From an uncultured Planctomycetaceae bacterium (lineage in GTDB: Bacteria > Planctomycetota > Planctomycetia > Planctomycetales > Planctomycetaceae), in the NCBI GenBank assembly GCA_963813715.1, contig CAWFAK010000008.1, positions 416,001 to 480,000 on the forward strand: a stretch of DNA of 64,000 nucleotides, given 5' to 3'. Below are positions 1-64,000 of the stretch, piece after piece; position 1 is the first letter of the stretch; each line of letters starts with the position of its first letter. The translations under genes were made by a program, and so were the position numbers. The notes below the pieces were generated by a model. It was not told where the DNA came from. It was given only the letters and a program-made list of their open reading frames with translations, and searched no databases.

Positions 1-257
1 GCGTCCGCACGCTGGAGACGGCATCCCACGACGGCCAGTTCACTCCGTGGAGCGGCCCAACGCGGATCTTCATCCGGCCCCCGTATCAATTCGGCGGCGT
101 CGATTGCCTGCTGACGAATTTCCACCTGCCCCGCTCGACGCTGTTCGTCCTGGTCAGTGCGCTGGCCGGCCTGGAGCTGATCCAGCGGGCCTACGCGGAA
201 GCCGTCCGCGAACGCTATCGGTTCTACAGCTATGGCGACGCGATGCTCATCGTGTAG
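1..257 (+). CDS. queA: S-adenosylmethionine:tRNA ribosyltransferase-isomerase, C-terminal part (5' end outside the window)
   Basis: Frame 3 reads VRTLET...[11 protein letters not shown]...[21 protein letters not shown]...[22 protein letters not shown], the characteristic QueA C-terminus (TNFHLPx[13 protein letters not shown]). Not in the ORF track. Confidence 0.96.
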
Positions 258-340
258 CGTCTGTTTCCTAGTTAACGGCTTTACTCACTCAAAGACGCAA
301 AGGTCCCGAAGCAAGTAAGCTCGAGGACAATTGGAGCTTT

Positions 341-397
341 CTTCGCTGACGCTTCGGGTTAGTGCAGACGATAAACCAACCCGAAGCGTCAGCAAGG
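341..397. repeat. REP/REPIN-like inverted repeat, family A, copy 1
   Basis: Perfect 16-bp inverted repeat GCTGACGCTTCGGGTT (345-360) / AACCCGAAGCGTCAGC (378-393). Related copies at 9205-9214 plus 10200-10251 and at 14213-14275. Confidence 0.85.
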
Positions 398-401
398 GCT
401 C

Positions 402-2486
402 TTGCAGGGTGGCCCGGCTTGCATCTTCGGCCGCAATGTGGTGGATTCGGAAGAGCCAATCACGATCGATCTCGATCGTCGCACTCCAATTCCGGGCCCG
501 TCCACAAGTGACCAACCGACCGACATCCGCAGCAACGAATCCCTCGGGAGGCCCCGGCGCCCCGAGAGCCCCGCTCTCTCAGTGGACCGCCGCGAACTGG
601 TCGTGGCTCTGCTGTTGTTCGGCTCGACGCTGCTCGTCTATGCCCAAGTCTGGAATTTCGGGTATTGCATCCTCGACGACAGCGCCTACGTCACCGACAA
701 CGGTTACGTCCAGCAAGGACTCACGCGGGCGGGAGTCGAATGGAGCTTCACGACGGTCCACGACGCCAACTGGATTCCGCTCACGTGGATCTCGTTGATG
801 CTCGATAGCGATCTCTACGGCGTTCGCCCCGGCGGATATCACTTCACGAATGCCCTCTTGCACGCCGCGAATGCCGTGCTGCTTCTGCTGGCGTTGTCGC
901 GGGCAACGGGAAGTCTGTTTCGCAGCGGATTTGTCGCCGGGCTGTTCGCTTTGCATCCGCTGCATGTCGAATCGGTGGCGTGGATCGCCGAGCGGAAGGA
1001 CGTCCTGAGCATTTTCTTCGGACTGCTCTCGCTATTGGCCTACGTCCGCTACGCGACCGGAGCCAGCCGCTGGAACTTGGGGGTTTCATGGCTGTGCCTG
1101 GTCGCGAGCTTGGCGTCGAAACAAACGCTGGTGACGCTGCCGTTCGTTTTTTTGCTATTGGACTATTGGCCGCTGGGCCACTGGACCGCCGCCGAGCCGA
1201 GTCCCGCACCGAGCGCACGGCCAGCAAAGACTCGCGGAAAGAGCCGAGCGAAGGCCGCCAAGCGTGAACCGCGAATTTCCCGGTGGAATCGTCCGGCGTT
1301 ACGACTGGTGAGTGAAAAGATTCCGTTCTTCGCCGTCGCCGCGATTTTTTGCGGAGTCGCTTTGAAGGCCCAGCGCGATTACGGTGCCGTGATCGCCCTG
1401 CAGGGCATTTCGTTCCCCTTGCGTTGCATGAACGCGATCTACGTCTACGCCGCCTATTTGGAGAAAACCCTGGTCCCGTACGATCTGGCGATCTACTACC
1501 CGCACCCGTTCGGGACTTTGAGTTGGCTCGCGGTGGGACTGGCGGCCACTCTGCTTTTGGCCGTGAGCGCCGCGGCGATCGTGTTCATTCGCCGTTTGCC
1601 GTTTCTGTTTGTCGGTTGGTTCTGGTACCTCGGCACGCTGGTGCCGATGATCGGCCTCGTGCAGATCGGCTCGCAGCAGATGGGCGATCGCTACACGTAC
1701 TTCCCGCTGATCGGTGTGTTTCTGGCCGTGACGTGGCTGGTTGCTGAGTTCGTGCCGGCCGGAGTTTTGCGCACGCGAGTCCTGCCGGCGGCCGCGGTGG
1801 CGAGCTTGGTGCTCTTAGCGGCGACGTCCTACTCCCAAATTGGCTACTGGCACGACAACATCACCCTCCTGCGGCATTCCGAGGAATGCACGGCCGACAG
1901 CGGCGCAATTCACGAATTCCTGGGCAGCGCGGAGCTGCTGGAAGGCGACCCCAACGAGGCGGTGGCCGAGCTGAAAAAGGCGCTGGCGTTTTCCCCGAAC
2001 TATGGGCCCGTGCATCGCAATCTGGGAACCGCCTATCAACGGCTCGGCCGATTCACCGAGGCGTCCGCCGAATATCAAACCGCCATTGGGCTCGGCGAGC
2101 AGGATCCCGAGACCTACGTCGATCTGGGCGTGACGCTGTTCAATCGCGGGCAGGCCGAGGCCTCCAAAGCCCAATTTCTCCAGGCGCTCGCGATCGATCC
2201 CAATTCGGTCCCCGCCAACTACAATTTGGCGCTCGCCTGTTCGGAAACCAAGGACTTCGCCGCCGCCGTCACCTACGGGGAGCGGGCCCTGCAACTCGAT
2301 CCCAACCTGGCGAGTTGCCACGTCTGCGTTGCGCTCGCGCTAGAGGCCCAAGGACACCTGGACGAGTCGATTCGCCACATGCAGCGGGCCGTCGAACTCG
2401 AGCCCAACGACCAGGCCGCCCGGCAAGAATTGGCGCGGATGCAGTCGCAGCAGCCAAACGCCTTTCAGACTTCGCCGCCTCGCTAG
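402..2486 (+). CDS. TMTC-like multi-pass membrane GT-C glycosyltransferase with C-terminal TPR repeats; true start may be a GTG near 438
   Basis: LDDSAYV acidic motif after TM1, HPLHVESVAWIAERKDVL and GDRYTYFP motifs, many TM helices, then about 5-6 TPR repeats. Confidence 0.8.
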   Translation: MQGGPACIFGRNVVDSEEPITIDLDRRTPIPGPSTSDQPTDIRSNESLGRPRRPESPALSVDRRELVVALLLFGSTLLVYAQVWNFGYCILDDSAYVTDNGYVQQGLTRAGVEWSFTTVHDANWIPLTWISLMLDSDLYGVRPGGYHFTNALLHAANAVLLLLALSRATGSLFRSGFVAGLFALHPLHVESVAWIAERKDVLSIFFGLLSLLAYVRYATGASRWNLGVSWLCLVASLASKQTLVTLPFVFLLLDYWPLGHWTAAEPSPAPSARPAKTRGKSRAKAAKREPRISRWNRPALRLVSEKIPFFAVAAIFCGVALKAQRDYGAVIALQGISFPLRCMNAIYVYAAYLEKTLVPYDLAIYYPHPFGTLSWLAVGLAATLLLAVSAAAIVFIRRLPFLFVGWFWYLGTLVPMIGLVQIGSQQMGDRYTYFPLIGVFLAVTWLVAEFVPAGVLRTRVLPAAAVASLVLLAATSYSQIGYWHDNITLLRHSEECTADSGAIHEFLGSAELLEGDPNEAVAELKKALAFSPNYGPVHRNLGTAYQRLGRFTEASAEYQTAIGLGEQDPETYVDLGVTLFNRGQAEASKAQFLQALAIDPNSVPANYNLALACSETKDFAAAVTYGERALQLDPNLASCHVCVALALEAQGHLDESIRHMQRAVELEPNDQAARQELARMQSQQPNAFQTSPPR

Positions 2487-2595
2487 AGACAGACAGATCG
2501 AATTCGCAGCCACAGCTCGAATTGGCTGCGCCAGGCGGGGTTTTTGTTTGCGCCGAATCCGCCGCTAGAATGACGGCATGAGCGACAGTCAGGGC

Positions 2596-2667
2596 CCGCC
2601 CTTAGTTCAATGGTTAGAACGCGCTCCTTATAAGGGCGTAATCCGGGTTCGATTCCCGGCGGGCGGA
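2596..2667 (+). tRNA. tRNA-Ile, anticodon UAU (TAT at 2629-2631); CCA not encoded
   Basis: Cloverleaf: acceptor CCGCCCT/CGGGCGG, D-arm GTTC-AATGGTTA-GAAC, anticodon arm CGCTC-CTTATAA-GGGCG, T-arm CCGGG-TTCGATT-CCCGG, discriminator A. Confidence 0.92.
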
Positions 2668-2754
2668 TTTCCGCCCGACATAAACTCCCGTGCCGCTGAC
2701 GACCACGTGACACTCCCGACCAGCTGACACGATCTACTCGACGACGCCCACAAA

Positions 2755-4254
2755 ATGACGCTGCCGATGAATGCTGCTGACACGTCCGCGGCCCCCTCCC
2801 GTTCGCCCGGTTCGGGCACTGCTCCCGCCCTGCTCGCCCGGTTTCGCGACATCGTCGGCGAAGGCGGCCTGCTGTCGGCGGCCGAAGAGCTGCTCGTCTA
2901 CGAGTGCGATGGCTACGTCGTGGAGAAGAAGGCGCCCGACGTCGTGCTGTTCCCCGAAACGCGGGAGCAAGTGGTCGCCATCGTCAAAGCGTGCAACGAA
3001 TTCGACGTCCCGTTCGTGCCGCGGGGTGCCGGGACGAGCCTGTCGGGCGGCTGCCTGCCGGTCGGCGGCGGCGTAATGATCGCGCTTACGCGGATGAAGC
3101 GGATTCTCGAGGTCAATCTCCGCGATCGGTACGCCGTCGTCGAGCCGGGCCTCGTCAACGTCCACCTCACGCAGCATCTCAAAGGGACCGGCTACCACTA
3201 CGCTCCCGATCCGTCGAGCCAGGGCGCCTGCACGATCGGCGGCAACGTGGCCACGAACTCCGGCGGCCCGCACACGCTGAAATACGGCGTGACGGTGAAT
3301 CACGTGCTGGCCGTCGAAGTCGTGCTGCCCGACGGCTCGGTCGTCGAGCTGGGCAGTCCGACCGGCGACTCGCCCGGCTACGATCTGACGGGGCTTTTCG
3401 TCGGCAGCGAAGGGACGTTTGGAATCTGCACACGAATCACCGTGCGACTGACCCGCAACCCGGCCGCCTATCGCACGCTGTTGGGCATCTTCGAGACGGT
3501 CGCGGACGCCACGCAGGCGATCAGCCGCATCATCGGCGCGGGCATCATCCCGGCGGCCCTCGAAATGATGGACCAGGGGATCGTCGGCGCGGTCGAGGCG
3601 GCGTTTCATTTCGGCTTTCCGCTCGACGCCGGCGCCGTCCTCTTAATTGAGGTCGACGGGCTGGAAGTGGCCGTCGACGAAGAGGCCGAAAAAATCGTCG
3701 CGCTCTGCCAGGCAGCCGGAGCCCGCGAAGTCCGCCGGGCCACGACCGAAAAAGAACGCCTGCTCTTGTGGAAGTGCCGCAAGCAGGCCTTCGGCGCGAT
3801 CGGCCGCTTGAGCCCCAGCTACTGCACGCAAGACGGCGTCGTCCCCCGCACGCGGCTGCCGGAAATTCTGGCTTTCATCACCGAGTGCGGCACTCGCCAC
3901 GGCATCCGCATCGTGAACGTGTTTCACGCCGGCGACGGCAACATCCATCCGATCCTGCTCTTCGACGAACGCGACACCGCCCAAGTCGCCCGCGTCCTCG
4001 AAGCCAGCGACGAAATTCTCGGCAAGTGCATCGAAATGGGCGGCAGCGTGACGGGCGAACACGGCATCGGCGTCGAAAAAATCAGCTTCATGGACAAACT
4101 CTTCACGCCCGACGACCTGGCCGTGATGCGACTCGTCCACGACGTCTTCAATCCCACCGGCCGCTGCAGCCCCCAAAAAATGCTCCCCACCGCCGGCGGC
4201 TGCGGCACCGAGCAAATCGAACGCAGTGCCCCGGGCCGCCGGGCGGCGCTGTGA
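2755..4254 (+). CDS. glcD: Glycolate oxidase subunit GlcD-like FAD-linked oxidase
   Basis: PRGAGTSLSGG, YAPDPSSQGACTIGGNVATNSGGPHTLKYG, GSEGTFG, NVFHAGDGNIHP and GEHGIGVEK motifs. Confidence 0.9.
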   Translation: MTLPMNAADTSAAPSRSPGSGTAPALLARFRDIVGEGGLLSAAEELLVYECDGYVVEKKAPDVVLFPETREQVVAIVKACNEFDVPFVPRGAGTSLSGGCLPVGGGVMIALTRMKRILEVNLRDRYAVVEPGLVNVHLTQHLKGTGYHYAPDPSSQGACTIGGNVATNSGGPHTLKYGVTVNHVLAVEVVLPDGSVVELGSPTGDSPGYDLTGLFVGSEGTFGICTRITVRLTRNPAAYRTLLGIFETVADATQAISRIIGAGIIPAALEMMDQGIVGAVEAAFHFGFPLDAGAVLLIEVDGLEVAVDEEAEKIVALCQAAGAREVRRATTEKERLLLWKCRKQAFGAIGRLSPSYCTQDGVVPRTRLPEILAFITECGTRHGIRIVNVFHAGDGNIHPILLFDERDTAQVARVLEASDEILGKCIEMGGSVTGEHGIGVEKISFMDKLFTPDDLAVMRLVHDVFNPTGRCSPQKMLPTAGGCGTEQIERSAPGRRAAL

Positions 4255-4576
4255 GCGCAGCTCAAGGCAGAGCCCCGGCCTCTCGCTCCTTGTCGGACTG
4301 TTCGACCCGGATGACGCGGGACTCGTCCTTGAGTTTGCGAAGTTCGTCGAGCACGATCCGAATTTGTGCGTGATTCGCTTCTCGACGGAGGCATCCGCAG
4401 CGGGATCAACACAGGCTTGAAGTCGGGGGACAGAGACATCAGTCCCTCGCGGTGCGGCTGCCCAGTTGATGGATCGTTGCCTGTCAGCTCGAACCAAATA
4501 TAGGCGCGACTTCCGATCTGACCTGAAATCGCCTGAATCTACTCGGGCCAGACGTGCTTCCCCGGAAAGGGGTGGA

Positions 4577-7122
4577 TCAGCATTTCTTTTCCCACATCGG
4601 TCGATACCGTCGAAGAGGTGAGAGCCGGGAGGCGTCTGTGGCTAATTTCACCAGGAAGTCACACCGGTCCTTGGCGAGCAACGTGGCCGATCCGCCGTGC
4701 TCCGCCGACGCGTCGATCCCGGCTGCTTCGATCAAGTCTGCCGCATGCTGCTGCAGCAAGGTGGTGCGAAACGTAATCTTGAGCCGCTGCGGTTTGCGAA
4801 GCTCTTGCAGGAGGTGCTGGATTTGTTCGTGGACCGGCTGCGTCTGCCCAATCACCAGGGAGAGCGTCTTGTCGACGTGCTGAATTCGCCCCTCACCGCC
4901 CGCCCCTTCCCAGCTTTTGGGCTCGGCCGCGGTCCGGATGAGCTTCTCCAGTGAATTGAAGTCGATCTTTTCGTCGCGGACCGCTCCAGACTGCGGCTGG
5001 GAAGCCAGCAACAGATCGGCGACCGGATAGGCGAGAAACACCAACGGGTCGGCCGGCGCGAGCAGGAACATTTCGTCCTGGAATTCGCATCGCACGCCCG
5101 CTTGCTGAAACCCTTGTTTGAGAACCGATTCGAGCGTCACCTCTTTGACGTGCATCGTAATCGGCGCTTGCAGGTTTACCGTCATTGAGACGACGACGTT
5201 GCCGAGATGCCAGTCCTTCCACATGTGATCAATAAACTGTCTCAGAGACAACTTTTCGCAATCGAAGTTCATGCGTCGCTGCAAAGCCTCGCGCAGCTTC
5301 TTATCGGCTGGAAACTCGATCCGAAGACTCCCATTCTCGAACTCATATCGCAAATGCAGCTGATCGAAGATGCGTTGCAAGGCGACGGAAACGGGCACGT
5401 CGGCGACATGCAGCGTCACGTGTTGGGGACACCGCGCATCAAGATTCGCCGCTTCGTGAGCCTCGAGAAGCTTCTGCGCACTGCGCTTGGCGTCAGATTC
5501 GGATCCCGGAAAATGGAAATAGGGATAGTGGAAGGTGCTAAACGGCTGCTCGTAGCGAAATTCGATTTTGGGACGCTCGCGAAAAATCTGCTCCAGGACT
5601 TCAGAGAGCGGCAGATTGTCGCAGTCGATGGTGACGTGCCGATCCAGTTGAGGCACGACGGCGTGCGATTCCGGGCGCTTTCGGGCAGGCTCGGCAGGAC
5701 GCCAATCGCCGAAGTGTTTGAGCGCCTGGCGAATCTCTTCTTCCGTTTGGATCCCCGACAAGGGGATTCCCTGGTCGCCCGAATTGATCCAGATTGTCGG
5801 AACCGCCTTGACCTTGAATCGTGTCTGCTCGCCGGTCATGGGAGCGTTGACATCGACTTTGATGATCCGATGTCCCTCCGCTTGCAGTCGGTCGATGATC
5901 GGCATCATCTGTTGGCACGGTGGGCTGTTCTTTGAATAAAAGAAATAAGCGTAGGTGGGCCGATCGTCGGGATGACCAACCATCGGCGACGCCTTCGCTG
6001 CCGGCTCCTCCTTCCCCTTCGCGGCTCCGCGGACAAATTCGTCGGCCAGCAGGTGGTCTCGGAACTCGGCCTTGAGGCTCAGTAAGGACGTGCCTTGCTC
6101 GCGAAGCTTCTTGTTGACGTCGAACGCCGTCGCGACCTTAAAATCTCTTTTCAAATTTTCGACATACTTGTTGAACTCGTCCGTAATCGCATTCTCGGCC
6201 TTCTCTCTCTCCGCCTTTCCAAGCGAGGCGATCATGGCTTGCGCCCACCCGCGGGTGTTGAGGTAATTCTGGGAAAACTTACGCAGCGCGAGCAGTTGCA
6301 GTTGCCGGTAGTCCGACTCCTCGATCTGGCCGGCGGCCAAAGCCTTTGTCGCCGTCGCCAGGCTGGTGTCGTCGGGAGTGAGCGGCTCGGTCCACGCCCG
6401 CTGAAAGATGTCCGACGCAAGCACAGGCTGGCCGTCGACCGACGCGATCATTTCGTTGCCCGTCATCTTCTTGCCGCTCGTCGCCTGCAAAGCTCTCAAT
6501 GTAATTCTTGATCTGCACCACTTTGCGATCGGGGATCGCAGCAGCCGGGGGATCTCTGGGCGTAATGATGACGTTCCAATGACTGACTTTTTCCGGGGCG
6601 TTGGAAGGGTCGGGCGGCGCGAAGAACTTGCCGACGATCGAGCGCACCGTGTCTTCGCGATTCAGCCCCCTCAGCGCCGTCAACCCGTTCGGTTGTTTCA
6701 GGATGAGCAGGGGATGGAAGGAAATCGGATCTGGGTCCACGCCATATTTCTGTTTTAGGTCTTGCGCGATGTCGATCTTGGTGATGGGATAGCCTTGTCC
6801 CCGCAGGTGGTCGATCAAGGGTGTCAACAGTTGCGACTCGCTGTCGCTCCGCGAGTAGATGTAATAGGCGCCGTCAGCGAGTGGCGCGGTGCTGCCGGAC
6901 TGCTTCTCAGTCGTCTGCGGCGGGGCGGCGGGAGGGGACTTCTTCTCGAGCAGCTCGCGCAATACCTTCACGTCGTGCCGCAGGTCGCGGACTTCGTCGC
7001 GAATTTGCTGGAGGGCCGGCTGCAGGTCGGTGTCGGCCGACTGCGCGGCCGCCGGCGAGGGCCGCCAAGGCGATGGACGTCAGGCCGATCGTGGTCAGGC
7101 TGGTACGGACAAAACAAAACAT
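4577..7122 (-). CDS. Secreted multidomain protein: signal peptide, coiled coil, two thioredoxin-like folds, SurA-N-like domain, STN-like repeats, secretin-N-like module; frameshifts near 7050 and 6500; C-terminus may extend toward 4260
   Basis: AAGGAG RBS and ATG at 7122 (MFCFVRTSLTTIGLTSIALAAL), continuing through ORFs 6279-6971 and 4577-6499. Motifs include IASVDGQPVLASDI, YFFYSKNSPPCQQMMP and DFNSLEKLIRTAAEPKSWEGAGGEG...SLVIGQTQPVHEQIQHLL. Confidence 0.6.
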
Positions 7123-7175
7123 GGGGAAGCTCCTTCCTTGGCTGCGGAAATGCCGCGCGGGCGTTTGGCTGAGCG

Positions 7176-8753
7176 TCATGGCTCTGCTCCCTTCGAGAGG
7201 TCCGCTCGATCTGGGCCGGCTGAGGAACGGTCGGCCGGCGTGATGGTGGTGAGCGTGAGTCGTTGATAGCGGTCGTCTAGCTGTGTCGCCCTTGCCGCGA
7301 TCCGGCGTGCCAGCTCGACGACCCGTACATCGTCCGGCCGCCGCGTCTCGGCCAGGTCGATGACTGCATCGATTTCGCCGTGTAATTGGTCCAGTTCGCG
7401 GCCTAACGCCGTCGCCGCTGCCCGCTCGCTCGGCGAAAGTGACGCGAACGCAGCTCGCTCGCCGCGTCCGTCTGCGAGTGCTACGGCCGCGCTGGCCAGC
7501 ACCGTCGTTCGCGGCGCGGCGCAGACGAAGAGGCTCGCGATGCCGACCGCGGCCAGGGTGACGAGTCGGCCGCGGGCACGGGTGTTCCACGCATCGCGAA
7601 CCGGCGTGCCGTTGAGCAGCCGTTCGACCCGTTCGCCCAGATGCGAGACGGCTCCCAGTGCCCAGAGAGCCTGGAGCCGGGGGGCGGTCGGCGAATTGAG
7701 CGCGGCGATTTGCGTCAGGCAGCGAGCGAGTGCCAGGCCGTTTGCCGCACGAGTCACGGCCCATTCGTCGCAGAGGATCTCGGCCGAGCGACGCCATTCG
7801 CGACGGGCGAGAAAATTCAGCGGCTGAAACGCGAAGCACGAACAGAGGATGCGGCCCCACCAGAGCCAAATCGCATCGCCGCGGACCAGATGCGCCGCCT
7901 CGTGCGCGAGCAGGGCGTACACCTCGCTCGAATCGAACGTGCGCAACACCTCTTCGGGCAGCACGATCGTCCAACGAAAGACGCCGAAGGCCGCCGGCTG
8001 GCGAAACGTCGGCGAGGCGAGAAGTCGAAACTTTCGACGCACGCCGCCGTGCCGCGCAATCCGCTCGAGCTGCCGGCAGACCGACGGTTCGCCGATGACG
8101 CGACAGTCTCGCAGTCGTAGCGAAAGGAGGATCGTTTGCCACGCGAGCCTCACGATTCCCGCGCAGCAGAGGGCGATCAGCAGGCCGGCGAGCCAGGTTA
8201 AGGCTAGCGAAGCGCGCGGTCTCTCCGGTGCGAGCGGCGCAACGTTGTCCGAGGTCGCGCTCGACACTGGCGCGGTCAACGCCGGCTCGCGTCCGCCCGG
8301 GGGCCGATCGGCGACGAACTCGATTGCCGCCAGTGTGCGATCCGGTTCGGCAGCACCGTCAACGAGCGGTGCGCCCGCGTCTGCCCGCGGTGCTTCTTCC
8401 GACAGTAGCGACACCGTGGGCACGCGCTCATCGGGCGAAGCGGCGAGTTCGGCAACGGGTTCGCCGAGTTTTTCCCGGATCGACGTGCCGCCGAAGGCCA
8501 GGTCGAGCGTTGGGGGCGAGAAGCCTAACTCCAACTCCAGAGGCGCGGTGACGAGGGCCAGCACAGCCGACAGTTTCCAAAGTCGTTCCTTGAGCCTCTC
8601 GCTGCGAATGCGGCCCGTGCGGATGGCCAGCCATGTTCCGCCTAAAAGCAACGTCGAGTGCAGCAGGTACGTGGTCGCGAGCGTCAACGTCGCCGGGGCG
8701 AACGATGCGGCGGCGAACGATGCGCGGATGAGCGTCGACAATTCATTTGCCAT
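7176..8753 (-). CDS. M56 family (BlaR1/MecR1-like) membrane metallopeptidase
   Basis: N-terminal TM helices, PAAFGVFRWTIVLP, zinc motif LAHEAAHLVRGD, EILCDEWAV; start overlaps the stop of the BlaI-like gene. Confidence 0.9.
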   Translation of the reverse strand: MANELSTLIRASFAAASFAPATLTLATTYLLHSTLLLGGTWLAIRTGRIRSERLKERLWKLSAVLALVTAPLELELGFSPPTLDLAFGGTSIREKLGEPVAELAASPDERVPTVSLLSEEAPRADAGAPLVDGAAEPDRTLAAIEFVADRPPGGREPALTAPVSSATSDNVAPLAPERPRASLALTWLAGLLIALCCAGIVRLAWQTILLSLRLRDCRVIGEPSVCRQLERIARHGGVRRKFRLLASPTFRQPAAFGVFRWTIVLPEEVLRTFDSSEVYALLAHEAAHLVRGDAIWLWWGRILCSCFAFQPLNFLARREWRRSAEILCDEWAVTRAANGLALARCLTQIAALNSPTAPRLQALWALGAVSHLGERVERLLNGTPVRDAWNTRARGRLVTLAAVGIASLFVCAAPRTTVLASAAVALADGRGERAAFASLSPSERAAATALGRELDQLHGEIDAVIDLAETRRPDDVRVVELARRIAARATQLDDRYQRLTLTTITPADRSSAGPDRADLSKGAEP

Positions 8754-9126
8754 GCCGCCCCTCCTTCTCCCGGATGAGCTCTTTGAGCCGGGCCAACTCT
8801 TCGGCAGAGACCTCGCGACTGTCGAGCAGATGGCTGACCATCTCAGCCAGGTCGCCGCCGAAGAGCCGCGCGGTCAGGTCGGCAAGCATCGAGCGGCGGA
8901 CGTTTTCTCGTTGCACGGCCGCCCGGTAAATGTTCACTCGGCCGTCGGACCGATGACGGACCTGGCCGTTGCGTTCCATCTTGGCCAACATGGTGCCGAC
9001 CGTGGTATGGGCCAGCGGCCGCGACTTGTGCAGGGCCTCGCGCACGTCGGCCACCGTGGCTTCGCCGCGTTCCCACAGCACCTGCATGATGGCTAGCTGC
9101 AAGGTCGCCAGTTGATGTTTGGCCAC
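8743..9126 (-). CDS. BlaI/MecI/CopY family transcriptional repressor
   Basis: LQLAIMQVLWERGEATVADVREAL...LAHTTVGTMLAKMERNGQV winged helix and LFGGDLAEMVSHLL...EELARLKELI dimerisation region. Confidence 0.93.
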   Translation of the reverse strand: MAKHQLATLQLAIMQVLWERGEATVADVREALHKSRPLAHTTVGTMLAKMERNGQVRHRSDGRVNIYRAAVQRENVRRSMLADLTARLFGGDLAEMVSHLLDSREVSAEELARLKELIREKEGRHGK

Positions 9127-9214
9127 GATACGATTCTCTCTCGCGTGTCTTGCTCGATCGAGGACGAGACTAGTCGGTCAGTCGAAGCGTGTATCCTGCA
9201 GTGACCTCGCTCAC

Positions 9215-10199
9215 CAACTTTTTTCATCTCGTGACGTAAGTCGTTTTTTGGCATCGCCGTCGCAAGGCGGTAAAGATGAGCTTGCCTTGCACCCAGCGGT
9301 GGACGCGTCGGTGGCCGCGAACCCAAGCGGGCAGTGCCTGCAATCCGGCGCTCCAAGTGCTCAAGTATCCGAAGTAGCGTTCGATCGCGTTACGTTCTTG
9401 ATGGAGGGCACGGCCGAACGAGCTTTGCGGATTCGAGAGCAGTTCAAGAGATCGCAGCCGAGCGGGACTCTGACGCCGATGGCCACGGCGACGGCCAAAT
9501 CCGTAACGCGGAGGTGCCACCAGTTGCACGCCGCGTTCGAGGCAGACGTCGTGTAACTGGTTCGAGTCGAAATTTGCATCGGCGAGCAAGTACCCTTGCA
9601 CAGCCGCTTGCTTCAACATCCGCCGCCCCATCGCCCGCTCATCCTTTTGCATGGGAGCCACGCGCGAGGCAGCGATCGAGCCATCGCTGCCGACCACCGC
9701 GTGTAGCTTGTACCCTTTGGCTTTGCAGCCCGCGGCGCGGCCGTACCCAGCTTGCCGGTCTTTCGAGCAACCGCCGATCGGCAGAGGCTTGCCATCGATC
9801 ATCCAATACAGGGGCTTGTTCCCACGAGGAGCCAGTTCAGAACGTTCGATCTCTTGCAGCATTTGCTGGACCTCGGCACTCCGCAGTCGTCTCGACATGG
9901 TGCTCGACGATGGCAATTTGCGGCGACGCTCATGCAGCGGCCAGTTCCGAAGATCGCACGCCCAGGACACAGGCCGACCGTGCAGAACGGCCCACAGCCA
10001 AACCTGCACAATGTCGTCTGCCCCGTATCGTTCCCGCGTGCGCCGACGACGCTTGCTCGCCTGTTTGAGAAGGATCAAAATCGCCTTCCAGAGTTGGTGT
10101 TCCACATCCGTCTCCTTTCGTGTGGTTACGATTGAGACTATGTGTAGCACCAACTTTTTATTGTGCAAGTCTTTATGACTCCTCGCGCAAAAAGAGCTG
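9215..10199 (-). mobile_element. Insertion sequence, 985 bp, DDE transposase (IS4/IS5/IS982-like), flanked by a 4-bp TCAC target duplication
   Basis: TCAC at 9211-9214 and 10200-10203. Imperfect terminal inverted repeats (CAACTTTTTT versus reverse complement CAGCTCTTTT). Removing the element restores an intact REP arm. Confidence 0.85.
9224..10105 (-). CDS. DDE transposase (DDE_Tnp_1-like), about 293 aa
   Basis: AAAGGAGA RBS and GTG at 10105. IDGKPL (D), GYKLH, LLADANFDS (D) and RNAIERYFG (E) catalytic motifs. Confidence 0.88.
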   Translation of the reverse strand: MEHQLWKAILILLKQASKRRRRTRERYGADDIVQVWLWAVLHGRPVSWACDLRNWPLHERRRKLPSSSTMSRRLRSAEVQQMLQEIERSELAPRGNKPLYWMIDGKPLPIGGCSKDRQAGYGRAAGCKAKGYKLHAVVGSDGSIAASRVAPMQKDERAMGRRMLKQAAVQGYLLADANFDSNQLHDVCLERGVQLVAPPRYGFGRRRGHRRQSPARLRSLELLSNPQSSFGRALHQERNAIERYFGYLSTWSAGLQALPAWVRGHRRVHRWVQGKLIFTALRRRCQKTTYVTR

Positions 10200-10251
10200 T
10201 CACGCTTCGGGTTAGTGAATACGACAGACCAACCCAAAGCGTGAGCGAGGG
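10200..10251. repeat. REP-like inverted repeat, family A, copy 2 (left arm interrupted by the IS; its first part lies at 9205-9214)
   Basis: CCTCGC[TCAC]GCTTCGGGTTAGTG...AACCCAAAGCGTGAGCGAGGG once the IS is removed. Confidence 0.82.
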
Positions 10252-10425
10252 CGACTTTAGGATCCGCGTGCCACGCCAGATCTACTACCACGGTAGTAGT
10301 TCGTCAAGAGCAAAGGTCCGATTTTCAGCCGCGACGATTCGCTGACTCGCCGACTGCCCGAATGCCGCCCCTGACTGGTGCCGGCGACGTCAACTGTCAA
10401 GAATCGTCAAAACCCCAGCGACCCA

Positions 10426-11725
10426 ATGAACTCTGAGCACCGGTATTCCGCCACGGCATTTTCTCCCTCGACCTCGGAAGAGCTGCGCGCCTTCCTTGTG
10501 GAGAATTTTGGCGCTGCGAAGCGGCCGCTGGTTGCCGTCGGCGGTGGCACCTCGTTCGAACTCGAGACGCACGGCGCCGAGCGGCAGGCTGAATGTCGCT
10601 ACGCGCGGGCTCGATCGCGTCGTCGAATTTGCCGCTCGCGATATGACGATCACCGTCGAAGCGGGAATTCCCATCGCGCGGCTCGATGAGGTTCTCCGCG
10701 GCGAAGGCTTGCGGCTGCCGATCGATATCCCGCAGTGGGACCGGGCGACGCTCGGCGGAGCGGTCGCGGCCGATGCCAGCGGGCCGCGGCGTTACGGGTT
10801 GGGAACGTTTCGCGATTACGTGATCGGGCTCGCGGCGATGAAGGCCGACGGTCAGGTGTTTCATTCCGGCGGCCGCGTCGTCAAAAACGTGGCGGGCTAC
10901 GATCTGTGCAAGCTGATGGTCGGATCGCGGGGGACACTGGCGATCCTCACGCAGATCACGCTCAAGCTGAAGCCGATACCCGAAACGTCGGCCCTGGTTT
11001 GCGCGGCCTTCGCCAACGTGAGCGATCGCGAGGCGGCGGTCACCGGCTTGTTGCAGTCGAAAACGCGACCGGTCGCTCTCGATTCGCTCAACCGCGCCGC
11101 GATCGAGGGGCTGGAGAGCCGGCTGCAACTCGGTATTCCGGCCGGCGGCCCCGCGCTCGTCGTCGGCTACGAAGGCACGCAGCGAGAGACCGACTGGCAG
11201 ATCGTCACGCTGCTCGACGAGCTGGCCGTTTCCCGACCGCTCGGCCTGCACGTGCTCCGCAACGCCGACGGGGCGCCGCTCTGGAATGCGTTGACGGAAT
11301 TCGCCGTGCCAACGGACGACCTTTCCGCGTTCGAGGTCCGGCTGCTGCCGTCGAAGATCGCGGCGTTTGAGACGGGCTGCGACGGTCTAGATTCCCCACT
11401 GCCGGTCGAACTCGTCGCACGGGCCGCCAACGGAGGTGTGTTTGGCCGACTCACCGAGCGGCCGGCCGCGGGTTCCGCTGTCACGCATCCGAGTGGCGGT
11501 CCGCAAGCCGTCGGTCAGGCGGCCGTCGATCCGCGGGTCGTCGACAGCCTGTTGGAGGAAGTGGCCGCCCTCGCGACGGGAGCGGGAGGCACATTGCGGC
11601 TCGTGCACGGGAAATCCCGCGTCACCCAAGATCCACCGCACTCGGCTCGAACGGGAAACGTCCGCCAGCTGACGCAACAGCTCAAGGCCGCCTTCGACCC
11701 CGCCAATTTGCTGCCGTCGCCCTGA
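10426..11725 (+). CDS. glcE: Glycolate oxidase subunit GlcE-like FAD-binding protein (frameshift near 10565)
   Basis: ...PLVAVGGGT, then DMTITVEAG, ATLGGAVAADASGPRRYGLGTFRDYVIG, GGRVVKNVAGYDLCKLMVGSRGTL and a C-terminal LKAAFDP. Confidence 0.82.
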
Positions 11726-12183
11726 TTGCCGGACGGTTCCCGGGCGCTTGCTGAAATCATTCGTCGCGGGCCGAGATCTCTCCACGGCGCATCGTCAGCC
11801 GCACCCCGAACCGCTCCCTTCCGGACTCCGAAACGTGTGTACAGTTTGCGTACACTCCAGACTCTGTCAAAAATGCCCCTGTGTATCAAAACTGACCATA
11901 CCTGAGTTTCTGATGAAACGAACGTAAGAAGATTTCCTCGAATCGGGGTATCGGCGTGGGAATCCGCGAAACAGCGGGGCTCCCATCGGGGTTGATACCT
12001 AGACCCGTTGATATGCGGTCATGCGGAGTGCCGCGTTCCGATCCCGAACCGAATCGGGGTCCGAATGCCGCGGCCGTCGATTTTGCGGGCCCAATGTGAG
12101 GCGAGCTAAGGGAAACGCTCGCTGACGCACGGCGGACGATCGATCGTCCCGGAATGAGCCGGGGTTTCGTCACCGATGGGCGG

Positions 12184-14141
12184 ATGATGTCGACACTGGA
12201 GCATGACGGAAACCGACTGCGGTTCCGCGAACAACCCGATCCTCCTCGCCGCCCGCCGGCCGCGCCGGTGCCACCGGTAGATGCGCCACTGCCGCAGGCA
12301 AATGCGCCGGTGCCGCAGGCGTTCGTCTCCGCTCGCCCGCCGCAGCGGCATCTCGAACCGCTCGTCATCGACCTGGCTCGCTGGCTGGGCGGAGTCGCCG
12401 AGTTTCTAGCGACGGTCACGGCCGTCAGCCTGGTGGTCGCCGCCGTGACGCTCGTGCGGAAAGCCCGCGCGGCACTGATCGAGTTCGCCGACCGGCCCGC
12501 TGACCCATTGACCGCCGGCGTGGCCCGCATCCTCTTTGCCGCCAGCGGCATCTGGTACGCGGCCACGCTCACCGGCTACATCGAACTCAACTGGTACTCG
12601 CAGTCCCCCGCCGTCCGCACCGAGATCCTTTACGGCCACTGGTTCTGGATCGGCACGCTGGTGTTGTTGCTGCTGGGGATCGGCGGCCGGCTGGTCGCGT
12701 TTCTGCAGCTGGCGATCGCCGTCTTGATCTTCAATGCGGACGACTTAGGAAGCACGGTCTCGAGCGACTTGTATCTGATCGGCTCGTTCTGGCTGTCGTT
12801 CACGCGGCTCGACGGCCGGTTGCGACTGCCGTTGCCCCGCTGGATCGAGCGCCGCTTTCCGGCCCCCTCGGAGGCCGACGCGCTGCCCAAGGCGTGGCCG
12901 CTCGTGCTCTTGGGCATCAACGACGGCGTGCTGTTGTTGACTTCGGGCATCTCCAAGTTCTTCGATCCGTTTTGGATTCGGGGCATCGGCTTTTACGAAA
13001 CGTTCGCCCTCCCCTGGATCAAAGATCCCGCCGCCACGGTGCTGCTGAAATCCGAATCCTTGATGATGGTGATGAACTACGGCGGCATCGCGGTCGAGAT
13101 TCTGTTTCTGCCGCTGTTCTTCCTGAAGCGCACGCGAGCCGCGGCCTGCATCATCTTCGTATCGTTTTTCGCGATGCTCACCTGGCCGATTCGCATCGAC
13201 TTCATCGGCCAGGTGGGGATGATCCACGGCATCGCGCTGGCGGCGGCCGTCCCGTCGCTCGCCCGGCGTCTCAATCGGCTGACGCGGTCGATCGGCCTGC
13301 ACCGCTTCACCGCAAGTCCCCAGACGAGCTGATCGTCGAGGACGACCCGGTCCGCGCCCGTTTGCGGCGGACGATGGCTCGCGCTGTCGTGGGACTCTTC
13401 GTCGTTTACGTCGGCTTCTGGAGCCTGTATTCGACGGTCCTCGTCCGCTTCAACCCGTGGTTCACGTACCCGCTGACGCAGGCCAAAACCGTGGCTCAAA
13501 TGCTGCCGGGCGAACGGCCGCCGGAAATCACCGGTCCCTCTTCGTGGATCGAGCCCTATCGCCGCCAGCTGCTGTACTTCTTCGAAGACCATGTCGCGGG
13601 CAACAGTGCCTTCGTGCCCCTCGATCTCGCCAATCGGCTGACGACACGGATGGGACCGAAGGTCCTGTTCTGCGCCACGCACTTCATCGGCATCTACGAA
13701 TATCGGGTGACGCTGACCCTGGCGGACGGCCGCCAGCTCGAGCCCGTGCAGGTCTTCAACGACGACAAAACGGCCGGCCCCTACACGGCCGGCGCCGGCT
13801 GCCCGCGCTGTCTGCAACGGCTGATGTACGACGTCACCTCGATCTGCCAGGATCGGCTCAACAACCCGAAGGCGTCCCCCGACCAGGAACACCCGACGCT
13901 CGACCGGCTGATCCACTTCTCGATCTCGAAGCTGCCGCCGGCGGAGCAGGACCAGGTGACGCGAGCCGACGTGCTCGTCAGCCCGATTGTCGTCCCGCTG
14001 GCCTTCGAGGGAGACAGCCGCCCGTGGCTCGGCTACCCCTGGACCCGCCTCTACGAGCGCGACACCAAGAAGTCGACCGCCCGCTTCTGCGAACCGCCGG
14101 CCCTCTATCCCGACCAGCTGGTGATGTACCGGGCCCGGTAA
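12184..14141 (+). CDS. HTTM-domain-like membrane protein with a soluble C-terminal region; probably one gene frameshifted near 13310, possibly two genes
   Basis: Multiple TM helices with an LTSGISKFFDPFWIRG motif resembling the HTTM AGxxK..xW..G pattern; the downstream frame continues with a TM helix and a globular domain to 14141. Confidence 0.55.
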
Positions 14142-14212
14142 GTGCACCGGAGCTGTCCCCCATCCCTGCCTCTGGGATGAGACTTTCTGACCGGCGGACC
14201 GTCGTGCAGAGC

Positions 14213-14275
14213 GCCCTCGCTGACCGCTTCGGGTTAGTGGATCCGCCAAAACCACCCGAAGCGGTCAGCGAGGGC
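14213..14275. repeat. REP-like inverted repeat, family A, copy 3
   Basis: Perfect 22-bp inverted repeat GCCCTCGCTGACCGCTTCGGGT / ACCCGAAGCGGTCAGCGAGGGC between convergent genes. Confidence 0.87.
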
Positions 14276-14366
14276 AGCGAGAGAAAAACGCTTCGAATTC
14301 AAGAAGCGTCTTATCCGAAGCCACGGGCAAGGCACACGCGTTCAATTTCGCTCCGCAGTGACCCGC

Positions 14367-15158
14367 TCAGTTTGGCTTTGAGGGAGATGCCTTCAGTAAT
14401 TCTGCGATGTCCTCGAAGCCATTGCTCGTGGCGATTGCCAGAGGCGTGTTGCCTTTGTTGGGCAACTGCGACGAAAAACTGGGTAAGCCCATACTGTCAT
14501 GCTCGGAGTCGTGCTCCGAGCCACCAGGATTGTCTGCGTGTGGGTCAGCCCCCTTCGCGAGCAGCGCTTTGACAACGGAGTAGCGGTCGGCGCGATTCAC
14601 ATCGTTTGATCGCAAAACGATGTGGAGGGCCTGCCAGCCGTATTTGTCGCGTTTGGTCAGGTCGGCCTTGTTGGCGAGTAGCAGCTCGATCACCGCGAGA
14701 TTCCCCAACCGCACGGCTGCCATCAACGGCGTGACACCATATCGATCCGCGGCATTCACGGAGGCACCCCGTTTCACCAAGAATTCGGCGGTCTCCAAGT
14801 GTCCGTTGCGAGCTGCAAAATGGAGCGGTGTTTCCCCGGAATCGTCGGCGACATCGAGTTTCGCGCCGTGCTCCAACAGAAACCTCACGACCTCGGTCTG
14901 TCCGGCGTCGGCCGCCACAGTCAGTGGGCAGTCGCCGAAGCCGTCGCGATGATTCGGGTTCTTTCCCGACTTCAACAAGTCGCGGACGAGATCCAAATCC
15001 CCAGCGTGAGCCGCATTCAGGAGCGGATCGCCGAAATCACCGAGACTTTCAAAGAAAACGAGGTAAACCCCGACAACGAGCACCAGCAGCAACAAGAAGA
15101 ATGCCGGGTACGCGACTAATCGAATCGCGATCGACCGTTTTATGCCCATCGCACACAC
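14367..15158 (-). CDS. Membrane-anchored ankyrin-repeat protein
   Basis: N-terminal TM helix; repeats GDCPLTVAA, GETPLHFAARNGH, GVTPLMAAV, GWQALH, GNTPLAIA. Confidence 0.9.
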   Translation of the reverse strand: MCAMGIKRSIAIRLVAYPAFFLLLLVLVVGVYLVFFESLGDFGDPLLNAAHAGDLDLVRDLLKSGKNPNHRDGFGDCPLTVAADAGQTEVVRFLLEHGAKLDVADDSGETPLHFAARNGHLETAEFLVKRGASVNAADRYGVTPLMAAVRLGNLAVIELLLANKADLTKRDKYGWQALHIVLRSNDVNRADRYSVVKALLAKGADPHADNPGGSEHDSEHDSMGLPSFSSQLPNKGNTPLAIATSNGFEDIAELLKASPSKPN

Positions 15159-15265
15159 CCCGGCGACCGATCTGTACTTGCTGAGCCGGTCCGCCTGCGT
15201 TTCATGTTAGGGCCCAGCTTTGTTTGCCCACAAGGTACGCCACGCGATGACCTAAACGGAAAAGG

Positions 15266-15297
15266 CATGCCCATGCCGAGCCATGGGCATGGCACCC
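15266..15297. repeat. REP-like palindrome (single copy in the window)
   Basis: CATGCCCATG-CCGAGC-CATGGGCATG followed by GCACCC, in an intergenic region. Confidence 0.5.
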
Positions 15298-15340
15298 GGC
15301 GCTGTCGCTGCGCCAGCAAGTCGAGTTGTGGCCCGACGCT

Positions 15341-15631
15341 TCAAGCCGTCTTTGCTCGCTGCCACGCCGAAGACTGAAATTCTCGCCACGCGTGCCAGCC
15401 AGGCGGCAATTCGGCCAGCTCCCCGATGCTTTCGTCCAGCTTCAGGATTTCGCGCAAGCTGACGACCGCGGCGTCGGTCTCGCTTGGTGGCCCGGGCTCG
15501 TTGGTGTGAAACTGCCAGCCGCCATCGTCGGCGTCGTGAGAGACGTACGCGATCCAATCGCCATCCTGAAAGATCTTGCGATTCACAATGACGGCCAGAT
15601 TGGGCGGGTCGGGGAAGGGCCAGGGATTCAT
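15341..15631 (-). CDS. Small hypothetical protein, DUF2185-like
   Basis: YVSHDADDGGWQF and LDESIGELAELPPGWHAWR motifs; typical coding composition. Confidence 0.65.
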   Translation of the reverse strand: MNPWPFPDPPNLAVIVNRKIFQDGDWIAYVSHDADDGGWQFHTNEPGPPSETDAAVVSLREILKLDESIGELAELPPGWHAWREFQSSAWQRAKTA

Positions 15632-15692
15632 TGGATGGTGCGACCGGCTACGACGAGTGGCGGAAGTTTTGCGATCGATTTAGTGTAGGCGA

Positions 15693-16763
15693 ATGGCCGG
15701 AATTGGGAGCGAGGAAATTGGTGCGTTCTTCAGTGGGGCGCGGCGGCCCGCAGCTGGCGAATCGGCGGTGGTTGGCGTCGTTGTCATTGGTCTGAACGAA
15801 GGCGATCGGCTGACGCGGTGTCTCGAGTCGGTGCGCGGTCAGGCGGGGCGAGTCGTTTATGTTGACTCGGGTTCGACCGACGGCAGTCCGGCGGCGGCGA
15901 GTGCGTTGGGTGTCGAGGTCGTCGAGTTGGATCCGTCGCTGCCGTTTTCGGCTGCTCGTGCGCGGAATACGGGGCTCGATCGGCTGGTTGAAATTTCGCC
16001 TGGGGTCGAGTTCGTGCTGTTCGTCGATGGCGATTGCGAAGTTGCCGAGAGTTTTTTGCCTGCCGGCTGTCGCGCACTGCGGGCCGACGCGCGGGTGGCG
16101 GCGGTGGCCGGACGGCTGCGTGAGCGGTTTCCTGCACGCTCGATTTACAACCGCCTGTGCGACATGGAATGGGACGTGCCGGCCGGCGCTGCCAAAAGTT
16201 GCGGCGGCATCGCCCTCTTTCGCGTGGCCGCGCTCCGTGAAACGGGCGGGTTTAATCCGCGGGTGGTTGCCGGCGAGGAGCCGGAGTTGTGCGTGCGGCT
16301 GCGGCAGCGCGGCTGGACGATCCAGCGACTTGCCAACGAGATGGCCCTGCACGACGCGGCGATGACCCGGTTCTCCCAGTGGTGGATACGGGCCGTTCGC
16401 GCCGGGCATGCCTACGCGGAAGGCGCGGCGATGCACGGCCGTTCGCCCGAGCGGCACTTCGTTCGCGAGTCACTCAGCGGCTGGCTCTACGGCGTGCTCT
16501 TGCCCGCGGCCATCGTGGCAAGCGCGATCGTCGTCAGCCCGTGGGCGCTCCTGGCTTTCCTCATCTATCCGTTGCTCTGGGCGAAGATCGCTCGGGGACG
16601 GCGGCGGAGTAATGGCGATCCTCGGCGGTTCGCCGGCTTTTACGCGGGGGCCTGCCTGCTCGCCAAGCCGGCCGAATGCTGGGGCCAGACGCGGTATTGG
16701 GTGCGACGCGTGCTGCGCCGTCCGCCCAAGATCATCCAGCACAAACCTGCCTGTCCCGGATGA
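15693..16763 (+). CDS. Glycosyltransferase family 2 with C-terminal TM helices
   Basis: VVIGLNEGDRL, YVDSGSTDGS, FSAARARNTG, FVDGD (DxD) and GEEPELCVRLR motifs. Confidence 0.92.
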   Translation: MAGIGSEEIGAFFSGARRPAAGESAVVGVVVIGLNEGDRLTRCLESVRGQAGRVVYVDSGSTDGSPAAASALGVEVVELDPSLPFSAARARNTGLDRLVEISPGVEFVLFVDGDCEVAESFLPAGCRALRADARVAAVAGRLRERFPARSIYNRLCDMEWDVPAGAAKSCGGIALFRVAALRETGGFNPRVVAGEEPELCVRLRQRGWTIQRLANEMALHDAAMTRFSQWWIRAVRAGHAYAEGAAMHGRSPERHFVRESLSGWLYGVLLPAAIVASAIVVSPWALLAFLIYPLLWAKIARGRRRSNGDPRRFAGFYAGACLLAKPAECWGQTRYWVRRVLRRPPKIIQHKPACPG

Positions 16764-16836
16764 CGGCGTTGGTCGCCGTCGGTCTCGGATGACGGGGCAG
16801 TTTCGCGTCAGTCCCGCACGACGGGACGGCTCGCCG

Positions 16837-17822
16837 TTAATCGCGAAGCACGGGCAGTTCCCATTGCGGAGCCGCCGGGCCGCGCGGGGTCGTCGCCGGC
16901 ACGATGGCGGGAACGACGACCGTAGTGCCGATTGGTGCAGTCGCGCCCGTCGGATTCACGTTCGTCGACGGCGCGTGGGCGGCCGGACCGGGGACGGGGG
17001 TCGCGGGGCCGCTCGATCCCGCATGGGGCGGTGCTGCAGCGGATGGCGGCAGGTTGTACGGCGCGGCGATCGGCGACGGGCGAAGCGCCGGTTCGGCCTC
17101 GGACGCGGGCGCCGGAGGCGGCATGTTCGACGCGTCGGGGCCCATCGACCGCAAACTGCCGATTCCAGGGAAAGCGGCCGAGCCGTGATAGTGCGTCGCC
17201 GAATTTTGCGTGCCCGAGATATCCAGCGGTGCCGCAGGGACAGCCTCGCTTGCCGGATTACCGGGCGGATAAGACGTGTCGGCCGGCGCGGCAGCGCTAC
17301 TCCAAGTGGGAGGCAGCGACGGAATCGCACCGGGCGTCATTCCGCCGGGCAGCGGCTGTCCCTGGTCTGGCGGGCCGCCGATCTGTCCGAGCGAGCCGGG
17401 CCCCGGATAATAGAGGACATCGGGGACGCCTTCGGGCGGCTGGGCGCTCTGAGCGTCAAGCGCGCTGGCGACCTGGTTTCCGTCTTGTTGCGCGGCCATC
17501 GCTCCGTGCGTGAAGCCGTCGCACCAAGCCTGCGCCTCTTGGACGTCCTTTTCGGTCATCCCGTCGGCACCCAGAAATGGCTCGGCCCCGGCGGCGTGCA
17601 CGAATCTCCGCCGCAATTGGCGAAGCGATACCCGGCCTTGAATCCCGCCTTGAAGCTCGACTCACAGGGGATGTCTTCGTACATCCACTTGCGGGCGCGC
17701 CAGGCCTTGTTGGAGGTCCAGGTCTGCTCCACCCAAGTGGCGCAAGAGTTCATTTCCGCAATGCAGCCGGCGTCGAAACAGGCCACGATCAGCCCGAGCA
17801 CCAGGCCGAACGATTTTTTCAT
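16837..17822 (-). CDS. Hypothetical exported or lipoprotein-like protein with a Pro-rich tail (frameshift near 17580)
   Basis: Signal-like MKKSFGLVLGLIVACFDAGC, then FKAGFKAGY...AWCDGFTHGAMAAQQDG; its ATG overlaps the upstream stop (TGATG). Confidence 0.6.
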
Positions 17823-20800
17823 CAGGGCGACCCCGCCTTCGTGCCCCCCGGCGGACTCGACAGATCGAAGGGCGACTCGTCGCTGACTGGGGGGCTGACT
17901 GCCGGGGTGACTGGGGGCGCCGACTTCGGAGCGGCGGCGACCGGTCGCGGCGGCGGCAGTTCGGCGTTCCGATCGATGGGCCGCGCGGGAACGTCCGGCA
18001 GACGCGACGGCTCTGCCGAATGGTGGGTTCGCGCGACGGCCGACGAGCCGTCGGAACCGATTTCCTCTCCTTCGTGAATCGATATGCCGCGAGACCCGAC
18101 CGCGGGCGGAAAGCGGGCGGTCACCGAGTCGCTCGTCGGGGTGACGGCCTGGAACTTGCCATCGGTCGGCGTCGGCCGACCCAGATCGGGGAAGAGGAAC
18201 GGGGCAGTCGCGGGCTTTTCGAGTTCCGTTCGCTCGGCTGGGGTGCGCTCGACTGCTGGTTGCTGCGGACCCGAGAATGCATGGGAACCTGGAGCGGTGG
18301 GCACACGTTCCAGCGGACCAGCGGGCGGAGCGGGCGACATTTCTCGCGCCGGAGCTTCGACGTTGCTAGCCGGAGTGGCGACGGGCGTTGGGCCAAGCGT
18401 CGACTGGCTGCCGCGAATTGACGCCAACGCGGCGAGCGCCGCGCGCTGCATCCGAGGCACGTCGTTCGAGGCGGCCGTTTCCAGACGTGGCACTGCGTCG
18501 ACGGCCGCCGGTCCGAATTGGGCCAGCGACAACGCCGCCATAATACGGACCCGCGGATTGGCATCATCGAGGGCATCAGTCAGGCGGACGATGGCGGTCG
18601 CATTGGCTGTCACCGACGCGCCGCTGAGTGCACCGGCCGCCGCTTGCCGCACATTGGCATCGTTCGGATCGACGAGCAGCCGCGAGAGCGTGTCGAGCGC
18701 GGGGCGGTTGTTCGGCTGCAGTTTCAGGATGGCTTCGGCAATGTGCGCGAGCACGGTCTTGTTGGGCTCGACGGTCAACAGCTGGTGCAGCGCGGGCAGG
18801 GCCGTGCGGGCCTCCGGGCCCGACAGTCCGATTCGCAGCGCGACCAGCAAGCGGTGCCGCGGCTCGGCCTGCGACAGCAGCTCGAGCCCGTCGAGTACGG
18901 GCCGCGTGTGGATCTCGCGGAACTCGGGGTCCTTGATGAGTGCGACCAGATCGAACGCGGGCTTCGGCTCGGCACGGCGTTCGTCGTCAAATTGTGCGGC
19001 ACGCGGCGCGCGGCTGGCGCGGGGTTCCGTTGCTTCGCTCGAGTCGGCGACCGAATCGGTGCGGACGTGCCGCGGAGCCGGCCGTTCGTCGTCGTCTTCG
19101 CGACGGGTGCGGTCGGTCGGCGGAGCCGAATTGCGGCGGCCGGCTTGTCGTTGTCACCTTTATACGCATCAGTTTTATGCGTGTCAGACTTGTCCGTGTC
19201 AGGCGAGGAGGGGGCGGCGTCGGTGCTCGGGGCGGGCGGTCCGCTGGGGATGGTCGACTTCCAGCCGCTGGTCGGGATGTCGAAAGCCGAGTCGGGCGGC
19301 GTGGCGGCGTTCTTGCCCTCGACGTTCAGCAGAGTTTCCAGTCGCGAATATCCGTTGCCGCGATTGCCGGGAATGATGCGGATGTCGTCGGTTTGTTTGG
19401 CGAGCTTGGCGGCTTCGTCGAGGATCGCGTTCGAGGTTTCGCGCTCGGACGCCAGCGGGAACCGTTCGCGGCACTTGTCGGGGCGAGAGGTCGACGGGCG
19501 GCGGCGCGCTCGGCAGCGTGACCACGCCCGGCGCCTCGAGTGACTCCGTGGATTCCGCGGGGGCGAGGCGTCGTTCGCGATTGGGCCCGGGCAGACTGAA
19601 GGCCGGCGGCTCCTGATCGAAGGGCTTGGGGCCGCCGGTCGACGTGGCTGCCGTTGCGGACTGCGGCGTGCGCGACGGCAGGTCGGGCAAGGGCTGCGTG
19701 TGAAAGTTGGGTAGCTCGTCGGCCGCCTGCCGCGCGGCTTCTCGCGCCAATTCCAACGGATGAGCCGTCGAGATGGCGGACGCTTCGCCGTTGGCGGGAG
19801 TTGCGGTTGGAGTTGCGACGGGCTGCGTACTGCTGACCGGCACGGCGCTGGTCGCGGCGAGGTTCGCTGGTCCCGCGCTGGCCGGCGTCGCGTTGACTGG
19901 TTTTGCGCTGAACGAAGTCTCGAACGGAGCGGGAGTAGCGGCGGTTGCCGGATTCGCAGTCTTGGCGGCCGGCTCGGCTTGCACGAGTGCGGCCGGCAGT
20001 GGTGTGATCGCGGCGCGCCAACCGTTCGAGTTGTGTTCGACGCTCGGGAGCCGTCGTTGTGACGGTTGCGGCGGGCGGGGCTTCGTCCGAGACGCTCCCT
20101 GCTGCCGATCGAGGACCATCACCGGCGGTTCGGCAACTGTGGAGACAGTCACTTCGGGCGCTGGGCTCGGCCGGAATCCGGCGCTTGGCGTCGGTACGGC
20201 GGCCGGCGATTGCAGGGACTGCGGCGAGAAGTTTTCGTTGTCGACTGTCTGTGTATTGGAAGTTTCCGGCGGATTGGCAGCCGGCTGGGCGGTGATTGTG
20301 GGCTGCGCGTTTGCTCCCGGCTGTGCCCAGCTCTCGCTCGCGGGCGCAGCTTGAGTGCTCGCCTGGAATTGAGGTGTCGGTTGATAGGGCTGAAATGCGG
20401 AAGGGAATTGAGTGGGGGGCAACTGGGACGGCGCGACCTGCCGTTGATTCGTCGCGTAGCCTGGGGCCATGCCGGAGCCCCAAGTCGGCGTCATGGCGGG
20501 TGCGTTGGGCTGCGCGGAGCCGTAAGGTGCAAAGCCGGCGGGTGGCTGGTGATTGAACGTGGGCGACGGCGTTTGCGTGAGTGCCGACGCGCGGATGATG
20601 CTGCGGCGCTGCAGCTCGAGATAGATTCGCTGGGCCGGGGCCGTGCGACCTTGCTGCATGAACAAGCGCGCCTCGGCCGCCAGCTGCTCGTCCGTTTGGC
20701 CGGAGAACTGGGGGTCGGCCGAGATGTTCGCCGTGTTTTGTGTGGTTGTGTTTTGCGGCGCGGCGTAGTTTTGCGGCGTCGCGTAGCTTTGGGGCACGCC

Positions 20801-20980
20801 GTAATTGGCGGGCGGCGTGCTCTGCGGATATTGGGCCCATGCGAACGGGGCCAACAGTCCTCCGCCGAAGAGTCCCGCCAGCGCCAGGCGAGCCAGCGCA
20901 CTTCCCGGACGGGGGGCTGTTGCAGCCCCGCGGAAAGTCGCTCCCACCAGGAACGAACGAGTCGGTGATTGCTGAGTCAT
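17822..20980 (-). CDS. Large exported low-complexity protein with a HEAT-repeat domain (frameshifts near 19490 and 19110)
   Basis: Signal peptide, Pro/Ala/Gln/Ser-rich linkers, and HEAT repeats (DANVRQAAAGALS, DANPRVRIMAALSLAQFGPAAVDAVPRL). The frames join across the indels. Confidence 0.6.
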
Positions 20981-21318
20981 CGGTTCCGCGCTTCCGAGGT
21001 GCGTACAATCCGGGCGGAATCTGGACGTGAGATCGCCTTCTGTCCTTATCGGTTGTAGCGGTCAAGGAAATTCAGTCATTTAGGAAGGCTGCAGCGACTT
21101 TTCCGAAATTGCGGCCACTGATCGCAGTCGGCCGCCGGTTGACGCAAACAGAATCGGCAATTTCTGCCGTCGGCGGTTCTCGAACCACGTTCTGCCGGTG
21201 CGCCAACGCGCGAATGAAAGGCGATTCGCAATCTGTTAAACCTGTTACCACTAGATGAGCGGCGGCAGACGTCGGATCGACGTGATTCGACACTATCTAA
21301 AGGGATCGGGGGCGAGCG

Positions 21319-22041
21319 GTGAGTCTGTTGTATTTGGTGCGCCACGGGCAGGCGTCGTTCTTCGCGGAGAATTACGACCGCTTATCGCCGCTGGGGGAAC
21401 GGCAAGCGCGCCGGCTTGGCGAATATTTCGCGGCACGGAAGGTCAAGTTCGACGCGGTCTACTCCGGTCCGGCCGAGCGACAACAGCGGACGACGCAGAT
21501 TGTGCTGGAGACGATGGCCACGGCCGGCTGCCGGAGTCCGGCAGCGACGATCGTCCCCGGGCTCAACGAGCATGGAGGCGACAAGCTCTTGAGCAAGCCG
21601 CACATGCAACTCGTGCTGGAAAAGTATCCGGAGCTGGGCGGGCTCGAGCAGTCCTTCCGCGACGCCCGCGAGCCGGAGGACGTGCAGCGAAGCTTTCAAA
21701 AGCTGTTCGAGGCGGCCGTCTTATTGTGGACCAAGGGCGAGCTGAACGCGCCGGGGATGGAATTGTGGGACGAGTTTCACGCGCGGGCACGGGGCGCGTT
21801 CGAGTCGATCATCTCGCACGCCGAGCGGGGCCAGACGACGCTCGCCGTGTCGTCGGTCGGGCCGATCTCAGTGGCAGTGCAGATGGCGCTGGCCACGTCG
21901 ATTCCCGTCAGCCTCGATCTGGGCTGGCGGCTGCGGAACGCCTCGGTGACGACATTCCTCTACACGCCGGGCCGGTTCAACCTCGACAGTTTTAATTCGT
22001 TGGCGCATCTGGCGGATCCGGCGGAGATCACGTACCGTTGA
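21319..22041 (+). CDS. Histidine phosphatase (phosphoglycerate mutase-like) family protein
   Basis: LYLVRHGQASF (RHG motif), YDRLSPLGERQA, GLNEH, RNASVT. Confidence 0.9.
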   Translation: MSLLYLVRHGQASFFAENYDRLSPLGERQARRLGEYFAARKVKFDAVYSGPAERQQRTTQIVLETMATAGCRSPAATIVPGLNEHGGDKLLSKPHMQLVLEKYPELGGLEQSFRDAREPEDVQRSFQKLFEAAVLLWTKGELNAPGMELWDEFHARARGAFESIISHAERGQTTLAVSSVGPISVAVQMALATSIPVSLDLGWRLRNASVTTFLYTPGRFNLDSFNSLAHLADPAEITYR

Positions 22042-22089
22042 AGTTTATAGATCGAAAAACAATTCGTTGACGTTCGGGCGGGAGCACTC

Positions 22090-23286
22090 ATGGACTTCTC
22101 AATTCCGCAACCGCTGCAAGACACGCTTAAATCGGTGCGCAAGTTTTTGATCGACGAGGTGTATCCGCTCGAGCCGGACTTGTTGACGCGTCCGTTCCGA
22201 GAACTGTTGCCGGCCCTCAACGCCAAGCGCGACAAAGTCCGCGAGCTGGGGCTCTTCACGCCGCAGGTCAGCAAGGAGAACGGCGGCTCGGGGCTCAAGT
22301 TCATGGAGCACGCGCTCTTGAGCGAAGAGCTGGGGCGGACGCCGCTGGGGCACTATGTCTTCAACTGCCAGGCGCCCGACGCAGGCAACATGGAAATCCT
22401 GCAGGAGTTCGGCACCCCCGAACAAAAGGAGACGTGGCTCAAGCCGCTGGTGGCCGGCAAAATTCGCAGCTGCTTTTCGATGACGGAGCCCGGCTATCCC
22501 GGCTCGAACCCCGTCTGGATGAACACGACCGCCGTCCTCGATGGCGAGTCGTACGTGATCAACGGACGAAAATGGTTCACGTCGTCGGCTGACGGATCGC
22601 GGTTCGCCATCGCCATGGTAGTCACCGACCCCAACGCCGATCCGCACGCGCGGGCCAGCCAGATCATCGTGCCGACGGATACGCCGGGATTCAAAATCGT
22701 CCGCAACATCTCGGTGATGGGACACGCGGGCGAGGACTGGCCCAGCCACAGCGAAGTTTCTTACGACAATGTCCGCGTGCCCAAAAAGAACCTGCTCGGC
22801 CGCGCGGGGGCCGGCTTCGAGATCGCCCAGGCGCGGCTCGGACCGGGGCGAATCCATCACTGCATGCGTTGGATGGGAATCTGCGAGCGCTCGTTCAGCC
22901 TGCTGTGCGAGCGGGCGGCCCGCCGCGATTTGGCCCCGGGCGACAAGCTGGGCAACCGCCAGACAATTCAAAACTGGATCGCCGAGAGCCGAGCCGAGAT
23001 CAACGCGTCCCGCTTGATGGTGCTGAAGGCGGCTTGGACGATCGACCGCGAGGGGACCAAGGCGGCCCGCGACGAGATCTCGCTGATCAAGTTTTTTGCG
23101 GCCGACGTGCTGATGAAGGTCATCGATCGGGCTCTGCAGGCCCACGGGGCCCTCGGCATGACCGACGACACGATCCTCTCCTATTATTACCGCCACGAAC
23201 GGGCGGCCCGGATTTACGACGGGCCGGACGAAGTGCACAAGAGCGTCGTCTCGCGGCGGATTCTGCGCGGCTACGGTTTGACGTGA
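22090..23286 (+). CDS. Acyl-CoA dehydrogenase, ACAD10/11 (LvaC-like) clade
   Basis: FNCQAPDAGNMEIL, IRSCFSMTEP, INGRKWFTS, AQARLGPGRIHHCMR and RIYDGPDEVH motifs. Confidence 0.93.
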   Translation: MDFSIPQPLQDTLKSVRKFLIDEVYPLEPDLLTRPFRELLPALNAKRDKVRELGLFTPQVSKENGGSGLKFMEHALLSEELGRTPLGHYVFNCQAPDAGNMEILQEFGTPEQKETWLKPLVAGKIRSCFSMTEPGYPGSNPVWMNTTAVLDGESYVINGRKWFTSSADGSRFAIAMVVTDPNADPHARASQIIVPTDTPGFKIVRNISVMGHAGEDWPSHSEVSYDNVRVPKKNLLGRAGAGFEIAQARLGPGRIHHCMRWMGICERSFSLLCERAARRDLAPGDKLGNRQTIQNWIAESRAEINASRLMVLKAAWTIDREGTKAARDEISLIKFFAADVLMKVIDRALQAHGALGMTDDTILSYYYRHERAARIYDGPDEVHKSVVSRRILRGYGLT

Positions 23287-23292
23287 AATACC

Positions 23293-23399
23293 GGCGAGCG
23301 TCGGGTGTCAGCCCGACGGTGCTTGATTCCCGTTTTCAAACTGAACCAACGCAAAACCAACAAGCCCAAGAACCGGCCGGCTGACACCGGCCGCTCGCC
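23293..23399. repeat. Inverted pair of REP-like palindromes, family B
   Basis: GGCGAGCGTCGGGTGTCAGCCCGACGG (23293-23319) and, on the minus strand, GGCGAGCGGCCGGTGTCAGCCGGCCGG (23373-23399). Confidence 0.75.
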
Positions 23400-23405
23400 A
23401 ATCGC

Positions 23406-24491
23406 ATGACCGAGCCCAGCACCAAAGCGTTCGCCGACTCGTCGGCTCCCGTTCGCAAGGGCGAGGAGCTCGACGCGGCACGGCTCGGCGCGTATCTGGC
23501 CGAGCAGCTCCACGAGCCCAACGCGCGGCTGGAGATCGAGCAGTTTCCGCAGGGGTTCTCGAACCTCACCTACCTGGTGCGGTTTGGCAGCGAGGATTAC
23601 GTCCTGCGGCGGCCGCCGTTCGGCAACACGGTGAAGTCGGCCCACGATATGGGCCGCGAGTACAACGTTTTGTCGAAGCTCTCCAAAGTCTACGAGCTGG
23701 CCCCCAAGCCGATCGTCTACTGCACCGACGAAGCGGTGCTCGGCGCGCCGTTCTATTTAATGGAGCGGCGACGCGGCGTGATCTTGCGGCGGAAACTGCC
23801 CAAGGACCTCAAGCTCGACCCGGCAACGTTCCGCGGGCTGGGCACCGCCTTCATCGACAATCTGGCCCGCCTCCACGCGCTCGACTTCCGCGCGGCCGGA
23901 CTGGCCGACCTGGGCAAGCCGGAGGGTTATGTCGAGCGGCAGGTGAACGGCTGGATCGGCCGTTACGAGAAGGCGAAGACCGACGAGTGGCCCGAGATGG
24001 ACTCGGTCGCGAAGTGGCTGGTCGAAAACCGTCCGCCCGAGTCAGGCGCCGCGCTGATCCACAACGACTACAAGTTCGACAACGTCGTCCTCGACTCCCA
24101 CGACCTCACAAAGATCATCGGCGTGCTCGATTGGGAGATGTGCACGATCGGCGATCCGCTGATGGATCTCGGCTGCACGCTGGCTTATTGGATCCAGGCG
24201 GACGATACCGAGGCGCTCAAATATTTTGTGCCCGGCCCGACGTTCCTGCCGGGTAATCTGACCCGCCGGGAGCTGCTCGAACGCTACGCGCAGACGTCGG
24301 GCCGCGACGTGGGGCAGGTCCTTTTTTATTACTGCTACGGCCTCTACAAATTGGCCGTCATTATCCAGCAAATCTATGCACGGTTTGCGCGCGGGTTTAC
24401 ACAGGACCCGCGGTTTGCCGACATGAATCAGCAAGTCGGCAGCCTGAGTCGCTCCGCCGCCCGAGCAATTGCAATCGGCGGAGTTTCTTGA
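23406..24491 (+). CDS. APH-family phosphotransferase (ACAD10/11 kinase domain / LvaA-like)
   Basis: QFPQGFSNLTY, VLRRPP, SAHDMGREY, LIHNDYKFDNVV and VLDWEMCTIGDPLMDLG motifs. Confidence 0.92.
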   Translation: MTEPSTKAFADSSAPVRKGEELDAARLGAYLAEQLHEPNARLEIEQFPQGFSNLTYLVRFGSEDYVLRRPPFGNTVKSAHDMGREYNVLSKLSKVYELAPKPIVYCTDEAVLGAPFYLMERRRGVILRRKLPKDLKLDPATFRGLGTAFIDNLARLHALDFRAAGLADLGKPEGYVERQVNGWIGRYEKAKTDEWPEMDSVAKWLVENRPPESGAALIHNDYKFDNVVLDSHDLTKIIGVLDWEMCTIGDPLMDLGCTLAYWIQADDTEALKYFVPGPTFLPGNLTRRELLERYAQTSGRDVGQVLFYYCYGLYKLAVIIQQIYARFARGFTQDPRFADMNQQVGSLSRSAARAIAIGGVS

Positions 24492-24738
24492 CACAATTCA
24501 CGGCGGGACCTTTGACGCGATAGGCCTGGGAAAGCGTTTTTTCGCTTTTTGATGGGTCCGGGCTCTACGCGTTTGACGTTAGTTTTGCGATCCGATTTAC
24601 AAATCGTGAGGGGTACGTTCCCGGCCGTTCCGTGGCCCTCTGCCGCGGAGACGCGATCCGTGTGGGGCGAGGTGCTTGGGGCACCCAGCTTCCGGACGAC
24701 CGGTGCGTTCGCTTCGGGTGGAAAGGTGTGACGAGCCC

Positions 24739-26661
24739 ATGAATCCGCAAATGCGCGAGTTGGACGAGCACGCGACCGAGACGGCGACCTTCGTCGAAAC
24801 GGCTCTCAAGCTGGGGGGAGCAAGCGAAGAAGAAGCCAAGAAGACCGGAGCCCTCGACCGCGCCGACGAGCAGATTGAGGACTTGTTCGCACCCAAGTAT
24901 CAAACGGCCGGCAGTCCCGCCCACCGCGCAGTCTGGGACAAGGAATTCCCGATCGACATCTTCGTCGGTCACGCGAAGCCCGCGTCGCCGGCAGCCCAAA
25001 CGGTGATGGACAAAACGATCGAGCTCGTCAAGCGCCTCCGCGATGGCGGCACGCTGTTCGACGAGAAAAACAAGATTCGCCAGAGCGCGATCGACGAGCT
25101 CGGCAAAGTCGGCTACTGGGGCCTGTTGGTCGATCAGAAGTACGGCGGCTCCGGCTGCAATTTCGGCGCATTCGCCCGGTTCCTGGTGAAGATGGGCGCC
25201 GTCGACCCGACGACCGGCGGCCTCGCGTCCGTCCACGGCTGCATCGGCGCCGTCGACCCAGTCCGCACGTTCGGCAGCACCGAACAGAAGGAAGAGTACT
25301 TGCCCAAGCTGGCCAGCGGCGAGCGGGTCTCCGCCTTCGCGCTGACCGAGCCGGCGGCCGGTTCCGACCTCACGGCTCTGCGCACCAAAGCCGAACTCGT
25401 CGGCGATTACTACGTCGTCAACGGCGAGAAGCTGTTCATTACGAACGTCGTGCCCGGCCGCACCGTCGGTCTGGTCTGCCTCGTCAATAACAAGCCGGCC
25501 GTGCTGATTGCCGACCTGCCGAATCAAGAGGACGAGACCTTCCAACTGGTGAAGTACGGTCTGCATGCTCTCAAGCACACCTACAACCAGGGCATGATCT
25601 TCAAGAACTTCAAGGTGCCCAAGAAGAACCTGTTGCAGCCGACGCGCGGCGACGGTTTGACGGTCGGCTACCACGGCCTCAATCGCGGCCGCGTTGCCGT
25701 TTGTGCGACGGGCGCATCCGGCATGCGGCTGATGCTGGCCAACATGCTGCCGTGGGCCAAGTTCCGTAAGACGTACGGCGAACAGATTGTGAAGCGCGAG
25801 CTCGTCCGTCGGCGCATCGGCCGCATGGCCGCTCTCATCGTCGGCTGCGACGCGCTCATCGATTGGTGCTCGTGGCTCTTGGACGAAGGCTACCGCGGCG
25901 AAATGGAGTGCACCGTCGCCAAGATCTTCGGCAGCGAATCGCTGAAAGAAGCGGCGATCGAGCTGTTCATGAAGACCCACGGCGGCCGTTCCTTCCTGCA
26001 TGGCCACATCTTCGGCGACAACGTGCACGAGTACCTGGCTCCGTGCATCTACGAGGGCGAAGGCGAGATGCTCTGCATGGGCTTCTTCAAGTCGCTCATC
26101 AAGGAGCACGGCCACAAGTACTACGAGCCGATCGGCAAGGCCCTGTACGCCGCCGGCATCAAGCAGCCCAACTTGGCCAATCCGGCCCACATGATGAAGC
26201 TGGCTCCGGCCGCCATGCCGTGGCTCAAGTGGCGCACCAATGAGATGGTTGCCGGCCCCGTGCGGGCCAAGCTGCCGTCGATGCCGCCGTCGCTGTCCGA
26301 GCTGGCACAGTTCGCGGCCGACAACCTGCAGGGCAGCCGGCTCGAAGTCGACCGCCTGATGCAGAAGAACCAGCTCAAGCTGGCCGACCGCCAGTGCTTG
26401 ATGGTCGAGCTGTCGCAGCGGATCCAGAGCTTGATCGTGATGCTCACGACGGCGCTCTGGGCGGCCAAGCAGTCCGACGAGCTGGTCAAGACCGCGGCAA
26501 TCGTGCTGGGTCGCGATATCCGCCGCCAGATCACGGGCAAGCGGCCGACGTCCGAAGACTTCCGCCTGACGACCAAGCTCGGCGCCGACATCGCCGAGGG
26601 TGGCTTCAAGGCGCTCGCCGGCGTCGAAGAAGTCGAGCTGTTGATGCCGTATCAGCAGTAA
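24739..26661 (+). CDS. Large acyl-CoA dehydrogenase (FadE-like)
   Basis: GAAAGG RBS; SAFALTEPAAGSD, VNGEKLFITN, LNRGR, HGGRSF and CIYEGEGEM motifs. Confidence 0.9.
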   Translation: MNPQMRELDEHATETATFVETALKLGGASEEEAKKTGALDRADEQIEDLFAPKYQTAGSPAHRAVWDKEFPIDIFVGHAKPASPAAQTVMDKTIELVKRLRDGGTLFDEKNKIRQSAIDELGKVGYWGLLVDQKYGGSGCNFGAFARFLVKMGAVDPTTGGLASVHGCIGAVDPVRTFGSTEQKEEYLPKLASGERVSAFALTEPAAGSDLTALRTKAELVGDYYVVNGEKLFITNVVPGRTVGLVCLVNNKPAVLIADLPNQEDETFQLVKYGLHALKHTYNQGMIFKNFKVPKKNLLQPTRGDGLTVGYHGLNRGRVAVCATGASGMRLMLANMLPWAKFRKTYGEQIVKRELVRRRIGRMAALIVGCDALIDWCSWLLDEGYRGEMECTVAKIFGSESLKEAAIELFMKTHGGRSFLHGHIFGDNVHEYLAPCIYEGEGEMLCMGFFKSLIKEHGHKYYEPIGKALYAAGIKQPNLANPAHMMKLAPAAMPWLKWRTNEMVAGPVRAKLPSMPPSLSELAQFAADNLQGSRLEVDRLMQKNQLKLADRQCLMVELSQRIQSLIVMLTTALWAAKQSDELVKTAAIVLGRDIRRQITGKRPTSEDFRLTTKLGADIAEGGFKALAGVEEVELLMPYQQ

Positions 26662-26700
26662 CGGCGGACGGCCGCCCGGCTGACAAGCTTCGTCGATCGA

Positions 26701-26730
26701 CGGAGTCCGAGCCCCTTGGCTCGGACTCCG
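26701..26730 (+). terminator. Intercistronic 13-bp hairpin (possible terminator or mRNA stabiliser)
   Basis: CGGAGTCCGAGCC-CCTT-GGCTCGGACTCCG followed by a pyrimidine tract but no true U-run. Confidence 0.45.
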
Positions 26731-26785
26731 CCTCTCTCTCACATCACGCACGAATTCCGTACGGCTCCCCATTTCTGGAGCAGCA

Positions 26786-28951
26786 ATGTCCACCGCGTTT
26801 CGGCTGGAAGAACTCCCCGGGCCGATTGCCCTGTTGACGATGGACGTCCCCGAGCAGAGCGTCAACACGTTTTCCCGGCCGGTCATGACCGAGCTGAGCA
26901 AGGTCGTCGATCAACTCGGCGAGCGGAGAGACCTCAAGGGGCTCTTGCTCAAGAGCGGCAAGAAGGGGCAATTCATCGCCGGGGCCGACCTCAAGGAAAT
27001 GGGCGCGCTGGCCTTTGCCACCAAGGAAGAAGTGCTGCCCGCGCTCCGCGGCGGTCACGAGGTATTTAACCGCCTCAGTCGCCTGCCGTTCCCGACCATC
27101 GCCCTCATCGACGGCAACTGCATGGGAGGCGGGACGGAGATCACGCTCGCCATGGATTACCGCATCGCCGCGGACACTCCGGCGACCAAGATCGGGCTGC
27201 CCGAAGTCAAAGTCGGCATCATTCCCGGCTGGGGTGGCACGCAGCGGCTGCCCCGCGTCGTCGGCATCCAGCAAGCCATCCAGATGATTACCTCCGGCGA
27301 GCCGATCGATGCCAAGCAAGCCGCCAAGTGCGGGTTGGTGTTCGACGCGGTCCCCGCCGAGCGGCTGGTGGAAGAGGGCCGCCGTCTGATCGACTACGCC
27401 CAGCAAACGGGCGAGTGGAAAGAACTGCGCCGCAAGAAGGAACAGCCGCTGGGCCTCAGCGACGACCAGCTGAACTTCGCCTTCGGCGTGTCGGAAGGGG
27501 CCGTCCGCGGAGCGACGAAGGGACAATATCCCGCGCCGTTGGCGGCGCTACGGGCGATGAAAGAGGGGATCAACCTGCCGCTTGCCGAAGGCATCGAGAT
27601 CGAGCTTCGCGAGTCGCAGGGCGTGGTCGGCACGCCGACGTCCGCCGCGCTCATCGGCGTCTTCTTCATGCAGAACCTGTTGGCCCGCGATCGCGGCGTG
27701 ACCGACCCCAGCGTCAAGGCCCGCCCGGTCAGCCGCGTGGGCGTGCTCGGAGCGGGGCAAATGGGGGCGGGTATCGCCACGGCCCACGCCCGCTCAGGCA
27801 TTCCCACCGTGATGGTCGACGTGGACGACGCGCGGATTGCCGACGGCATGCGTCGCGCCGCCGACGTGGTCATGGGCCGTATCAAGATCGGCCGCGCGAC
27901 GACGGCCGACCTGCAATCGCTGTTGTCGCAACTGAGCGCGTCGACCTCGCACCAGGTCTTTTCCGATCGCGACGTGGTGGTCGAAGCCGTGACCGAAAAC
28001 GAGGAGCTGAAGACGGCCCTCTATCGGCAGCTGTCGACGGCGATGAAAAAAGACGCCATTCTGGCGACCAACACCTCGACGATTTCGATCACCCGCATGG
28101 CCGAGGCGTGGCCCGAGCCGTCGCGGTTCATCGGCATGCACTTCTTCCTGCCGGTCGACCGGATGCAGCTGGTCGAGGTGATTCGCGGCAAACGCACGAG
28201 CGAAGAAACGGTCGCCACGATCGTCGAGCTGTCGAAGCGGATCAAGAAGACGCCGATCGTCGTCAACGACTGTGCGGGCTTCCTCGTCAACCGCATCCTG
28301 CTGCCCTACATGACCGAGGCGCTTGCGCTCTTGCTCGAAGGCGCGTCGATGGACGCCGTCGACCGCGTGGCGACGAAGTTCGGCATGCCCGTCGGACCGA
28401 TCGCGCTGCAGGACATGGTGGGGCTCGACACGTCGTGCTTTGCCGGCAAGGTGCTGGCGGCCGCCTACAGCGACCGGGCCCTCAAGATCACGCTGTTGGA
28501 CGATCTGATCGCCGCCAAGCGGCTGGGCAAGAAGACGGCGCCGGCTTCCGCAAGTTTGCCGGCACGAAGGGGAAGCCGGCCGACGATCCCGACCTTCGCC
28601 CCCTTCCTGGAAAAACACCGCACGGCGAAGCGCGAAGTGACCGACCAGGAGATCGAGGATCGGCTCTTCCTGTCGATGCTGCTCGAGGCGGTCCGCACGC
28701 TGGAAGAGGGGATCGTCCGCGAGCCCGCCCACGTCGATATGGGCATGATTCTCGGCGTCGGCTTCCCGCCGTTCCGCGGCGGCATCCTTCGCTGGTGCGA
28801 CGCGGTGGGCGCCGCGCCGCTCGTCGATCGGGCGTCCAAGTACACGTCGTTGGGCAAGCGGTTCGAGCCGAGCCCGATGCTCGTCGACATGGCCAAGACC
28901 GGCAAGAAGTTTTATCCGCGGCCAGCGGCTCCCGCGGCCGCCGCGAAGTAA
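26786..28951 (+). CDS. Fatty-acid oxidation complex alpha subunit (enoyl-CoA hydratase / 3-hydroxyacyl-CoA dehydrogenase), FadJ/FadB-like; compensating indels near 28540 and 28595
   Basis: FIAGADL, CMGGGTE, IGLPEVKVGIIPGWGGTQRLPR, GVLGAGQMGAGIA, VEAVTEN, TNTSTISI, GMHFF and GFLVNRIL motifs. Confidence 0.93.
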   Translation: MSTAFRLEELPGPIALLTMDVPEQSVNTFSRPVMTELSKVVDQLGERRDLKGLLLKSGKKGQFIAGADLKEMGALAFATKEEVLPALRGGHEVFNRLSRLPFPTIALIDGNCMGGGTEITLAMDYRIAADTPATKIGLPEVKVGIIPGWGGTQRLPRVVGIQQAIQMITSGEPIDAKQAAKCGLVFDAVPAERLVEEGRRLIDYAQQTGEWKELRRKKEQPLGLSDDQLNFAFGVSEGAVRGATKGQYPAPLAALRAMKEGINLPLAEGIEIELRESQGVVGTPTSAALIGVFFMQNLLARDRGVTDPSVKARPVSRVGVLGAGQMGAGIATAHARSGIPTVMVDVDDARIADGMRRAADVVMGRIKIGRATTADLQSLLSQLSASTSHQVFSDRDVVVEAVTENEELKTALYRQLSTAMKKDAILATNTSTISITRMAEAWPEPSRFIGMHFFLPVDRMQLVEVIRGKRTSEETVATIVELSKRIKKTPIVVNDCAGFLVNRILLPYMTEALALLLEGASMDAVDRVATKFGMPVGPIALQDMVGLDTSCFAGKVLAAAYSDRALKITLLDDLIAAKRLGKKTAPASASLPARRGSRPTIPTFAPFLEKHRTAKREVTDQEIEDRLFLSMLLEAVRTLEEGIVREPAHVDMGMILGVGFPPFRGGILRWCDAVGAAPLVDRASKYTSLGKRFEPSPMLVDMAKTGKKFYPRPAAPAAAAK

Positions 28952-29006
28952 GCAAGCCAACGGACAACGAAGCAAACAGATCGCGAAACTGGATCGGAGC
29001 GACGAG

Positions 29007-30167
29007 ATGAGACATGCGGTCGTGATCGACGCCGTGCGGACGCCGATCGGCAAGGCGTCGGCGGACAAGGGCATCTACCGCGACGTTCGTGCCGAAGAGC
29101 TGTCGGCCCACATCATCGACGCGCTCGTCAAGCGGACGGGCATCGATCCGCACCTGGTCGACGACGTGCGTTGGGGCTGCGTGCAACAGCAGGGCGAGCA
29201 GGGCTTCGACGTCGCCCGCACGATCGCGCTGATGGCCGGCCTGCCGATCGAGGCGGGCGGCGTGACCATCAATCGCAACTGTGCCTCGAGCCTGCAGGCG
29301 ATCAACGACGCGGCCATGAACGTCGCCGCCTGCTGCGAAGACGTGCAGATTGCCGGCGGCGTGGAGCACATGGACCACGTGCCGATGAACAAGGACTACA
29401 ACCCGCCGCCGGGCCTGTTCTTCAAGCACAGCGAAGCCATCATGAACATGGGCCTCACCGCCGAATACATGGCGATGAAGTACCAGATTCCGCGGCAGAA
29501 GCAGGACGAGTTTTCGGTGCGAAGCCACCAGCTGGCGGCCGAAGCGACGACGGGCGGCGGCTTCAAGTCCGAAGTCGTGCCGACCTGGGGCCGCGACGAC
29601 GAAGGACGCAAAGTCCAAATCGCACAGGACCAGGGGATTCGCTTCGATTGCTCGATCGAGGGGCTCGGCAAGCTGCCGGCGGCCTTCAACCCGGCAGGCG
29701 GATCGGTGACGGCCGGCAACAGCTCGCAGGTGAGCGTGGGGGCCACGGCCGTGCTCGTGATGTCGGAAGAAAAGGCCCAGGAGCTGGGCCTCAAGCCAAT
29801 GGCCAAGATTCGCGCGATGGCGGTCGCCGGCGTCGATCCGAGCGAAATGGGCATCGGCCCCGTTCCCGCCATTCACAAGGTGCTCCGCCGCGCCGGCCTG
29901 ACGCTGGCGGACATCGGCAGCATCGAGCTCAACGAAGCGTTCGCGGTGCAGGTGCTTTCTTGCCTGCGGCTGTTGGGGACGGACGAGAAGCGGGTGAATC
30001 GCCGGGGCGGAGCGATCGCGCTCGGGCATCCGCTGGGCGCCAGCGGCGCACGGATCGTGACGACGCTCTTGCACCGCATGCGCGACGAAGGTTCGAAGTA
30101 CGGCCTGGCGACGATGTGCGTCGGCCAGGGGCAGGGGGTCGCCACCGTTTTTGAAGCTTGCGAGTAA
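29007..30167 (+). CDS. 3-ketoacyl-CoA thiolase (FadA-like)
   Basis: [19 protein letters not shown] (catalytic Cys), [21 protein letters not shown] and [10 protein letters not shown] motifs. Confidence 0.95.
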
Positions 30168-30210
30168 GGGTTTTCGCACGCACGTGCGATGCGAGGGGAG
30201 GTGCGGTCTG

Positions 30211-31882
30211 ATGGCGTTTTCTAATCTCTCCGACATGCATCGCCGCCAGTGCGAGCTTTTGGGCCCGCGGACGGCCGTGCGCTTTAAGCGGAACGGCCTG
30301 TACCACGATCTCACTTGGACCGACTATCGCTGGATGGCCGACCGCGCGGCAGCCGGACTCATCGAGCTGGGCGTCAACCCGGGCGACCGGGTCGCCATTC
30401 TGTCGGAAAATCGCTACGAGTGGTTGATCGCCGACGAAGCCATCCTTTCCACGGGCGCGGCCGACGTGCCGTTGCACGCTCCGCTTGCTCCGCGGCAGGT
30501 TGAGTACCAGGTCGGCCACAGCCAGTCGCGCGGCATCATCGTCAGCTGTCAGCAGCAGGCCGACAAAGTCTTCCACGTGCTCGAGTCGCTGCCCAACCTC
30601 GAGTTTCTCGTCTCGTTCGATCCGGTCGTCTCGCCCACCGACAAGATCCAGGTCCTCTCCTGGAACGGTCTGATGCAGCGCGGCAGCCGGGCCAACAAAC
30701 AGGACGAAATTCGCCGTCGCGAGGCCAAGATCACGGGCAAAGACCTGGCGACCATCATCTACACGAGCGGCACGACCGGAAATCCCAAGGGCGTGATGCT
30801 CACGCACGACAACCTGGTGAAGAACGCCGCGACGACGCTCGAAATCGGCCCCCGCGAGCCGACCGACGTGCTCTTGAGCTGGCTCCCTTATAGCCATATT
30901 TATGCCCGCACGTGCGATCTGTACGTGCCGGCGATCGCCGGTTCGGCGGTGGCGCTCGCCGAGTCGATGGACACGCTGGTCGTCAATCTGGCCGAGACGT
31001 GGCCGACCTGGCTCACCTCGGTCCCCCGCTTCTACGAAAAGGTGTGGGCGAAGGTCGAAGAGCTGCCGGCCGAGAAGCGCGGCGCCACGTCTCAAGAAAA
31101 TCTTCGGGCCGCGGATTCGCCAGCTCTCCTCCGGCGGCGCGCCGCTGCCCCGCCACGTATGCCAGGGCTTCTTCGAGGCGGGGTTGCCGCTCTTGGAAGG
31201 TTACGGCCTCACCGAGACGTCGCCCGTCGTCAGTTTTAATCGGCTCGACGATTACCGCATCGGCACCGTTGGCAAGGCCATTCCCGGGGTCGAGATCAAG
31301 ATCGCCCCGGACGGCGAAATCCTAGTCCGCGGGCCCAACATCATGCAGGGCTACTGGCGCAATCCCGAGGCGACGGCCGAGGTCATCGAAAAGGACGGCT
31401 GGTTCCACACGGGGGACGTCGGCCACATCGATGCGGACGGTTACCTGACGATCACCGATCGCAAAAAGGATCTGATCATCACGTCGGCCGGGAAGAACAT
31501 CGCGCCGAGCGAGCTCGAGCGGCTGTTGGTCAGCGACATTTATATTGACCAGGCGGTCGTCTACGGCGACGGCCGCAAATTCGTAAGCGCCCTGATCGTG
31601 CCCAACTTCGAGCAGCTCAAGGCGAAGGCGGCCGAACTTAAGTGCCAGCTCGAATCGACGCCGCAGGGCTTCTTGAACTCGAGATGGCTACACGAGTTTT
31701 TCTCGCAGCGGATCGACGCGGTGATGCAGGAAGTCAGCAATCCTGAGCGGGTCAAGAAATTCCTGGTGCTCGATCGCGCCTTCCAGCTCGATGCCGACGA
31801 GCTGACGGCGACGCTCAAGGTTCGCCGCAACCATATCATTGGCAAGTTCGAGCCCCAGCTGGCGGCGCTTTACGATGAATGA
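30211..31882 (+). CDS. Long-chain fatty acid-CoA ligase (FadD-like), frameshift near 31085
   Basis: GGAGG RBS; IIYTSGTTGNPKGVMLTH, then in the next frame SGGAPL, EGYGLTETSP, GWFHTGDVG and ITDRKKDLIITSAGKNIAP. Confidence 0.92.
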
Positions 31883-31906
31883 GTCCGAAGGCCAAGACGG
31901 TCGCTG

Positions 31907-33076
31907 ATGGACAACGGTCTGAAAAAGCGGGTCGGGAACACGGCGTTCACCTTCCGCGGCTACAACATCTCCAACTTGGGCAGGACGCCCGAGCTTTTGG
32001 CGCATCCGGATTACGGGCCCGTCGTCCGCCGCCACCTGGACGAGGCGTCGCGGGTCTGCACGCGGGTCACCGGCCGCAAGGTCAACCTGCTCGGCCGCAT
32101 CCATCGCAGAGCCAAAACGACGCTCAAGAGCTACGCGCAGGACATCTGCCTGATCGTCGCCGTCGAGATGGCGCAGCTGCAGATCCTGCACGACATGTTC
32201 GACGTGTCGATTTCCGACGCCAAGCTGGCGCTCGGTTACAGCCTGGGCGAGCTGGCCGCGCTCGTGGCCTGCGGCGTCTACTCGATCGAGGCGGCGATCG
32301 GTCCGCTCGTGCAGCTGGCCGAAGAGGCGGCGTCGCTGGCCAACGACGTGACGCTGGGCATCCTGTTTTCCCGCGGCCCGGCCCTCGGCCACGACAAGAT
32401 CGAGCAGCTGTGCCTGCAGATCAGCAACGAGGGGAAAGGGACGATCGCCGTCTCGACGATCCTCTCGCCCGACACGGTGCTGTTGATGGGGCAGGGAGAC
32501 ACCCTCGACCGCTTCAAGGAGCGGATGGTGGGCGTGCTGCCCGAGACGACCCGCCTCCGGAAAAACCGCAACAAGTGGCCGCCAATCCACACCCCCATCA
32601 CATGGCAAAAGAACATCCCCAACCGCGCCTCGGTGCTCTTGGAAAAAGTCCCCGGCGGCTTCAAGGCGCCCGTGCCCCCCATCCTGTCGTGCGTGACCGG
32701 TGGATTCGACTACAACGCCTACAACAGCCGCGAGCTGCTCAATCGCTGGGTCGACCACCCGCAGCTGGTTTGGGACGTGGTCGATAAGACGCTGGCCTCC
32801 GGCATCGAGACGATCATCCACGTCGGGCCGGAGCCGAACATTTTCCCCGACACATTCCGGCGGATCGCGCTCAACGTGGAAACGCAGCTCAACGCCCGGC
32901 CGTTCGCCCGCTTCGGCGTCCGCGCCATGACCACGATCATCCGCCGCCGCAGCTGGCTGCAACGCCTGATGTCGACGGACCCGGTGCTCTTGCGAGCGCC
33001 CTACATCGAGCAAATCATTCTCGAGGACTGGCTGCTCGACCACAAACCGGGCAACGGGCATTCGCCCATCGCTTAA
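31907..33076 (+). CDS. Atypical FabD-like (malonyl-CoA:ACP transacylase fold) acyltransferase
   Basis: TAFTFRG N-terminus, GYSLGE nucleophile motif, PIHTP His motif, HPQLVWDVV...IIHVGP C-terminal pattern. Confidence 0.75.
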   Translation: MDNGLKKRVGNTAFTFRGYNISNLGRTPELLAHPDYGPVVRRHLDEASRVCTRVTGRKVNLLGRIHRRAKTTLKSYAQDICLIVAVEMAQLQILHDMFDVSISDAKLALGYSLGELAALVACGVYSIEAAIGPLVQLAEEAASLANDVTLGILFSRGPALGHDKIEQLCLQISNEGKGTIAVSTILSPDTVLLMGQGDTLDRFKERMVGVLPETTRLRKNRNKWPPIHTPITWQKNIPNRASVLLEKVPGGFKAPVPPILSCVTGGFDYNAYNSRELLNRWVDHPQLVWDVVDKTLASGIETIIHVGPEPNIFPDTFRRIALNVETQLNARPFARFGVRAMTTIIRRRSWLQRLMSTDPVLLRAPYIEQIILEDWLLDHKPGNGHSPIA

Positions 33077-33105
33077 GCGCCCACACTCCGTCGGACGAAC
33101 TTCGG

Positions 33106-34383
33106 TTAATCGTGGCCGCCGCGCTCGCGGATCAATTGCAGTGCCGGTTGGCTGACAAAAACTTTCGCGTGGAACTGCTCGCCCCAAGCTAGCGGTGTGA
33201 TGGCGCGATATTCGTGCGGCGAGGTGTCGTACTCGCGGGCATAGCCCGTGTGGAGCTGTTTTCGCAGGGAGGCGCGCACGTTGGGATCGGCCCCGTGGTC
33301 GAGCAAGAGCTGCGTGAGCTTCGGGACTTGCGGCCGGTTCTGGTAGTTCATCCAGAAGTTCGGTTGCGAGACGACAGTGCCAAAGAGGGACGTGTGTCCG
33401 CCGAAGCCGTCGGCGTCGACGGCCGCTTTGGCGTCGACGGGCATTCCCCGCGCAATCAGCCAGCGGGCGATTTCCTGCTCGTCGTAATCGACGCACATGT
33501 GCAAGAGTGTCGTCCCGGCGAGCGGTGTCCCCTGCGTCGCCAGCACTTCGTCGTGGCAACCGAGTGCGGGCGGATAGATTTCCTCGTGCGTGAAGGTCCG
33601 CGTCAAGAGTGCCGGATCGCGCCGCAAATGCTCTTCGAGCAAGTCGATCCGCCCGCGGTGCAGTGCCATTGTCGGCGTGTCGGGCAGTTCGACCCCCGCG
33701 CGGAAGAAAGCCTCCAGGATTTGATGCTTGGCGACCGGGGTGCGGCTGTCGGTCTCGAGCACCACGTCCACGGGGGCGAGCAGGCGGCCGTCCTCGTCAT
33801 GAACTTGTGCTCCCAGTTCCAGCATCAGCTCGATGCCGGGGACGTTGAGCGTATACGCCGGCCCGTTTAAACAGCCCGCCCGCGGCCGCGGCTCCCCCAT
33901 CATCCGGTGCAGCATGCGAGCCGTGTCGATCTTTCCCTGCAGACTGGCCCGGTCGAGCGCATGCTCGAGGTCCGTCGCACCGCGTTCGGCCAGCGCGCGG
34001 ATGACGCGGTCGCGGCCCAGGTTGGCTGCGTAACTCAGCGGCGGACCCCAGTTGCTCCGCTCGTTGCCGTTGGCCATTTCGTGCACAAGCTGGGGATGCT
34101 TGGCGACGAGCTGGCAGATCGCGTCAACGTCGTCTTCCCAGATGGCGTCGGTCAGGCGGCAGGCGAGGACGAGCCGCGGCCAACTGGCCACCCCGTAGCT
34201 CCTCGCCAGCGCATGCTGCACTTGCGACAGCTTGATCGCACTCGGTTCGAGGGTTTCGGACAGCTGGGCCGTGATTTCGGCGAGCGCAGCCTGATCGCTG
34301 CGGCGGGCCTGGCGGAGCAGATCTTTGGCCTGGTGCCTGAGCTGCTCGAGGTTCGGACGGACGGGAAGATGACGGGCCGACAT
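33106..34383 (-). CDS. Ankyrin-repeat protein with an N-terminal LPxRPNLEQLRxQAKDLL helical domain
   Basis: GGAGG RBS; N-terminus LPVRPNLEQLRHQAKDLL...QHALARSYGVASWPRL; ankyrin-like PPLSYAA, TTLLHMCVD, LLLDHGADPN and TPLAW motifs. Confidence 0.85.
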   Translation of the reverse strand: MSARHLPVRPNLEQLRHQAKDLLRQARRSDQAALAEITAQLSETLEPSAIKLSQVQHALARSYGVASWPRLVLACRLTDAIWEDDVDAICQLVAKHPQLVHEMANGNERSNWGPPLSYAANLGRDRVIRALAERGATDLEHALDRASLQGKIDTARMLHRMMGEPRPRAGCLNGPAYTLNVPGIELMLELGAQVHDEDGRLLAPVDVVLETDSRTPVAKHQILEAFFRAGVELPDTPTMALHRGRIDLLEEHLRRDPALLTRTFTHEEIYPPALGCHDEVLATQGTPLAGTTLLHMCVDYDEQEIARWLIARGMPVDAKAAVDADGFGGHTSLFGTVVSQPNFWMNYQNRPQVPKLTQLLLDHGADPNVRASLRKQLHTGYAREYDTSPHEYRAITPLAWGEQFHAKVFVSQPALQLIRERGGHD

Positions 34384-34515
34384 GACGCTCCCTCCCTTTG
34401 ATGGCGCCTGGTGTCCGCTCGCGTCAGGCTAAAAGGAGAGTGCGCAAAACGAATTTTCGACGTCGAGCAGGTGAACTCGGTCCTTCCCGCGGACAGGGGG
34501 CGTCCTGCACGCCGA
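34384..34515 (-). ncRNA. Candidate structured cis-regulatory 5' leader RNA
   Basis: Lies between the predicted promoter and the ATG. Outer stem UGUCCGC/GCGGACA extended by CGCC/GGCG; internal CGAG-UUCACCUG-CUCG hairpin; CUCUCCUUUU can pair with GGAAGGA or with the SD region AAAGGGAGGG. Confidence 0.5.
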
Positions 34516-34520
34516 GTTCC

Positions 34521-34549
34521 AGCCTAGCCCCGGTTGGACGGCCGTTCAA
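34521..34549 (-). promoter_or_regulatory. Sigma70-type promoter for the ankyrin gene
   Basis: Minus strand TTGAAC (34549-34544), 17-bp spacer, TAGGCT (34526-34521). Confidence 0.6.
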
Positions 34550-34600
34550 GACGCGAATCACGCTGCGAAATCTCGTCGTCGCGCTCCCGCTCGCGGCACG

Positions 34601-34629
34601 TTGACACCCTCCTCCGCCGGTCCTAGCAT
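34601..34629 (+). promoter_or_regulatory. Sigma70-type promoter for the 34800-43805 operon
   Basis: Consensus TTGACA (34601-34606), 17-bp spacer, TAGCAT (34624-34629). Confidence 0.7.
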
Positions 34630-34799
34630 GGAATCTGAGGCGATGCGGTGTCGACAGTTTTGTACGCAAACTGGCTTGATCAAGTAACTTGCGGCCAGCC
34701 CCGTCCTCCCGGCCATTCCTTAAGATTCGCCGCCACTTTTCGGCCTCTCGCTTGTTTACTAATGGGTGAAAAATCCGCGTTCGCGGCGGAACTTTGATC

Positions 34800-35747
34800 A
34801 TGCCTGCGCCTAGTCGCGTCGCCCGTCTTGGCCAAAGCCACTCGGCCGCGCCCGTCATCCGCGTGACCAACTACGACCGCGTCTGGTCGACGTTGGTGGC
34901 GCTGTTGGCCGTTTTGATCGTGGCCGTTTGGTTCCTGTTCCTGGTGTGGGACAGTTTTCGGCCGCACGTCGCCAAGATGCAGCAGGCAATCGAGGTGATC
35001 GAAGACGAGAGCGGCGGGATCGAGGGGGGCTCTCCCACCGAATCGCTCAAGCTCGAAGGGACCGGCCCCGAACGCGCCGATGCCAGCCCGAGCGAAGCAT
35101 CCGACGACAGCCGGCCCGAGGTGGAGAACGTGCTGCAAAGCGTCTCGCTCGAGGCGGCCAGTGCCGCAACGTCCGGCGCCGTGGCGGCCGGTGCGTCCGA
35201 TCAGCTGGAGCTCGACACGGCTCCGGTCGCCACTCCCAAGGGGGGATTTGCCCGCGGCACGGGAACCAAGCCCGCGCTCGGCGGCGGTCCGGGCTCGAAA
35301 GGCGGCTGGCCGCGGCACCAGCGGTGGTACGTGTTCTTTTCCGACGAAGGTTCGCTCACCCAGTACACCAAGGAACTCGACTTCTTCGGCATCGAGATCG
35401 GCGCGCTGATGCCCGATCACACGATCACCTACGTCTCGCAGTTGTCGACCGACAAGCCCGTCGTGCGAAGCGCGGCTGACGGCGAGGAGGAGAAGCGGCT
35501 CTTCTTCACCTGGCAGGGGGGTAAGCGGCGGTCGGCCGACGTGGAACTGTTCACCAAGGCCGGCGTTTCCATCGGCCCCGATACGATCATCTTCCACTTC
35601 TATCCGCCCGCCACCGAAAACATGCTCGCCACGAGAGAGCGGGCCTATCGGGATCGCCCCGTCCGGGAAATCCGCCGGACCTTCTTCCAGGTCGTTCCGG
35701 CCGGGGAAGGATTCGACTTCGAGGTCACGCGCCAGGTGTATTACTGA
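34800..35747 (+). CDS. Hypothetical single-pass membrane protein with an acidic/Gly-rich linker and globular C-terminal domain
   Basis: TM helix near the N-terminus; C-terminal YTKELDFFGIEIG, FFTWQGG and IRRTFFQV; first gene of the operon. Confidence 0.75.
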   Translation: MPAPSRVARLGQSHSAAPVIRVTNYDRVWSTLVALLAVLIVAVWFLFLVWDSFRPHVAKMQQAIEVIEDESGGIEGGSPTESLKLEGTGPERADASPSEASDDSRPEVENVLQSVSLEAASAATSGAVAAGASDQLELDTAPVATPKGGFARGTGTKPALGGGPGSKGGWPRHQRWYVFFSDEGSLTQYTKELDFFGIEIGALMPDHTITYVSQLSTDKPVVRSAADGEEEKRLFFTWQGGKRRSADVELFTKAGVSIGPDTIIFHFYPPATENMLATRERAYRDRPVREIRRTFFQVVPAGEGFDFEVTRQVYY

Positions 35748-35749
35748 GC

Positions 35750-38700
35750 ATGAGTGAACACACGGCGATGCTGGGTCTCGAAATTCATAACGGGGAACAA
35801 CCCGTCGAGACCCTGCGCATTTCCCGCCTGCAGCCGATCTGCATCGGGCGGCACGCCTCCAACGATATTTGCATCGACGACGAGGATGTGGCGCCGATTC
35901 ATTGCCGTGTCGCCTGGAACGGCGCGGACTTCGAGGTGGCCGCGGCCAATCGCGACGGCGTGGACGTCAACGGCACGCTGGTGCGGCACTCGGCCCTCAA
36001 GGCGGGCGACGTGATGCGGATCGGCCCGGCGGACCTGTTCGTGCGGAACAGCGAGGAACCGGAACCGGTGCTGCAGGCCGTCGCCGACGATTCGGCGCAG
36101 GACCTGTCGCTCCCAATGATTCCCGACCCCAAGTCGTCCGCCGCCAATCCGGCGATTGTCTCGGGCGAAGTGCCGCTGCGTCCGATGACCGAGGATGCCC
36201 TGCCGGTGCGCCAAGGTTGGGACCGTCGCGCTTTTAGCGGTGGCAAACCCTGGTCGGGAATGGGCGAGCGGCTCTCGCGCGAAGCGGCGAAAAAGCCGGA
36301 GCCGCCGGCTCCTGTGCCCGCCCCCATGCCGACGAGCGACGTCATCGGCGCGCTGCTCGAAGAAGACAAAGCCCCGGAAAGCGATGTGCCGCTGCCGCTT
36401 TCACCCCGGAGCGCGAAGCCGCGCCCGCTCGGTGCGCGACTCTCCGAACGTTTGGCGGCGAAGCGTGTGCGGCCCGGCGAGCAGGAAGCCCTGCGGTCGC
36501 CGATCATCCTCGGAATGCTCGGGTTCACGCTGGCGCTGGGGCTGGCGGCGGCGGCGATTTATTTCGTGATCGGCCGCGAATCGACCAAGCAGGAGTTCGA
36601 CGCCGCGTCGGCAGAATTCGACGCGCACCATTACGGCCAATCGTCCGAGATGTTCGAAAAGTTCATCGCCCGCCACAAAGGACACGCACTCGCGGCCGAT
36701 GCCCAATACAAGATGTGGGACGCCAATATCTTGAAGGAGATTGCCGGCAGCTCGCCGGCATGGAAGCGCGGACTGGACACGGTGGTGCAGTCGATCGACG
36801 CGAACCGCGATCGCAAGGATTTCCGCGATCACTTTTCGGCGCTCGCCGACTTCCTCACGCGGATTGCGCTGGGGGCCTCGGCAACGGCGCAAAGCACGTC
36901 CGACCGTAGCCAGCTCGACGTGTCGCAAGCCGCCGAAGCCATGCTGCCCCGTTATTTTCCGGATGGAAAAATCCCGCCCGAGTTGACGGTCAAGTTGAAA
37001 GTCGCCTACACGACCGCGCAGGAGGCAATCATCAAGCACGAGATCGTGTCCGCGGGCATCGCCGAGATTGAAAAGAACAACGCCGCGAAGCAGCCGATGG
37101 CGGCGCTCGCCGCCCGCCGCACGCTCTTGGACCGCTACCCCAACATGGCCTCCGAGCCGCGGTTTGCCGCGCAGCTCAAGCAGACGCTCGACGTCGAAAA
37201 GGGGCTCGTCGTCCGCGAAGAGCTCAATAAGCCGGCCCTGCCGCGCCAGCGCACGCCGCGGCGCGGATGCTCACGCTGACGCTGCACGCTCGCTCGCGGA
37301 CCGAAGAGCCGGCCGGCACGCGTCCCGTCTTTGTGCTGGCCAAGGACTGCTGCTACGCCGTCGACCACGTGACGGGCGAGCCGATCTGGCGGCGGTCGCT
37401 CGGCTTGGACACTCCCTTCTTTCCGGTCAAAGTCGAAACGGCCGTTCCCGGGCTGTTGGTGTTCAACTCCAACCGTCTGTCGCTGATGCTGCTCGATCGC
37501 AAGACAGGCGAGCCGATCTGGGAACAGCCGATCGACGAGGCCGTGTCGGGTGCGCCGCTTGTCGATCAGGGACAGATTTATCTGGCAACGGCCGGCCGAC
37601 ATCTCGACAAGATCGATCTGGAGACCGGCCGCTTGACCACGCGGCTCACGTTCTCGCAAAAAATTCTCGCGCCGCCGGCTCTGTCCCGCGACAAAGAGCG
37701 GCTGATCGTTGCGGGCGACGCCTCACTGATTTACACGCTCACTACGTCGCCGCTTTCGTGCATCCGCGTCACCGACATGAATCACGCGGCCGGGTCGCTC
37801 GTCAACGGCGTGACGGCGGTCGGCGGGCTGGTGCTGTTGACCGAGCCGGGGCGAACGTCGGGCACGCGTCTGCACGTCTTCGCCGCCCAGAGTGACGAAG
37901 CATGGCTCAAGCCGGTCGACGTGCAAACGGTAGAGGGGCAAGTCCGTGACGCTCCGGTGATCTACGGCAAAATGCTGTTCGTGTCCTCGGTGCCGGCGCG
38001 GATTACCGCCTTCACTGTCTCCGACACGCCCGGACAGGAAGTCGCTCACGCCGACGACGAGCGTCGTCATTCCCAATCAGCAAGACAGCCCGATCTTCCT
38101 CTCGCCCGGTCCCGATGGGCAGCTCTGGATGGCCGGCAGCTCGGTCCGCCAGCTACAGCTGAAGCTCAACTCGCAGACCTTTTCGCTCAACTCGGCCGAG
38201 ATCGCCGTCGGCATCAGTTCGCAGCCGCTGCAAGTGGTGGGGCAGTATCTGTACGCCGCCCGCCGCGTTCCCTATGCCGAGAGCGTGTTGTTTTCCGAAA
38301 TCGACCGCGAGCCGATGACGGGCCAATGGCGCACGGTGTTCGGGTCGTCGATCATCGGCTCCAGCGTGTTCCGCGGCGGCGAGATCGTGACCGTGGGTGA
38401 AGCGGGCGAAGTCTTCGCGACCGACCCGGGCGAGCTCGACGCGTCGGCATTCAAGTCGTCGGCCAGCTCCTTCATCAAGCCCGATCCGAAGACTGACCTG
38501 CCCCTGCGGGCGACGCGGCTCCACGATGGCCGTATTGCCGTCGACTCGGCGGGGCCCACGCCGACGGTCTGGTTCGTGGGGCCGGGCGGACAGATCTCTC
38601 ATTCGTTCCCATTGGAAAAACCGCTCGACGCGCCGCCGGTCGAGCTGTCGGCCGGACTCGTGCTGCCGTTGCCCGGTCGTTTGCGGCTCGTCAGTCCCAC

Positions 38701-39391
38701 AAGCGGGATGGCCGCGGCCGACGATCAGCTCGCGCCGGTCGAGGGGGGCAAGTCGGCCATCTGGAAGTCGGTCGCTCGCGTGTCGGACAACCAGCTGGTC
38801 GCGCTCGACAGCCGCGGCCGGCTCGCCGTCTCTCAATATCGCACGGATCCGGTCCGCAGCCTGGCCGAGGTCGTCTCCAAAACACTCGACAAACCGAGCG
38901 ACACCGGGCTGGCCGTCGTGGGATCGCGGATCGTCTACGCGACCGACGATGGGATGTTGCACTTCCTCGACGCGGCTACGCTTGAGCCGGTCGCCGCGCA
39001 CAAGTTGTCGTCCCCCGTCGTCGGGCGGCTGTGGAGTGTCGGCACGACGGTGTTGGCCGAAACGCGCGACCATGAGCTGACCGCCTACGAAACGAGCGGA
39101 ACGCCCAAGCTGCTGTTTGTGGCGGCGCTCGGCGAGTCGGGATCTTCCGGTCCTCCGGCACTATTGGGCGGCCGGCTGATCGTCGCCGAACGCGACGGCA
39201 CCGTCGTGAGCCTCGATCCCGCGAAGGGAACCGTGATCTCTCGCGTCGCACTCGAGCAGCCGCTCGCCGGCGGCGTGCTGGACGTCAACGGTCACCCGGT
39301 CGTCACCACGATCGACGGCAGCTTGTGCCGCGTCGATTCCGTGCTCGAAGCCACGAAGTCAGGACTCGAGTCGCCGAAGAAGGGACCATGA
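35750..39391 (+). CDS. FHA-domain, single-TM, TPR-like and PQQ/BamB-like beta-propeller protein (frameshifts near 37250 and 38040)
   Basis: FHA motif IGRHASNDICI...VAPIHCRV...VNGTLV...LKAGDVMRIG; one TM helix; propeller repeats YAVDHVTGEPIW, LLDRKTGEPIW, IDLETG and LDPAKG. Confidence 0.75.
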
Positions 39392-42090
39392 AGCACTCGC
39401 GTGGCTGGTTTCGGTTCTCGCGCGCTCGCTGCTCCCCGATTGTGGCGGCACTGGTGGCCGCCGCGCTCGATTCTGGGCGGATTGACGCGCCCTTCGGCCC
39501 GCGCCTTCCAGGATGACGAACCGCAGCCCGGTGCGCAGGGCGACAAAATCGGGCCGTCCACCGAAGGCCGCCAAGCCGCCGAAGACGAAAGAAAAGCCAC
39601 CGAAAGAAGAAGTCAAGCGGACCGCCAAGAAAGACGCGGAGCCCGAGGACGACGATTCCAGCGACGATTCGAAGAAGCTCGGGGACCTGAAGAAACAGCA
39701 AAAGTTTCCCCGCCTCGCGGAGATGGCCGTTCCGACGGTCGCGCAGTTGAACCAGCGGCCCGTCGACTGGCTGGTGCTCGACTCGTTGAACAAGGGCAAC
39801 CCGGAAGTGCTGGCCGTCAAGCAGGTCTACCCGCGTCCCGACACGTTGCAAAAGATGGCCGACGAACTCGCCACCCTGCGCAAACGTCCGCGTCCGGCGA
39901 CAACTGAAGAGCGCGAGAAGCTCGACGCGCAAAAGGCCGACCTGCAAAAACTCATGATCGCGCTGCCGAACGACACGGCGGGGCAGCTCTACGAGATCCC
40001 CACGAACAAGATCGATCGCATTATTTATCACGAAGACCTGATCATTCGGCGGGCCGGTCTGTTGGCCGATCAGAACAGATTTCGCGACGCGCTCGAGCTC
40101 CTCTACCCACTCGAACGAACGGTGCCGCGTTGGAAGGGACTCAAGGAAGAGGCGCGTCGCATGCTGTTGCGGGAGGCCCGCTCGTCGATCCAGAGCGGCG
40201 ATTATCTGGGGGCCTGGATGTCGCTGACGGAACTGCGAGGCCGCGACCGCGGCTATTCCGGGCTGCAAACGGCGCTGGGGGACACCACCGACAAACTGAT
40301 CGAATCGGCCCGCCAGTCGCACGACGATCGGCGGGCCCGCCACTTTCTCGGCCAACTCGCGCGGATTGAGCCGCAACACGAGACGGTTGCGAAGTGGAAC
40401 CGCTTCCTGCACGACGAAACGCAAAACTTGATCAACACCGCGCTCGAGGCGGAGCGCGGCGGACATTACGCCGTCGCAGCGGAAAAAATCGATCGCGCCG
40501 CACACATCTGGCCGACAGTCCTCGGCTTGACCGAGGCGCATTGCGCGATCTGCGAGCGCTATCAGCGGCTGTCGGTTGGCACGATGAACCTGGCCGGCGA
40601 TTCGGCCGGATTGCCTTATTCGACGTTGTCCGACCAGCGGGCCACCCGGCTCTCCCAATTCGACTTGTTCGAGGTCGACCGCGTCGACGATGCCACCCAT
40701 TACCGCAGCCGTCTGCTCGAGCAGTGGGAGCCGACCGATCTGGGACGGCGGGCATTTTTCGCGCTGCGGCGAACACGGGCCCGCTGGGAATCGCGGCCCA
40801 ACCTGACGGCTGTTTCGGTCATGTCCACGCTCCGCGCGTTCATCGATCCGGCCAGTCCCGCGTACGACGAACGCTTCGCCAGTTACGTCGACGGCGTGCA
40901 GCTGCGTTCGCCGCTGGAGCTGGAGATTCGCTTTTCGCATGCGCCGCCGCGGCTGGAGCCGCTGTTTCGTTTTCCGATTTACGCGCCCGGCGGGTCGGCC
41001 GCAATTGGAGGCGCGTCGAACGGCAGTGCGGGACATTCGGGACTCGGTCCCGTGTTGACTCGACGGTTTGAGCACTCGCGCCCGTCGCCGGATGAAGCCG
41101 TCTTTCGCCGCGTCTACCCGCAGCCGGACGGCTTGGATCAATACCAGGTCGCCGAGGTGGACGAGCGCCGCTACGATTCGCCGCAGCACGAGATTCAGGC
41201 CCTGATGCGGGGCGATATTTCGATGTTGATCGATCTGCCCCCCTGGGCCTTCGAGCCGATCCGCAAGGACACGCACTTTTTCTTCCTCGACTACGCGATT
41301 CCGACCACGCACGTGCTGCAGCTCAATCCGCAAAGCGTGCCGCTCAAGAGTCGCGAGCTGCGCTTGGCCCTTTCGTACGCCGTCGACGCTCAGCGAATTT
41401 TGTCGCAGCGAATCCTTCGCGATCCCGAATCCAAGGCGGGGCGGCTGACCACGGCGCCCTATGCCACGACGAGCTACGCCTACAACGGCCTGCTGCCGCG
41501 GCGCGAGTTCAGCACGGGCATGGCATTCGGCCTGCACGCGGCCGCGGTCAAGCGACTGACCACCATTCCGCGGCTGAAACTCCTGTGCGAACGCGATCCC
41601 GAGACCCAGTCGGCCGCCGAAGAGATCGTCGCGCAGTGGAAACGAGTCGGCATCGATGCCGAGCTGGTGTCGCCTCCGGCTGCGACAAATTCGGCGAAAG
41701 CAAATGCTGCGGCCGACCGCGCACGCGCCACTCCAGTGGGATCTCGCCTATCGCAAGCTGCGGATGGAGGAGCCGCTGACCGAGATATGGCCGTTCCTCA
41801 CTCTCGGCTCGGGAGCGCGGTTGGAGAGCATGCGGACCGTGCCCGACTGGTTGAGGCTCGAGCTGTTGGATCTCGACGGCGCCCCGGATTGGAAATCAGT
41901 CGTCAATCGCCTGCAGACGCTGCAGAGCCATCTCTATGCCGAGGTGGCCTACATCCCGCTCTTCGAAGTCGACAACACCATCGTGCTCCGCAAGAACGTG
42001 CACGATTTTCCGGCTTACAAGTTCGTCAACTGCTACCAGGACGTCGAACGCTGGATCGTGCAGTCCTGGATTCCGGAGGATGAGCCATGA
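39388..42090 (+). CDS. Exported protein with a helical/TPR-like N-terminal half and an ABC solute-binding family 5-like C-terminal half (frameshifts near 39510 and 41730)
   Basis: ATGA overlaps at both ends. ALMRGDISML, LNPQSVPLKSRELRLALSYAVD, AEEIVAQWKRVGIDAEL and LYAEVAYIPLF motifs resemble the SBP_bac_5 family. Confidence 0.7.
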
Positions 42091-43805
42091 AGGCCGGGCA
42101 CACGCGGTCTCTTTGGCTGTTGATCTCCGTGACGTTGATCTCCGCCTCTTTGATCGGTCCGGCCCGGGCGGCCGAGTCGGCGCCGCTGGGACGTGTCGAC
42201 TATTTGCCCTACCAAGTCTCGGTCTTTGTCGGCTTTGCCCCGGACGTCGAGTCGACGGGCATCTTTCGGCAATCGGTCTGTGCGACGCTGCGAACGCGGC
42301 TGGAACAAACGTTCGGTGCGACCTGGATCCTTTCAGCCGGCGCGGACGTTGTGATCGACACTCGGCTGACGCCCGCCGACGCGTCCGGACTCGAGCGGAT
42401 GAGTTACGCGTCGGCAGCCGCACGCCTGGCGAACGTGGCGTGCGATAAGGCGTACTTTCTGTCGGTCAGCCGCCATGGGACGCAGTGGCAGGTCGCCGGC
42501 CGCGAATGGGACCGGACCCTGCAAACGCTGGGGGCGATCGCTTTGGAACAAACCGACGAACGGCGACGCGTGCCGGATACGGCGCTCGCCGTCGTCATGC
42601 GGCTCTTTTCTCCGCTGTTGATCATCAATGATGCGGACCGCGACTCGAAATCGGCACTGCTGACGGTTCGGGCGGGATCGATTCCGTTTGGCGATCCGAA
42701 GTTCGCGCCTCTCAAGCCGGGCGACATTCTCGAACCCGTGTTTCGCTTCTTCGACTCGAAACGCAACCTCCGCGGCATTCAGTCGGTTCCCTGGACGTAT
42801 CTGGTGCTGAGCGCAGATGCGATCGAGCACGGCCAGGTGAAGGCGACGGTCGTCAGCTCGTACCGCGCGCCGCTTGCGGCCAACATGCGCCGTCGCGTCG
42901 AAGCCGTCGCGTTCAAAGTCCGCCGCGACTTTTCGTCGACGCGCCTGAAGATCGTCGCCGGCCGCGAGCCGGCCCGCCCGCAGGGTGGGTTGTTTGTTAC
43001 CGTCGGCGAGCTGCCGCCCGATCGGCCTGCCCCACCACCCGCTGCCGCGGCGAACGCCGAAAAGAAAGAGGAGACCCCGTCGGCCCCCGCCGACAAAAAG
43101 GAGGGGGAAGCGCCGCCGCCCGGCCCGCCGGTGCTGCGGCTGTTGTCCGATCGGTGGGGCGAGGTGACGATCCCCGTCGATCCCCAACATGCGATCGTGC
43201 GCGTCGAAGTGCATAGCGGCACGGCCATCCTAGCTCGGCGTCCGTTCGTGCCGGGGCTCGAAGCTGAAGCGATTCTGCAGGTGCCCGACGACCACGTGCG
43301 GCTGGGAGCCGAGCGGGAGATCGACATTCTGGAAAGTCAGCTGATCGAGACGGTGGCCCGCCGCGGGGCAGCCCTCGCGAAGACGCGGGCCGCCATCAGC
43401 CACAGCGACCCTGTTGCCGCCCAGAAAACGCTGGCGGACGTCGAGCGATTGCCCGTGGCCGACAATTATTTCGCGCAGCTCAACGAGATCCGCGTGCTGG
43501 CGTTGGAAGAGGCGCACAATCGCAAGGATCGCGTGGCCGAGCGGCGGATCGAGGATTTGTGCGCGAAGACGCTCCAGCGGATCACGCAGTACCTTCCCGA
43601 CGATCGCCTCGCCGTTTTCAAGGAAGAAGTGGCCAATCTGGTGAAGTCGAAAGCCGTCCAGGCCGCGGAGGCGCAGTCGCCGCTCCGCCGCAAAGACGCG
43701 CCCGCTCCCCCGACCGACGTGGCGCCGCTGCGCCGGGGAGCGCCGAAAAAGACGCCGCTCAAGCGGGGAACGCACGAAGGCGGAGCGCAGCCGGCTGGCA
43801 TCTGA
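42087..43805 (+). CDS. Hypothetical exported protein
   Basis: Signal peptide ending ARA-AE; 572-aa ORF translationally coupled to the upstream gene. Confidence 0.75.
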   Translation: MKAGHTRSLWLLISVTLISASLIGPARAAESAPLGRVDYLPYQVSVFVGFAPDVESTGIFRQSVCATLRTRLEQTFGATWILSAGADVVIDTRLTPADASGLERMSYASAAARLANVACDKAYFLSVSRHGTQWQVAGREWDRTLQTLGAIALEQTDERRRVPDTALAVVMRLFSPLLIINDADRDSKSALLTVRAGSIPFGDPKFAPLKPGDILEPVFRFFDSKRNLRGIQSVPWTYLVLSADAIEHGQVKATVVSSYRAPLAANMRRRVEAVAFKVRRDFSSTRLKIVAGREPARPQGGLFVTVGELPPDRPAPPPAAAANAEKKEETPSAPADKKEGEAPPPGPPVLRLLSDRWGEVTIPVDPQHAIVRVEVHSGTAILARRPFVPGLEAEAILQVPDDHVRLGAEREIDILESQLIETVARRGAALAKTRAAISHSDPVAAQKTLADVERLPVADNYFAQLNEIRVLALEEAHNRKDRVAERRIEDLCAKTLQRITQYLPDDRLAVFKEEVANLVKSKAVQAAEAQSPLRRKDAPAPPTDVAPLRRGAPKKTPLKRGTHEGGAQPAGI

Positions 43806-43864
43806 TCGCACCCTGACGAGCCGTCACCGCGAGCGCAAAGCGAGCACGATCGCACGGCAGGAGG

Positions 43865-44675
43865 TCACAGTGACCGCGGCGGGCGCTCGAATGGCTTGCG
43901 GCCGGTCACGGAATGTCGCAGCTCGCGAAACACCAGTCCGGGCAAGGCCAGCCCATCTCGCAGATAGCGACCCGACAGTCGCCGCGGCTCGAGCGCAACG
44001 CGGTGCACCCATTCCAAGCCGCAGCGCCGCATCCAATGGGGAGCGCGCGACTTTTCTCCGGCGAGAAAATCGATCGTGGCGCCGACGCAGAGAGCGACCT
44101 TCGCGCGAATTCGGTCCGCTATGCCGGTGTACCCATAGCTCCTGCTTGGGCGCCCCCAGGCCGACGATCAACACGTCGGGCTGCGCGGCCTCGATCTGGG
44201 CGAGGATGCGGGTGTTTTCGGCGTCGTCGTGCTCAAAGCCCTGCGGCGGACTGTCGCGTCCGACCACGCGGACGCCCGGCCAGCGAGTTTCGACGGCGCG
44301 GGTGGCCCGCTCGTTGACTTCGGGACGCGCTCCCAGCAGGTAAACGCCGATCGGCGCGCCGATTTGCGAACGATCGAACAGCCGCGGCACCAGGTCGCTG
44401 CCCGCCACGCGTTCGGGCAAGCGGCGGCCGAACACCCGGCTAAAGAGCACGATCGGCGCCCCGTCGGCGAGCACAAAGTCCGCGTCGGCATAGACCCGGG
44501 CGAACTCTTCGTGCCGCTGCAAGAGCACGGCATGATTGACGTTCGGCGTGACGACGTAGCGGCAGCGGCCGTTGCTCGGCGCGGCGATCCAGCCACAGAA
44601 TTCGTCGATCGCCTCGCTCATCCGGCACGGGTGGAGGTTGATGCCAAAAAGCTCAACCGGTTCGGGTAATGCCAT
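43865..44675 (-). CDS. WecB/TagA/CpsF family glycosyltransferase (frameshift near 44120)
   Basis: VVTPNVNH, LADGAPIV, ERVAGSDL, VGLGAPKQE; the next frame reads CVGATIDFLAGEKSRAPHWMRRCGLEW to a TGA at 43865. Confidence 0.9.
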
Positions 44676-44756
44676 GAAAGTTTTGCGCGTGTAATCGCCC
44701 GCGTCTTTTCAGCCCGTCCCGCGCCCGCTAAACTCGGCAAGACTATTGAAGCCACC

Positions 44757-45308
44757 GTGAGTTTGCAAGCTGCGATGACAGACGGCGCCGAGTTAACAGC
44801 GTCGACCCGCGCGATTTCCGCCACCGTTCCGGACTGGTCGCGCGAGCAGGTTCGCAGTTTTTACGATCCGCCGCGCAAACTGCTCCATCACTTGCGCGCT
44901 TATCAGCAGTGCCGGGCCGGCCGCGGACTTTTTCGCCGGCTCAAATCCCGCTGGCACGTGCTCTGGTTTCGCGCCTGGAGCGCGATCTCTGGTGCGGAAA
45001 TCGATCTCAAAGTGCAAATCGGCGGCGGCCTCTTGCTCCCGCATCCCAACGGAATTGTGGTCTTTCCGGACGTGGTGATCGGCCCCAACTGCTTGATCTT
45101 CCAACAGGTGACGCTGGGAATCGGCGGGCGAGTGCCGGGCTGCCCCGTACTGGGCGGCCATGTCGACGTGGGAGCCGGCGCCAAGATTTTGGGGGGCGTG
45201 ACCATCGGCGATCACGCCAGAATCGGTGCCAACGCCGTCGTGCTCGATGACGTTCCCAGCGGGGCGACGGCCGTCGGGGTTCCGGCCCGAATCGTTTTTT
45301 CCAATTGA
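44757..45308 (+). CDS. Hexapeptide-repeat O-acetyltransferase (serine acetyltransferase-like, probably polysaccharide-modifying)
   Basis: IGGGLLLPHPNGIVV, IGPNCLIFQQVTLG and GAGAKILGGVTIGDHARIGANAVVLDDVP...VGVPAR motifs. Confidence 0.88.
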   Translation: MSLQAAMTDGAELTASTRAISATVPDWSREQVRSFYDPPRKLLHHLRAYQQCRAGRGLFRRLKSRWHVLWFRAWSAISGAEIDLKVQIGGGLLLPHPNGIVVFPDVVIGPNCLIFQQVTLGIGGRVPGCPVLGGHVDVGAGAKILGGVTIGDHARIGANAVVLDDVPSGATAVGVPARIVFSN

Positions 45309-45319
45309 ATGATCGGCCG

Positions 45320-46625
45320 ATGCGCGTCGCCTACCTGATCAACCAGTACCCGAAGGTGAGCCACTCTTTCATCCGTCGCGAGATCCGCGCGCTCGAGACG
45401 CTGGGACTGCAAATCGACCGGATTTCACTCCGCCGCTGTGGCGACGAACTCGGTCGATGCCGACGATCGGCTCGAGAACGAGCGCACGCACGTCGTGCTG
45501 TCGGGCGGAGTCGGCGCGCTGTTGCTCGGATTGGTTTGGTGCCTGGCGACGCGACCGCGCGCGATTTGGGAAAGCGGTGCGGCTTGACATGGCAACTGGC
45601 CCGCCGCGTCCCGCGGGCTTGGAAGCACGCAGCCTATCTGGCGGAGGCGGCCGCACTTGCGCAGAAGTATCGCGCCGCCGGCCCCGATCACGTCCACGCA
45701 CACTTTGGAACCAACTCGGCCACAGTCGCCCTGCTGTGGAGCGAGCTGTCCGGTATCCCCTTCAGCTTTACCGTGCATGGTCCCGAGGAGTTCGACCGTC
45801 CCGAGAGCCTGGGCCTCGATCTCAAAATCGCCCGGGCGCGATTCGTCGTCGGCGTGAGCCACTTCGGCGTCAGCCAATTGATGCGCTGGTGCCCGAACGA
45901 CCAGTGGACCAAACTGCACGTCGTTCACTGCGGCGTCGACGACCGTTTTCTCGATCCGAAGGCCTCGTCACCCGTGCCCGACGTCCGGCGGCTCGTCTGC
46001 GTCGGCCGCTTGTGCGAGCAAAAAGGGCACGGCCTCTTGGTCGAGGCTGCCGCGCGACTGGCGGAAGAGGGCGAGTTGTTCGATCTGGTCCTCGTCGGCG
46101 ACGGTCCGTTGCGCCCGCAAATCGAGCAGCTCGCGGCCGAGCGCGGCATTCAATCGCGGCTGCGGATCACCGGCTGGAAGAGCGGAGCGGAGGTCACGCG
46201 GGAGATTGTCGCAGCGCGGGCTCTCGTGCTGCCGAGCTTCGCCGAGGGGCTGCCGGTGGTGTTGATGGAAGCGCTCGCGCTGAAGCGGCCCGTGATTTCG
46301 ACGTATATCGCCGGAATTCCCGAACTCGTTACTCCGGGTCTCTGCGGCTGGTTGGTGCCGGCCGGTTCCGTCGACGCTCTCTGCGAAGCGATCCGCGCCG
46401 CGCTGCACACCCCGACGGAGAGACTTGAAGCGATGGGGGAAATGGGAGCTTTGCGCGTGCGGCAGCAACATTCGGCTTTGGGTGAAGCCGAAAAACTTTG
46501 CGATCTGTTTTCAGGCGGGCAGGACGACTGGAAATCTCTCGCGAATTTCCCAAGACGAAACATTACGCAGTCTCAATGGGCCACAAGGTCTGCGCAACAG
46601 GAAGAATTTAACAACAGGGAATTGA
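45320..46625 (+). CDS. Glycosyltransferase family 4 (WcaL-like); indels near 45450-45570; 3' end uncertain
   Basis: MRVAYLINQYPKVSHSFIRREI, HVHAHFGTNS, VGRLCEQKG and PSFAEGLPVVLMEA (EX7E) motifs. Confidence 0.88.
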
Positions 46626-46704
46626 CAGTCATTTCGAAACCGGTAGGATGGCACAGTCATTCTTCAACGGCAGGGACGCCACACCACGGTTCGAGGGAGT
46701 GGAC

Positions 46705-47418
46705 ATGCACCACATACTGCGACGGATCGTTCCCAGTATTGCCATCGGGCTGCTGGTCTTGGCCGCTCCGGCGGCTCACGCCGGCTTCATCGCCTCGACC
46801 ACTGGTGCGGTGAACGTCATCGCTGCGCCCCCTTCTGCACTGCCTGGGGCACTGCTTTCCAACAACTACCAGGCTTGGGATGAGTCGAGCGGCACGATCT
46901 CGACTCCCGTGCAGGTCAACATGCTGGGGCAGCCCGGCTCGTACGACGGCTTGTCGAACTTCGCGCCGCTGAGCGGCACGTTGGCGAACGGCACGAAGTA
47001 CGACTCGGTCATGGTCCAACTGGATCCGAAGACGACCTTTCCTGCCCAAAGCCCCATCGCTTCGATCACGTTCACGGGCAAGATCATCGGTCTAGCGCTC
47101 TTTGGACCGTCGCTGAATGCCAGCGACATCTATGGAAGTCCCACGACCGTCTATCCGAGCAGTCTCCCGCCGATCGGCACGCAGAGCCGTGGCATTAACA
47201 TGACGCACAACGATCGGTTTTCCATTTCGAGCAACGGCCTGACCCTCGGCCTGCAGCTGACGGCGGGCTTCGGCGCCTATGAAGAGATTCGGGTCTTCGT
47301 GGCGCCGGCTGTGACGAGCGTTCCGGAACCGGCCTCATTGGCACTGTGGTCGGGGCTCGGTTTGCTCGTCGTTTTGAAGAGAAGGTCGCTGCTGGGCAAG
47401 CGACTGGCTTCCGTGTGA
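46705..47418 (+). CDS. PEP-CTERM sorting domain protein 1
   Basis: Signal peptide ending AHA; C-terminal VPEPASLALWSGLGLLVVLKRR (PEP motif, TM helix, basic tail). Confidence 0.92.
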   Translation: MHHILRRIVPSIAIGLLVLAAPAAHAGFIASTTGAVNVIAAPPSALPGALLSNNYQAWDESSGTISTPVQVNMLGQPGSYDGLSNFAPLSGTLANGTKYDSVMVQLDPKTTFPAQSPIASITFTGKIIGLALFGPSLNASDIYGSPTTVYPSSLPPIGTQSRGINMTHNDRFSISSNGLTLGLQLTAGFGAYEEIRVFVAPAVTSVPEPASLALWSGLGLLVVLKRRSLLGKRLASV

Positions 47419-47539
47419 ACTCGCCCTTCCGCGGAGCTTTCTAGCGACTCCGGGCAATGAATGTTTCAGTGGTCTGGCCCTCGCACTTATCCGAAAAAAT
47501 CGACTTGGAGAATTTGGCAGAATTTGAGGATGGGGGGGC

Positions 47540-47568
47540 TTGACGAATGGCCAGTAAGCCTTTATCGT
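47540..47568 (+). promoter_or_regulatory. Sigma70-type promoter upstream of PEP-CTERM protein 2
   Basis: TTGACG (47540-47545), 17-bp spacer, TATCGT (47563-47568). Confidence 0.55.
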
Positions 47569-47753
47569 GATCGCGGGTCATGACCACGCCGGCTGAGCCG
47601 GTGTGGATTGGATGTCTCGATTCGGGTCAATGAGGCACTCCGAAGTTATCATCCGACGCCTTTGAGTATGGTCCCGCCTACGGGGACACCTGACAGGAAG
47701 CGGGCGATCACTCATTCTGACGAAAACAATCGACTCATAATGGGGAAGGATCT

Positions 47754-48452
47754 ATGAGAAAGCTCTTGGTCGGTTTTTCAGCCCTAGGCGTCCTCTGCTT
47801 TGCGACGCCCGCATTCGCTGGGTTTGCCATTTCGGCAACCGGCAACGTTCCGAACACCGCAACTGGTCTGGTGACGCCGCCGGCCAACGCCCAGTTGGAT
47901 ACCGCCCCGACGTACCAAATCTGGAATGAGCAACAAGGGACGCTCAGTTCGTCGGTCGCCGTCGACAACAACGGCGCCAATGGCAGCTACAGCGGCCTCT
48001 CTCCGGGCACTCCCACGACGTTGGGTGCCGGCACGCCTTACGGCACGACCTACGTTCAGCTGAACCCAGGCGTCAGCGGCACCGTTCAGTCGGGCGTGGC
48101 CACGATCCTCTTCAGCTCGAAGATCATTGGTCTGGCTCTGTCGGCCACTAACCTGTCGAACACGAACATCTACGGTGCTCCGGGGACCACCTACTCAGCA
48201 GATGGCGGTGGTGCGAACAACAACTTCGGTAGCGTCGTCGGGAAGAGCAACCAGTTCTTCACGATTACGGATGGCGGACGCGAGTTGGAAATTGCTTTGA
48301 CCGCGAACAACAACGGATTCAAAGACATCCGCGTGTTCACGGCCAACAATTCCACCTTTGTTCCCGAGCCGGCCTCGCTCATCGTGTGGTCGGTCCTGGG
48401 CACCGTGCTGAGCGGTGGAGCTTGGTTCCGCCGTCAGCGTCTCGCGGTCTAA
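47754..48452 (+). CDS. PEP-CTERM sorting domain protein 2 (paralog of protein 1)
   Basis: Signal peptide ending AFA; C-terminal VPEPASLIVWSVLGTVLSGGAWFRRQR. Confidence 0.92.
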   Translation: MRKLLVGFSALGVLCFATPAFAGFAISATGNVPNTATGLVTPPANAQLDTAPTYQIWNEQQGTLSSSVAVDNNGANGSYSGLSPGTPTTLGAGTPYGTTYVQLNPGVSGTVQSGVATILFSSKIIGLALSATNLSNTNIYGAPGTTYSADGGGANNNFGSVVGKSNQFFTITDGGRELEIALTANNNGFKDIRVFTANNSTFVPEPASLIVWSVLGTVLSGGAWFRRQRLAV

Positions 48453-48532
48453 CGCGAGATTCTGAGACTGATGCGGGCCGAGTCGCGTTCCAGCGCTTTG
48501 CTCTGGAAACGCGTAGTAAAACGAGAAGCTAA

Positions 48533-48580
48533 CAAAGGCTGCCTTGTGGCCAACCCCGCAAGGCAGCCTTTGCTTCATTA
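48533..48580 (+). terminator. Long hairpin after the PEP-CTERM genes, probable terminator
   Basis: CAAAGGCTGCCTTG...CAAGGCAGCCTTTG 14-bp perfect stem followed by CTTCATT; direct repeat TGCTTCATTAAGC at 48571 and 48589. Confidence 0.55.
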
Positions 48581-48655
48581 AGCCTCGCTGCTTCATTAAG
48601 CGGCGATACGGCGAGTTGCTGCTTCTCGGCACTCGCTCTCCGAGAGATCCTCAAT

Positions 48656-51600
48656 ATGGCGCGCCCTGCCGCCGATCCGCCTGAGTCCATTGCGAAATTC
48701 GCTTTGCCGGATCGAGTCGAGCCCCGTTCGCCCGCTCTTCGTCGGCTCTGCATCGGCCTGGGGACCTTTCTAGTTGCCCTCGGCGCCTGGAGCTATTGGC
48801 CGACGATTGTTGGCCTGATTCGCGTCTGGGACTCGAGCCCCGACTACTCGCACGGCTATCTCGTATTGCCGCTGGCCCTGCTGTTTCTTTGGCTCAGGCG
48901 GGATCGGCTGCCCCATTACCATCTCGAGCCGAGCTGGTGGGGCTTCTCGCTGATTGGGCTGACTGCGGTGCTCCGGGTTATTGGGGGGCGATTTTATCTC
49001 CCCGAGCTTGATAGCTACTCCATCCCCATCTGGTTGGCCGGCGTGTGCTGGCTCTTTGGTGGCGGCCGGTTCTTGCTTTGGACGCTGCCGTCGATCCTGT
49101 TCCTGTTTTTCATGGTGCCGTTGCCGGCGACCATTGAAACGCTCTTGAGCCGCCCGCTGCAGGCGCTTGCGACGACGATGAGCACATGGACGCTGCAGAG
49201 CCTGGGGCAGCCCGCCATTGCCGAAGGGACGACGATCCTGCTGGGAGACAACGTCCTCGAGGTCGAACGGGCGTGCAGCGGCCTGCGGATGTTTTACGGC
49301 ATTCTGGCCCTCTCCGTCGCCACGACAATCATCACCCGCGCCCGCTGGAGCGTGGCTCTGTGTTTGCTCGCGGCCGTCGCGCCGGTTGCCATCCTGGCCA
49401 ACACGCTGCGGATCACCATCACCGGTCTGTTGTACGAGTTTGTGTCGGGAGAGTCGGCCCGCAAGTTTTCGCACGACCTGGCCGGGATTCTGATGATCGC
49501 GCTGGCGATCATCTTCTTCCTCGCGGTCCTGTGGTTCATCGAGCGGACGATAGTGCGTTTTCGCCGGACGCAGGCCCGCGCGTTCCTGCAAACGGCCGTC
49601 GCGTTCCTCGTCGTCGCCGCCATCATTCCCTGCGGTTATTTCTGGCACGAACGGCAGCAGTCGCGAACGGTCGATCGGTTTCTCAAGCATGCCGACAAGC
49701 TGCAAGAGGAAGGCAAAGACCTCGATGCGATCGTCTTCTTGGATCGGTATCTCCATTTCAACCCGAACGATATGGGCGTCCGCGTGCGTCTCGTGCGCAC
49801 GGTCGATAAGGTCGCCACGAATCCGTTGCGAAAAATTCGTGCGATGGAGCTCTACCGCGACACGTGGAACCTCGATCCCAGCCGCGTGGAACTGGGCGAG
49901 CGCTGTGCCGACCTGGCGATCGAGCTGGCACGCTACGACGAGGCGCTCTCCGCGTCGTCGCAATTGGCGACGGCCGACTTGAAGCCCGCCGATTCGTCCG
50001 CGGCGGCCCAGGAAGACGCGACCCGACGCACGAGCGAGGCCCGGCGCTCCGCCGCCCGCCTGAAGGCGCTCGCGCTGTTGGGGCGCTCGATGCGGGCCGA
50101 CGTCGTAACGCCCGACGAGGAATGGCAGAAGATCGTCACCGCGTTCCAGGATGCGATCCGCCAGAGTCCAGCCGACATCGAACTTCCCGTGCGCCTGGCC
50201 GATATCGAGCGGCACCAGCTGAAGAGCGGCCCCGCGCCCACGCGACAAAAGGCGGCTGACGACATCATGAACGCGATGGTCCAGCGGAACCCTGAGCGTC
50301 CGGAAGCGTGGCTCGCGCGGTATCTGTATTGGAAGTCGCTCGTCGTCGCGAAGGAACCGGTGTCGACCGGATCGGACGCCGACCTGGATCGGGCCCTGGA
50401 GATCGGCCAGAAGGATCCGAAAAAGGAAAACGCGGAAGCGCTCCTGTTCGCGGGCGAACGGGCCGCGGACAAGAAGGACGTGCCCGCCGCCCGCAAGTTC
50501 TTCGAGCGGGCCACCGTAGTGCGGCCGACCGACTATCGGGGCTGGACGCGGCTCGGCCAACTCGCCGCGGAGGAGGGGACGGACGAGGCCCGCGCCCGCG
50601 CGGTGGAGATTCTGGAGCAAAGGGGTGGCGAGCGTCAACGAATACGATATGGAGCTCGTGCTGCCGCTCGCCGCCACGTTGATCCAACTGAAGCGTTTTG
50701 CCGACGCCGAAGAACGGCTGCGTCCACTCGATGCCTCGATGCCGCGGCTGCTGGAGCCGGGCCGGAGCCTGGTCGAGCTGGGAACGGCGCGATTGCGTGC
50801 GGCCGCCGCGGCCGCGCAGGGCAACATGATGGCGGCGGCGACGACGCTGCGGAACGTGCTCAACGGAACCCGCGCCGGCAGCGCCAGTGGCATTTACCGC
50901 ATCCCGTACGCGGACGGCTGGATGCAGCTGGGCGATTATTACGCCGAGCTCAAGCTCGACGACGAGGCCACGGAAGCCTACGAGTCGGCGGGTCGGTTGA
51001 ATGAGAACGTGCCGGAGTGGGAAACGAAGGCTGCCCAGGCGTCCGAGCGTTGCGGCCGTCCGAGCGACGCTGCCCAGCAACTGCGCGCCGTGGTCCGCCA
51101 CAATCCGTCTCCCGCCAATTGGCTCGCCTTGGCCCGCGCGAGCTTCCTGGAGCAGGTCAGTCTCGCACCGACGCAACGCAACTGGCACGACTTCCGCGAG
51201 GCTTTCGATAAGGTCGCGGAAAGTAAGACTAACGGCGGCCCACTGAATGTCATGCAGGCCGAATTCCTCACGAGCGAGGGGCAGGTTGACCAAGCGGTGC
51301 AGCTGCTCACCAAGGCACTGGCGAAGTCGCCCAAGGTCTGGCAGTACTGGCAATCGCTGGCGCTGATCCAGCAGCGCCGTAAGGACGCTGCGGCGGCCAA
51401 GCAGGCGATCGAACAGTTTGAGAAGACCGCCCCCGACCACGATACGGTGGTTTCGTTCGAGGTGCGGCTCGCGGTCGAAGCCGGCCGCTTCGATGAAGCC
51501 AAAAAGCTGCTGGAAGCCTCGCTGGCGGCCCTGTCTCCGGCCGGCAAAGCGGCGGCTCGCGATCAACTCGTGGAGATCGAGCTCCGCCAGGGCCATCGCC

Positions 51601-53901
51601 AGGAGGCTCGGCGCCGCCTCGAGCAAGCCTCCACCGAAGAGCCGAACAATCTGCAGGTCCTGGATTTGCTCGGCCAGATCATCGCCGACGATCGCGATTG
51701 GAAGGCCCTCGAAGACATCGAGAACCGTTTGAAGAAGATCGAGGGAGACGACGGGACCCTGTGGCGCGAGTTGCGCGTGCGGCGGCTGATCTCCCAAATC
51801 GTGGAAACCGACGACCCGTTGCTCCCCGACGCCGAACGGCTGACTCGCGAAATCGCCTCAGTGCGGCCCAACTGGCAGCGACGTTGGGTGCTGCAGGGGA
51901 TGTTGGCGCGGCGGCAGAATCAGCCCGACGAGGCGATCGCCGCCTACCAGCAGGCGATCCGCCTGGGCAACCGCAGCATTGGTCTCGCGGAAGAATTGAT
52001 CGACCTGCTCAACGAGCAGCATCGCTTCACCGAGGCGGACGGCGAATTCGAGCGCGTGCGGCAGGCCGTCGCTCGTTCGAGCCGCTTGTCGTCCGCAGCC
52101 ATCCCGATTTATGTGCGGCGCGGCGAATCGGACGAGGCGCTCCGCCTGGCCGAGGACTGGGTCCGTCGCCAACCGGCCGACGCGTCGAACTATGTGCGGT
52201 TGGGTCGCACGCTGCTGTTGACGACGCCGGAAAATTCGCCGGAATATCCCAAGTCCGTCAAACGGGCTCAAACCGCCTACGAGCACGCAGTCGAGCTGGC
52301 CCCGGGCGACGTGCGCGTCTGGATCGTGCTCTTCCGCTTCTACACGGGCGTGCAGAAAAACGCCGAGGCGGCCAGCGCCATGCTGACACGTCTGGCCCAG
52401 CGGATCGACGTGCCCGAAACGCAGCGGGTCTTCGTGCTGGCCCAATTGTATGAGGCGATCGGCAATCGGTCGGAGGCGGGCCGGTTCTATCTTGCCGCCA
52501 TCAAGGCCGCGCCCGCGGACATGCAGACGATCGTGCTGCAGCGGGCCGCGCAGTTCTTTGTGCTCGAAGACCCGGCGCAGGCCGAGGCCTATTGCCGTCA
52601 ATTGCTCAAACTGCGATCCAAGTCAGTCGACGCGCGGCGGACGCTCGTGCGGGCGCTGGCTGAGCAAGGGGGCGAGCAACGGTTCCGCGAAGCAGCCGGC
52701 CTGCTGAGTGAGCTGGCGAAAACGCGCGAAAGCAGCCTGGGCGACAAGCGGCTCGAAGCCATTCTGCTGGCACGCACGGGCAATGCCGCGGATCGGCAGC
52801 GGGCGAGCGAGCTGCTCGAGGCGTTCGTGCAAATTCCTCAGCAGGCGGCCCGACAGGATCGGCTGCTCTTGGCTTCGCTCTACGAGACCGACCATCGGCT
52901 GATGCCGGCCTACGAACAGCTCCTGGCCCTGTCGCGGCAAGACGATGCCGCGGCGGCCGACCTGGTCCTCTACGCGCAATTCCTGCTGCGAAACGCGGGC
53001 GAACAGCCGCAATTTTCCGACTACGCGGAACCCGTGCTCGCCCGCTTGGAACAGGATCCTCTCAACCGGGCCAGCGCCGTCCAGTTGCGCCTTGAGACGG
53101 CCAGCAAGCTGCCCGCGAGCCTGCGGCAAACCAAGATCCGCCAGATTATCGATCAGGCGACCAAGCGGTTCGTGACGCAGGAAAAGGACGACGTGTTGCG
53201 TCGCGACACGTTGACCAAGCTGCTGGTTCTCTTGGCCCATCAAGATTTGGTCGACGAAGCGATCGGGCTGGTGACGACCAAACGCGTTTGTTCGGATCTG
53301 GATACAGCCATCGCCCTGGCCGACGCCCTGACCTTGCTGCCGCGCGAATCGCCGCTCACCCAAAAGGGCGGCCCGATCCTCAAAACGGCCGTCGAAAAAT
53401 TCCCGCGATCGCCGGAGCTGTTGTATTCGCTGGGTAACGTGAGTTACATGACCGGCGCGCGACGAGGCCATTGCCCTTTATCGCCGCTCGCTCGACGTGC
53501 GGCCCGCCGACAAGCTGGCGCTCAATAACCTGGCACTGGCGCTCGCGGACAAGCCGGAAGGCATCGCCGAAGGGCTCAAGACTGTCGACCAGGCATTGCA
53601 AAAGTACGGGAGCGAAGTGGCTCTACTCGATACGAAGGGCCAGCTCCTGGTCCTCTCGGGGAAACCGAACGAGGGGATCGCGCTATTGGCGGCGGCCGTC
53701 TCTGTGCAAGGCACGGACCCGCTGCTCTTGTTGCACTTGGCCAACGCCTATCTTGCCGGGGGCAAGCCGGCGGAAGCCCGTTCGACCTATCGCCGAGCCC
53801 AGGTGTTCAACATCGCGTCGCTGGTGCTGACCCCCGGCGACCGCGCGATCATCGAGCGGCTCGAAGCCCAAACTCGCCAGACCGCAGCCTCGGGAGGTTG
53901 A
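48656..53901 (+). CDS. Exosortase (EpsH family) apparently fused to a very long TPR-repeat protein, about 1750 aa (frameshifts near 50620 and 53455)
   Basis: PDYSHGYLV, EVERACSGLRM (Cys), ANTLRI (Arg) and FSHDLAG (His), then in frame a further TM helix and many TPR-like repeats ending LNNLALAL...LLDTKG...LHLANAY. Confidence 0.8.
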
Positions 53902-53904
53902 TCG

Positions 53905-54591
53905 ATGTACGCCAGCTTTAACACTTCGCGGGGCCGAACCACGGTCGCGGTGATGCTCGTCGGTCTCGTGCTGCTGACCGCCGTGCCGGCCATCGTCCAG
54001 GGCGTTCTAACGCGGCGCTGGCACGGAGCGGCCGACCTGTCCGGGGGCGCGAAGCGACTGGTCGATTTCCCCACGCAGTTTGGCGACTGGCAGCAACAGG
54101 GCGAAGAAGATCCGGTTCCCGAAGACGCCATTCGCGAACTGCAGTGTGCCGGCTGCTTTAATCGCCACTATGTCAATCAGCGGCTGGGGCGCGACGTGAC
54201 GGTGATTGTGATGGTCGGTCCGGCCGGCCCACTCATCCGTCACCCGCCCGAAATCTGTTACGGCAACCGCGCCAACCAATTGCTCTCCAAACCCGTCGAC
54301 GTGGAATTGACGACCTCGGACAAGATCGCCCACAAGCTGCGGCTATTGCGCTACGCCAATCCGCGGGCCATGTCCGGCGAATTCTCGGTCTGCTACGGCT
54401 GGTCGGAAAGCGGCGCCTGGGACGTCCCGGCGTATCCGCGCGTCGAATATGGAGCGGCACCCATGCTCTTCAAGATGCAGGTGCTCTCGACCGACGCGAT
54501 CCCCAAGGACGGCGGACTACCGACGGCGACTGCCAAGTTCCTCGACGATTTTTTGCCCCTCTTGCGCGATCGGGTGCTGGCGGCAAAATAG
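53905..54591 (+). CDS. Exosortase-associated EpsI family protein
   Basis: N-terminal TM helix, FPTQFGDWQ and HPPEICY motifs; directly after the exosortase. Confidence 0.82.
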   Translation: MYASFNTSRGRTTVAVMLVGLVLLTAVPAIVQGVLTRRWHGAADLSGGAKRLVDFPTQFGDWQQQGEEDPVPEDAIRELQCAGCFNRHYVNQRLGRDVTVIVMVGPAGPLIRHPPEICYGNRANQLLSKPVDVELTTSDKIAHKLRLLRYANPRAMSGEFSVCYGWSESGAWDVPAYPRVEYGAAPMLFKMQVLSTDAIPKDGGLPTATAKFLDDFLPLLRDRVLAAK

Positions 54592-54623
54592 CGGGGTCCG
54601 CCGCGCGGGGGTCTCGATTCCGC

Positions 54624-55218
54624 ATGCTGCTGTTGCAGAAGCCGTCTCCGGCAGGCGCAGTGCGCGTTCCTCGATCGCCAGCGCGGCAGGGCGTTCTCTT
54701 ACAACACACTCGGCTGCACGTCCGCAGACGTTGTGCCGCAGGGCTACGTGCGCGATCACGAGAGAACAGAATTGGGACGTGGTCCCGACGTTTTTTCCGC
54801 GGCCTCGGCGGCGCTACGGGCCTGGAAGATGTTCGACCTGGGATGGGTCGCGGTCGTCGATCCCGCGTGCCCGCTCGCGGCCGGACGCGAAGTCGGCGTT
54901 CTGGCCCGAGTCGGCTGCTTGTGGACGCTCAACGCGTGCCGCATCCTCGAAGTTTTCGACGAGCCGGGCCGCCGACTGGGCTTTGTCTACGGCACGCTCG
55001 ATGAGCACGCGGCTGAGGGGGAGGAACGGTTCCTGGTCGAGCTCGATTCAGCGGGACGCGTCTGGTTTGACCTGATTGCCGTTTCCCGTCCCCACCGCTG
55101 GTACGTTCGTGTTGGTCGGCCCGTCGCTCGTCTTCTCCAGCGACGGTTTCGCCGGGACGCTGCCGCCGTCATGCTCCGTGCTGCGCAGCTTGTCCCGCAA
55201 GGAACGCAGCACGGATAG
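54624..55218 (+). CDS. DUF1990 family protein (frameshift near 54660)
   Basis: LGRGPDVFSAASAALRAWKMF, NACRI and GFVYGTLDEHAAEGEERF motifs. Confidence 0.85.
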
Positions 55219-55779
55219 CGGGGTCCGGCGTTGCGGCCGGGCCGCTTCGGGTTGAGCGGCAGGCGCGGCCGCGCCTGCGGCCGGCCGCGTTTTCGGGGCT
55301 TTCGCCAAGTCGGCACCTTTCGGCGCGCAAATCACCAGCACAAACACGATCACCGCGGCGGGCAGCCCGATAAAGAGCGTCGCCGCCAGCAGCATCTTCT
55401 TGATCGCCGTGCCGAAGTCCGACGACGCGGCGGGCACGTCCTTCCGCAGAACTTGGCCGCAGAAGGGGCACGCGGCACTGCCTCGCGCGACTTTCCTGTC
55501 GCAGTGAGGACAGACCGCGCTCGTCAATCGCACGGCAACGTTCTTCGTCCAACGCAGAGTGCCCGGCCGTCCCGAAAGGGCGAAGCCACCCTTGGAGGAG
55601 CCGTCGTCGAACCAGAAGTCGGCGCCGCCGTGGTTCGGGGTCACGGGCGCCGCCGGCGCGGGCTGGGACACGAGATTGGGGCTGCGCACTGACGCCACGG
55701 CTCCGCAGCGCGGACACGTCGTCCCCGTTGGGCTGTCGTCCGTCTCGAACACGGCATCGCATTTCGCACAGTGAGTCAT
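55048..55779 (-). CDS. Zinc-ribbon membrane protein; 3' end uncertain
   Basis: CAKC/CPRC and CPHC/CPFC pairs followed by a TM helix. Confidence 0.6.
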   Translation of the reverse strand: MTHCAKCDAVFETDDSPTGTTCPRCGAVASVRSPNLVSQPAPAAPVTPNHGGADFWFDDGSSKGGFALSGRPGTLRWTKNVAVRLTSAVCPHCDRKVARGSAACPFCGQVLRKDVPAASSDFGTAIKKMLLAATLFIGLPAAVIVFVLVICAPKGADLAKAPKTRPAAGAAAPAAQPEAARPQRRTPLSVLRSLRDKLRSTEHDGGSVPAKPSLEKTSDGPTNTNVPAVGTGNGNQVKPDASR

Positions 55780-55912
55780 CAACACGAGATCACCTTGACC
55801 GTCGTCGGCACGCCCTCGTGGCTCCGCTCGATGATCGCGGTTCGCCGGCGAGACAGTCCTCCGTACCTTGCAAACGTAATCGGCCCGCGAATGGATCACC
55901 GACCCGCTGGGG

Positions 55913-56792
55913 CTAACTGTCAGTCGCCGCGGGAGTTCGGGCAGCGTCGGCCGAACGGTTTCGGGCCGGATCGGCTGCCGGCGTTGCCGATTTTCCGCAG
56001 ACGTGCTGCAAGTGGTGAAAAAAGATGCCCGCCGCGACGGCCACGTTCAGCGAGTCGGCCCCCGCCGCCATCGGAATTGTCAGTTTGCGGGCACAAAGCT
56101 CGACCCACGACGGGTCCAGGCCGTGCTTCTCGTTGCCGAACAGCAATCCCATTTTGACCGCAGGCGCCGCCGATTCAAGCGGCTCGGCCGCCGCCGTCCA
56201 GAACCGTGGCGCACAACTCGAAGCCAAATTCGTCGCGGAGGCGGACGAGATCGCCTCGCAAGTCGACCGATTCGACGATCGGCAATGTGAAGGCCGTCCC
56301 CATCGAAACTCGCAGCACGCGTCGCGAAAATGGATCGGCGCAGCCGGGCCCCAGAATCACTCCCGCCAGGCCGAAGCCCGCGCTCAGACGGATGATCGCG
56401 CCGATGTTTTCCGGGTCGTTCACGTTCGGACAGACGGCGACGAGGGAGGAACGGCCGTCGGGCCCAGCGAGTGCCGCCAGTGGCGGGCTCGGCTCGCGGA
56501 GTCCGCAGGCCAGCACTCCCGTGTGAAACGAATAGCCGACGAGCTGTTCGGCCAGCGCGTGCTCGAGGAAATAAATCGGGCAGTCGGGCGGGACGTTCGC
56601 TGGCAGTTGCCGCTGGAGTTCCCGGCTCACCAGGATCGACTGGATCGGAAAGCGGCTGGCCAAGAGCCGCTCGACGACGAGCGACCCCTCGGCGATGAAC
56701 TGGTTCGTCCACCGGGTGCGATTCGTCGCCTTGAGATTGCGAAATGGCTCGAGCCGCGAGTCATCGAGTTCGGCGATGATTTCGATGCTCAT
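55913..56792 (-). CDS. TrmH/SpoU family RNA methyltransferase (frameshift near 56180)
   Basis: FIAEG, NVNDPENIGAIIR, DPFSRRVLRVSMG, then LFGNEKHGL and IPMAAGADSLNVAVAAGI SPOUT motifs. Confidence 0.92.
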
Positions 56793-56925
56793 CGACGAGC
56801 CTGTCACAATTCGAGCTGGAACGAGAGAAAAGCCGGGCCGGGCGGCGCACCGCAAACGTGAAAGTCGTGCAGTTTCAGCCGCCCCGCCCCATCTTCCCAA
56901 CTCGATCTGCCCGCGGCCAGTCCAC

Positions 56926-56956
56926 AAAAAAAACGCGCCGGAGTGCGGCGCGTTTT
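56926..56956 (-). terminator. Rho-independent terminator of the DUF309 gene
   Basis: Stem AAAACGCGCCG/CGGCGCGTTTT with a T8 run on the minus strand, just downstream of the stop. Confidence 0.8.
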
Positions 56957-56982
56957 GAAAGCGGAAGGGCCGATTGGGCCGG

Positions 56983-57555
56983 TTAAATTTCGGCGAAGGG
57001 CATCGGCTCCGGCTGCAGCATGAACGGGAACACGCGGACCGGCTTGCCGACCGAGTAATCGCGGTCGTAGCTGATCTGCGCCGCGCGGTCGGCGGCAAAC
57101 TGCAGCATCGTAAATTCCAGACCGCAGAAGCGATCGGTGCCGATCTCGGCGGCGACGTCGGCGAAGACTTCGCCGGCGGACGCGGCATGACGGCGGACGC
57201 CATGGATGCTGTACTCGCGAACCTTCACGCCGGCCGCGGCCAGCTTGATCAATCCGCGGAGGAAGCGTCCGACGGCGCATTCGGGTCCGGCCAGCCGCCA
57301 CAGGCGTTCCCACTCTTCGTGGGCCTCCCAGTAGAAGCCCGCGTTGAAGTAGTCGAGGGCGAGCAGATACGTGCGATTGTCCGCCCAGTTCTCCGGCACG
57401 AGCGGCATCGAGGAACGGCCCTTGCGGCTATAGCTGTGGCCCCGCGGATCGCGCAGGGGATGAGGCGAACTCGTCCCCGGCACGTACGTGTAGGCCGGCA
57501 GCTCGGCGGCCGGCAGCAGCCGGTCGGGCCGAGAGGGCATTGTGTCAACAGCCAT
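56983..57555 (-). CDS. DUF309 domain protein
   Basis: [19 protein letters not shown] and [17 protein letters not shown]...[10 protein letters not shown] motifs. Confidence 0.88.
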
Positions 57556-58282
57556 CCTGTCCTTTCTCCTTGCAGTCGTAGTAGTACCCCGGTCTCGCCG
57601 GCGCTTGGCGCCGGTAGCCGACTTCGTCGGCGTCTTGAGGCCCGCCTTGCCAGAAGCCATATGAAAACGTCTACGCATAATGCAGTCAAACCGATTGAGG
57701 GGATAGTTGGTGGCCGAGATACGCAAATCGGCCGCGGTCTCTTATCTTCGTTGAATTCCCCACCGCCGGACCGTCCGCGACGGTTGGAATAGCCAACCCA
57801 AAGTCAGCGAACGGATCGGCTGCTTTTCCCGGGCGCTTTGTCCCAGAGTTGTGGTCCGCCAAACGGACCTTCAAATGGTCGGTACGCTGAGGTTCGTCGT
57901 GGACGCTTCACGCCGAAGCGGCCCGTTCCCTGGGTTCGAATTCGTCCTTGCCGGGCGACTCGTCGGAAGGATTTGTCAGGCCGGGCTGCTGAGCACGGCC
58001 GTGTCGCCGGTCTAGTGGCGGAAGGAACTCTCCATCCCTAAGATATGCGCAGAATTCTGTGAAAAAACAGCCCAAATCCGTCGTGGTGCAAGGAATTGTG
58101 TGATTTTTTGCCCAGCACCGCCGAGAGTCGAAGGTCACTTAAAGATTCGTTAATGTGAGCCTCCCGGCCGTTGGGACTCTGGGTAATTGTTTCCAGCTTT
58201 TGGGAACGCTCGGGCTCAGTTTCCCGCCATTTGTCCCATTTTTTGACTCGCGCTGGTAAACCGCGTGAGAGGAAGCCTTCCA

Positions 58283-59032
58283 ATGACCGTGACCGGCGGA
58301 TTGACACCTGCACAGCTGGCCGAACTGGTGAAGTACGACACGCCGACCGTTTGCAACGTGATCGAGCTCTTCGACGTCCGCCCTCGCAACGCGGGCTACA
58401 TGAACGAGTCGATTAAGGCCTGCTTCCCGCAGATGCCGCCGATCGCTGGTTACGCACTGACCTCCTTCTTCCGCAGCCAGGCACCGCCAAGCGGAGGCGA
58501 TGTTTACGCAAGCCTCACGAAGCAGGTGGACGGCTTCGGCGGGCTGCCCGGGCCGGCCATCGTCGTCTTCCAGGACGTCGACTTGCCGATAGCCGCCGCC
58601 ACCTTCGGTGAAGTGATGTGCACCACCTACAAGGCGTTTGGCGCCCAGGGGCTGATCACTTCGGGGACGGGCCGGGATCTCGACCAGGTCGAGCGGATCG
58701 GCTTTCCCTGCTTCACGTCGGGGGCGACCTGCGCCCACGGTTACAGCCACATCCTGGCCGTCGGCGTGCCGGTGGTCGTCGGCGGCATCACGATCTATCA
58801 AGGGGACCTCTTACACGCCGATCGCAACGGAGTGAGCACGATCCCACACGAGATCGCCTCGGAGGTGGCCGGCTGCTGCCGGGAATTCGCGGCCGCCGAA
58901 CAGATTATTTTCGACTACCTCAAAGGGCCGAAGATCACCGTATCGGGCTTTGACGAGGCCCGCCGGGCCTGTGGCGACGCCATCGAAACGCTGGGTAAAC
59001 GGGTGCGACGCGGCCCGCGGACCGGCTCGTAG
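58283..59032 (+). CDS. RraA family protein (HMG/CHA aldolase-like)
   Basis: [24 protein letters not shown] and [11 protein letters not shown] motifs. Confidence 0.88.
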
Positions 59033-59104
59033 CCTGTGACCGCTCATTTTCGCTCGCGAATCACCGATGGACTCGACGGGCTGCCGGAGCCTGACGCGAA
59101 TAGG

Positions 59105-59800
59105 TTAAACGCTCAGGTGCTTCGCCACGACGTCGGGCGTCAGCTGGGCCGTCTCGCCTTCAGCGACGACCTGGCCGCGGTTCATGATGTAGAAGTGGTG
59201 TCCGAACTCGCGGACGAAATCGAGATACTGCTCGACGACGACGATCGTCATCCCCAGGTCGTCGACGAACTTGTGCAGCACGCGGCCGATCTGATCGATA
59301 ATGCTCGGCTGGATGCCTTCGGTCGGCTCGTCCAGCAGCAGCACCTTCGGGCCGCCGACGAGCGCCCGGGCGATCGCCAATTGCTGCTGCTGCCCGCCGG
59401 ACAAATCGCCCCCCATCCGACCGGCCATGGTCTTGAGGATCGGGAAGAGCGAGTAAACTTCCTCGGGAATGGTGCGGGAGCGATCGGCGCGGGCCTGCAG
59501 ACCGATCCGCAGGTTTTCCTCGACCGTCAGCTTGGGAAAGATTTCGCGGCCCTGAGGGACGAGGGCCAGCCCCGCCCGTGCGCGGCGGTAGGCGGGCAGA
59601 CGCGTCAGGTCTTTGTCGCCCATCACCACAGAGCCGGCGGAGGGACGCAGCACGCCCATCAGGTTCCGCATCAGCGTGGTCTTGCCGACACCGTTGCGGC
59701 CCATCACGCAGGTCACCCGCCCCTTGGAAATCTCCATGTTGATGCCCCGCAGCGTGGGGATCGTGCCGTAGGAGAAGGAGAGATTGTGGATCGAAAGCAT
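59105..59800 (-). CDS. urtE: Urea ABC transporter ATP-binding subunit
   Basis: GRNGVGKTT, VPQGREIFP and LSGGQQQQLAIARAL...LDEPTEGIQPSII motifs. Confidence 0.92.
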   Translation of the reverse strand: MLSIHNLSFSYGTIPTLRGINMEISKGRVTCVMGRNGVGKTTLMRNLMGVLRPSAGSVVMGDKDLTRLPAYRRARAGLALVPQGREIFPKLTVEENLRIGLQARADRSRTIPEEVYSLFPILKTMAGRMGGDLSGGQQQQLAIARALVGGPKVLLLDEPTEGIQPSIIDQIGRVLHKFVDDLGMTIVVVEQYLDFVREFGHHFYIMNRGQVVAEGETAQLTPDVVAKHLSV

Positions 59801-59841
59801 GTCGCCGGCTTCGAGTTTTGTTCGTGCGTCGGGCGGGGAAC

Positions 59842-62277
59842 CTAGGCTTGTTGTCGAGTGCCGCCGCGGCCCAGGTAGGCCTCGACCACGCGGGGGTCGG
59901 CCTGCACCTGGTCGAGCGTGCCGTGGGCCATGACGCTGCCTTCATTCAGCACGGTGACGGGCGCGTTGAGCAGACGTACAAACTCCATGTCGTGCTCGAT
60001 CACCATCACGCTGTGCTCATCCTGCAGCTCGAGCAGAAGCTCGGCCGTGAGCGCCGTTTCCTCGTCGGTGAGACCGGCGGCCGGCTCGTCGACCAGGAGC
60101 AAATGCGGACTGGCCAAAAGCAGCATGCTGATTTCCAGCCACTGTCGTTGTCCGTGGCTCAGATATTTCACGCGTTTGCCGGCCTCACGGTCGAGGCGGA
60201 CTCGCTTCAAGATGGAATAGATCCGGTCGCGATCGGCCGGCGTGGCTTTGTGGCGAAAGTTGCGTTGCAGGGCCTGCCGCCCGGGAAGCGCCAGCTCCAT
60301 GCTCTCGAAGACGGTCAGCCCGTCGAAGATGCTGGGCGTCTGAAACTTGCGGCCGACGCCCAGTCGCGCGATGTCGACCTCCGGAATGTGCGTGATTTCG
60401 GTCTTACCGAAAAAGATCTGCCCGCTGGTCGCCCGGGTCTTGCCGCTGATCACGTCGCAGAGGGTCGTCTTGCCGGCACCGTTGGGGCCGATGACGACCT
60501 GCAGCTCATAGTAGTCGATGCTGAATTGGTCGATGTCGAGGGCTTTGAAGCCGTCGAAAATCACCTTCACGTTTTCCACCCGCACCAGCTCCGTGTCGAG
60601 CAGCGAGCGGTGCTGAGACGAAAGCGTGCGTTCGCGCTGCAGGCTGTTGACCCGCTGCAGTCGCGTCTGCAGGCTGGCCGAGTTCTCGCCACCGTTGCCC
60701 TTCCCTTCGCCGGTGCCGTCGGAAGTCTCGAGCGGTTCGTCGCCAGTGTCAGCGTCGTCGCGGCGGCGGCGGAGCCAGTGCCAGGCTTCGATGCCGCTCT
60801 TGGGCAGGCTCACCAGTCCGTCGGGCAACAGCAGCACGACGGCGACGAACAGGCTGCCCAGCATGAACATCCAGTAGTCGGACCGCCACGTGAATAGATC
60901 GTACAAGCGATCGGGAATGCGGCCCTTGGCGAACCACAACATCTCGTGCTGCGACGTGAAGTACATGTAGGCCAGCTTCACGACGAGCGTGCCCAGGATT
61001 GCCCCGGACGAGCGTCGCGCGACCGCCGACGGCCACCCAAATCACCACCATGATCGATTCGAGCACCGACATATTGTGCGGCGTGATGATCAGCTTTTGC
61101 GGCACATAGAGCATGCCGCCCAGCCCGGCGAGCATCCCGCTGAGGGCGAACACGAAGACTTTGAAGTGGTAGGGCTCGTAGCCGAAGAAGCGGAGGCGGT
61201 TTTCGTTATCGCGAACGGCGATCAACACCTGGCCGACGCGCGAAGTGATGACAAAGCGGCACAGCGCATAGGCGCCGCCCAAGGCGAGCACCGTCAGCAC
61301 GTAGAGCCCCATGCGGGTGTTGTCGTCTGTGAGCAAGTAGCCGGCCAGACGGATGTCGGAGATCGACGCCAGCGTAACCGATTTGCCGTCGCCTTCGGGC
61401 ACCTTGACGGCGTCAACCCCCTCCTTCATCGCCAACGGGTGCGTGCCATTAGGGACGCTGACAAAGTACGTCGAACCGCTTTCGGTAAGCACGGCCCCTG
61501 GCATCGTTTTGATGTATTGCTCGAGCGCGGGCGTGATCACGCTGGGAGACAGCTTCTCCTCGGTGAGCCGCGTCCGGCTTGAGCTGCACCTGGATCTTTT
61601 CCTGCGGCACCCAGGATCACCCGGTCGAAACGGGTGAGTCCGTTCGTGCCGCCGCATTTGATGTCGTTGAGCGTGAAGATCAGCCAGGCGGCCAGCGCGA
61701 TGGCTTGCGTGAGCACCGCAAAGAACACGCCCCGCACGCGGCTGCGAAACACAAAGAAGCCGATGACTCCGGCCACGGCACCGGGGATCAACGCGCCCAG
61801 AATCAGCGTGCTCCACAAGCTCCAGAACGGTTTCCAGAACCAGGGGACCAGCGCGTCGGAGGGTTGCTCGCCGACTTTGTACGGATAGACGACGTACAGA
61901 CAGGCGGGCAGCTTCCAGCCGTTGTGATCGATGATGCCTTCCGGCCCGCCGTGATGGGCCAGGTACATGCCCATCGCATAACCGCCCAGGCAGAAGAAGA
62001 GCGCCTGGCACAGGCACAACAGTCCCGCGTAGCCCCAAACCAGGTCGAGACTGACGGCCACGATGGCAAAAGCCAGGTATTGTCCCAGCAGGTTTACGCT
62101 GACGATGCTCATCTGGTCGTAGTGATAGAGCAGCGGCACCCCGACCAGCGCAACCAGAAAGATGACCCAGCTCGCTGCCGCGCGACGATAACGCTTCGAC
62201 GAACCAAGCAGACCGTTACGCGTCGGCATGAGCCCGGCGGACAGAGGCGGCTTTTTCGCTTGCGCCGTGTCAGACAT
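59842..62277 (-). CDS. urtC: Urea ABC transporter permease UrtC fused to the ATPase UrtD (indels near 61610, 61575 and 61010)
   Basis: LDLVWGYAGLLCLCQALFF, FRSRVRGVFFAVLTQA, GGTNGLT, AVRDNENRLRFFGY, VIWVAVGGRATL; the last TM helix runs in frame into FDGFKAL...GPNGAGKTT...GRKFQTP...LSHGQRQWLEI...VIEHDM...EAYLG (UrtD). Confidence 0.85.
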
Positions 62278-64000
62278 CGGCGAGCCTCCCCTTTGGCGGG
62301 AAGAGCCCGGCCGGTCTCCATTGAATGAAGATCACGACAGCCAACAGGATCAGCACGCGGGCCCAACGCGTCTGCACGTCCTGCCGAGCAGGTCGGTCCA
62401 CATCACGTTTCGCAAGAAGCCGATCGTCGCGGCCACCGCACCGAACACGTACAGCGAAAACAGCTTGCCGACTTGGGGCCGCGACCAGAAGCGGATGGCA
62501 AAAGGCAGCGGCACGGGGACCAGCAGGGTCAACCAGCCCCAACCGCGACTTTCGCGAAACGCGCGGACGGTGAGCACGATCCAGCAGGTCAGCATGATGG
62601 CCAGGCCGATCGAGAGAATCGCCACGCCGAAGGTGGTCGGTTCGAGCGAGCTTGTCCAGCACGCCCATGCCGAGCCCGGCCCAAACCGAGCCGGCCAGCG
62701 CGCCGACGCCGCCGACGACCACGACCAGGAACGAGTCGACGATGTAGTTCTGTCCCATGTCGGGCGTGACGCCGGCAATCGACGTCAGGGCATAGCCGGC
62801 GACGCCTGCCAGTCCGGCCCCCAGTGCGAACGTAAAGCCGTCGACGCGGCGGGTGGCGACGCCGAGCGTTTCGGCCGTCGTGCGACCCTGCACGGTCGCG
62901 CGGATCTTGAGGCCGATGGGCGTGAAGTTCATCAATAAATAGACGAAGAGCACGCACAGGGCGCACAGGCCCAGAATGAAGCAGCGGGCGTACTCGATGC
63001 CGAAGTCGGGCAGCACCTCAAAGCCGCCGATCAGCCACGTCGGGCTATTGACGCCGATATTGTCGCCGTAGCGGACGCGGGCCGCCTGAATCAGGATCAG
63101 GCTCACGCCCCAGGTCGCCAGCAGCGTTTCGAGCGGGCGGCCGTACAAGTGCCGCACCACGATCAGCTCGATCAGCCAGCCGACGGCGGCCGCGGCGAGA
63201 AAGGCAACCGGAAAGGCGGCGATGAAGTACCAGTTCGACGGATGATCGGGCGAATGGCCGAACGCCCGCTGCATTTCGTAGGTCGCGTAAGCCCCGATCA
63301 TCATCAGCTCGCCGTGGGCCATGTTGATGACGCCCATCTGGCCGTAAATGATCGACAGTCCGAGGGCCATCAGGATCAGCACGGAGCCGAGCGACAGGCC
63401 GTTGGTCAGGTTGCGGCCCCAACTGATCCAGTACTGGTAGCGTTCGACCGAATGGATCGCTTCCTGATAAACGGACAGCTCGCCGGCGGGAACGGTTCCC
63501 CCATCGATCTGCTGTTGGAAGTATTGCGCAGCCGGCAGGCTGTGGAGCTTGCCCAGCTCGGTGACGGCGGACAGGCGCTGGTCGGCGGGCTGGTCGGCCA
63601 CGTCCCCGGCCACGCGGATCATCAGCGCGCCTTCCCGCGCGGTGCGGCGGACGCGGCTGTCATCGTCGGACTCGGCGATTTTCTCGAGCGTCTCCAGGAA
63701 GGCGGAGTCGCGGCTCTCGCCCAGGCGGCGGGCCGAGGCGGCACGCTTCTCCGGGTCGCTCGACGTGTAATCCTGCAGGAAGCGAATCACATTTTGCAGC
63801 AGTTGCCCCTCCGGGCGCGTCGGCCGCAAGTTACGCAGGTCGTCCGCGCCGACGACCAACGGCTTCCCCTGCGGATCGGTGAGGGGTTGGCGACTGAGCG
63901 GATCGAGCAGCGCGGCCGTCTGCTTGCGACCGGCCGACTTGATCTCTTCGCAGAGCACGACCTGCTTTCTGAGCGCGTACAGGTTCCGTTCTTGAAACGA
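62270..64000 (-). CDS. urtB: Urea ABC transporter permease UrtB with an N-terminal HEAT-like domain (5' end outside the window; compensating indels near 62650 and 62380)
   Basis: GLSLGSVLILMALGLSIIYGQMGVINMAHGE, LYGRPLETLLATWG, YIVDSFLVVVVGGVG and FIQWRPAGLFPPKGR motifs. Confidence 0.9.
   Translation of the reverse strand, partial: SFQERNLYALRKQVVLCEEIKSAGRKQTAALLDPLSRQPLTDPQGKPLVVGADDLRNLRPTRPEGQLLQNVIRFLQDYTSSDPEKRAASARRLGESRDSAFLETLEKIAESDDDSRVRRTAREGALMIRVAGDVADQPADQRLSAVTELGKLHSLPAAQYFQQQIDGGTVPAGELSVYQEAIHSVERYQYWISWGRNLTNGLSLGSVLILMALGLSIIYGQMGVINMAHGELMMIGAYATYEMQRAFGHSPDHPSNWYFIAAFPVAFLAAAAVGWLIELIVVRHLYGRPLETLLATWGVSLILIQAARVRYGDNIGVNSPTWLIGGFEVLPDFGIEYARCFILGLCALCVLFVYLLMNFTPIGLKIRATVQGRTTAETLGVATRRVDGFTFALGAGLAGVAGYALTSIAGVTPDMGQNYIVDSFLVVVVGGVGALAGSVWAGLGMGVLDKLARTDHLRRGDSLDRPGHHADLLDRAHRPRVSRKSRLGLVDPAGPRAAAFCHPLLVAAPSRQAVFAVRVRCGGRDDRLLAKRDVDRPARQDVQTRWARVLILLAVVIFIQWRPAGLFPPKGRLADV

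Follow-up and report, generated by a model that had tools for sequence, protein, structure and literature searches.

Minus-strand positions 34381-34516 of the window (the whole 64,000-nucleotide stretch of DNA analysed here) very probably encode a structured, cis-acting 5' untranslated leader that occludes the Shine-Dalgarno (SD) sequence of an ankyrin-repeat gene and belongs to a new RNA family. Comparison across homologous loci indicates that the RNA is genuine, folded and under strong conservation where the message of that gene begins, and that it is present in at least three phyla of soil bacteria. The leader most likely controls translation of the ankyrin gene in response to some signal.

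Conservation of the leader and its linkage to ankyrin-repeat genes

The leader and the gene that follows it were annotated as below.

34381..34516, minus strand: whole leader RNA motif, 136 nt, with the start codon at its 3' end (covariance model and ortholog alignment)
33106..34383, minus strand: ankyrin-repeat gene, 425 aa (Pfam Ank, Ank_2, Ank_3 and Ank_4 matches)
34159-34383, minus strand: conserved N-terminal helical domain of the protein, ~75 aa (our own N-domain profile, A5)

Taken by itself, the window copy was chance-like by every energy and shuffle test. The MFE of 34375-34530 (minus strand) was -59.1 kcal/mol compared to -58.6±4.1 kcal/mol in the shuffles (z = -0.12), and 90 of 200 shuffles folded as well. 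The duplex between the anti-SD tract and the SD was calculated at -19.5 kcal/mol, against -16.6±2.3 kcal/mol with shuffled upstream sequence; 11.6% of 1000 shuffles equalled it. An equally good upstream anti-SD partner was present at 18% of 225 strong-SD gene starts in the same genome. In the window copy, the anti-SD:SD helix does form in the MFE structure, where P(SD paired) = 1.00. The lesson for the method is that the signal became visible only through the comparison of homolog loci.

The window copy could be aligned end to end with 70 ortholog leaders, and covariance model R1 scored it at 98.4 bits (E 1.9e-16 when the genome was searched). When the window's intergenic region was searched by nhmmer against 80 ortholog loci, 73 gave a match immediately ahead of the gene, the span of the match being limited to 34514 through the SD; the covariance model detected the motif in 75 of the 78 ortholog loci having upstream DNA. 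The final three positions of the model are ATG, GTG or TTG in 95 of 96 members. Compared with the window copy, 71 orthologs are 80% identical in the 5' domain and 68% in the 3' domain, but on average only 36% in the linker between them; the corresponding values for the ankyrin gene are 76% at codon positions 1+2 and 44% at position 3. The earlier note had treated the leader as one unit and had proposed looking for conservation and covariation upstream of homologs. A conserved RNA of ~135 nt upstream of ankyrin genes was indeed recovered, and both signals are strong (75/78 loci; 31/37 pairs, see below).

A DNA search of 41 related genomes had given the leader in relative G002 only, and the lineage specificity that this at first suggested was overturned by the ortholog-locus comparison. 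The remaining DNA matches in that search fell in the half of the intergenic region that adjoins the divergent gene. Between the window's own genome (G000) and G002, the leaders differ in a wobble pair of helix P2 (G·U to G-C), in the linker and in the stretch just before the SD core, with zero differences in P1, PK1, P3 and P4.

The motif was found in Planctomycetota, Acidobacteriota and Gemmatimonadota, and the hosts are soil bacteria. It is present in about 7-9% of the genomes sampled from two phyla, and a single genome can have as many as 6 copies: G000 has 3, G321 has 5 and G320 has 6, each copy lying before its own paralog. At least 120 matches to the motif were obtained in a metagenome scan, and the stretch itself is contained in soil and rhizosphere runs.

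All 10 of the 10 tested proteins encoded downstream of the motif were ankyrin-repeat proteins. An ORF with the N-domain follows the motif in 91 of 96 members (of the remaining 5, 3 reach the end of their contig), in 9 of 10 further matches from a phylum-wide sample and, among the matches listed, in 70 of the 73 metagenome loci that extend far enough downstream. Across five genomes, the 11 N-domain genes coincide exactly with the 11 motif sites. N-domain genes lacking the motif were also observed, namely L194, L205 and six proteins of ~203-229 aa having an internal copy of the domain. The downstream proteins range from 385 aa to at least 501 aa (4 of 10 ORFs leave the locus at 501 aa), and they have only the N-domain and the ankyrin repeats in common. 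Their N-domains are 32-61% identical to that of the window, while the 5' domain of the RNA is ~80% identical. No conserved neighbour gene was found across 80 loci.

The AlphaFold2 model of the window protein (pLDDT 90.6) has ankyrins and DARPins as its best fold matches in the PDB; the protein folds as an ankyrin solenoid, and no domain resembling an enzyme is present. Pfam detected nothing other than ankyrin repeats in the whole protein, and searches of Pfam, NCBIfam and PDB sequences gave no RNA-binding family. The N-domain profile had no significant solved relative among PDB sequences (best E 0.027) and the N-domain matched no Pfam family above threshold, Glyoxalase_8 being weak in 4 of 20 members. 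The homolog search returned 7106 proteins at E <= 1e-20 among the 8000 scored, and the public names of these proteins are only 'hypothetical' or 'ankyrin repeat'.

Architecture of the fold

The pairing elements of the window copy, from 5' to 3' on the RNA, are the following.

34510..34513, minus strand: P1 5' arm, GGCG, pairs with 34499-34502
34504..34507, minus strand: PK1 5' arm, CAGG, in the P1 loop, pairs with CCUG 34468-34471
34499..34502, minus strand: P1 3' arm, CGCC, pairs with 34510-34513
34489..34495, minus strand: P3 5' arm, UGUCCGC (long-range helix), pairs with 34412-34418
34473..34483, minus strand: P2 hairpin, GGAC-CGA-GUUC
34468..34471, minus strand: PK1 3' arm, CCUG
34441..34467, minus strand: variable linker
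34425..34429, minus strand: P4 5' arm, GCCUG, pairs with CAGGC 34406-34410
34412..34418, minus strand: P3 3' arm, GCGGACA, within the P4 loop, pairs with 34489-34495
34406..34410, minus strand: P4 3' arm, CAGGC, pairs with GCCUG 34425-34429

Among the 96 members, compensatory changes on both sides were observed in 31 of 37 pairs. Shuffles gave 17.7±2.0 such pairs, with 0 of 500 reaching the observed number, and slid partners gave 13-18. The fraction of paired cells was 89.1% compared to 40-45% with slid partners, and the covariation score was 0.212 compared to 0.115 in shuffles. When the 71 orthologs were aligned by MAFFT, an alignment unfitted to structure, 10 of 30 pairs covaried against an expectation of 2.2±1.2. 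PK1 and P3 were absent from the model that built the 96-member alignment, yet 6 of 6 and 7 of 8 of their pairs, respectively, changed on both sides. Summing the GU and UG entries of the per-pair table ourselves, we counted 121 G·U cells out of 3171; such pairs could not form on the opposite strand. The junctions are near-fixed in length, at 2, 1, 4, 5, 3, 1 and 2 nt, each of these values applying to at least 72 and up to all 96 members, and the unpaired bases are near-invariant across the three phyla.

By covariation, the P1 hairpin, together with four of its loop bases that pair downstream (PK1), forms an H-type pseudoknot, with P2 in its long loop. Of the 96 members, 72 have a loop 1 of 2 nt and 93 a loop 2 of 1 nt; the longer loop 3 contains the 5' arm of P3 as well as P2. 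In the P1 core (alignment columns 4-7/43-46), G-C is exchanged for A-U and C-G. The cells of PK1 are paired in 95.6% of cases, and its 3' arm comes exactly 1 nt after P2 in all 96 members. P2 has compensatory changes in 3 of 4 pairs, 99.7% of its cells paired and a loop of 3 nt in 87 of 96 members.

P3 is a long-range clamp of 6-8 bp, likewise supported by covariation, that fastens the 5' domain onto the loop of the 3' hairpin P4, so that P3 and P4 make a second pseudoknot. The 3' arm of P3 lies 4-6 nt past the 5' arm of P4 (91/96) and 2 nt ahead of its 3' arm (85/96). All five pairs of P4 are compensatory, and the window copy has U-A at a place where the consensus has C-G. The distance between PK1 and the anti-SD column is 19-45 nt in 95 of 96 members.

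The strings that the earlier note had named are all located where it placed them on the minus strand, and the UGUCCGC/GCGGACA stem, with which it had closed the leader, is P3. Its second closing helix, CGCC (34502-34499) with GGCG (34408-34405), turned out to be unconserved: relatives lack the 3' GGCG, and CGCC pairs with GGCG at 34513-34510 as P1. Likewise, the CGAG-UUCACCUG-CUCG hairpin had to be abandoned as unconserved. Its CCUG pairs with the CAGG of the P1 loop, and the conserved hairpin at this place is GGAC/GUUC. A nested CGC/GCG helix given by RNAalifold in place of P1 and P3 was also rejected; it involves near-invariant columns with no both-side changes and, by eye, appears broken in L141.

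Putative promoter and Shine-Dalgarno pairing

The ankyrin gene borders a 416-bp intergenic region that is divergent and has a second conserved promoter on the plus strand. The hexamers ahead of the leader are listed here.

34544..34549, minus strand: -35-like hexamer, TTGAAC (read directly in the sequence)
34521..34526, minus strand: -10-like hexamer, TAGGCT (its end lies 8 nt upstream of P1's first invariant G)

These correspond to the proposed promoter TTGAAC-N17-TAGGCT, whose coordinates and 17-nt spacer are correct. It matches the consensus at 7 of 12 positions (hand count) and was absent from the sites listed by a consensus promoter scan of the region. Its position is kept in the family: a promoter-like TTGNNN-N16-18-TANNNT ending 6-12 nt before P1 was found in 62 of 91 members, compared to 0.63 expected from shuffles. 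The -10 variants at the same place in relatives are TATTCT (19), TATGCT (16), TATCCT (7) and TAGGCT (3). In G002 both hexamers are unchanged and 5 of the 17 spacer bases are changed. The conserved block sets in ~8 nt past the -10 hexamer, and the predicted start site would not lie downstream of the stems, one of the outcomes that the earlier note would have taken as refuting. Transcription would start ~7 nt past TAGGCT and the entire motif would therefore be carried on the mRNA. Metatranscriptome contigs from 4 runs, in which DNA carry-over is possible, include the leader but continue into sequence ahead of the predicted start, and they were counted neither for nor against it. One of them, contig X11 record 5, spans 34387-34591 and so extends upstream of that start.

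At the 3' end of the leader, two tracts make up helix P5.

34431..34440, minus strand: anti-SD tract, CUCUCCUUUU (P5 5' arm), pairs with 34390-34399
34390..34399, minus strand: Shine-Dalgarno region, AAAGGGAGGG (P5 3' arm), pairs with 34431-34440

P5 lies directly below P4, with the pyrimidine tract paired to the SD. The anti-SD:SD pairing proposed earlier thereby gains comparative support, as 5 of the 7 P5 pairs are compensatory and 96.7% of the cells are paired in the 96 members. C-G to U-A exchanges occur in 9 and in 11 members with an altered SD, and the spacing from SD to start codon is 5-6 nt in 86 of 96. Occlusion of the SD by P5, an expression-platform feature, is supported across the family by this pairing. 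The mean P(SD paired) across the family was 0.80 compared to 0.72 with shuffled upstream sequence, and in a model without pseudoknots only 53% of members had the aligned anti-SD tract as the partner of the SD at P >= 0.5. No terminator-like site was found in the leader.

The second half of the proposed switch, a mutually exclusive pairing of the anti-SD tract with GGAAGGA (34487-34481), fared no better than shuffles. It is possible in 84.8% of cells, and 496 of 500 shuffles were at least as high. Nor did we find any other SD-free structure with covariation support. Two candidates were rejected by eye, an ACCUG/CAGGU helix competing with PK1 and a linker hairpin AGGUUC/GAACCU that overlaps the anti-SD tract by 3 nt. 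Both were seen in the main acidobacterial group, and neither recurs in the subgroups from Gemmatimonadota or Planctomycetota.

We propose that the fully folded RNA would hide the ribosome-binding site and represent the OFF state. An effector would then make the 5' domain and the P3 clamp more or less stable, which would determine how often the SD is free.

The effector and comparison with known systems

The effector is quite possibly, if tentatively, a small molecule or an ion, which would make the leader a riboswitch-type sensor. A conserved structured aptamer with covariation (31/37 pairs), as expected of a riboswitch, was observed. The genes that follow the motif do not include any for synthesis, use or transport of a ligand; they are only ankyrin-repeat genes with no conserved neighbour. 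What speaks against a metabolite ligand in particular is that the motif is tied to this one non-enzymatic gene family only and has no conserved neighbour. We entertain with some doubt that the leader defines a new riboswitch class for a ligand new to RNA sensing, having as its sole output the ankyrin family with the shared N-domain.

Alternatively, the same SD-occluding RNA could respond to a protein, either the encoded ankyrin protein acting through its N-domain or a partner, that stabilises the OFF state in an autogenous feedback such as that of ribosomal-protein leaders. SD-containing pseudoknots are typical of protein-controlled leaders. The near one-to-one, exclusive linkage (11/11 in five genomes; 91/96; 70/73 among the matches listed), the multiple copies per genome each heading its own paralog, and the N-domain and ankyrin repeats as the sole shared parts of the downstream proteins are consistent with such control. 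Co-duplication of leader and gene could, however, also produce this linkage, and some N-domain genes lack the motif. Moreover, the product has no recognisable RNA-binding domain, and the conservation of the RNA 5' domain is far from that of the N-domain, although co-evolving partners are expected to be closer in rate. We consider a protein effector rather unlikely. If it does operate, this may be the first case in bacteria of an ankyrin-repeat protein binding a double-pseudoknot leader to repress its own synthesis at translation, which would be equally unusual.

A leader having no dedicated effector, that is, a thermometer, another physical sensor, or a constitutive throttle of translation or stabiliser of the mRNA, is improbable in our judgement. 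Pairing of the SD to a U-rich pyrimidine tract with 58 G·U cells in P5 (our own sum) is thermometer-like, the soil hosts face temperature swings, and a covarying alternative structure was not found. Against this, an RNA thermometer is a simple SD hairpin with weak pairs and no conserved tertiary architecture, and the double pseudoknot, fixed junctions and near-invariant unpaired bases across three phyla are in excess of what a thermometer or stabiliser needs. The nested folding energies are not unusually strong, and the leader has no match in Rfam, of which the ROSE and FourU thermometer models are part. It is hardly credible that the conservation is that of a DNA element (operator or extended promoter for a DNA-binding regulator) or of an independent small or antisense RNA, and not of a cis mRNA leader. 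The element does sit in a divergent intergenic region beside a second conserved plus-strand promoter, and the start site of the leader is a predicted one. However, compensatory changes preserve its long-range and pseudoknot pairs, its G·U pairs are strand-specific, and the block runs from just after the -10 to the exact start codon with SD and spacing conserved. The element also goes with the ankyrin gene: where relatives have retained the divergent neighbour and lack the ankyrin gene, the element is absent too.

The leader family is previously uncatalogued. An Rfam 15 scan of window positions 33800-35300 at E <= 10 returned two chance-level matches only, both on the opposite strand and far below gathering scores (E 8 and 8.8), and a scan of twelve member loci (42,130 bases) at E <= 1 returned 0 matches. 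This agrees with the earlier note, which could not assign the leader to a known riboswitch class. In the open literature searched, we found no description of an RNA motif upstream of bacterial ankyrin genes, and the main text of PMC5737381, when searched by term, gave no mention of such a motif.

An RNA that is absent from Rfam 15 is widespread and common in the sampled genomes. Its alignment is fit for experiment, given the strong covariation, the two pseudoknots and the obvious read-out of SD occlusion. The signal sensed by the RNA would be the first clue to when these abundant bacterial ankyrin-repeat proteins are needed, and if the leader is a new riboswitch class, its ligand would be the first functional handle on them.

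Several known systems share parts of this design. SAM-II and preQ1-II are translational riboswitches in which the SD is built into a pseudoknotted aptamer. Like them, the leader would lie in the 5' UTR, and it has an H-type pseudoknot, an SD paired in the fold, no terminator, and unpaired junction bases that are highly conserved across phyla. Unlike them, it is larger (~135 nt, two pseudoknots, two domains), precedes only ankyrin-repeat genes and has no Rfam match. The ZTP (pfl) riboswitch has two sub-domains, a variable linker, a long-range locking helix and a 3' expression platform. The leader has the same layout, with a linker variable in both length and sequence, but its helices, conserved bases and genes differ, and the Rfam ZTP model is unmatched. 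The S15, L20 and S4 operons of E. coli have autoregulatory ribosomal-protein leaders with SD-containing pseudoknots. As in these, the motif is one-to-one with the downstream gene and a pseudoknot involves the ribosome-binding region; here, in contrast, the product is an ankyrin-repeat protein without a known RNA-binding domain, and the motif occurs in three phyla with its 5' domain ~80% identical. The yjdF motif is an orphan riboswitch candidate almost exclusively tied to one gene of unknown function (PMC4793209). Its RNA, taxa and protein family are unrelated to those of the leader; the likeness is that in both a structured leader goes with just one protein family, of unknown function, which makes the ligand hard to guess.

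Position of the leader and its predicted promoter

The leader RNA is located in a divergent intergenic region of 416 bp, 5' of a gene (33106-34383) that encodes a 425-aa ankyrin-repeat protein (Pfam Ank families). All the strings that an earlier note on this DNA had named were found where it had placed them on the minus strand; they are listed here with the six helices of the leader (P1, PK1, P2, P3, P4 and P5).

Elements of the leader (strings as read in the sequence; for helices, the pairs showing changes on both sides)
34549-34544, minus strand: TTGAAC, 17-nt spacer to TAGGCT
34526-34521, minus strand: TAGGCT
34513-34510 / 34502-34499, minus strand: P1; 5 of 7 pairs
34507-34504 / 34471-34468, minus strand: PK1; 6 of 6 pairs
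34495-34489 / 34418-34412, minus strand: UGUCCGC / GCGGACA, P3; 7 of 8 pairs
34487-34481, minus strand: GGAAGGA
34483-34480 / 34476-34473, minus strand: P2; 3 of 4 pairs
34440-34431 / 34399-34390, minus strand: CUCUCCUUUU / AAAGGGAGGG, P5, anti-SD with Shine-Dalgarno (SD); 5 of 7 pairs
34429-34425 / 34410-34406, minus strand: P4; 5 of 5 pairs
minus strand: CGAG/CUCG hairpin and CGCC/GGCG pair; strings present

A consensus promoter scan listed only a plus-strand site, TTGACA-17-TAGCAT (34601-34629), and the promoter proposed earlier for the leader was absent from it. Support for the latter came from the members of the motif. In 62 of 91 members a TTGNNN-N16-18-TANNNT pattern stops 6-12 nt short of the first invariant G of P1, as against 0.63 per set in shuffles, and the window copy (TTGAAC-17-TAGGCT) ends 8 nt before P1. 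TTGACC and TTGACG are the most frequent hexamers at -35, TATTCT and TATGCT at -10. Between the window's own genome, G000, and the related genome G002, both hexamers are unchanged and 5 of the 17 spacer bases differ. From this pattern, transcription would be initiated at the motif's edge. The leader is covered by RNA-library contigs of four studies, all of low depth and with DNA carry-over possible, which count neither for nor against this start; one of them, with the same reservation, spans 34387-34591, past the predicted start.

On the opposite side of the intergenic region is a 315-aa ORF (34800-35747, plus strand) that matches nothing in Pfam, and beyond it an FHA-domain protein is encoded; the ORF was found in 57 of 61 family genomes. 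The intergenic half at 34586-34800 (plus strand) has 100% identity in G000 and G002 along ~190 nt, and 68-79% in four further genomes of the genus. Its TTGACA-17-TAGCAT site is retained in the related genomes G010, G009 and G006, and conserved blocks run from this site to the start of the ORF. This half, which has no Rfam match, is probably a conserved promoter with a ~165-nt 5' UTR.

Conservation and covariation of the fold

Folding of the single sequence gave a minimum free energy of -59.1 kcal/mol for 34375-34530 (minus strand), which is not above the stability of shuffles (-58.6±4.1 kcal/mol; z = -0.12). The 134-nt leader folds at -45.9 kcal/mol with the anti-SD:SD helix included, and imposing the closing stem and hairpin of the earlier note costs 5.9 kcal/mol. 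An upstream partner of the SD at least as good as that observed (-19.5 kcal/mol) occurred in 11.6% of 1000 shuffles, and an equally good one at 18% of 225 strong-SD gene starts of the same genome. Across the members of the motif, SD pairing in a nested thermodynamic model was in only modest excess (mean probability 0.80 versus 0.72 shuffled).

Among 41 related genomes, the leader DNA was found in G002 alone (96% identical). Five others gave matches, four of them just to the half adjoining the plus-strand gene and one (G005) to a 49-nt piece from the leader core. Of the 12 genomes of the genus, 3 were found to encode the ankyrin protein. The view of the leader as lineage-specific, taken from these 41 genomes, was reversed by homolog loci elsewhere.

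A comparison of the regions upstream of homologous genes, suggested in the earlier note, revealed both conservation and covariation. Of the 8000 proteins scored in the homolog search, 7106 reached E ≤ 1e-20. A protein-relative scan with one genome per species yielded 132 stretches, and the best 80 of the 132 (52-91% protein identity) were used as ortholog loci; their record titles name Acidobacteriota (many Pyrinomonadaceae), Gemmatimonadota and Planctomycetota. An nhmmer query made of the intergenic region matched 73 of the 80 loci, in every case immediately 5' of the gene. The matches cover the part at 34514-34391, a few extending somewhat further upstream, and only the G002 copy (L042) aligned end to end. 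The matched part is the leader as first proposed, beginning just past TAGGCT. A covariance model found the motif in 75 of 78 ortholog loci with upstream DNA (L064 and L112 have none); L051, L059 and L104 had no match at E ≤ 0.01, and in L049 and L056 the motif is weak or partial.

Across 71 orthologs, with the window copy as reference, identity was 80% in the 5' domain of the leader, 68% in the 3' domain and 36% in the linker, compared with 76% at codon positions 1+2 and 44% at position 3. Neutral sites are therefore saturated, and the 5' domain is, as judged from these identities, at least as constrained as the protein.

The 71 leaders were aligned with MAFFT, fitted to no structure (A2). The alignment omits L056 (3' half only), the three loci with no leader, the two lacking upstream DNA, L049, L077 and L082 (start codon not fixed) and L120 (upstream DNA too short). 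The six-helix model paired 96.7% of its cells, with both-side changes in 10 of 30 pairs versus 2.2±1.2 in shuffles (0/500 reach this). A covariance model of 138 positions (R1) added diverged members from whole genomes, giving 96 members (A7). Here 89.1% of cells are paired versus 40-45% with slid partners, 31 of 37 pairs show both-side changes (17.7±2.0 shuffled, 0/500; 13-18 slid), and the covariation score is 0.212 versus 0.115 shuffled. A7 was fitted to P1, P2, P4 and P5 and is biased for those four helices; PK1 and P3 were absent from the model behind it.

Two pairings proposed in the earlier note thus have covariation behind them: UGUCCGC/GCGGACA is P3 (both-side changes in 7 of 8 pairs), and the anti-SD:SD pairing is P5 (5 of 7). 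Changes of the SD from GGAGG towards GAAGG are accompanied by C to U in the pyrimidine tract, and at two P5 positions the compensatory U-A pair occurs, in 9 and in 11 members. The fold is conserved, and one of its covarying helices includes the SD as a strand. The proposed element is real and its broad nature was rightly seen. Its CGAG/CUCG hairpin, CGCC/GGCG closure and switch partner are wrong or unsupported; GGAAGGA, the supposed alternative partner of the anti-SD, is pairable in 84.8% of cells, no better than shuffles.

Junction lengths are almost invariant among the 96 members: 2 nt from P1 to PK1 (72/96), 1 nt from PK1 back to P1 (93/96), 5 nt from P3 to P2 (94/96), 1 nt from P2 to PK1 (96/96) and 2 nt from P3 to P4 (85/96). 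The linker alone varies (19-45 nt in 95/96). P1/PK1 is a classical H-type pseudoknot. P3 joins its long loop to the hairpin loop of P4, and therefore crosses P4 and P5. With loops of 4-6 nt before and 2 nt after the 3' arm of P3, geometric reasoning suggests that P3 is compatible with P4, the two making up a second pseudoknot with a stacked-through P3-P4 strand. A planctomycete subgroup (L128, L129, L133, L134 and L138) has a further GC-rich hairpin, placed after P4 and ahead of the SD, and a P3 of 8 bp.

Linkage to the ankyrin gene and distribution

The encoded protein is modelled as an ankyrin solenoid (pLDDT 90.6), and its public names are just 'hypothetical' or 'ankyrin repeat'. All ten downstream ORFs scanned encode ankyrin-repeat proteins, which share a ~75-aa N-terminal helical domain 32-61% identical to that of the window (alignment A5). 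This N-domain has no significant relative among solved structures or in Pfam; 4 of 20 N-domains in A5 weakly match Pfam Glyoxalase_8 (best E 0.0079).

In 91 of the 96 members, an ORF matching the N-domain profile begins at the last three bases of the model; of the other five, three run off the contig and two are weak matches. In five genomes, the 11 N-domain genes are the same 11 sites that carry the RNA motif. A metagenome pattern scan gave at least 120 matches, and among those listed the N-domain is downstream in 70 of 73 loci with ≥250 nt of downstream sequence. One metagenome locus (L290) is a decayed copy. Two metagenome contigs (L223, L284) have the 5' domain (P1 to PK1) without the usual 3' domain, SD context and N-domain ORF, and may have decayed or be arranged differently. 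The reverse linkage is incomplete: L194 and L205 have the N-domain with no motif detected, and six proteins of ~203-229 aa with an internal N-domain copy (L197, L198, L199, L206, L207, L208) have no leader motif. Hence the domain also occurs outside the ankyrin proteins. The 80 ortholog loci share no conserved neighbour gene, and therefore the unit is promoter, leader and gene.

The motif was found in 14 of 151 genomes sampled from the window's family, 10 of 151 from its phylum and 12 of 151 from the phylum of an acidobacterial carrier, with up to 6 copies per genome. G000 has three matches, the window copy and two elsewhere in the assembly. The second copy (L123, C8:589503-589629, 66.1 bits) lies in front of the gene for a 491-aa ankyrin protein, which starts with TTG and has the N-domain twice in tandem. 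The third (L124, C12:219574-219705, 48.8 bits) precedes an ORF of just 160 aa, whose counterparts in G009 and G002 have 400 aa; a frameshift, pseudogene formation or a fault in the assembly could account for the shorter length. The 425-aa protein has orthologs (L042-L121) with 52-71% identity across Acidobacteriota, Gemmatimonadota and Planctomycetota, but in the window's genus it was found in only those 3 of 12 genomes. This patchy distribution suggests that the promoter-leader-gene unit may have moved by horizontal transfer.

Possible mechanism and relation to known systems

Translation would be OFF in the complete fold, whose stability the 5' pseudoknot domain may set via P3. Near-invariant junction bases, fixed geometry and cross-phylum conservation lead us to propose, tentatively, a riboswitch-type sensor of a putative small ligand. 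The main rival is autogenous regulation, exerted by the encoded protein itself or through a partner; the strict linkage to one non-enzymatic protein family speaks for it, though we consider it less likely. A thermosensor or throttle with no effector is improbable, and a DNA-level element or an independent RNA very unlikely.

The earlier note could not match the leader to a known riboswitch class, and indeed neither window positions 33800-35300 nor any of 12 member loci matches a family of Rfam 15; at E ≤ 10, Rfam gave two chance-level matches on the other strand. Outside subscription journals, the papers listed in full-text searches included none that describes an RNA motif in front of bacterial ankyrin genes. 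Ankyrin, Planctomycetes, Acidobacteria and Gemmatimonadetes are all absent from the main text of a 224-motif survey (PMC5737381). The family is widespread in soil bacteria, covaries strongly and is suited to experiment. In its working principle the leader is similar to SD-containing pseudoknot riboswitches, to two-domain aptamers such as ZTP and to pseudoknotted ribosomal-protein leaders. It belongs to none of these, and most probably forms a new family within the structured SD-occluding 5' leaders.

What the first reader, a model, noticed from the sequence alone, without database searches (positions are those of the whole stretch)
61340..61605. Segment resembling an RND (AcrB/CusA) docking subdomain inserted into a loop of UrtC
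Seen after joining indels: following GGTNGLTRFD comes EKIQVQLKPDALTEEKLSPSVITPALEQYIKTMPGAVLTESGSTYFVSVPNG...VDAVKVPEGDGKSVTLASISDIRLAG, after which the next UrtC TM helix resumes. By eye this follows the AcrB-family DN/DC pattern (IxVxxDPxxLxxxxLTxxDVxxAL...PGG.......Y.V...G..V.LxDVAxVxxG). Canonical UrtC has only a short loop here. Inference: a domain borrowed from efflux pumps that might dock this importer to a periplasmic or outer-membrane partner. I do not know of this architecture.
Basis: partly seen in the sequence, partly recalled or inferred. Interest (0 to 1): 0.7.

Follow-up and report, generated by a model that had tools for sequence, protein, structure and literature searches.

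The report
Efflux-pump docking domain inside urea importer
A planctomycete urea-uptake transporter carries, in one of its outward-facing loops, a small domain copied from the "docking" part of RND efflux pumps, an unusual borrowing between two transporter families whose purpose is still unknown.

Summary
On the minus strand, window 61346-61617 encodes a 90-residue segment between TM5 and TM6 of UrtC. A canonical UrtC has nothing at that site.

The three frame breaks (about 61608, 61572 and 61009) are single extra bases private to this assembly. Contigs from other runs leave them out. Five same-genus genomes carry intact open frames of 819-823 aa, giving UrtC-UrtD fusion proteins of 800-804 aa that include the segment.

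The segment is homologous to the RND DN (TolC-docking) subdomain:
- Pfam ACR_tran positions 178-263 match in 5 of 5 orthologues.
- A profile of 18 diverse inserts hits CusA at 5.5e-13, on both DN and DC.
- An AlphaFold model (pLDDT 82) matches the AcrD periplasmic fragment at Z 11.1 and MexY 178-275 at Z 10.5.
- The window-type sequence alone is only a weak match (E 0.082).

With five predicted TM helices on each side, the insert should be periplasmic. It is present in 47 of 52 non-redundant Planctomycetota UrtC-UrtD fusions.

Function is untested. My best guess is a periplasmic contact module at the transporter mouth, for UrtA and/or UrtB's periplasmic domain. Outer-membrane docking is neither shown nor excluded.

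This is a new variant of a known kind, of moderate interest.

The parts
62273..64000 (-). urtB, the urea ABC transporter permease. It runs past the window end to about 64234 in the same numbering. It has an N-terminal HEAT-repeat extension and is itself frame-shifted near its 3' end.
   Evidence: Pfam BPD_transp_2 and HEAT_2. The G005 orthologue matches TIGR03409 UrtB at 352 bits against a cut-off of 250. tblastn extent. The true frame for 62350-62778 lies in another ORF.
59842..62277 (-). urtC-urtD fusion gene with no stop between permease and ATPase. In this assembly it is broken by three single-base insertions.
   Evidence: Frames. P0001 gives 3 colinear pieces at 96-97% identity. Same-genus genomes hold intact open frames of 819-823 aa, giving proteins of 800-804 aa. 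The G005 orthologue matches TIGR03408 UrtC at 323 bits (cut-off 296) and TIGR03411 UrtD at 322 bits (cut-off 304).
61618..62277 (-). UrtC N-terminal half, TM1-TM5 (P0001 residues 1-220). It ends in the conserved GGTNGLTRFDRV loop motif.
   Evidence: Pfam BPD_transp_2 profile positions 3-106. AlphaFold helices 22-52, 58-81, 88-109, 154-179 and 183-202.
61346..61617 (-). The insert: 90 codons plus 2 extra bases. It is an RND DN-type (TolC-docking-like) alpha/beta domain in the TM5-TM6 loop.
   Evidence: Absent from canonical UrtC. ACR_tran positions 178-263 match in 5 of 5 orthologues. The A4 profile hits CusA at 5.5e-13 and MdtB at 1.6e-12. The model has pLDDT 82. Structural matches are Z 11.1 to AcrD 4r86 and Z 10.5 to MexY 178-275.
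61608..61608 (.). Frame break 1: one extra base in the window.
   Evidence: Contigs of X2 and X11 leave out 1 letter here (table 4). The frame changes between RVILG and PQEK.
61572..61572 (.). Frame break 2: one extra base in the window.
   Evidence: Contigs of X2 and X11 leave out 1 letter here. A 99%-alike X1 contig stops here with a loose end that continues one base further on.
61009..61009 (.). Frame break 3: one extra base in the window.
   Evidence: Contigs of X3 (at 61009) and X11 (at 61010) leave out 1 letter. tblastn pieces end at 61010 and start at 61008.
60817..61345 (-). UrtC C-terminal half: TM6, the cytoplasmic coupling helix (RDNENR) and TM7-TM10 (P0001 residues 311-486).
   Evidence: Pfam BPD_transp_2 profile positions 135-229. 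AlphaFold helices 318-344, 346-364, 368-394, 399-417, 422-440 and 465-482.
60610..60816 (-). Cytoplasmic linker between permease and ATPase (P0001 residues 487-555). It includes a low-confidence acidic stretch and a long conserved helix.
   Evidence: AlphaFold pLDDT is below 50 for residues 507-528, and a helix spans 528-557.
59845..60609 (-). UrtD ATP-binding cassette domain.
   Evidence: Pfam ABC_tran and BCA_ABC_TP_C. TIGR03411 matches the orthologue.
59105..59800 (-). urtE, the second ATPase subunit. It is intact at 231 aa.
   Evidence: ORF. It is 84% identical to G005 UrtE, which matches TIGR03410 at 317 bits against a cut-off of 286.

Best explanation
What it is (confidence about 0.9). 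The window holds the urtB, urtC-urtD and urtE genes of a planctomycete urea ABC importer. UrtC is fused to the ATPase UrtD. UrtC also carries a 90-residue alpha/beta domain between TM5 and TM6. That domain descends from the DN-type docking subdomain of an RND efflux pump. The three frame breaks are assembly errors, so the gene is most probably intact.

Where it sits (inferred). There are five predicted TM helices on each side. The N-terminus and the fused ATPase are cytoplasmic. The domain should therefore lie in the periplasm, on the loop at the outer mouth of the permease.

How it works (confidence about 0.35, inferred and untested). I take it to be a protein-contact platform at the periplasmic face. 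The likeliest partners are the urea-binding protein UrtA and/or the periplasmic HEAT-repeat domain of UrtB. The analogy is the MalF P2 loop, which holds the maltose-binding protein. It would then be a re-used RND protein-protein interface, not a TolC dock.
For: Identity
- Pfam ACR_tran matches at profile positions 178/180-263 in 5 of 5 same-genus inserts, with E from 9.1e-9 to 4.7e-3. Two of the five exceed the 28-bit gathering score.
- ACR_tran matches 25 of 52 diverse fusions at E <= 0.01.
- A profile of 5 inserts against the PDB gives ZneA DC 709-793 at 2.3e-5 and CusA DN 193-274 at 6.6e-4.
- A profile of 18 diverse inserts gives CusA at 5.5e-13 (DN 195-274 plus DC 731-813), MdtB at 1.6e-12 and AcrB 178-272 at 4e-4. 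All 60 listed hits are RND pumps.
- In 1.84 billion representatives the only long non-UrtC hits are RND-sized proteins matched near residues 175-266 or 580-913.
- In an all-against-48,161-chain structural search, AcrD 4r86 scores Z 11.1 (rmsd 3.0, 94 aligned). The next hit scores 7.5.
- MexY 178-275 scores Z 10.5.

Topology
- The AlphaFold model has 10 TM helices.
- Basic residues lie before TM1 (KRYRR) and between TM4 and TM5 (RSRVR).
- An amphipathic RDNENR helix follows TM6, and the C-terminal ATPase is cytoplasmic.

The gene is real and probably used
- Intact orthologues exist.
- Other runs' contigs omit the three extra bases.
- The insert is kept in 47 of 52 fusions that share only about 52-56% identity.
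- Urease alpha lies on the same contig.
- The insert occurs with a canonical UrtA in G275 and with a permuted UrtA in this genus. It is therefore not tied to one form of binding protein.
Against: - The window-type insert alone matches ACR_tran only at E 0.082 (11 bits). The in-frame 79-aa window piece matches nothing. Homology for this copy rests on its orthologues.
- Foldseek found no PDB match at E <= 0.001; the best was 4.4e-3.
- Most RND chains score about Z 7, tied with generic ferredoxin-like folds.
- No coordinates of the full-length model could be inspected. The periplasmic side is inferred from topology only.
- Nothing here tests binding to UrtA or UrtB.
- The insert evolves 3-9 times faster at non-synonymous sites than the permease and ATPase parts. 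Synonymous sites are saturated, so the ratios are rough.
- Only one insert residue (E226) is at least 90% conserved.
- The trait changed state at least 2-3 times on the permease tree. Some lineages therefore do without the insert.
Confidence: 0.55

Rival explanations
1. Trans-envelope docking. The DN-like domain would tie the importer to an outer-membrane porin or a periplasm-spanning adaptor, as DN/DC and PN2 contact AcrA and TolC in RND pumps.
For: The domain is homologous to the RND subdomain that contacts the adaptor. Passages of PMC4403515 say that AcrA domains interact with DN and PN2. In G275 a porin-like ORF lies directly upstream of urtA-urtB-urtCD. It matches NCBIfam porin_ExtI at E 2e-18, below the cut-off.
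Against: In the 20 kb around the G005 operon, none of the 12 ORFs I scanned was an adaptor or outer-membrane-factor gene. The ORFs just upstream are PI-PLC-like and sulfatase. Porins beside uptake operons need no physical docking. A single 90-residue domain per transporter is far smaller than the trimeric RND funnel. No binding test was possible.
Confidence: 0.1
2. Periplasmic lid or gate. The domain would cap the translocation pathway and modulate access or coupling, without binding a separate partner.
For: It sits in the TM5-TM6 periplasmic loop next to the invariant GGTNG motif. From memory, untested here: in the related BtuC-type fold this loop contributes to the periplasmic gate.
Against: There is no structural view of its position relative to the pathway. 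Low residue conservation fits a scaffold better than a precise gate.
Confidence: 0.15
3. A tolerated passenger. The domain would be a captured RND fragment that folds but adds little. It would be kept by inertia and lost now and then.
For: It evolves faster than the rest of the protein. It is absent in 4 of 52 fusions, and a fifth has only a 13-residue stub. There are at least 2-3 changes of state on the tree.
Against: It is kept at the same site, with the same predicted fold, in 47 of 52 fusions as far apart as 52-56% identity. Some lineages have elaborated it further, with extra helical segments or an EF-hand pair.
Confidence: 0.15
4. Assembly chimera or pseudogene. The segment would be a mis-join, or the gene would be dead.
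For: There are three frame breaks within 600 bases of the window.
Against: Five same-genus genomes have intact frames with the insert. P0001 is 96-97% identical and intact. Other runs' contigs omit each extra base and bridge both junctions. urtB and the urease gene of this assembly are broken in the same way, as expected for an error-prone assembly at 82.6% completeness in 18 contigs.
Confidence: 0.02

Closest known systems
DN (and DC) TolC-docking subdomains of RND pumps (AcrB, AcrD, MexY, CusA, MdtB, ZneA)
   Same: Homologous by profile and the best structural match. The length is similar, about 85-95 residues. The side of the membrane is the same: periplasmic in RND pumps and inferred to be periplasmic here.
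   Different: Here there is one copy, inside an ABC importer permease. It is not paired in a 12-TM proton-driven pump and there is no porter domain. The model shows only a short beta2-beta3 turn where AcrB's DN bears its long inter-protomer hairpin. The hairpin description comes from passages of PMC4403515; the turn comes. There is no evidence of trimer formation.
Canonical UrtC (TIGR03408) of UrtABCDE urea transporters
   Same: Same permease family and motifs. The orthologue scores above the equivalog cut-off. The operon partners urtB, urtD and urtE are present. Urease is in the genome.
   Different: A canonical UrtC has no residues at the insert site and is not fused to UrtD.
MalF P2 loop of the maltose transporter (recalled, not tested here)
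   Same: A sizeable folded periplasmic domain inserted in a permease loop of a binding-protein-dependent importer. It is my functional analogy for docking a binding protein.
   Different: It has an unrelated fold and origin, in a different permease family. No comparison was run.
MacB-type ABC transporters with RND-porter-like periplasmic subdomains
   Same: An ABC transporter bearing a periplasmic beta-alpha-beta module of the kind found in RND pumps. MacB periplasmic regions appear among the fold matches at Z 7.0 (5c59_A) and Z 6.3 (3ftj_A).
   Different: Those scores are tied with generic ferredoxin-like folds. MacB is an exporter of a different ABC fold. No sequence-profile link to MacB was seen.

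Membership tests
UrtC, urea ABC transporter permease (NCBIfam TIGR03408; Pfam BPD_transp_2) | Match to the equivalog model above its curated cut-off | tested here: met
   The intact G005 orthologue scores 323 bits against a cut-off of 296.2, in two stretches split by the insert. Both window pieces match BPD_transp_2, at 1.6e-10 and 6e-19.
UrtC, urea ABC transporter permease (NCBIfam TIGR03408; Pfam BPD_transp_2) | Operon with urtB, urtD and urtE, and a UrtA binding protein in the genome | tested here: met
   urtB, the fused urtD and urtE are adjacent. UrtA is encoded elsewhere (G000 contig C17) in circularly permuted form, at 524 bits against a cut-off of 493.
UrtC, urea ABC transporter permease (NCBIfam TIGR03408; Pfam BPD_transp_2) | Transports urea | not testable with these tools
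   There is only supporting context: urease alpha lies on the same contig.
RND pump docking subdomain (DN/DC region of Pfam ACR_tran PF00873) | Sequence-profile match confined to the DN or DC positions | tested here: met
   ACR_tran positions 178-263 match in 5 of 5 orthologous inserts. The A4 profile hits CusA DN 195-274 and DC 731-813, MdtB 189-272 and AcrB 178-272. The window-type sequence alone is weak, at E 0.082.
RND pump docking subdomain (DN/DC region of Pfam ACR_tran PF00873) | Same fold as solved DN subdomains | tested here: met
   AcrD 4r86_B scores Z 11.1 and is the single hit above Z 8 among 48,161 chains. MexY 178-275 scores Z 10.5. Foldseek probability is 0.93-1.00 for the RND chains, but no E-value is <= 0.001.
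RND pump docking subdomain (DN/DC region of Pfam ACR_tran PF00873) | Long hairpin that inserts into the neighbouring protomer (trimer contact) | tested here: inconclusive
   The model has only a two-residue turn between strands 48-51 and 54-58. Oligomer state was not tested.
RND efflux transporter (whole protein) | 12-TM proton-driven membrane domain with porter subdomains PN1, PN2, PC1 and PC2 | tested here: not met
   The host protein is a BPD_transp_2 permease fused to an ABC ATPase. ACR_tran matches only positions 178-263 of 1021. It is not an RND transporter. Only one subdomain is shared.
Tripartite efflux-type assembly (pump + adaptor + outer-membrane factor) | Adaptor (MFP) and outer-membrane-factor genes with the pump | tested here: inconclusive
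   None was found among 12 ORFs around the G005 operon. A porin-like ORF lies upstream in G275. Whole genomes were not searched for partners.

The most novel reading that the evidence does not exclude
The captured RND docking subdomain could still do what it does in efflux pumps, which is to hold a periplasmic adaptor or an outer-membrane channel. These planctomycete urea importers would then form a physically coupled, envelope-spanning uptake route of porin, tethered UrtA and UrtB/UrtCD. That would be an import counterpart of tripartite efflux pumps.
Probability: 0.07. Interest if true: 0.85.

Novelty: new variant of a known kind. Interest (0 to 1): 0.55.

Why it matters
This would be a clear case of a folded periplasmic module moving between two unrelated transporter superfamilies, from a proton-driven RND exporter to an ATP-driven, binding-protein-dependent importer. 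The module is then kept across a broad, environmentally common clade of Planctomycetota.

It offers a natural experiment on what the RND docking subdomain can do outside a pump. It also bears on how ABC importers of the LivHM/Urt type, for which I found no solved permease structure, engage their binding proteins.

The practical value is modest. Automatic annotation calls these proteins 'UrtD' and overlooks both the fusion and the insert.

Tried and rejected
- Complex prediction, with UrtC residues 28-486 plus mature UrtA of G275 as alignments A5 and A6, never produced a result. The queue was full ten times. No result exists either way.
- The search of earlier findings was not open.
- Searching the PDB by sequence for a UrtC-type permease found nothing. 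The full fusion returned only ATPase hits among the 60 listed. The canonical UrtC returned 0 hits.
- Foldseek with the full-length model listed only ATPase domains and ABC exporters. It said nothing about the insert's position.
- The ESM Atlas search with the insert, leaving out ACR_tran clusters, gave no usable hit.
- The word-indexed search with the insert alone found only 2 proteins. The narrow 5-sequence profile found only 2 UrtC fragments in the representative library. Both understated the spread that the full-length search later showed.
- I considered a link between the insert and the circularly permuted UrtA and rejected it. G275 has the insert with a canonical UrtA.
- dN/dS is unreliable because dS exceeds 1 or is saturated in every pair. 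I use only the relative dN.
- No sequencing run held half or more of the stretch's words; the best share was 0.23. I name no habitat or source.
- Supplementary files of papers were not consulted.
Full report
**What is in the window**

The minus strand of 59105-64000 carries a urea ABC transporter operon: urtB, then urtC, urtD and urtE.

urtC is read in three frames.
- MSDTAQ...GGTNGLTRFDRVILG runs from 62277 to 61609.
- EKIQVQLKPDA runs from 61601 to 61569.
- LTEEKLSPS...VAVGGRATLV runs from 61567 to 61007.
- The first frame then resumes at 61008.

The last frame runs without a stop through a linker of about 65 residues into the UrtD ATPase, ending at 59845. So urtC and urtD are one gene.

A metagenome protein, P0001 (808 aa), is the intact form. 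It aligns to the window in three colinear pieces at 96-97% identity.

**Are the frame breaks real?**

Probably not.
- Contigs from three other runs (two DNA, one RNA library) each leave out one letter at 61608, 61572 and 61009/61010, which are exactly the three breaks.
- A 99%-alike contig stops at 61572 with a loose end that continues one base further on.
- The same assembly also has frame-shifted urtB and a split urease alpha gene.
- The genome is 82.6% complete in 18 contigs.

I read the breaks as indel errors of the assembly.

**Is the insertion real?**

Yes.
- Of 12 genomes of the window's genus, 8 hold a match that covers the insert part of my 187-aa query.
- Five of those have intact open frames of 819-823 aa. 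Three, the window's genome included, are broken.
- None of the 19 genomes outside the genus covered the insert.
- Aligned with a canonical 404-aa UrtC from another family of the same class (L009), the extra segment is 90 residues, P0001 221-310 or window 61346-61617. It lies between RFDRV and AGY, where the canonical protein has no residues.
- Contigs from other studies bridge both junctions.

A chimeric assembly is excluded.

**What is the insert?**

*Sequence evidence*
- Pfam ACR_tran (AcrB/AcrD/AcrF) matches profile positions 178/180-263 of 1021 in 5 of 5 same-genus inserts. E-values run from 9.1e-9 to 4.7e-3, and two exceed the gathering score.
- The window-type insert alone gives only E 0.082 at the same positions. 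The in-frame 79-aa window piece gives nothing. For this copy the case therefore rests on orthology.
- A 5-sequence profile finds ZneA 709-793, CusA 193-274 and MdtB 192-272 in the PDB. A few weak unrelated hits, such as prefoldin and DnaK, sit below them.
- A profile of 18 diverse inserts finds CusA at 5.5e-13 with both its DN (195-274) and DC (731-813) stretches. It also finds MdtB at 1.6e-12, then MtrD, AdeB, MexB and AcrB 178-272. All 60 listed hits are RND pumps.
- Against 1.84 billion representatives the narrow profile gave 22 hits at E <= 0.001.
  - Two are UrtC fragments.
  - Four are matched in 5-8 repeated stretches. I read two of these, and both are repetitive sequences that I take to be spurious.
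  - Two are short fragments.
  - Fourteen are proteins of 847-1629 aa matched near residues 173-266 or 579-913. I read only one of these, and it looks like an RND pump.

*Structure evidence*
- AlphaFold on the 18-insert alignment gives pLDDT 82 and a beta-alpha-alpha-beta-beta-alpha-beta-beta-beta domain.
- Foldseek ranks the AcrD periplasmic fragment 4r86 first (E 4.4e-3, TM 0.69). AcrB, MexB, CmeB, AdeJ and CusA follow at probability 0.93-0.99, but no hit reaches E <= 0.001.
- VIA-align gives Z 11.1 for 4r86_B and Z 10.5 for MexY, with model residues 8-98 on chain residues 178-275.
- In the unbiased search of 48,161 chains, 4r86_B is the only hit above Z 8. The next scores 7.5 and belongs to the crowd of generic ferredoxin-like folds.

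Passages of PMC4403515 describe DN and DC as the subdomains of the TolC-docking domain. They say a long hairpin protrudes from DN into the next protomer, and that AcrA contacts DN and PN2. The residue range of DN in AcrB (about 181-273) is from my memory.

The insert is a DN-type RND docking subdomain. It matches DN better than DC: for CusA, 32 bits against 15 bits.

**Which side of the membrane?**

The full-length model (pLDDT 77.7; insert region 71-89) has ten TM helices. The insert lies between TM5 (183-202) and TM6 (318-344).

Several features fix the orientation.
- Basic residues precede TM1 (KRYRR).
- Basic residues fill the TM4-TM5 turn (RSRVR).
- An amphipathic RDNENR helix follows TM6. 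This is the usual coupling-helix region of this permease family, which I recall rather than tested.
- The fused ATPase fixes the C-terminus in the cytoplasm.

With five TM helices on either side, the insert is periplasmic. This is an inference. I could not inspect model coordinates.

**How widespread is it?**

- The full-length search gave 533 proteins at E <= 1e-10 within the length range 444-1414 aa. Of the best 120 listed, about 116 are full-length UrtC-UrtD fusions. Where a source names them, they come from Planctomycetota (Pirellulaceae, Planctomycetaceae and others).
- I reduced the 116 proteins of at least 680 aa to 52 non-redundant ones by k-mer similarity. Of these, 47 carry an insert of 85-155 extra residues at the same site, 4 carry none, and 1 has 13 residues.
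- ACR_tran matches 25 of the 52.
- All insert-bearing proteins I saw are fusions. The four shorter ones I read (P0039, P0051, P0096, P0129) are N-terminally truncated fragments. Unfused forms shorter than 444 aa were not searched.
- Among 301 genomes sampled across the phylum, the UrtC-type insert (at least 63 bits, frames of 788-804 aa where unbroken) was found in only 5: the window's genome and 4 of one other genus. The other 19 genomes with hits had only RND-sized frames at 46 bits or less.
- On a tree of the permease part with the insert columns removed, presence or absence needs 3 changes. Strongly supported branches force at least 2, and 0 of 200 bootstrap trees allow 1 (quick tree; FastTree).
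- The inserts are homologous and sit at the identical site, so one gain with later losses is the simplest reading. The backbone is poorly resolved and the root rests on a single outgroup.

**Context**

- In G005 the operon is urtB (672 aa, with a signal peptide and a HEAT-repeat N-terminal extension), urtCD (801 aa) and urtE. No urtA lies beside it, and the upstream genes are unrelated.
- The genus instead has a UrtA encoded elsewhere. In G008 it lies next to the operon. This UrtA is cleanly circularly permuted: residues 234-517 match canonical 106-388 at 77% identity, and residues 106-222 match canonical 388-498 at 69%.
- In the other insert-bearing genus (G275) the order is a porin-like ORF, then a canonical lipoprotein UrtA, then urtB, then urtCD. 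The insert is therefore not tied to the permuted UrtA.
- G008 also has a second, canonical urt locus without the insert.

**How it may work**

*Shown.* A folded RND-DN-like domain is encoded at a fixed site in UrtC. It is intact in relatives and kept across a deep clade.

*Inferred.* It is periplasmic and sits at the outer mouth of the permease.

*Guessed (about 0.35).* It is a contact platform for UrtA and/or UrtB's periplasmic domain, by analogy with MalF P2.

The rivals are outer-membrane or adaptor docking (0.1), a lid or gate (0.15), and a tolerated passenger (0.15).

Several facts fit a scaffold or interaction surface better than a catalytic or precise gating role, and they keep the passenger reading alive.
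- The insert's non-synonymous divergence is 3-9 times that of the core (synonymous sites are saturated).
- Only E226 is at least 90% conserved.
- The insert has been lost repeatedly.

The one computation that might have shifted these odds, a controlled complex prediction with UrtA, could not be run.

**Novelty**

Six full-text searches found nothing on this architecture.
- UrtC + Planctomycetes
- UrtB + UrtC + periplasmic domain
- UrtC + UrtD + fused
- urea ABC transporter + cryo-EM + UrtA
- PF00873 + PF02653
- docking domain / AcrB / ABC importer / periplasmic loop

I saw only the listings, plus passages of PMC6737895 and PMC4403515. The protein collection's precomputed Pfam column already lists PF00873 on some of these proteins, so the hit exists in automatic annotation but appears undiscussed.

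I rate it a new variant of a known kind, with interest 0.55.

Noticed in passing
L019:1483-3039 (minus; G000 contig C17); also L020, L018, L036 and L021:1489-2760: The UrtA urea-binding protein of this genus is cleanly circularly permuted. The last ~110 residues of canonical UrtA come first, then a Pro/Gly-rich linker, then canonical residues 106-388. The two BLASTP segments are 69% and 77% identical to the canonical UrtA of G275.
   Followed up: partly
window 59842-62277 (minus): urtC and urtD are fused into one gene of about 800 codons. The linker has an acidic low-confidence stretch and a long conserved helix. Most of the best 120 of 533 homologues are such fusions from Planctomycetota. Sources label them simply 'UrtD'.
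   Followed up: partly
window 62273-64000 (minus), continuing past the window end; L014:10570-12588: UrtB has a signal peptide and an N-terminal extension of about 270-290 residues with HEAT repeats. In this genus it also has an extra segment of about 75 residues with two hydrophobic helices near the C-terminus. That segment is missing from the G275 UrtB.
   Followed up: no
window 62350-62778 and about 62381; G000:C8:555311-557019 (L040/L041): Other genes of this assembly are also frame-shifted. urtB leaves and re-enters its frame, and other runs' contigs put in a G behind 62381. Urease alpha is split into two frames. This fits assembly-wide indel errors.
   Followed up: partly
protein P0043 (839 aa), insert region: One fusion has a 162-residue stretch at the insert site. 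The only Pfam EF-hand_7 match among the 52 fusions probably belongs to it. I judged that by eye from the Asp-rich stretch nested inside its DN-like domain. The summary table does not name the member.
   Followed up: no
proteins P0047, P0082, P0118 and others (967-1074 aa): A sub-clade has longer inserts (110-141 residues) with an extra charged segment, helical by the look of its sequence, after the second helix. It also has about 200 more residues between permease and ATPase than the 800-aa forms.
   Followed up: no
L034:3-791 (plus; G275): An ORF ending in ...GAQFQF lies directly upstream of urtA-urtB-urtCD. It has no Pfam match but matches NCBIfam porin_ExtI at E 2e-18, below the cut-off. 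It is a likely outer-membrane porin gene.
   Followed up: partly
window 61229-61716: A 489-base contig from a metatranscriptome library (X11, about 94% alike) spans the whole insert and both flanks. A relative's gene is present in an RNA library, which hints at expression but does not show it.
   Followed up: no
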